Positions 1-20,000 of a stretch of 20,000 bases of DNA are shown in pieces. The stretch is from an uncultured virus (IMG/VR IMGVR_UViG_3300024272_005753) (taxonomy: Duplodnaviria; Heunggongvirae; Uroviricota; Caudoviricetes). Under the pieces are notes generated by a model, which saw only the letters and a list, made by a program, of their open reading frames with translations, was not told the DNA's origin and did not search any database. The stretch's first letter is position 1, and each line of letters begins with the position of its first letter. The stretch is from the IMG/VR virus record IMGVR_UViG_3300024272_005753; one strand, given 5' to 3'. The translations under genes and the position numbers were made by a program.

Positions 1-617
1 TTTGTATGGGTTTTATGATGTGTATTATTTGGTGTCGTATGATTACAATATATGTTTGTATATATTTAATTTATGGGTCTGGTTATATTCATAGGACCTT
101 TGTAGATATATTTAACAAATTAAAATTAAACTTTGGGGTTAGATTAAAAAAGGCAAATCAACAAATTGTTGATACTACAATTTTTGTAGTATTAGCAGTT
201 TTATTGGCATTTAATATTTCTGATATTTCGTTTGAAAAGTCTGAGGAGAAAGCGAGCGTTTCTCCTACAATAATTAAAAATTACATTGAAGAAAACAATA
301 TTGATGTTACTAATAACATCATGTTGAATGATTATAATTTTGGGGGATATTTTATTTTTAATGGATACAAAGTATTTATGGATGGGCGAAATGACGTTTA
401 TCTAGATACTTTTGGAAGCCCAAATGTTCTTCCTGATTATTTTGATATTGATAACGTTGAAAAAAATATTGATGAATTATTAGACAAATATGATGTCAAA
501 TATTTTGCAATTTATACAGATTCTGACCTCCATAGTTATCTGGTAGACAATGGGATTGCAAAAGAATTGGTTTTTGATGAAAAATATGTGTTCTTAGAAA
601 AAATAAATAAATCCTAG
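1..617 (+). CDS. C-terminal part of a polytopic membrane protein, possibly GT-C glycosyltransferase-like (5' end probably outside window)
   Basis: Hydrophobic segments followed by NDYNFGGYFIF...KVFMDGRNDVY, resembling the YxxGGY...VFxDGRxxxY motif of membrane glycosyltransferase-like proteins; the frame is open to the window edge. Confidence 0.5.
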   Translation, partial: CMGFMMCIIWCRMITIYVCIYLIYGSGYIHRTFVDIFNKLKLNFGVRLKKANQQIVDTTIFVVLAVLLAFNISDISFEKSEEKASVSPTIIKNYIEENNIDVTNNIMLNDYNFGGYFIFNGYKVFMDGRNDVYLDTFGSPNVLPDYFDIDNVEKNIDELLDKYDVKYFAIYTDSDLHSYLVDNGIAKELVFDEKYVFLEKINKS

Positions 618-646
618 ATTATATTTTAAAAAGGAGCTGTTTTAAA

Positions 647-2479
647 ATGATGAAAAAGAGTTTTTCTATTCTTTTGACGTTATTGTTATGTTTTAGTATG
701 CTTGCTGGTTGTGGAGGAAATAAAGATATAAAGACTCCTAACGTTCCAGAATCATCTGATATTGGGAACCAACAGCAAGAAAACATTGAGAAAATTGAGA
801 ATGTTTTAGAAATTGATGGGATTAAAATTGAATTATCTGATACTGAGGTATTAGTTGATGGCGTAATTGCATCCACTGATAATACTCAAGCTGTTTATGT
901 CGCTAATGACATAGTTTATTATGAAGAAGGCAAGGATTTCACTTATGGTGAAGGCACCGAATCTGATGCACATAGCAAGGAAGATGCGGATAAGCATACA
1001 GTAGTTCATATTACTAAGCCTGGTAATTATGTTTTGAGTGGTAAAATTTTAGCTGGACAGGTTGCTGTTGATTTAGGTGAAGAGGCAAAAACGGATGCCA
1101 ATGCAGTAGTTACGCTCTATTTAAATGGAGTTGATATTACAAATACTGTTGCTCCTGGTATTATTTTTTATAACGTATATGAATGTTATCCTGATGCTAC
1201 TGAGGAAACAGCCACTAAGGATGTGGATACCTCTGCTGCAGGTGCTAATGTTGTAATTGTTGATGATACTACAAATACAGTAAGTGGCTCTTATGTTGCC
1301 CGTATTTATAAGGAAGACTCTGTGGTTTTGAGCGAAGATGGTAAATCGGTTGAAGATGCTAAGAAACTTCATAAGTATGATGCTGCTTTCTATTCTAAAA
1401 TGACTATGAATGTAACTGGTGGAGATAAAGGAACTGGTATTCTTAATATTCAGGCAGAAAATGAAGGGCTTGATAGCGAACTTCATTTAACTATTAATGG
1501 CGGTATTATCAATATTGAATCTGGTAATGATGGTATTAATACAAACGAAGATTATGTTTCTGTTACTACTATCAATGGTGGTACTGTTAATATTTTGGTT
1601 GATGGTTCTACTGGCGAAGGTGATGGTATCGACTCTAACGGTTGGTTAGTTATTAATGGTGGTACTGTTATTGCTCAGGCTTGTAGTATTAGTGGTGATG
1701 CTGGTATCGATTCTGATATGGGAATTCATATTAATGGTGGTAAAGTGTTTGCTACTGGTAATATGCTTGACCATATTTCTGAAAGCGAAGAAACATTTGC
1801 TGTATTTAATTTTTCAGAATCTCAAGATTCTGGAGTTTATACATTAAAGAATTCTAACGGTGTTATTGTCACTGAGCAAGAAATAATGAATAACTTTATG
1901 TATTTAATTATTGCTGGTGACCTTGCTGCTGGTGAATATACACTTTGGAAAGAAGATGTTCAATTTGCTGGTGCATTTGTTGAAGGTATGAGCGGTATGG
2001 GCCGTCCTGGTATGGGCGGTGGAATGAGACTTAAAGGAGAAATTCCAGAAGGTTTTAACCCAGAAACAATGAAGCCTATGAATCCTCCCGAGGGTGGTTT
2101 TATTCCTGAAGGTGGCGAACGTCCTGCTGATGGGGATGTTCGTATTCCAGAGTTTCCTGTTGGTGGTATGCCTGGTGAGAAAGTTGAAATTCCTACTGTT
2201 CCTAGCGAAATCGGGAACAATTGGAGAGTTGATAATGTAGAAGTTGGGATAACTGGTGGCAGTGCTATTACTATGGAACGTCCTGAGAAACCTGATAGAG
2301 AGAATATGACTCCTCCTGAAGGTGGCTTCCAAGGAAGTGGTGCTGGATTTGAAGGGCCTCATAGACCTGGTTCTGGTAGTGGATGGGGTGCTGGTTCTTC
2401 TGAAGTTTCCACAACTTTTAATATTGTAGATGGCGCGAACTACTTTGTTTCTGTACAGAAATCTGTAGCTGTAGATTAA
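647..2479 (+). CDS. Lipoprotein with Cthe_2159-type (DUF4353) carbohydrate-binding beta-helix domain and Gly/Pro/Met-rich C-terminal tail
   Basis: RBS AAGGAG; signal peptide with lipobox LAGC; VHITKPGNYVLSG, LYLNGVDIT and repeated INGGxxxI / DGIDSNG / GIDSD beta-helix motifs typical of PF14262. Confidence 0.8.
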   Translation: MMKKSFSILLTLLLCFSMLAGCGGNKDIKTPNVPESSDIGNQQQENIEKIENVLEIDGIKIELSDTEVLVDGVIASTDNTQAVYVANDIVYYEEGKDFTYGEGTESDAHSKEDADKHTVVHITKPGNYVLSGKILAGQVAVDLGEEAKTDANAVVTLYLNGVDITNTVAPGIIFYNVYECYPDATEETATKDVDTSAAGANVVIVDDTTNTVSGSYVARIYKEDSVVLSEDGKSVEDAKKLHKYDAAFYSKMTMNVTGGDKGTGILNIQAENEGLDSELHLTINGGIINIESGNDGINTNEDYVSVTTINGGTVNILVDGSTGEGDGIDSNGWLVINGGTVIAQACSISGDAGIDSDMGIHINGGKVFATGNMLDHISESEETFAVFNFSESQDSGVYTLKNSNGVIVTEQEIMNNFMYLIIAGDLAAGEYTLWKEDVQFAGAFVEGMSGMGRPGMGGGMRLKGEIPEGFNPETMKPMNPPEGGFIPEGGERPADGDVRIPEFPVGGMPGEKVEIPTVPSEIGNNWRVDNVEVGITGGSAITMERPEKPDRENMTPPEGGFQGSGAGFEGPHRPGSGSGWGAGSSEVSTTFNIVDGANYFVSVQKSVAVD

Positions 2480-2484
2480 TAATT

Positions 2485-2520
2485 AATCTCTACCTGGAAA
2501 CCAGGTAGAGATTCTTTTTT
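2485..2520 (+). terminator. Intrinsic terminator
   Basis: AATCTCTACCTGG-AAA-CCAGGTAGAGATT 13-bp stem followed by a T run, just after the stop at 2479. Confidence 0.85.
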
Positions 2521-2530
2521 GTTTTTTAAA

Positions 2531-2770
2531 ATAAAAAACAAATATAAATTATTGTTTTCTGCTGGTTAACAGCTCGCCGTGCACGCAGGGGTCCCCTGCA
2601 AACTAATTGCTGCTACAATAATAAATATATTTATAGTATTTAGTTTTCTTGTAGCAGCTCAGCATCTGAAGACTTCCTGGGTCCCTGTTGTGTGTATATT
2701 ATTAGAATATTTTTTATATAAAAAATATTCTTTTTTGGACGGCTTGGCTGCGGCTGGTTTTCGTGCTGCG
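2531..2770. repeat. Modular intergenic repeat element, copy A
   Basis: Alternating AT-rich and GC-rich blocks; GCAGGGGTCCCCTGC hairpin; GCTGCTACAA/TTGTAGCAGC inverted repeat (2609-2658); 28-bp perfect palindrome 2704-2731, whose core recurs at 8915-8938; CTGGGTCCCTG recurs near 3929. Confidence 0.65.
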
Positions 2771-2796
2771 TTTATAATTGTTTTCTTCTTGAATGC

Positions 2797-2825
2797 TTGT
2801 CAGAGTGTATTTTTTATGTTATAAT
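2797..2825 (+). promoter_or_regulatory. Sigma-A promoter with extended -10
   Basis: TTGTCA-17 nt-TATAAT with TG at -15/-14. Confidence 0.75.
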
Positions 2826-2859
2826 ATATAAAAATAGCAAATATCCCGAGGTGAAAATT

Positions 2860-3387
2860 ATGAAAATTATATTTTTGGACGTTGATGGTGAATTAACATA
2901 TTCTGATTATCACAACGCTGAGACATCAGAAATTGATGTTGAAAAAGTTAAACTCTTAAAAGAAATTTGTGATAGAACTAGTGCAAAAGTTGTAATTAGT
3001 TCTAGCTGGAGAGGAAATGAAGATTATACTCCTAGAATTTATCATATTCTTAGAAAGATTTTAGCGGATTATGACGTTGATGTTATTGGCGATTGTCCAT
3101 ATATTGACGTATGTTTTGTAAAAAATGAAGTTACAGAGAAAAATTATTTTGATACTGCCAATATAGATAAATATATTGTAGAGCATGGTACTGGACGAGC
3201 TGCGGAAGTTGAACAGTGGTTAAAAGAGCATCCTGAGACTGAATCCTATGTTATTCTTGATGATGAAGACCATGATTGGAAAGATTATGGGATGGAAAAG
3301 AATTGGGTTCGTCCGACTTGGTTTGGAGATGGTGGGTTGAAAAGAGAACATGTTGAAGCTGCAGTAAAGATTTTGAATAATATTTAA
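2860..3387 (+). CDS. HAD-superfamily phosphatase (HAD_SAK_2 / Swiss-Army-knife RNA-repair-like)
   Basis: MKIIFLDVDG motif I, VVISSSWR motif II, YVILDD motif IV; RBS GAGGTG before ATG 2860, so the true start is downstream of the track's 2797. Confidence 0.8.
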   Translation: MKIIFLDVDGELTYSDYHNAETSEIDVEKVKLLKEICDRTSAKVVISSSWRGNEDYTPRIYHILRKILADYDVDVIGDCPYIDVCFVKNEVTEKNYFDTANIDKYIVEHGTGRAAEVEQWLKEHPETESYVILDDEDHDWKDYGMEKNWVRPTWFGDGGLKREHVEAAVKILNNI

Positions 3388-3390
3388 GTT

Positions 3391-3420
3391 AAAAGCAACC
3401 AAATTTTTGGTTGCTTTTGT
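3391..3420 (+). terminator. Intrinsic terminator
   Basis: AAAAGCAACCAAA-TT-TTTGGTTGCTTTT inverted repeat after the stop at 3387. Confidence 0.75.
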
Positions 3421-3432
3421 TTATTTTCACTA

Positions 3433-3461
3433 TTGACATTGGTTTTTAAATATGTTATTAT
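3433..3461 (+). promoter_or_regulatory. Sigma-A promoter driving an ORF-less region
   Basis: TTGACA-17 nt-TATTAT with TG extension. Confidence 0.8.
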
Positions 3462-3467
3462 AAACAT

Positions 3468-3756
3468 GTAAGGTACAAACTAATTAATACAAATATAAAA
3501 AGCCTTACGAAATAAGATGGATGATAATACTTTACAAACTAACTAATAATAAAATAGGTATTATTATGAAATCTAGGATGGCAGAGGACTGCCAATAGAT
3601 AATTGGCTTTACCGAACGATTCCGCCGCAAATGTTTAGGGATTGATTCTGGTCCGTTGTGGAGCTTTGAACTCTACATAAATACAGAAACTTATTATTAA
3701 ATTATATTAAACTTATGGAAGATACCACTGCCAAAGGCCACGGCGGTGGTATTTTT
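3468..3756 (+). ncRNA. Candidate structured ncRNA (~290 nt)
   Basis: Bounded by the promoter at 3433-3461 and the terminator at 3722-3756; no ORF >45 aa; several hairpins, two of which have loops sharing TACAAACTAAYTAATA. Confidence 0.5.
3722..3756 (+). terminator. Intrinsic terminator
   Basis: ATACCACTGCC...GGCGGTGGTAT stem followed by TTTT. Confidence 0.75.
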
Positions 3757-3772
3757 CTATTTTAAAATAGAT

Positions 3773-3942
3773 ACCATTTTCCTGGGTCCAGGAAAATGGT
3801 TAGAAATAAAATAATAAACATATTTCGAATATTTTGTTCGCAGGGGTTCTTCAGCTCAATCCTGCACGCAGCGGAGACTAAAAGAGAATAATAAAAATAT
3901 ATAAATTATTGTTTTGTAAAGCAATTATCTGGGTCCCTGGAA
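3773..3942. repeat. Modular intergenic repeat element, copy B
   Basis: 13-bp-arm palindrome 3773-3800; about 85 nt (3828-3910) align with 8933-9014, including an identical 26-mer AGAATAATAAAAATATATAAATTATT. Confidence 0.7.
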
Positions 3943-3962
3943 CAAATAATTTGTGATTATGT

Positions 3963-3991
3963 TTGACTTTTATAAGAAAATATGTTATAAT
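3963..3991 (+). promoter_or_regulatory. Sigma-A promoter
   Basis: TTGACT-17 nt-TATAAT with ATATGT extension. Confidence 0.85.
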
Positions 3992-4030
3992 ATAAGCAAT
4001 AGATTAACATGTTGAAAGGAAATTGAGAAT

Positions 4031-4639
4031 ATGTGGGAAATGAAAGATTCCAATAAAGACCCTCGTGAGTTTAGTGCTAGATATAGTAATAATAAGCGCT
4101 GTGGGCTCTGTAAGACGTTTTTTAGACCTAATGAGAAGTTCTATATTATTGTTATTCCCAGCGCCCTGAGAGGCTCTCACGCCCGTTTAAAAGAGAATAT
4201 GTTTGTTCATGTTGATGAATGGGAAGAGATTTGTACTGGTGTAACTACAGACGAAGAGCTTGCAGCAAAAATTATTGCCGCCAAGTTTCCCAAGAGAAAC
4301 GAACTAACACAGGATGAGAGCGACCATTTGGAAGCTTTTAAAGAAGCGTGTACGGCGCACGGTTTCCGAATGGAAGTTTCTAAGCCTTATGGGGTTCGAA
4401 TGAAAAAGCGTGGCACATCCATGTATTTGGATTATAATGTATATATGGATACTATTAGTTTTGACCATCGTGGACAGCATGGTTTGTTTGATAGTTTTTA
4501 TGAAAGACAGATTATCGCTAATATTTATAATAAAATGCATGAGCTGCTTTCTGATGGCAAACATGACGATTACGATTATAAAGATAGTATCAATAAAGTT
4601 GCTGCTGAAGTCGGCAAGACTATGAATGAAATTTTCTAA
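4031..4639 (+). CDS. Hypothetical protein (N-terminal CxxC, possible Zn site)
   Basis: 202-aa ORF with RBS AAGGA, upstream promoter and downstream hairpin at about 4647-4675; CGLC ... H. Confidence 0.7.
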   Translation: MWEMKDSNKDPREFSARYSNNKRCGLCKTFFRPNEKFYIIVIPSALRGSHARLKENMFVHVDEWEEICTGVTTDEELAAKIIAAKFPKRNELTQDESDHLEAFKEACTAHGFRMEVSKPYGVRMKKRGTSMYLDYNVYMDTISFDHRGQHGLFDSFYERQIIANIYNKMHELLSDGKHDDYDYKDSINKVAAEVGKTMNEIF

Positions 4640-4698
4640 ATCAACCAAGGCCATATATTTTGTATGGCCTTTTTCTCTAAAATACGGAGGTAAAAAAT

Positions 4699-5850
4699 AT
4701 GATTAAAACTTTTGCGAAAAATGGTATATATGGATTCATGTCTGACAATTTTAAGATTGAATTCTCTGAACCAAGAATTCAAGGATTTGATGACTATGCC
4801 TATCTAAAGAGTGAAAGTGGTATTATGTATTACTATTACGGTGTAGATGGGTATATTAAAGATGGTCGAAAGTGGAAGAAAGCTTTCGCCGCTGGGGCTT
4901 ATGATTTCCCTGGAATTCTTGGGTTTAAGGGTATGTTGGAAGCTTTTTATCTTGATAAGATTGGTATTGGTAAGTATCAGAAAGACGTTAATGAAAAGAT
5001 TCCTAGTCGTATCTGGTATACTTACGAAACCAATAGTGGTACTTTCGTAGAAGATTTTTATTCTATTGTTCATGAGTTTGTTATCGAGGATAAACAGGAA
5101 ATTTCTAATAGTTATTCTCTCACCGTTGGTAAAGCTCTTGATTATGGTGGAAGCGAAATTAATGGCCTTACTTTTAGACATTTGAAGGCAGAAGACATTG
5201 AGAAGATTTATGAATGTGTTTGTGAATTTATTGAGTATAGTATTGAAATTCACAACAAAAGAACAAAAGAGTATATTCTTGATGGGCTTCGCTCCTGGCT
5301 GTGTATCGATGGTAAGGTTTACGAAATGAATAAGGATGGAATGTCCGTTGAATGTATTTATCCTGTTGGCATTTTAATGGATGATGCCACAATTCTTGTG
5401 GGGGATATTAATTCTAAGGATTATTGTTCTAAGACCTTTAACAATTTCACTATTGAAAAGGTTGAGGACGATGGAATTATCATTAATGGTGGATATGAAG
5501 AAGCTCGTAGAGGTGAAATTCGCCATATTAATGAACCTGAAAAGATTTTGTTTTCTACTTTAATTCGTATGTTTGAGGATATGCCTAAAGAACGTTTAGC
5601 ATATAATGAAGAAGAGATTCAAAAGGACTTCATGTCTTTGCTTTCCGATTTTGAGAAGAATGAATTCAGGGGAGAAGATGCAGATTTCCTTTTTGATAAG
5701 TATAAGAGTGCAATTATGGATAGAACTTGGATGTGCCGTAGCGAACATAATCTTCCTAAGAGAATTAAAGATACTGGTCATCACGAAAATGTTTATGCGT
5801 CTATTCGGGTGATTATTGAAAATATTAAGAAGGAGTTAAGCGCGGAATAA
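4699..5850 (+). CDS. Hypothetical protein
   Basis: 383-aa ORF with RBS GGAGGT; no recognisable motif; hairpin TTAAGCGCGG/CCGCGCTTAA overlaps the stop. Confidence 0.75.
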   Translation: MIKTFAKNGIYGFMSDNFKIEFSEPRIQGFDDYAYLKSESGIMYYYYGVDGYIKDGRKWKKAFAAGAYDFPGILGFKGMLEAFYLDKIGIGKYQKDVNEKIPSRIWYTYETNSGTFVEDFYSIVHEFVIEDKQEISNSYSLTVGKALDYGGSEINGLTFRHLKAEDIEKIYECVCEFIEYSIEIHNKRTKEYILDGLRSWLCIDGKVYEMNKDGMSVECIYPVGILMDDATILVGDINSKDYCSKTFNNFTIEKVEDDGIIINGGYEEARRGEIRHINEPEKILFSTLIRMFEDMPKERLAYNEEEIQKDFMSLLSDFEKNEFRGEDADFLFDKYKSAIMDRTWMCRSEHNLPKRIKDTGHHENVYASIRVIIENIKKELSAE

Positions 5851-5883
5851 TCCCGCGCTTAATTTTTAGAAAGGAGAAAAAAT

Positions 5884-6351
5884 ATGAATAAAGAATTTAA
5901 TAGATATAACTTATATTGTGAATGTGCAAGAGAAGCTATAAAGTTTCAGGGGTTAGGGGATGATATAGATGAAGATGTATTGAATTTTACATTTGATGCG
6001 CTAACGCATGAAACAGATTTAGATTGGGTTGATATTAAAACAGACGATGGAGAGTTAATTGGTTTTTTAGTTGTTTCTAGAAGTCCTGAATTATTTCCTG
6101 GTATAGAATATGATGTAGATTGTATGTATATACTTCCTGATTATCGTAGACAGGGATATATGTCTAGGATGATTAAAAAATACTTGGAAGATAATCCTGG
6201 AACTTATTCTTATAGTGTTTTAGTTGGGAATGATATATCTTTTAGTTTTTGGGATAAGATAATTCATGATAACAATTGTGTTCCTATTGGATTAAAGAAT
6301 CCATACATATACAAAGAATATGTATTTGGTGCGTTCAAAAAGGAGGTATAA
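5884..6351 (+). CDS. GNAT-family N-acetyltransferase
   Basis: LIGFLVV strand and MYILPDYRRQGY acetyl-CoA-binding motif A, N...SFW motif B; RBS AAGGAG. Confidence 0.8.
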   Translation: MNKEFNRYNLYCECAREAIKFQGLGDDIDEDVLNFTFDALTHETDLDWVDIKTDDGELIGFLVVSRSPELFPGIEYDVDCMYILPDYRRQGYMSRMIKKYLEDNPGTYSYSVLVGNDISFSFWDKIIHDNNCVPIGLKNPYIYKEYVFGAFKKEV

Positions 6352-6353
6352 AC

Positions 6354-6500
6354 ATGGATAAATTTCAAACAATTAGACCAATTGTTCTTGGTCTTGTAAT
6401 TCGTGATGGCAAAGTTCTTGTCAGAGAAGGTTACGACACAAAGAAAAATCAAACTTTCTATCGTGCACTTGGTGGGGGTATTGAATTTGATGAAAAATAA
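6354..6500 (+). pseudogene. Truncated Nudix hydrolase (48 aa)
   Basis: RBS AGGAGG; IRPIVLGLVIRDGKVLV...FYRALGGGIEFDEK* stops right after the G-x5-E start of the Nudix box. Confidence 0.7.
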
Positions 6501-7185
6501 AAGATATTTTCTATATAATTATCGAGAATTTGTTCCTGAAATGTCTTATTATTTTTTCAGGCCTTCCAGAAAGGAAACCCGTAAGAGACCTTTAATTATT
6601 TGGTTGCATGGTTCAGGGGAGGTTGCTGTTGGAAGAGAAGCATTTCTTTCTGCGGGGCTTCCTGATGTTCTAAATAATTGGACGTTAAAGCCTTTTAGTG
6701 CATATATTCTTTGTCCTCAGTTAATGGTTGAAGACGATATTTGGGCAAAAGAAGAAAATGTAGAAAATCTTATGAGGCTTATCAATCATGTGATTGTTCT
6801 TAATGAAGATAAAATCGATAGGAACAGAATTATTCTCGCTGGTCATAGTTTGGGCGCTATGGGAGCCATGTATGTCGCTGAAAGAGTACATAAATATTTT
6901 GCTTGTATGTGCGTTTTAAGTGGATATGAATGTGGAGTAGATTTAAGCGAAATTGAGACTCCTGTTCTCGGTATTGTTGGAACGGAAGATGCTGGTGAAG
7001 ACCCAGAAAGTGTTCGTTTCATGAATTGGGATTTTTGTTTTGCTCTTGGTGACCACACTGTTTGTGATTTCGAAGCATCGCATGAAGATATTCCTAGAGT
7101 AGCATTCTTAGATGATGCTAATTTGGATGGACGTTCCGACCTTATTGAGTGGATGTACGCATATAAATTATCAGATAGGATGTAA
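6490..7185 (+). CDS. Alpha/beta hydrolase (esterase / predicted peptidase COG4099-like)
   Basis: PLIIWLHGSGE oxyanion motif, ILCPQ, IDRNRIILAGHSLGAMG nucleophile elbow, C-terminal His; likely ATG at 6490 after GGGGG. Confidence 0.8.
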   Translation: MKNKRYFLYNYREFVPEMSYYFFRPSRKETRKRPLIIWLHGSGEVAVGREAFLSAGLPDVLNNWTLKPFSAYILCPQLMVEDDIWAKEENVENLMRLINHVIVLNEDKIDRNRIILAGHSLGAMGAMYVAERVHKYFACMCVLSGYECGVDLSEIETPVLGIVGTEDAGEDPESVRFMNWDFCFALGDHTVCDFEASHEDIPRVAFLDDANLDGRSDLIEWMYAYKLSDRM

Positions 7186-7229
7186 AATCCAATACAATTT
7201 GTAAAATTTACCACTATTTCTAAAATCTC

Positions 7230-7258
7230 TTGAAAAAATTCTAAAAATATGTTATTAT
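7230..7258 (+). promoter_or_regulatory. Sigma-A promoter
   Basis: TTGAAA-17 nt-TATTAT with ATATGT extension. Confidence 0.75.
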
Positions 7259-7288
7259 ATTAACAGAAATAAGGAAGGAGATTTTAAT

Positions 7289-7771
7289 ATGAAAATTAAG
7301 GATTATAATGCAGCTATCCTGTGTGAAGAATATGAAACGGCTTTATCTGGTAGTGAATGTTTTTTCCCTGGCACTAATTTAACTATGAAAATTCGACTAG
7401 GCCAGGAGCCCGTTGAAGATTATAATAAGCGAAGAGATGCTTGTCTTGAAGCAATGAGAAAGGGCGCTATCATTTTTAAAATTGAAGACCGTAAAGATAT
7501 GTATTTCATTGACCTATATCGAGATGGTAAGGTCGTGAAAACAATCAATGGTCGTGCTTTTAATCAGGGTAGTGCTTCTGATATTAATCGTACTTTCACA
7601 TCTTTCAAATATAACAAGAAGAGTGGTAAATTTTACCTAAAAGCAGAGATGGAATTTCGAAGCTATTATTTGAATGGCGGGGGTTCTTACACTTCTTCTA
7701 AAACTCATTGGTTTGAAGGGGATATTAAGAAAATTCTTCGTTTTGTAAGGGAGGAGAAAGCATATGCGTGA
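7289..7771 (+). CDS. Hypothetical protein
   Basis: 160-aa ORF with RBS AAGGAG, first gene after the promoter; overlaps the next gene by 8 nt. Confidence 0.7.
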   Translation: MKIKDYNAAILCEEYETALSGSECFFPGTNLTMKIRLGQEPVEDYNKRRDACLEAMRKGAIIFKIEDRKDMYFIDLYRDGKVVKTINGRAFNQGSASDINRTFTSFKYNKKSGKFYLKAEMEFRSYYLNGGGSYTSSKTHWFEGDIKKILRFVREEKAYA

Positions 7772-8420
7772 ATTTAAACTTATAAGAGACCCGAATGACT
7801 GTGGGAATCTTTATTATAGAACGAGTGCTACATTTGAGCCTGGAGTAACAGTTCTGGTTGGTTGTAATGGCTGTGGTAAAACATCTCTTATTCAACAGAT
7901 TAAACGACAGCTAGAAAAGGAAGACATTCCTTTTGTTCATTATGATAATCTCCATCATGGTGGTTCTAATGCCCGCCAAAAGGCTGGGTTTTATGGAGAT
8001 GTAGAGTTTATGGCTACATCTATGTGTTCCAGTGAAGGTGAAAATATAGTGCTTAATATGGGGAATGTGGCCCGTGAAATGGGTTCTGTTTCTCGTAAAT
8101 ATCCTGAGGCTAAAGAAATTTGGTTCTTGCTGGATGCTGTGGATAGTGGTCTTTCTATTGATAATATTGTTGATATTAAGGAATACTTGATTAAGACTGT
8201 ATTTGAGCATAATAAAGGCAAAGATATATACTTTATTATTTCTTGTAATGAATACGAAATGGCCCGTGGAGAGAAATGTTTCGATACCTGGCTATGTAAG
8301 TATATAGATATTAAGTCTTATGAAGAATATCGTGAGTTTATTCTTAAGTCGCGTGAGCGTAAAGACAAGCGAGAAGCTACATGGGATAAGATTAGAAGTA
8401 GAGGAAGGAGGAGAGGGTAA
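7764..8420 (+). CDS. Small ABC-type/AAA ATPase-like protein
   Basis: Walker A GCNGCGKT preceded by PGVTVLV; signature-like SSEGE; Walker B/D-loop FLLDAVDSGLS; RBS GGAGG. Confidence 0.75.
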   Translation: MREFKLIRDPNDCGNLYYRTSATFEPGVTVLVGCNGCGKTSLIQQIKRQLEKEDIPFVHYDNLHHGGSNARQKAGFYGDVEFMATSMCSSEGENIVLNMGNVAREMGSVSRKYPEAKEIWFLLDAVDSGLSIDNIVDIKEYLIKTVFEHNKGKDIYFIISCNEYEMARGEKCFDTWLCKYIDIKSYEEYREFILKSRERKDKREATWDKIRSRGRRRG

Positions 8421-8617
8421 TGGATATTAAGAAGACTGCGACCATAACTCTTAATGAAACTGAAATTCGTAAGATTATTGCTGAACACTTGAGTAAAACT
8501 ACTGAATATAAGGTTAAACTTGAAGAAGTTCATTTCAATCTTGGAAATGAGCCCAGCGAATTTGGTGGTCAGCCTACTCCTTATATTAAGAATTGCGAAA
8601 TCAATACTAAAATTTAA
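8420..8617 (+). CDS. Small hypothetical protein
   Basis: 65 aa; TAATG stop/start overlap with the ATPase gene; followed by a terminator. Confidence 0.7.
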   Translation: MDIKKTATITLNETEIRKIIAEHLSKTTEYKVKLEEVHFNLGNEPSEFGGQPTPYIKNCEINTKI

Positions 8618-8622
8618 AGTTT

Positions 8623-8657
8623 AAGAGCACCTCAAAAGAGGTGCTCTTCTTATTTTT
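8623..8657 (+). terminator. Intrinsic terminator
   Basis: AAGAGCACCTC-AAAA-GAGGTGCTCTT followed by a T-rich tract. Confidence 0.8.
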
Positions 8658-8914
8658 AGCTATTAATTAATTTATTTTTTTGTTTTTGCGCGTAAATAAA
8701 AATAGTGTAAAATTAGTGAAAAATTAGTGTTTTTTATATTTTAAATATTTTTTTGAGGGAATTATAAAATTTGCAACTTTTTGATGCTAAAAACGCTTTA
8801 AAATGGCTGTTTTTAGCATTTTTTAACTTTAGACTATTTTTTATATTTTTTTATAGGTGCTTTTTTTATTTATGGGATTCAATAAAAATATAAACAACTG
8901 GAAACTTAATTTTA

Positions 8915-9022
8915 AATATTTTTTATATAAAAAATATTCTTGTTGCAGGGAAGCCAGCTCTGAACCCTGCGGCGGCAGAGGCTAAAAAAGAATAATAAAA
9001 ATATATAAATTATTTATTTTCT
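8915..9022. repeat. Modular intergenic repeat element, copy C
   Basis: Palindrome AATATTTTTTATATAAAAAATATT (also in copy A), GCAGGG...CAGCTC...CCCTGC hairpin, and a 26-mer identical to copy B. Confidence 0.7.
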
Positions 9023-9121
9023 GAAGAAATTATACGCCTGGCGTCTAAAGTTCTTTGTTATAATTAATAGTCTATTATTCAATATAATATAATAGATGCT
9101 ATTGAAAGGAGGATGACATTG

Positions 9122-9334
9122 ATGACTTTAATGAATGCTGATACGGAAGTGGAATTGGTTGTAAAAGAAATAAGGACGAATGACGATGAATTAAATTCTT
9201 TTTTGTTTTCTTTAGGTTGCTATGTTGGAGAAAAGATAACAATCATTACTAAGAGAAAGAGTGGCTGTGTAGTTGCCATAAAAGATTCTAGATATAACAT
9301 TGATAGACAATTGGCTGAGGCTATAATTGTTTAA
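9122..9334 (+). CDS. feoA: Ferrous iron transport protein A (orphan, no feoB nearby)
   Basis: SH3-like FeoA pattern FLFSLGCYVGEKITII...VAIKDSRYNIDRQLAEAIIV; RBS AGGAGG at 9107-9112; extended -10 TGTTATAAT at 9056-9064. Confidence 0.85.
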   Translation: MTLMNADTEVELVVKEIRTNDDELNSFLFSLGCYVGEKITIITKRKSGCVVAIKDSRYNIDRQLAEAIIV

Positions 9335-9403
9335 TTTTTTGCTGGTTGGTTAGCCGCCTCTAACTCTAAAGTGCAAATTTTGCACTTTGCAATAGAAAAA
9401 GAA

Positions 9404-9436
9404 AACTCCAAAGTATCATTATGATACTTTGGAGTG
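9404..9436. terminator. Hairpins between convergent genes (probable bidirectional terminator)
   Basis: ACTCCAAAGTATCA-TTA-TGATACTTTGGAGT, plus a second hairpin AAAGTGCAAA/TTTGCACTTT at about 9368-9388. Confidence 0.65.
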
Positions 9437-9441
9437 ATACT

Positions 9442-9852
9442 TTAGGTTAATAGTTCTGTCAAAGCATTATCCCATGTATCGAAGATATCATCGACCCAAG
9501 TGGTTAGATGCCCATCTTCATCAATTTCGGCAATAACGTCGCTGCCATCATTGAGAATATTATGAATCTTAGCACCCTGGAACTTAGCTTTTCTGATTTC
9601 TACACGCATAGCGTTGAATACATGGTCAGAATAGGTGAGAATAAATAGGTCCTTATCCTGTTCAATATGTTCCTTTACTCTCTTACGAATTTCTTCATAT
9701 AGAGTCTTAGGATGTTTTACACAATACTCGGGATAAATAATGAAATTTTCCTGAAGAATACTTCCTACGTAAATTCCATTGTCGTCGCACAACTTTGTGA
9801 AATGGTCATTCAGGCGGATGTTTGGCTGACCCGACATTAGTTCTAGCTTCAT
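9442..9852 (-). CDS. Stand-alone DUF3696-like protein (C-terminal half of AAA_15/AAA_21-type ATPases)
   Basis: IIYPEYCVKHPK (cf. IEEPEAHLHP), FILTYSDHVFNAMR (cf. IETHSDHILNGIR), IDEDGHLTTWVDDIFD (cf. IDENGxLxxWPxGFFD); no Walker A. Confidence 0.6.
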   Translation of the reverse strand: MKLELMSGQPNIRLNDHFTKLCDDNGIYVGSILQENFIIYPEYCVKHPKTLYEEIRKRVKEHIEQDKDLFILTYSDHVFNAMRVEIRKAKFQGAKIHNILNDGSDVIAEIDEDGHLTTWVDDIFDTWDNALTELLT

Positions 9853-10012
9853 ATGCAATCCTATCTCGCTTTCCTAGTATGTATGCTCTGGAGCAGTCCT
9901 TCCAGAATTCGCAATCGTCTGTATCTTTTGGGCAACCTGTACAGACTTCTTCTTTTGAAATATATTCTCCATCAGCTTCAGATAGAGTCTTTTCTATATC
10001 CCATTTACTCAT
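9806..10012 (-). CDS. Small Cys-rich hypothetical protein
   Basis: 68 aa; CTGC...CEFWKDC; overlaps the upstream gene's stop. Confidence 0.55.
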   Translation of the reverse strand: MSKWDIEKTLSEADGEYISKEEVCTGCPKDTDDCEFWKDCSRAYILGKRDRIAYEARTNVGSAKHPPE

Positions 10013-10466
10013 GATTTTCGGTTTCAGTAGCTTCCTTGGTAGCTTCTTTTAGTACCTCAGGATTTTCAATGGCCTTCTTCAGAATATCAATTACGGCCTC
10101 TTCAAAAGTCATACCTTTCTGAGTTCGATATGCTTCAATCATGGCGATAGTCTCTTCTTCAAGGTCAAGAGTAATAATTTCATATCCAGCATCAATCTTC
10201 TTGGATTCGTCCTCGATTACCTTATTGATAAACTCAATTTCTTGTTCAGAATAGTACTTCTTATCTTCATCGGTTAGATAGAATGCCTTAGCTTCCATAT
10301 AAGCAGCATGAAGTACATCTTCGAATTTATGGCAATGATAAGAATCAGGATGTTCAGGATTATAGTACTCGTTTCCTAGTAGCTTATCATGATGAATATG
10401 ATAAGGGAAAATTAGATTAAACTTAACGTTTTCTTCCATTTGGTCCATAAACAAATTATCTCGCAT
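10005..10466 (-). CDS. Hypothetical protein with C-terminal ribbon-helix-helix-like segment
   Basis: RBS AAGGAG; ITLDLEEETIAMIEAYRTQKGMTFEEAVIDIL resembles the CopG/RHH pattern. Confidence 0.6.
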   Translation of the reverse strand: MRDNLFMDQMEENVKFNLIFPYHIHHDKLLGNEYYNPEHPDSYHCHKFEDVLHAAYMEAKAFYLTDEDKKYYSEQEIEFINKVIEDESKKIDAGYEIITLDLEEETIAMIEAYRTQKGMTFEEAVIDILKKAIENPEVLKEATKEATETENHE

Positions 10467-10507
10467 ATTATTATCTCCTTTTTGGTCTCGTATTTTTTAT
10501 TGATTAT

Positions 10508-10536
10508 ATTATAACATATTCTTTAAGAAAAGTCAA
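10508..10536 (-). promoter_or_regulatory. Sigma-A promoter
   Basis: Minus strand TTGACT-17 nt-TATAAT with ATATGT extension, almost identical to 3963-3991. Confidence 0.85.
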
Positions 10537-10549
10537 ACATTTTAGAATA

Positions 10550-10582
10550 AAAAAATCCTGAATCTATAGATTCAGGATTTTT
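10550..10582 (-). terminator. Intrinsic terminator of the DUF4349 gene
   Basis: AAAAATCCTGAATCTATAGATTCAGGATTTTT palindrome flanked by A/T runs. Confidence 0.75.
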
Positions 10583-10590
10583 CTTATATA

Positions 10591-11670
10591 TTATTTATTT
10601 TCGTTAGTTTCATTATTGTTTTGAACTTCTTTTGTAATTTCATTCATTTGTTTAATTGCTTCTTCTCTCTTAGCAATCTTTTTTGCTTTTCTCTTTTTTC
10701 TTACCTTTAAGACAATAAGTAAGATAATAAGTAAGATAACTAGATATGGGAACATATAAATGAATGCGAAGAGAGCATCCTTGCTCCAATCAGTAAATTC
10801 ATCAGCAGAATCTTTAATTGTTTCAACTAACTCTTCGAAGAAGTTTGTAGGTTCCATAGTAGATGTATCATAATGAACCACTTGTTCAAGATTTAAATTG
10901 ACGGTTGAATAATCAACTTGGGAATCAATAAATCTCATTTCTTTAGTCAAAGACTCAATTTCATATCTGATATTAGCTAGCTGATTTTCAATCTGGAGCA
11001 TCACTTCTACAGATTGTGCGTTAGCAAGTAATTCATATAATCTTTCTTCTTGAATTCTCAAGCTATTAATTCTACTTTCTTTATCGTAATAAGCAGTGGA
11101 GTAGTCAGTGCTGCTCTTATTAAGATTATTAATATAGATATTTTCACTTTCTAATCCAGACAAAAATTCTTGATATTTAGAACTGGGGATTCTAATTTTC
11201 ATCTCTAGGGTTGTGCGAGTATAACCATAATCAAATCCACCATTTTTATAAGAATATTCGGATTCAACATATCCACCCATGTCAGAAATCATCTTATTAA
11301 TATCTTTTTGTGCTTGGGTCATGTCTTTGGTTTGGGCATCTATATTTGCAGTATATACTAATTTACGCTCAAGATAATTCTCTTTTGGATTTTCAATCTC
11401 TGTTTCTGGGGTTTCGACAGGTTTCATGCTAGGTTCTTGTGGAGCATAATAATCATCAGTTACTATAGACTCTGATTTATTAGATGTAAATCCATCAAAT
11501 ATTCCTCCAAGTCCAGCATTACTATCAGCAGAAACACCACCCATAACATTTAGGCTGTCTCCTCCAGAGAAGCCATTATCATAGGATGGCGCAGAAGCAC
11601 CGCAACCAGTTAACAGGCTCATAAGCATTATAGAAACTACAAATAGAGATAGCAATTTTTTATTTTTCAT
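10591..11670 (-). CDS. DUF4349 domain lipoprotein with C-terminal TM helix
   Basis: Lipobox LLTGC; RKLVYTANI, GGYVESE, IRIPS, LQIENQLANIRYEIESL, QVDYSTVNL motifs; hydrophobic C-terminal helix followed by a basic tract; RBS AGGAGG. Confidence 0.85.
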   Translation of the reverse strand: MKNKKLLSLFVVSIMLMSLLTGCGASAPSYDNGFSGGDSLNVMGGVSADSNAGLGGIFDGFTSNKSESIVTDDYYAPQEPSMKPVETPETEIENPKENYLERKLVYTANIDAQTKDMTQAQKDINKMISDMGGYVESEYSYKNGGFDYGYTRTTLEMKIRIPSSKYQEFLSGLESENIYINNLNKSSTDYSTAYYDKESRINSLRIQEERLYELLANAQSVEVMLQIENQLANIRYEIESLTKEMRFIDSQVDYSTVNLNLEQVVHYDTSTMEPTNFFEELVETIKDSADEFTDWSKDALFAFIYMFPYLVILLIILLIVLKVRKKRKAKKIAKREEAIKQMNEITKEVQNNNETNENK

Positions 11671-11715
11671 ATTAATTGCCTCCTTTTCTATTAAGTATTG
11701 TTATATTTTACGGAC

Positions 11716-11744
11716 TTGTCTTTTTCTTTATTATATGTTATAAT
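11716..11744 (+). promoter_or_regulatory. Sigma-A promoter
   Basis: TTGTCT-17 nt-TATAAT with ATATGT extension. Confidence 0.75.
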
Positions 11745-11852
11745 TATGTATAGTAAATATAAACTATGCTTAATTAGAATATAATTAAATATGTCAAATA
11801 AGCATGGCAGAGATAATAATCAATCTTTTAATTTTGGGAAGGAGAAAATAAC

Positions 11853-12503
11853 ATGTCTGAGTTTGTAAAGGTTGACGGGCTCAACAAGAAGGGCGAAGAC
11901 CTTCTGGAAGCGTACAAGATTTATATGGCGAAGGAGCTCCCTGAGATTGTGCTTGCTGGTACTAAGCAGGTGCTGATGACTGAAAAGTCTAAGGCTGTTC
12001 GTGATGCTATTCGTGAGGAAGTTAGTGTCGACGAGTTCGAAAATGTTCTTCGTAGTTACAAGGCGTATATGAAGGGCGATGCTGAATTCGTTGGAGATGC
12101 TATGGCATATGTTCAGGAGACCATGGGTGAAAGCAATAAGTATACCATTGTCAGAAAGGGCAATAGCGTAGTCGTACAGCGGCGAGTTGGTATCAAGGCA
12201 AGTGAAGTAGCTGAGCTTTTTGGTGTCACTCCTACTAAGGCTACCACACTTGTTAATAATGGTTTCATTGAGACCTTTGTTGATACCTATATTCGTAAGA
12301 AGGTTAATCTGGTAGTCAACAAGTACGAAGCGCTGCTCGATGGGGTTAAGGTAAAGACTTCTGATGTGTACAAGGTCGATGGCCGTAAGCTATTCGATAT
12401 TGACGTAGATTTCTATATTTCTCCGTCTGAGCTTAACAGTGATACCTGTGAAAAGCTTAATCGCGTGCTGGAAGCAATCGAAAAGGAAGTTGTCGTCATG
12501 TAA
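11853..12503 (+). CDS. Hypothetical protein, possible central helix-turn-helix
   Basis: RBS AAGGAG; KASEVAELFGVTPTKATTLV is HTH-like. Confidence 0.65.
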   Translation: MSEFVKVDGLNKKGEDLLEAYKIYMAKELPEIVLAGTKQVLMTEKSKAVRDAIREEVSVDEFENVLRSYKAYMKGDAEFVGDAMAYVQETMGESNKYTIVRKGNSVVVQRRVGIKASEVAELFGVTPTKATTLVNNGFIETFVDTYIRKKVNLVVNKYEALLDGVKVKTSDVYKVDGRKLFDIDVDFYISPSELNSDTCEKLNRVLEAIEKEVVVM

Positions 12504-12516
12504 GGAGGGGTTAGAT

Positions 12517-12708
12517 GTGGAAGATGTTATGGAGACATGTTGGATAGATTCTGTCACAATGTGTCCTCGAGGATATAGATGTGAGGGATGTCCTAAGGAT
12601 ATTTCTCGAGACAAGTTGCCGATTAATGTTAATATTAAAGAAATTAACAAAATTGACACAAAAATCAACATTCTTGAGAAGATTAACAAGTTTCCGAGGA
12701 ATAATTAG
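12517..12708 (+). CDS. Small Cys-rich hypothetical protein
   Basis: RBS AAGGAGG at about 12502-12508, GTG at 12517 in the frame of the 12439..12708 ORF; C-x7-C-x5-C-x2-C. Confidence 0.5.
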   Translation: MEDVMETCWIDSVTMCPRGYRCEGCPKDISRDKLPINVNIKEINKIDTKINILEKINKFPRNN

Positions 12709-12740
12709 CCCCTGGTTTTGCTATCATTTATTAATGCTTA

Positions 12741-12779
12741 TCGGGCCCGTTTGCTGTTGCAGATGGACCCGAGTTTTTT
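12741..12779 (+). terminator. Intrinsic terminator
   Basis: TCGGGCCCGTTTGC/GCAGATGGACCCGA imperfect stem followed by T6. Confidence 0.6.
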
Positions 12780-12811
12780 GAAAAAATATTTTATAAGAGA
12801 GGTTTTATTTT

Positions 12812-13834
12812 ATGAATATCGATGATTATCGATTTATTGGAGAAGACAAATTTAAAATTAAAAAGTTTAAGACAAATGATAAGGGCGAATTCAAGAGTCG
12901 AGAAGATGCCGTTGAAGAATTCGTTTCTAATTTAAACGAAATCAATCGCCTGCAGCAGAAGCTTTATGCTGAACGTAAAGAGGGCGTTGTATTTATCTTT
13001 CAGGCAATGGATGCTGCTGGCAAGGATGGCGTAATTCGTACAGTATTTAGTACTTTAACTCCTCATGGCGTTAAGGAATATTGCTTTAAAGTTCCTTCCG
13101 CAGAAGAGGCTTCTCATGATTACTTGTGGAGATTTTGGCCTGCACTGCCTGCGCGTGGGCATATTTCTATCTTTAATCGCAGTTATTACGAAGATGTATT
13201 AATTGGAAAAGTACATAAGCTCTATGAAAATCAATCTCGTCCTGATAGATTAAAGGATGTTGATGTAATTAAACAGCGTTATAAGGAAATTAAAGATTTT
13301 GAGAAATATCTTTATAATAATGGTACCAGGGTTGTTAAGATTTTCTTAAATGTATCTAAGGATGAACAGGCCAAGAGATTTATTTCTCGAATTGATACTC
13401 CTAAAAAGAATTGGAAGATTTCTGCTGGGGATATTAAGGAAAGAGAATATTGGGATGAATACCAAGATGCCTTTGAGAAGATGATTAATAAGACATCTAC
13501 AGATTATAGTCCTTGGTATGTTGTACCTGCTGACCACAAGTGGTTTGCTCGTCTATTGGTTTCTCGTATTGTTCTTGAAACACTAAAAGAAATGGACCCT
13601 CATTTCCCTCGTATTTCTGCTGAAGAAATGGAAGATATTTATGCTTATCGTAAGAGCTTAGTTGATAGTCTTGAAGACAAGACTGGATATGAAGAAGCTC
13701 CCGATTCTGTTTTTAATAAAACTTGTGAATTGGTAATGGATAACATTGCTGAAGAAGAAATGCAAAAAATCAAAGAAAAAGAATCGGAAAATAAGAAAGA
13801 AAATTCTAAAAACGGTCAGCAACCCCATGCCTGA
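12812..13834 (+). CDS. ppk2: Polyphosphate kinase 2 family protein (class III-like); last 6 codons come from the IscB element
   Basis: Walker A FQAMDAAGKDG, FKVPSAEE, HDYLWR, Walker B IFNRSYYEDV, KNWKISAGD, PWYVVPADHKWFARL. Confidence 0.92.
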   Translation: MNIDDYRFIGEDKFKIKKFKTNDKGEFKSREDAVEEFVSNLNEINRLQQKLYAERKEGVVFIFQAMDAAGKDGVIRTVFSTLTPHGVKEYCFKVPSAEEASHDYLWRFWPALPARGHISIFNRSYYEDVLIGKVHKLYENQSRPDRLKDVDVIKQRYKEIKDFEKYLYNNGTRVVKIFLNVSKDEQAKRFISRIDTPKKNWKISAGDIKEREYWDEYQDAFEKMINKTSTDYSPWYVVPADHKWFARLLVSRIVLETLKEMDPHFPRISAEEMEDIYAYRKSLVDSLEDKTGYEEAPDSVFNKTCELVMDNIAEEEMQKIKEKESENKKENSKNGQQPHA

Positions 13835-14100
13835 AGGCAGGGGCTTGTAAAAGCCCTTTACTGACTAGCCTAAGTTTTAACTAACTACGTTATAGTAGAA
13901 TAGCAGTTTTTTAACAGCTGCCACAATAGTTACCAGTGGGTGTTTGACCTAGCCCACTGCTCTAAGAATAGTCATTAAACAGTTCTGAAGGGTAGGAGCA
14001 GTGTGGCTATTAGAAAACCTACTATAACATTGGCGAAGGTCAACTTACCTCACTTTGGTGAGTGTGGCAGCTGTGTTCTTTGTTTTAGCTGCTATTCTAT
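13815..14100 (+). ncRNA. omegaRNA (HEARO-like) scaffold; 5' guide comes from the upstream ppk2 flank
   Basis: Typical motifs GGGGCTTG...AAGCCC, GACTAGCCTAAG, CTACGTT, CCTAGCC...CTCT, AACATTGGCGAAGG; stem GTTATAGTAG (13889-13898)/CTACTATAAC (14019-14028); directly upstream of iscB. Confidence 0.85.
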
Positions 14101-14134
14101 TTTTTATTATTTTTATTAGAAAGGAGACGCACTT

Positions 14135-15376
14135 ATGGTATATGTATTAGACTGTAATAATAAGCCTATAATGCCTACAAAAGACCACGGCAAAGTGCGT
14201 CTTCTACTAAAGACTAAAAAAGCCGTGGTCGTTAATAATTGTCCTTTTACTATTAAACTTAAATCCAGAAGCAAAACTTATACTCAACCTGTTACTTTGG
14301 GAGTCGATTCTGGTTCTAAAGTAATTGGACTTTCTGCTTCTACTGAAAAGGAAGAACTATATGCAGCAGAAGTTCAATTACGTACTGATATAGTAGAATT
14401 ACTTTCTACTAAAAGAGAATTTAGACATGCTAGGCGCAATAGAAAAACTCGTTACAGAAAACCTAGGTTCAATAACCGTAAGTCTTCTAAAAAAGAAGGC
14501 TGGTTAGCGCCTAGCATTCAACATAAAATAACCAGTCATTTAAAAGTAATTGCTAATATACATAAGTTACTGCCAATTACAAAAACCATAGTAGAAGTTG
14601 CCAGCTTTGATATACAGCAAATAAACAATCCTACCATAAGTGGAACTGGTTATCAAAGTGGAGAACAACTAGGTTTTTGGAATGTCAGAGAATATGTTTT
14701 ATTTAGAGATGGTCACATTTGTCAATGTTGTCATGGCAAGTCTAAAGACAAAAGACTAAATGTTCATCATATAGAAAGTCGTAAGACTGGTGGTAATGCA
14801 CCTAATAACTTAATAACACTCTGTGAAACTTGCCATGACAAATACCATAAAGGCGAACTAAACTTACCTAAAACTATAAAACGAGGTATGTCCTTTAGAG
14901 ATGCCGCTTTTATGAGTATTATGCGTTGGGAATTATATAATAACCTAAAGGAAAATTACCCAAATGTATATTTGACTTATGGCTATATAACTAAACATAT
15001 AAGAATAACAAACTCTTTACCAAAGACACATGCAATTGATGCTTTGTGTATAGCAGGTAATCCAAGTGCTAACAGATTAGATAAGTATTATCTAATAAGG
15101 AAAGTACGTTGTCATAATAGACAGCTACACAAAGCAACAATTAATAAAAACAATGTACGTAAACTAAATCAAGCACCCAAGTATGTATTTGGTTTTCAAC
15201 TATTTGACAAAGTCAAATACAAAGGAGAAATTGCATTTATATATGGAAGACGAAGTAGTGGCAGTTTCGACATAAGGAAACTAAATGGTACTAAACTAAA
15301 CGCAGGTGTTTCTTATAAGAAGTTAAGACTAATTAATAAAAGAAAAAGCTACTTAATAGAAGTGACTTCAAGATAA
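14135..15376 (+). CDS. iscB: RNA-guided endonuclease IscB
   Basis: N-terminal PLMP motif (PIMP), RuvC-I LGVDSGS, Arg-rich bridge helix RRNRKTRYRKPRF, RuvC-II VEVASFD, HNH (CQCC...HHI...NNLITLCETCH), RuvC-III HAIDA; 413 aa; RBS AAGGAG. Confidence 0.95.
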   Translation: MVYVLDCNNKPIMPTKDHGKVRLLLKTKKAVVVNNCPFTIKLKSRSKTYTQPVTLGVDSGSKVIGLSASTEKEELYAAEVQLRTDIVELLSTKREFRHARRNRKTRYRKPRFNNRKSSKKEGWLAPSIQHKITSHLKVIANIHKLLPITKTIVEVASFDIQQINNPTISGTGYQSGEQLGFWNVREYVLFRDGHICQCCHGKSKDKRLNVHHIESRKTGGNAPNNLITLCETCHDKYHKGELNLPKTIKRGMSFRDAAFMSIMRWELYNNLKENYPNVYLTYGYITKHIRITNSLPKTHAIDALCIAGNPSANRLDKYYLIRKVRCHNRQLHKATINKNNVRKLNQAPKYVFGFQLFDKVKYKGEIAFIYGRRSSGSFDIRKLNGTKLNAGVSYKKLRLINKRKSYLIEVTSR

Positions 15377-15451
15377 AAATAAAAAACAAGCGGCTCCTCC
15401 CCATGGATAAATCCAGGGGTTTCCGCCGCTAATGTTTCGATGAATAATACT

Positions 15452-15480
15452 AATGCCGCCAATTGGCGGCATTTTTTGTT
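15452..15480 (+). terminator. Intrinsic terminator (original ppk2 terminator, now downstream of the IscB element)
   Basis: AATGCCGCC-AATT-GGCGGCATT followed by a T run, 4 nt after the reconstructed ppk2 stop (TAA 15445-15447). Confidence 0.8.
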
Positions 15481-15605
15481 AAACAATGTATAAGACTTTT
15501 TGCATCTTTATATCAAATATCTGTTACGTATAGATAAAGAACCTATTTACTTTTTGTATAAATAATTGTATTATTATATATATTTTATACAAAGGAGTTT
15601 TGACT

Positions 15606-15887
15606 ATGGTTACCAAAGATAGTATAAAGCAATTAGTGGAGTATCATGAAGAATATTTTGAAAAACAAGTTATTGAAGATGTTATGGAAGAGTTTGAGTT
15701 CGATAAGGCTAGATTAGAAGATGAAAATTTAGATAAATTATCGGAAGAAGATTTGTTTAGTACTTATGCTGATATTGTATATTTCCTTGTTAGTGGTCTT
15801 GGTATTGACTTCGAGACGATGTACGATGTTTTGCATGATGTCATGGGATTGGGTCAAAAAGACGTAGAGAATCTACTTGATTGGTAA
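15606..15887 (+). CDS. Small acidic hypothetical protein
   Basis: RBS AAGGAG 8 nt before ATG 15606; putative promoter TTTACT-17-TATTAT at 15546-15574; very D/E-rich. Confidence 0.7.
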   Translation: MVTKDSIKQLVEYHEEYFEKQVIEDVMEEFEFDKARLEDENLDKLSEEDLFSTYADIVYFLVSGLGIDFETMYDVLHDVMGLGQKDVENLLDW

Positions 15888-15890
15888 AAT

Positions 15891-15927
15891 AAAAATACAC
15901 ACAACTTTAAGTTGTGTGTATTTTTTT
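15891..15927. terminator. Bidirectional terminator
   Basis: AAAAATACACACAACT-TTA-AGTTGTGTGTATTTTT between convergent genes. Confidence 0.75.
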
Positions 15928-17004
15928 ATACATACATATTCTAGGTTCGTTATTATCGAAGTCCCAAGTGTGCCATCCATTTCCATCGCATTCTCGAGCA
16001 AATTCACAATTTTTGCACGTAGAACTCTTATTTGCTTTTGGATTTCGGAATATTTCAAATTTATTTTTCCAAACATCATAGAGATTGTCTTTCTTTATAT
16101 TTCCGAATACCAGGTCGGGTCTTCTTTCAATATCTAAACAAGCACTAATATCTCCATTATGTTGTATAGCTGCTACTTTAATTCCTGCTTCACAAGAGAA
16201 AAACCAATCTCTTACTTCGTATTCATATTCAAGCCCTAAAAAATAGTTGCAGCTATAAATAATGGGGAGTTCTTTTGTTGAGTTAGTTTTTATATAATCT
16301 AGGATATATTTGTAATCTTTATCGTCTAGCAAGATGTCTTTATTTGTTAAGGCTTTTCCGATTGGGTCAACATTAATAACTCTCCAAATATCCACATTTA
16401 AACTTTTCACAATTTCTTTTATTTGGTCCAGTTCGTGTAAATTTCTTTTATGAACCACTGTGGTGACCATGATGTTGGCAATATCTACTTCCACAAGGTT
16501 TTTGATGCCTTCAATAGCTGTTTTATAACCAGTATTGGTTTGTCTGAACCAGTTATGGGTTTCTTCTAATCCATCCAAACTTACACTTACAGAATATAAT
16601 CCTGCCGCCTTAAATTCAGCGGCTTTTTCTTTTGTCATAAGTGTAGCGTTTGTAGTCATTCCCCAAATATATCCCATATCATTAATTTTCCTCATAAGCT
16701 CTGGCAAATTCTTTTTAAGAAGAGGTTCTCCACCAGTCACTGTTATGAACGGTAATTTTTTATCTTTTAAATCTTCTTTTAATTGTTTTAAACAATTAAG
16801 TATTTCTTCGTCTGTTAAAGACTCAATAATATCTTTGTTTTTATTGTAATCACAGCTGCTGCCACAATGCAAACAATTTTCATTACATTTTTGAGTTATT
16901 TCGATAAATAATGTATGAAGTTGGGGATGTTCTCTTAAAAATTCTCTATATAAAACTATTTCCTTAAATCTTGCGCATTTAAGTTTATCATAAATATTTG
17001 ACAT
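15907..17004 (-). CDS. Radical SAM/SPASM domain enzyme (TIGR04133-like / splicease-like)
   Basis: CNENCLHCGSSC (CxxxCxxC), TGGEP, TTNA, SVSLDG, SPASM Cys set CEAG...GDISAC...FGNI...CKNCEFARECDGNG...C. Confidence 0.9.
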   Translation of the reverse strand: MSNIYDKLKCARFKEIVLYREFLREHPQLHTLFIEITQKCNENCLHCGSSCDYNKNKDIIESLTDEEILNCLKQLKEDLKDKKLPFITVTGGEPLLKKNLPELMRKINDMGYIWGMTTNATLMTKEKAAEFKAAGLYSVSVSLDGLEETHNWFRQTNTGYKTAIEGIKNLVEVDIANIMVTTVVHKRNLHELDQIKEIVKSLNVDIWRVINVDPIGKALTNKDILLDDKDYKYILDYIKTNSTKELPIIYSCNYFLGLEYEYEVRDWFFSCEAGIKVAAIQHNGDISACLDIERRPDLVFGNIKKDNLYDVWKNKFEIFRNPKANKSSTCKNCEFARECDGNGWHTWDFDNNEPRICMYKKIHTT

Positions 17005-17005
17005 A

Positions 17006-17626
17006 TTATAACACCTTTTTCTTTAAAGTTTCATGGAGGATGAATAAAAAATTAAAATCGGCACCATTTAATATTTCCTCAAAAATTATAACATATGCTT
17101 TGCGTGTATGCTCTTTGTGTTCTTCTAATATACTTGTGACAATTGAAAGTATTGAATCTTTTAATTGTTGTTCATCAACTGACTGTGGGGAGCAGGAAGA
17201 TGGGGAACAAACTTCTTGGTCCTCACATGTTAATTTTACAATATTATATATAAAAGATAACATATCATCTGATACATCGTTTAACTCATTATGTATTATT
17301 GATAAATTTACGTTTATAAATTCATCAATTCCTTGGGCCTTTTCTTTTATATATCTTATTTTTTTAATTTTTTCGTTTGTTTTGAAAATATATTTTAATG
17401 CGTCAACTTCTATTGGAGACAAACAATAGACATGGAAATAAAAAAGTTTTGCGAATTGTGGGGGAACAAAAGATGTTACATATTTAGCTGCTTCTTTTTT
17501 CTTTTCAAGAGTTTCTGAGTTTACTTCTTTTGTATTTTTTTCGAATGGGGTATATACTCCATATACTAAAGTTGAATCATTTTTGTCATCATCAAAATCA
17601 TTTGTTAAATTCTCTTTATCAATCAT
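17006..17626 (-). CDS. Hypothetical protein, paralog of 17642..18259, N-terminal VYGV motif (candidate radical SAM substrate)
   Basis: RBS AAGGAGG; stop is 1 nt before the rSAM ATG; aligns by eye with the neighbouring ORF. Confidence 0.7.
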   Translation of the reverse strand: MIDKENLTNDFDDDKNDSTLVYGVYTPFEKNTKEVNSETLEKKKEAAKYVTSFVPPQFAKLFYFHVYCLSPIEVDALKYIFKTNEKIKKIRYIKEKAQGIDEFINVNLSIIHNELNDVSDDMLSFIYNIVKLTCEDQEVCSPSSCSPQSVDEQQLKDSILSIVTSILEEHKEHTRKAYVIIFEEILNGADFNFLFILHETLKKKVL

Positions 17627-17641
17627 AAAAATTCCTCCTTA

Positions 17642-18259
17642 TTAATATTCTTTGGTTAAAATCTCTGATAAACAAAAAAGTATTTCTGGGTTCAGCTTAT
17701 CTAAAATCTCAATTGTCAGGTTTGCCATTTTTTCTTTGTTTTTATGATTTGAGTTTAAAATAATATTTGTTGCTGCATGTAGAGAATTTTCTTTTACTTG
17801 CATCTTGTTTATATTCTGGGGGATTTCTCGCAAATTGTCATTGTCTTCTTCGTTATTAGCGGTTTTTAGAATAAGATAAATGAGATTTAAAGTATTTTCC
17901 GATAAGCCATTTATTTCTTGGTGTGCTTCAGATATATCAATATTAGTTAGTTTATCAATATTTTTTGTATTCTTAAAAATATATTCTTTTTTCTTGGTTT
18001 TGTCATTTTCTTTGAGAAGAAAGCTTAAAGCAATATGAGATTCTGTTGATAATTGCCTTATATACGAGTTAAGTTTTTTTTGATAAATGATTGGGAAATA
18101 AGAGATTATAGTTTCAGAACTTTTAAATTTATCAAATGTTGAAAAACCATTCTTTTCGAAAGTTTCATTTTCATAAAACGTTTTTACAAAGTCTTTGTCA
18201 GGTGGGGCTACGCCATATACTGCAACTGGCAAATTTCTTTTTTTAAATATATTTTTCAT
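17642..18259 (-). CDS. Hypothetical protein, paralog of 17006..17626, N-terminal VYGV motif (candidate radical SAM substrate)
   Basis: RBS AAGGAGG; VAVYGVAPP; shared core LS...AL..L.K.N.K.KK..YI...ID...N..LS..H.E.N..S...L..IY.I.K. Confidence 0.7.
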   Translation of the reverse strand: MKNIFKKRNLPVAVYGVAPPDKDFVKTFYENETFEKNGFSTFDKFKSSETIISYFPIIYQKKLNSYIRQLSTESHIALSFLLKENDKTKKKEYIFKNTKNIDKLTNIDISEAHQEINGLSENTLNLIYLILKTANNEEDNDNLREIPQNINKMQVKENSLHAATNIILNSNHKNKEKMANLTIEILDKLNPEILFCLSEILTKEY

Positions 18260-18286
18260 TGAGGTGCCTCCTTTATGTATCTTGTT

Positions 18287-18472
18287 TTAATATAAAACGT
18301 CTTTTCGAACATAAGGTGACGATGTTTCTCGGCCAGCTTTTCCGTTTTCGTTGATAAAATATTTATTACATCTATCACAACGTAGTGTTCTTCCGCTAGG
18401 CATCATAAAATAAAGCATCCCATTACAAATAGGACAAGTTGGCGGAGCTTTTCTTTTTGTTTTTTCGGTCAT
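18287..18472 (-). CDS. Small zinc-ribbon protein
   Basis: CPICNG...CDRCNK; RBS AAGGAGG. Confidence 0.7.
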   Translation of the reverse strand: MTEKTKRKAPPTCPICNGMLYFMMPSGRTLRCDRCNKYFINENGKAGRETSSPYVRKDVLY

Positions 18473-18633
18473 ATATTATACCCTCCTTTTAAATTTTTCC
18501 TTAATCTTATTTTATGTTTTTTCAGTATACTCTAAATATAGAAAACGTGTTATATAACACTGTTTTCAGAACTAAAATATAATAGTTTCCAAAACAATAA
18601 CAAGAATACATATTGGAAAAGGGGATAACAATT

Positions 18634-18900
18634 ATGGGTAAGACTTATGTCACTATGATGCGTACCGCTAACTGCTCTTTCGATGGTAATGTCGAAGAGT
18701 ACGTTAACATCTGGTCCGAGGAGGAAGCTCGTGAGCATAACTGGATTGATGAGAACGGGGAGCGCATCTGGGTTCTGCCTGCCAAGAGTGAGCAGTATGC
18801 TCACACCTTCGTTTGGGCGTTCGACGATATGGACGCCGCTATCGCCTTCTATGAGGCTTTGACAACTAAGGAACTGGGGATGAGGGTGATTGCTCATTAA
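18634..18900 (+). CDS. Hypothetical protein
   Basis: RBS AAGGGG before ATG 18634; followed by the terminator ACTCGCTGC/GCAGCGAGT+T at about 18908-18932. Confidence 0.7.
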   Translation: MGKTYVTMMRTANCSFDGNVEEYVNIWSEEEAREHNWIDENGERIWVLPAKSEQYAHTFVWAFDDMDAAIAFYEALTTKELGMRVIAH

Positions 18901-18975
18901 TCCCACTACTCGCTGCTTAGCAGCGAGTTTTTGTTTATTTTATATAAATTTTTAAAGTATTGTTATAATATCTTT

Positions 18976-19160
18976 TTGTAGGTTATAAGATATAACAAAA
19001 ATTTAGGTGGAATGATACGAATGCGTTCTTTAAGGGGGAGGCCCCTGGGAATTGCTAATATTCGTAGAAGAAGACAATATTCGAAAATTTATTCGCTAAA
19101 TATGTATTGGTTCTTCGCCATCGTAGAATTGGCCGCTCAACGAAAGTTGAGTGGTTTTTT
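18976..19160 (+). ncRNA. Candidate structured ncRNA (~185 nt)
   Basis: Extended -10 TGTTATAAT at 18961-18969; two long imperfect stems; terminator CCGCTCAAC-GAAA-GTTGAGTGG-T6 at 19133-19160. Confidence 0.5.
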
Positions 19161-19184
19161 ATTGCTTTTCTTTTCTGTTTTTTA

Positions 19185-19213
19185 TAGACTTTTACTCAAA
19201 AATATGTTATAAT
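19185..19213 (+). promoter_or_regulatory. Sigma-A promoter
   Basis: TAGACT-17 nt-TATAAT with ATATGT extension. Confidence 0.75.
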
Positions 19214-19243
19214 ATATACATCTAAGAGAAAGAGAGAAAATAT

Positions 19244-19591
19244 ATGAATCAACAAGAATTTATTGAAAAATGCCTAATAGATGATGAAAATATAAGAGAT
19301 GGTAGAGAATTTCTTAATCTCTATCTTAGCGGTCATTTTGAAATTATTCCATATACTGACGTAGATGATGAGATTTTTACCATTATGAGCTATGATTATG
19401 GGATTTCGGATTATTACATTTCTTTAATTTTTAATGAATCTAATCATCGAGTGGCTAAAAGACGTAAAAATCTAGGTATTCCTAAGGGTTGTGACCGTCA
19501 TCGTAAATGGGTAGATATCGATAATAGGACCAGAGTTCCACTAAAAAATTTTCTAGATATTGTGGTTACAAAGGAGAAATATTATGGGTAA
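19244..19591 (+). CDS. Hypothetical protein, possible HTH DNA-binding
   Basis: ISDYYISLIFNESNHRVAKRRKNLGI resembles D-x2-IA...V-x2-RR-x2-LGI HTH motifs. Confidence 0.6.
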   Translation: MNQQEFIEKCLIDDENIRDGREFLNLYLSGHFEIIPYTDVDDEIFTIMSYDYGISDYYISLIFNESNHRVAKRRKNLGIPKGCDRHRKWVDIDNRTRVPLKNFLDIVVTKEKYYG

Positions 19592-20000
19592 AACTAGATA
19601 TAGATACATTTTGGCAGATACCCCTTCTCTGAAGGGGCCCATTTCTAATTTTCAGTTGTATCCTGGGAATAAGCTTGGGCCTATGGTTAATCTTTTAGTA
19701 CGAGTCCATATTCCTGAGGATATGGAACTAATTAAACGTAGTTATGCTTATTATTCTGTGACTAAGGATGAACGTACTTTAGAAGATTTAGGGTATGATG
19801 TGCTTGTTAAATTCGATTCTAAGTGGAAGGTTCAGAACGTTCTTAAGGGTAAATCTTTTGTTCAAATGATTGATACTCTTAAAAAAGGTGGATACGAAGA
19901 GCTTGGCATGTATGGATGGCTAACTAGGTTAGAATATATGCGAACGACTTCTATGGCTAGAAAAATCGTTTCTAAATGTGATTCTATTTTAGATGATTAA
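19584..20000 (+). CDS. Hypothetical protein
   Basis: RBS AAGGAG before ATG 19584; overlaps the upstream gene by 8 nt; TAA at the window end. Confidence 0.7.
   Translation: MGKTRYRYILADTPSLKGPISNFQLYPGNKLGPMVNLLVRVHIPEDMELIKRSYAYYSVTKDERTLEDLGYDVLVKFDSKWKVQNVLKGKSFVQMIDTLKKGGYEELGMYGWLTRLEYMRTTSMARKIVSKCDSILDD

Follow-up and report, generated by a model that had tools for sequence, protein, structure and literature searches.

A TIGR04133-like radical SAM/SPASM enzyme is encoded with two soluble helical paralogs that share a candidate V-Y-G target motif

In the window, the whole stretch of 20,000 nucleotides analysed here, two paralogous proteins of about 205 residues are encoded directly upstream of a radical SAM (rSAM)/SPASM enzyme, and both carry a V-Y-G motif near their N-terminus. 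The locus raises the question of whether this motif is the target of the enzyme and, if so, which reaction would take place there. Read 5' to 3' on the minus strand, the operon comprises a 61-aa ORF, paralog B, paralog A, the rSAM/SPASM gene and a terminator (Table 1), with intergenic gaps of 27 nt (61-aa ORF/B), 15 nt (B/A) and 1 nt (A/rSAM). An AAGGAGG ribosome-binding site precedes the 61-aa ORF and each of the two paralogs. An earlier note on this DNA had described the three larger genes, and their positions, lengths, strand and the 15-nt and 1-nt gaps were found exactly as it stated; the 61-aa CxxC...CxxC ORF and the terminator hairpin are additions to that description. The Pfam zinc-ribbon matches of the 61-aa ORF are weak (E 0.01-0.1), and it has no profile similarity to the paralogs. 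Within the operon, a terminator was found only after the rSAM gene; its strong hairpin (-18.5 kcal/mol, z -7.0; equalled by none of 200 shuffles) is not listed by a consensus terminator scan. The 20 runs listed include no RNA dataset and give no evidence either way on expression.

Table 1. Features of the operon and their positions in the window.
Feature	Position	Strand	Remarks
61-aa zinc-ribbon-like ORF (CPIC...CDRC)	18287..18472	-	probable first operon gene; YG motif absent
Paralog B, 205 aa	17642..18259	-	basic, predicted disordered tail at the N-terminus; all-helical domain after it
V-Y-G-V-A-P-P motif, paralog B residues 14-20	18200..18220	-	proposed modification site
Paralog A, 206 aa	17006..17626	-	acidic tail at the N-terminus; the domain after it is homologous to the one in B
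V-Y-G-V-Y-T-P motif, paralog A residues 21-27	17546..17566	-	proposed modification site; aligns with that of B
Radical SAM/SPASM enzyme, 365 aa, TIGR04133-like	15907..17004	-	Pfam and NCBIfam profiles, conserved cysteines, tree
Intrinsic terminator hairpin, then U-run	15884..15925	-	overlaps the rSAM stop codon; RNA fold

The 365-aa enzyme matches Pfam Radical_SAM (PF04055, 80.1 bits, residues 34-196) and SPASM (PF13186, 40.1 bits, residues 271-334). Its CX3CX2C motif reads CNENCLHC; the three cysteines of this motif (C40, C44, C47) and seven others do not vary among 12 relatives, and the protein thus combines the two hallmarks of the radical SAM/SPASM superfamily, CX3CX2C and a C-terminal Cys-rich SPASM domain. 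The former would bind the SAM-cleaving [4Fe-4S] cluster, and the latter would hold auxiliary clusters. The rSAM core begins at residue 34 with only 33 residues before it, an N-terminal RRE domain is absent, and a profile search detected no RRE or PqqD-like match in any operon protein.

The top-scoring family is TIGR04133 (289.1 bits, E 3.9e-86, profile positions 14-349 of 350). The resemblance to this family that had first been seen by eye is therefore real, but the score lies under the curated cut-off of 425 bits, so that the enzyme is, judged from its sequence, a sister clade of TIGR04133 and not a member. Among defence-system models only pVip matched the enzyme, generically and with 75 bits, and viperin identity was rejected because TIGR04133 scores 289 bits. 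The enzyme had also been called splicease-like, for which the profiles give no support: TIGR04103, which describes the PlpX-family spliceases, reaches 116.7 bits where its cut-off is 725, and it ranks fifth, behind the AhbD (135 bits), TIGR04053 (126.9 bits) and NirJ2 (124.3 bits) models, and the sequence therefore does not single out spliceases. None of the control genomes has a TIGR04103 match over the cut-off.

In a quick tree, whose rows do not include the characterised spliceases PlpX, PcpX, RhaX, RcsX and RasX, the enzyme groups with P0008 (SH-aLRT 99) inside a 14-row clade (99) in which all 7 rows with readable neighbours have a lipoprotein partner. It nests among Lachnospiraceae enzymes that neighbour lipoproteins with repeated VYGPP. 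This uncatalogued TIGR04133-like clade of Lachnospiraceae and Oscillospiraceae is 41-62% identical to the enzyme and has, as here, its partner gene directly upstream on the same strand, with V-Y-G tags. Its partners are acidic lipoproteins of 77-174 aa with 1-7 copies of VYGPP[E/P]xF, whereas the operon encodes two soluble helical proteins of about 205 aa with a single VYGxxxP each. The ancestry of the enzyme would lie in a clade whose usual targets are exported lipoproteins with repeated VYGPP tags.

Partners with YG motifs are widespread beside relatives of the enzyme. An upstream lipoprotein with 2-4 YG motifs is present in 11 of 12 genome-contig loci; L018-L021 and L026, whose rSAM matches are distant or partial and which show either small Cys-rich peptides or no context, were excluded from the partner counts. 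A search of 401 Lachnospiraceae genomes returned 23 that hold the enzyme, some of which overlap the 12 genome-contig loci, and an adjacent YG-P protein was found in 18 of these 23. Among the 18 partners are three double zinc-ribbon proteins, one membrane protein and one KYGYP-repeat protein. In a logo of 56 YG instances from 22 partners, the Y is preceded by V in 45 and the G is followed directly by P in 48. The pattern extends to the TIGR04133/TIGR04134 pairs, NCBIfam hypothetical equivalogs found mainly in Bacteroidota, in which the partner also lies upstream of the rSAM gene and carries an xYG-x-P tag near its N-terminus. One bona fide pair (L022; TIGR04133 543.9 bits, TIGR04134 93 bits) has VEYGSP just past the lipobox, and xYG[TV]P occurs in 7 of 8 Bacteroidota TIGR04134 matches over the cut-off, in line with the statement in the earlier note that TIGR04133 partners carry YG. 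An x-Y-G near the partner N-terminus, which is our operational criterion and not a curated definition, is likewise present in L022, in L024 and in this operon (residues 14-16 of B, 21-23 of A). The partners here differ from TIGR04134 proteins in that they do not match the TIGR04134 model and lack both a lipobox and a beta-rich CarboxypepD_reg-like domain, and the enzyme has no adjacent TIGR04134 lipoprotein. Full-text literature searches gave no description of this enzyme clade, of TIGR04133/TIGR04134 function or of a link between spliceotides and lipoproteins, and no member of the TIGR04133-like clade with a demonstrated reaction. Scott et al. in 2022 (Chem 8:2659) reportedly mined YG-rich neighbours of rSAM/SPASM enzymes and validated 27 pairs, and their study may already cover this clade.

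Paralogs A and B are 30% identical over 199 residues (BLASTP, E 3e-20), which bears out their proposed paralogy, and their N-termini are acidic and basic, respectively, as had been described. The family is rare, with four clusters among 1.84 billion (1.84e9) representatives, one of which (P0003) is identical to paralog A. Its alignment has 7 rows at 23-30% identity and only 13 invariant columns, four of which are V14, Y15, G16 and P20 (B numbering). The motif reads TLVYGVYTP in A (residues 19-27) and VAVYGVAPP in B (residues 12-20), and V-Y-G-x-x-x-P is the only strictly conserved N-terminal feature; at this level of identity the other residues of the first 40 are not conserved. A VYG within the first 45 residues arises by chance in 0.06-0.4% of 200,000 composition shuffles per protein. 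The shared VYG ahead of a helical domain, from which the earlier note had started, is thus confirmed, and YG is kept in all homologues of the alignment. The family contains 8 YG instances in 6 sequences, and every one of them is preceded by V and has P at +5. The motif is present twice in each of two distant homologues, P0004 and P0005, whose contigs are short (909 and 1322 nt), and this duplication points to selection on the motif itself.

The 401 Lachnospiraceae genomes yielded one marginal homologue (E 9.6e-4) with an internal stop, and a scan of genome contigs with paralog B found nothing. L027 was rejected as a P0005 homologue, the 30-residue match being in a non-coding frame. Paralog B has no match in Pfam, NCBIfam (E <= 0.01), PHROG or PADLOC, and neither paralog matched NCBIfam at that threshold, TIGR04134 included. 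No signal peptide, lipobox or transmembrane segment was detected in either protein; the first 40 residues contain no Cys, and no hydrophobic segment is present (maximum KD19 1.51). The AlphaFold2 model of paralog B (mean pLDDT 72.9, pTM 0.66) comprises nine helices between residues 23 and 202, preceded by a tail (residues 1-39) with pLDDT below 50. These predictions agree with the description of both proteins as folded and signal-less. The helical domain has no match at E <= 0.001 in the PDB (Foldseek) or in BFVD, its best VIA-align wide hit (Z 5.8 over 71 residues) is within noise for helical proteins, and the ESM Atlas gave no usable match, its own model having a pLDDT of 0.50. Profile matches to PDB sequences were to designed helical proteins only and were put down to composition.

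From these comparisons we propose that the enzyme would recognise V-Y-G-x-x-x-P in the flexible tails of both soluble helical paralogs and, by analogy, would then modify the tyrosine. Because the motif is invariant in the paralog family and YG partners stand beside the relatives of the enzyme, the tag is very probably its target, moved onto a new soluble scaffold. In the model of B the motif lies in the tail with pLDDT below 50 and would be accessible. Here the tag would sit on a rare soluble scaffold that has no export signal, and the product would remain cytoplasmic unless another route of release exists. The idea that such an enzyme acts on proteins other than lipoproteins, put forward in the earlier note, may apply to these signal-less paralogs but would not be unique to them, since in 3 of the 23 genomes the partner of the enzyme is a double zinc-ribbon protein that likewise has no signal (L042, L044, L048). 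These partners are presumably cytoplasmic and folded and carry a single [CT]IYGPxP tag; their scaffold is Pfam DZR/Zn_Ribbon_1, with the tag between the ribbons, and their enzymes branch basally, apart from the 365-aa rSAM.

As to the chemistry, tyramine splicing is the most likely option, although we advance it tentatively and by analogy. The operon shares with the spliceotide systems (PlpX/PlpY/PlpA and PcpXYA of type I; RhaX/RhaA, RcsX and RasX of type II) an rSAM/SPASM enzyme beside proteins with an X-Y-G site, the VYG of the co-encoded candidate substrates being invariant in their family. Characterised spliceases act on XYG, and the tags with an engineered GYG listed for PlpXY include ...GYGLPI and ...GYGVVFPG (PMC10533398 Table 1), the latter with the same Y-G-V-x-x-P spacing as the paralog motifs. 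The passages covered here specify native X as Met, Leu or (predicted) Asp, with other residues given only in general terms and Val unnamed. Spliceases can work leader-free on tags placed in folded proteins, as described in PMC11414181, where binary enzymes such as RhaX are said to use a leader helix and ternary ones to need a Y protein. Against splicing, neither a leader helix nor a Y protein is identifiable in the operon, and the Pro spacing of VYGxxxP differs from the VYGPP of the lipoprotein partners. Compared with spliceotide systems, no Y protein, Nif11/NHLP leader, protease or exporter was recognised in the operon, and the tag precedes a folded domain whereas the spliceotide core comes after its leader. 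It is not a classical RiPP cluster either: the partners are 205-206 aa long with a folded domain, and no peptidase or transporter domain is found among the ORFs from 12.8 to 20 kb. That no separate RRE, protease or exporter is encoded had been noticed before, and domain profiles detected none in the flanking ORFs.

Alternatively, the enzyme could target VYG but perform other radical chemistry on the tyrosine, such as a C-C or C-O crosslink that joins the ring or the beta-carbon of the Tyr to a neighbouring residue, giving a cyclophane like those of three-residue cyclophane-forming rSAM/SPASM enzymes, or an MftC- or PqqE-like reaction, with no tyramine lost. We consider this rather unlikely, though it accommodates several observations. 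The Tyr-modifying SPASM families MftC (TIGR03962, 101.3 bits) and PqqE (TIGR02109, 96.1 bits) score about as well as TIGR04103. A conserved Pro at a fixed distance past YG would also fit a short macrocycle. However, a crosslink of fixed ring size is hard to reconcile with a Pro that moves from one partner class to another (+2/+3, +3, +5) beside a constant V/x-Y-G. MftC acts on a C-terminal Val-Tyr, whereas the VYG motif here is internal. Finally, the invariant Gly right after the Tyr is a hallmark of splice sites (PMC9811515, PMC11626197).

If the enzyme does modify VYG, this lineage of backbone-editing rSAM enzymes would not be confined to peptides and exported lipoproteins and could be redirected to soluble folded proteins by a tag of about 7 residues. 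The operon would then be a natural counterpart of the engineered splice tags for protein labelling described in PMC10533398 and PMC11414181, and a compact system of two components that would place ketoamides at protein N-termini and need neither a Y protein nor a leader. The TIGR04133-like family, for which no published function was found, counts 2343 proteins at E <= 1e-30, and a reaction established at this tag would apply to all of it. That the products serve as protease inhibitors is a conjecture. The fullest version of this reading appears improbable to us: V-Y-G(-x)-P would be a naturally portable splice tag, the rSAM lineage having been retargeted from exported lipoproteins to at least three other scaffolds and, in the window, to cytoplasmic helical proteins. 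In this version tyramine excision, if it takes place, would leave an electrophilic ketoamide on a flexible N-terminal arm and so make the products protein-sized covalent inhibitors of proteases within the cell, such as those of a phage or of the host, with their genes on a low-G+C island next to IscB.

Another explanation is that the paralogs are not substrates at all: VYGxxxP would dock something else, the rSAM would act on a small molecule or a distant substrate, and the adjacency would reflect co-transfer on an island. The paralogs indeed have no known fold or family, the best matches outside TIGR04133 include the haem-pathway enzymes AhbD and NirJ2, and 5 of the 23 Lachnospiraceae genomes show no YG partner beside the enzyme. 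Nevertheless, the enzyme gene is split in one of these five and cut or partial in two, no tetrapyrrole genes lie near the operon, and the motif recurs beside the enzyme family on at least four unrelated scaffolds in two phyla, which is hard to explain unless the enzyme sees the motif. We therefore regard this explanation as quite improbable. Least credible of all is that the operon is decaying, with an rSAM gene that has lost its lipoprotein partner standing beside unrelated genes, and with a VYG inherited from the common ancestor of the paralogs that no longer has a function. The paralog family is indeed extremely rare, the G+C of the operon is low (0.27-0.31 versus 0.33-0.39 in the flanks) and IscB adjoins it. 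Yet the genes are all intact and colinear in strains about 92-97% identical, and the motif is invariant, and even duplicated in P0004 and P0005, in a stretch of 40 N-terminal residues that otherwise shows no conservation.

Returning to the reading of VYG as the target, the four genes would form one operon of an uncultured gut Bacillota bacterium. The earlier note had placed the locus on a probable phage or plasmid, for which we found no support: neither the operon nor the whole window (megablast) nor paralog B (tblastn) matched phages or plasmids, scans of IMG/VR with the paralog-family alignment and with the rSAM confirmed no relative, and PHROGs returned generic rSAM matches only, with no phage structural gene. 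An IscB element adjoins the operon.

Related strains also preserve the arrangement and the motif. In a diverged strain contig of 3845 nt, the rSAM gene and paralogs A and B are still colinear. The sole listed strain difference within the B motif, at position 18200, is synonymous and falls on the third base of the P20 codon. In paralog A, contigs of two runs have extra letters at the L20-Y22 codons; by our reading of the joint, these are a 42-nt in-frame insertion, after which the VYG-P motif follows.

The operon comprises four minus-strand ORFs arranged head to tail and separated by intergenic gaps of 27, 15 and 1 nt. AAGGAGG ribosome-binding sites precede the first three genes (the 61-aa ORF, paralog B and paralog A), and a hairpin followed by a U-run spans the stop codon of the enzyme gene (-18.5 kcal/mol, z -7.0, none of 200 shuffles folding equally well). 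Promoter-like hexamers occur upstream of the 61-aa ORF, but matches of this kind are no commoner than chance (20 found, 20.6 expected in shuffles). The coupling of a radical SAM (rSAM)/SPASM enzyme to two VYG-bearing paralogs, described in an earlier note from the sequence alone, is confirmed and statistically robust. The coordinates, gaps, motifs and acidic versus basic N-termini of the paralogs were all correct; the 61-aa zinc-ribbon-like ORF and the terminator had been overlooked.

Features of the operon, its surroundings and partner loci (window positions unless a locus or residues are named)
Feature	Position	Strand	Evidence or description
Short ORF	7764-8420	+	partial defence-ATPase match
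Short ORF	9442-9858	-	partial defence-ATPase match
HEARO/omega RNA, full length	13815-14048	+	Rfam RF02033, 148 bits
IscB, 413 aa	14135-15376	+	RRXRR + HNH; NF040563, 374 bits
rSAM/SPASM enzyme, 365 aa	15907-17004	-	ORF
Radical_SAM domain	enzyme residues 34-196		Pfam
SPASM domain	enzyme residues 271-334		Pfam
Paralog A, 206 aa	17006-17626	-	ORF
Paralog B, 205 aa	17642-18259	-	ORF
CxxC...CxxC protein, zinc-ribbon-like, 61 aa	18287-18472	-	ORF
Zinc-ribbon partner	L042:2573-2875	-	Pfam Zn_Ribbon_1/DZR
Zinc-ribbon partner	L044:2579-2968	+	Pfam Zn_Ribbon_1/DZR
Zinc-ribbon partner	L048:943-1311	+	Pfam Zn_Ribbon_1/DZR
KYGYP partner, 179 aa	L051 (G082:C37), 916-1455	reverse complement	signal-less
Membrane-protein partner, 241 aa	L037 (G307:C9), 743-1468	reverse complement	five [VL]YGPPEWF-type motifs

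Over 199 residues, paralogs A and B are 30% identical (E 3e-20); neither matches anything in Pfam, NCBIfam, PHROGs or PADLOC. Members of their family are very rare. Among 5.8 billion proteins, a word-based search picked up two that are close to B (91% and 80% identity). Profile searching with HMMER, run exhaustively on 1.84 billion representatives, recovered four clusters: P0002, P0003 (which is paralog A), P0004 (E 3.5e-23) and P0005 (E 6e-12). In 401 Lachnospiraceae genomes searched in six frames, the single marginal match (E 9.6e-4) contains an internal stop codon. In the 7-row family alignment, V14, Y15, G16 and P20 are four of only 13 invariant columns, and P0004 and P0005 both carry a second V-Y-G a few residues downstream. 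Relative to the Tyr, all eight YG instances in six family sequences have Val at position -1 and Pro at +5. These proteins contain only two to four glycines each, and VYG occurs within the first 45 residues of 0.06-0.4% of composition-shuffled versions (200,000 shuffles per protein). The Kyte-Doolittle mean over 19-residue windows never exceeds 1.51, and the first 40 residues of both window paralogs lack cysteine; the paralogs thus have no signal peptide, lipobox or membrane segment, as the earlier note had proposed for soluble, signal-less partners.

An AlphaFold2 model built on the 7-row alignment (mean pLDDT 72.9, pTM 0.66) places residues 1 to 39, motif included, below pLDDT 50, and predicts an all-helical domain for residues 41 to 205, with block means mostly of 76-91. 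Nothing convincingly similar in structure to the predicted domain turned up: neither Foldseek on the PDB nor a BFVD search gave a match at E ≤ 0.001, the best Z with VIA-align wide was only 5.8, and the ESM Atlas yielded no usable match. Comparison within the family shows the VYG tag to be the conserved N-terminal element, carried on a flexible tail.

The operon stretch occurs on contigs from animal gut and faecal metagenomes of several studies, and none of the runs listed with it is RNA. On a 3845-nt contig from a diverged strain, the rSAM, A and B genes are colinear with the window (128 differences in 1661 nt and 35 in 1042 nt). Contigs from metagenome runs X8 and X10 carry extra letters exactly at codons L20-Y22 of paralog A (window 17559-17567), which by reading of the joint form a 42-nt in-frame insertion directly before the VYG-P motif. 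The sole listed difference inside the B motif is synonymous, in the P20 codon. Between strains, the tail varies in length and the VYG tag is kept.

In the enzyme, C40, C44, C47 and seven further cysteines are invariant across 12 relatives. Its core is preceded by only 33 residues, so that no RRE is fused to it; in agreement with the earlier note, no RRE, protease or exporter was detected in the flanking ORFs. TIGR04133 (rSAM_w_lipo) is by far the top NCBIfam model, in line with the family resemblance recognized by eye, although its 289.1 bits fall short of the curated 425-bit cut-off. AhbD (135 bits), TIGR04053 (126.9), NirJ2 (124.3), the PlpX/splicease family TIGR04103 (116.7; cut-off 725) and TIGR03913 (79.3) follow. 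Judged by these model scores, the enzyme sits next to TIGR04133 and not specifically among the spliceases. Its clade is large, with 2343 proteins at E ≤ 1e-30 (nearest 62%, 60% and 58% identity), the named members coming from Agathobacter, Roseburia, and Lachnospiraceae and Oscillospiraceae MAGs.

The neighbours of related enzymes were compared in two partially overlapping sets. Twelve distinct genomic loci encode enzymes with 41-55% identity to that of the window. At 11 of them, the adjacent upstream gene, in the same orientation, encodes an 86-127-aa lipoprotein with two to four YG motifs; L017 is the exception. The enzyme is present in 23 of 401 Lachnospiraceae genomes and adjoins a YG-P protein in 18. 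These partners are lipoproteins or lipoprotein-like proteins with one to seven motifs (13 genomes), signal-less double zinc-ribbon proteins with one central [CT]IYGPxP (three genomes; L042, L044, L048), a membrane protein with five motifs (L037) and, next to a long-branch enzyme of 484 aa, a protein that contains four KYGYP motifs (L051). No YG partner adjoins the enzyme in the other five, which comprise a split enzyme gene (L049/L052), a contig-end partial (L050), a 5'-truncated match (L047), L036 and L045. The 56 YG instances in 22 partners give the logo [E/x][C/D/E/T]-V-Y-G-P-P-[E/P]-x-F, with Val ahead of Tyr in 45 and Pro right after Gly in 48. L022, L023 and L025 hold a bona fide TIGR04133/TIGR04134 pair (543.9 and 92.9 bits), whose lipoprotein has VEYGSP soon after the lipobox. 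TIGR04134 exceeds its cut-off in 3 of 300 Bacteroidota genomes (eight hits), and seven of these hits carry [L/K/M]YG[T/V]P after the lipobox. Together with the TIGR04134 pairs, both sets bear out the earlier note's statement that partners of these enzymes contain YG. By this comparison of sequences, the V/x-Y-G(-x)-P tag is the one feature common to otherwise unrelated proteins encoded beside the enzymes.

Several partners deserve separate description. The zinc-ribbon proteins (100-129 aa, no signal peptide) carry their single motif between the ribbons and form a second non-lipoprotein partner class for the rSAM clade; the L044 protein is encoded downstream of its enzyme. The L051 partner is encoded 24 nt upstream of the rSAM gene, and its N-terminal half resembles, by eye, chagasin-type peptidase inhibitors. 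The L037 partner has hydrophobic N-terminal segments, adjoins the rSAM gene and is membrane-anchored, not a lipoprotein. The remaining TIGR04134 hit, L055 (G478:C7; 87.9 bits), lacks YG and has MYACPYA at the equivalent place, either a Y-A tag variant or a decayed copy; its genome holds five further matches, six in all.

In a quick IQ-TREE tree of 38 enzymes, the one from the window pairs with its relative P0008 (SH-aLRT 99), and the two then join P0009, P0010 and P0012 (93). The group so formed lies inside a 14-row clade (SH-aLRT 99) in which every member with a readable neighbourhood has a lipoprotein partner. Zinc-ribbon-partnered enzymes branch basally, and TIGR04134-partnered ones further out. 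Most simply, a lipoprotein-serving lineage would have gained a new soluble substrate with the same V-Y-G core. The whole sub-clade with P0008-P0012 may use 205-aa proteins. Relative to the NCBIfam catalogue, the novelty lies in the very rare, soluble scaffold and in the shifted proline spacing; the enzyme lineage and the tag are the same.

We propose that the enzyme would bind the VYG tag and modify its tyrosine. Spliceases, as described in passages of the papers cited, are rSAM/SPASM enzymes acting at X-Y-G (PMC9811515, PMC11626197) and can process short tags placed within folded proteins (PMC11414181). Table 1 of PMC10533398 includes a PlpXY tag, its GYG site engineered, in which the Y-G-V-x-x-P spacing is the same as in the window motifs. 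Against the analogy, the native X residues named in those passages do not include Val. Moreover, the HMM scores do not rank the splicease family above other SPASM enzymes, and the window operon has no identifiable Y protein or leader helix. The earlier interpretation holds in outline, the YG tag being the probable enzyme target; its splicease assignment, mobile-element claim and protease-inhibitor function overreached. Scott et al. in 2022 are said in reviews to have screened rSAM/SPASM neighbours for YG, validating 27 pairs out of 939 predicted systems, a survey that may already include this clade.

The surroundings are most economically read as an island within the genome of a gut Bacillota bacterium. 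Carriage by a phage or plasmid, as once suggested, is unsupported: there is no match in phage, plasmid and IMG/VR collections, and PHROGs revealed no phage structural gene. Identical copies of the operon proteins are recorded on 14-16 contigs, the longest of 207,962 nt. Named relatives of the neighbouring PPK2 gene are Firmicutes and Eubacteriales MAGs (67-69% identity). The G+C content of the operon (window 16000-18500) is 0.27-0.31 versus 0.33-0.39 nearby (11.5-14.5 kb), consistent with a foreign origin. Further neighbours are DUF4349, GNAT and HAD genes and pieces of defence-type ATPase genes. A complete IscB unit, HEARO/omega RNA followed by IscB, lies 0.5 kb from the operon end and is convergent with it. 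The two short defence-type ORFs match only the N-terminal P-loop part (AriA, PtuA and GajA models) and the C-terminal DUF3696/NsnB part, and appear to be remnants of disrupted defence genes.
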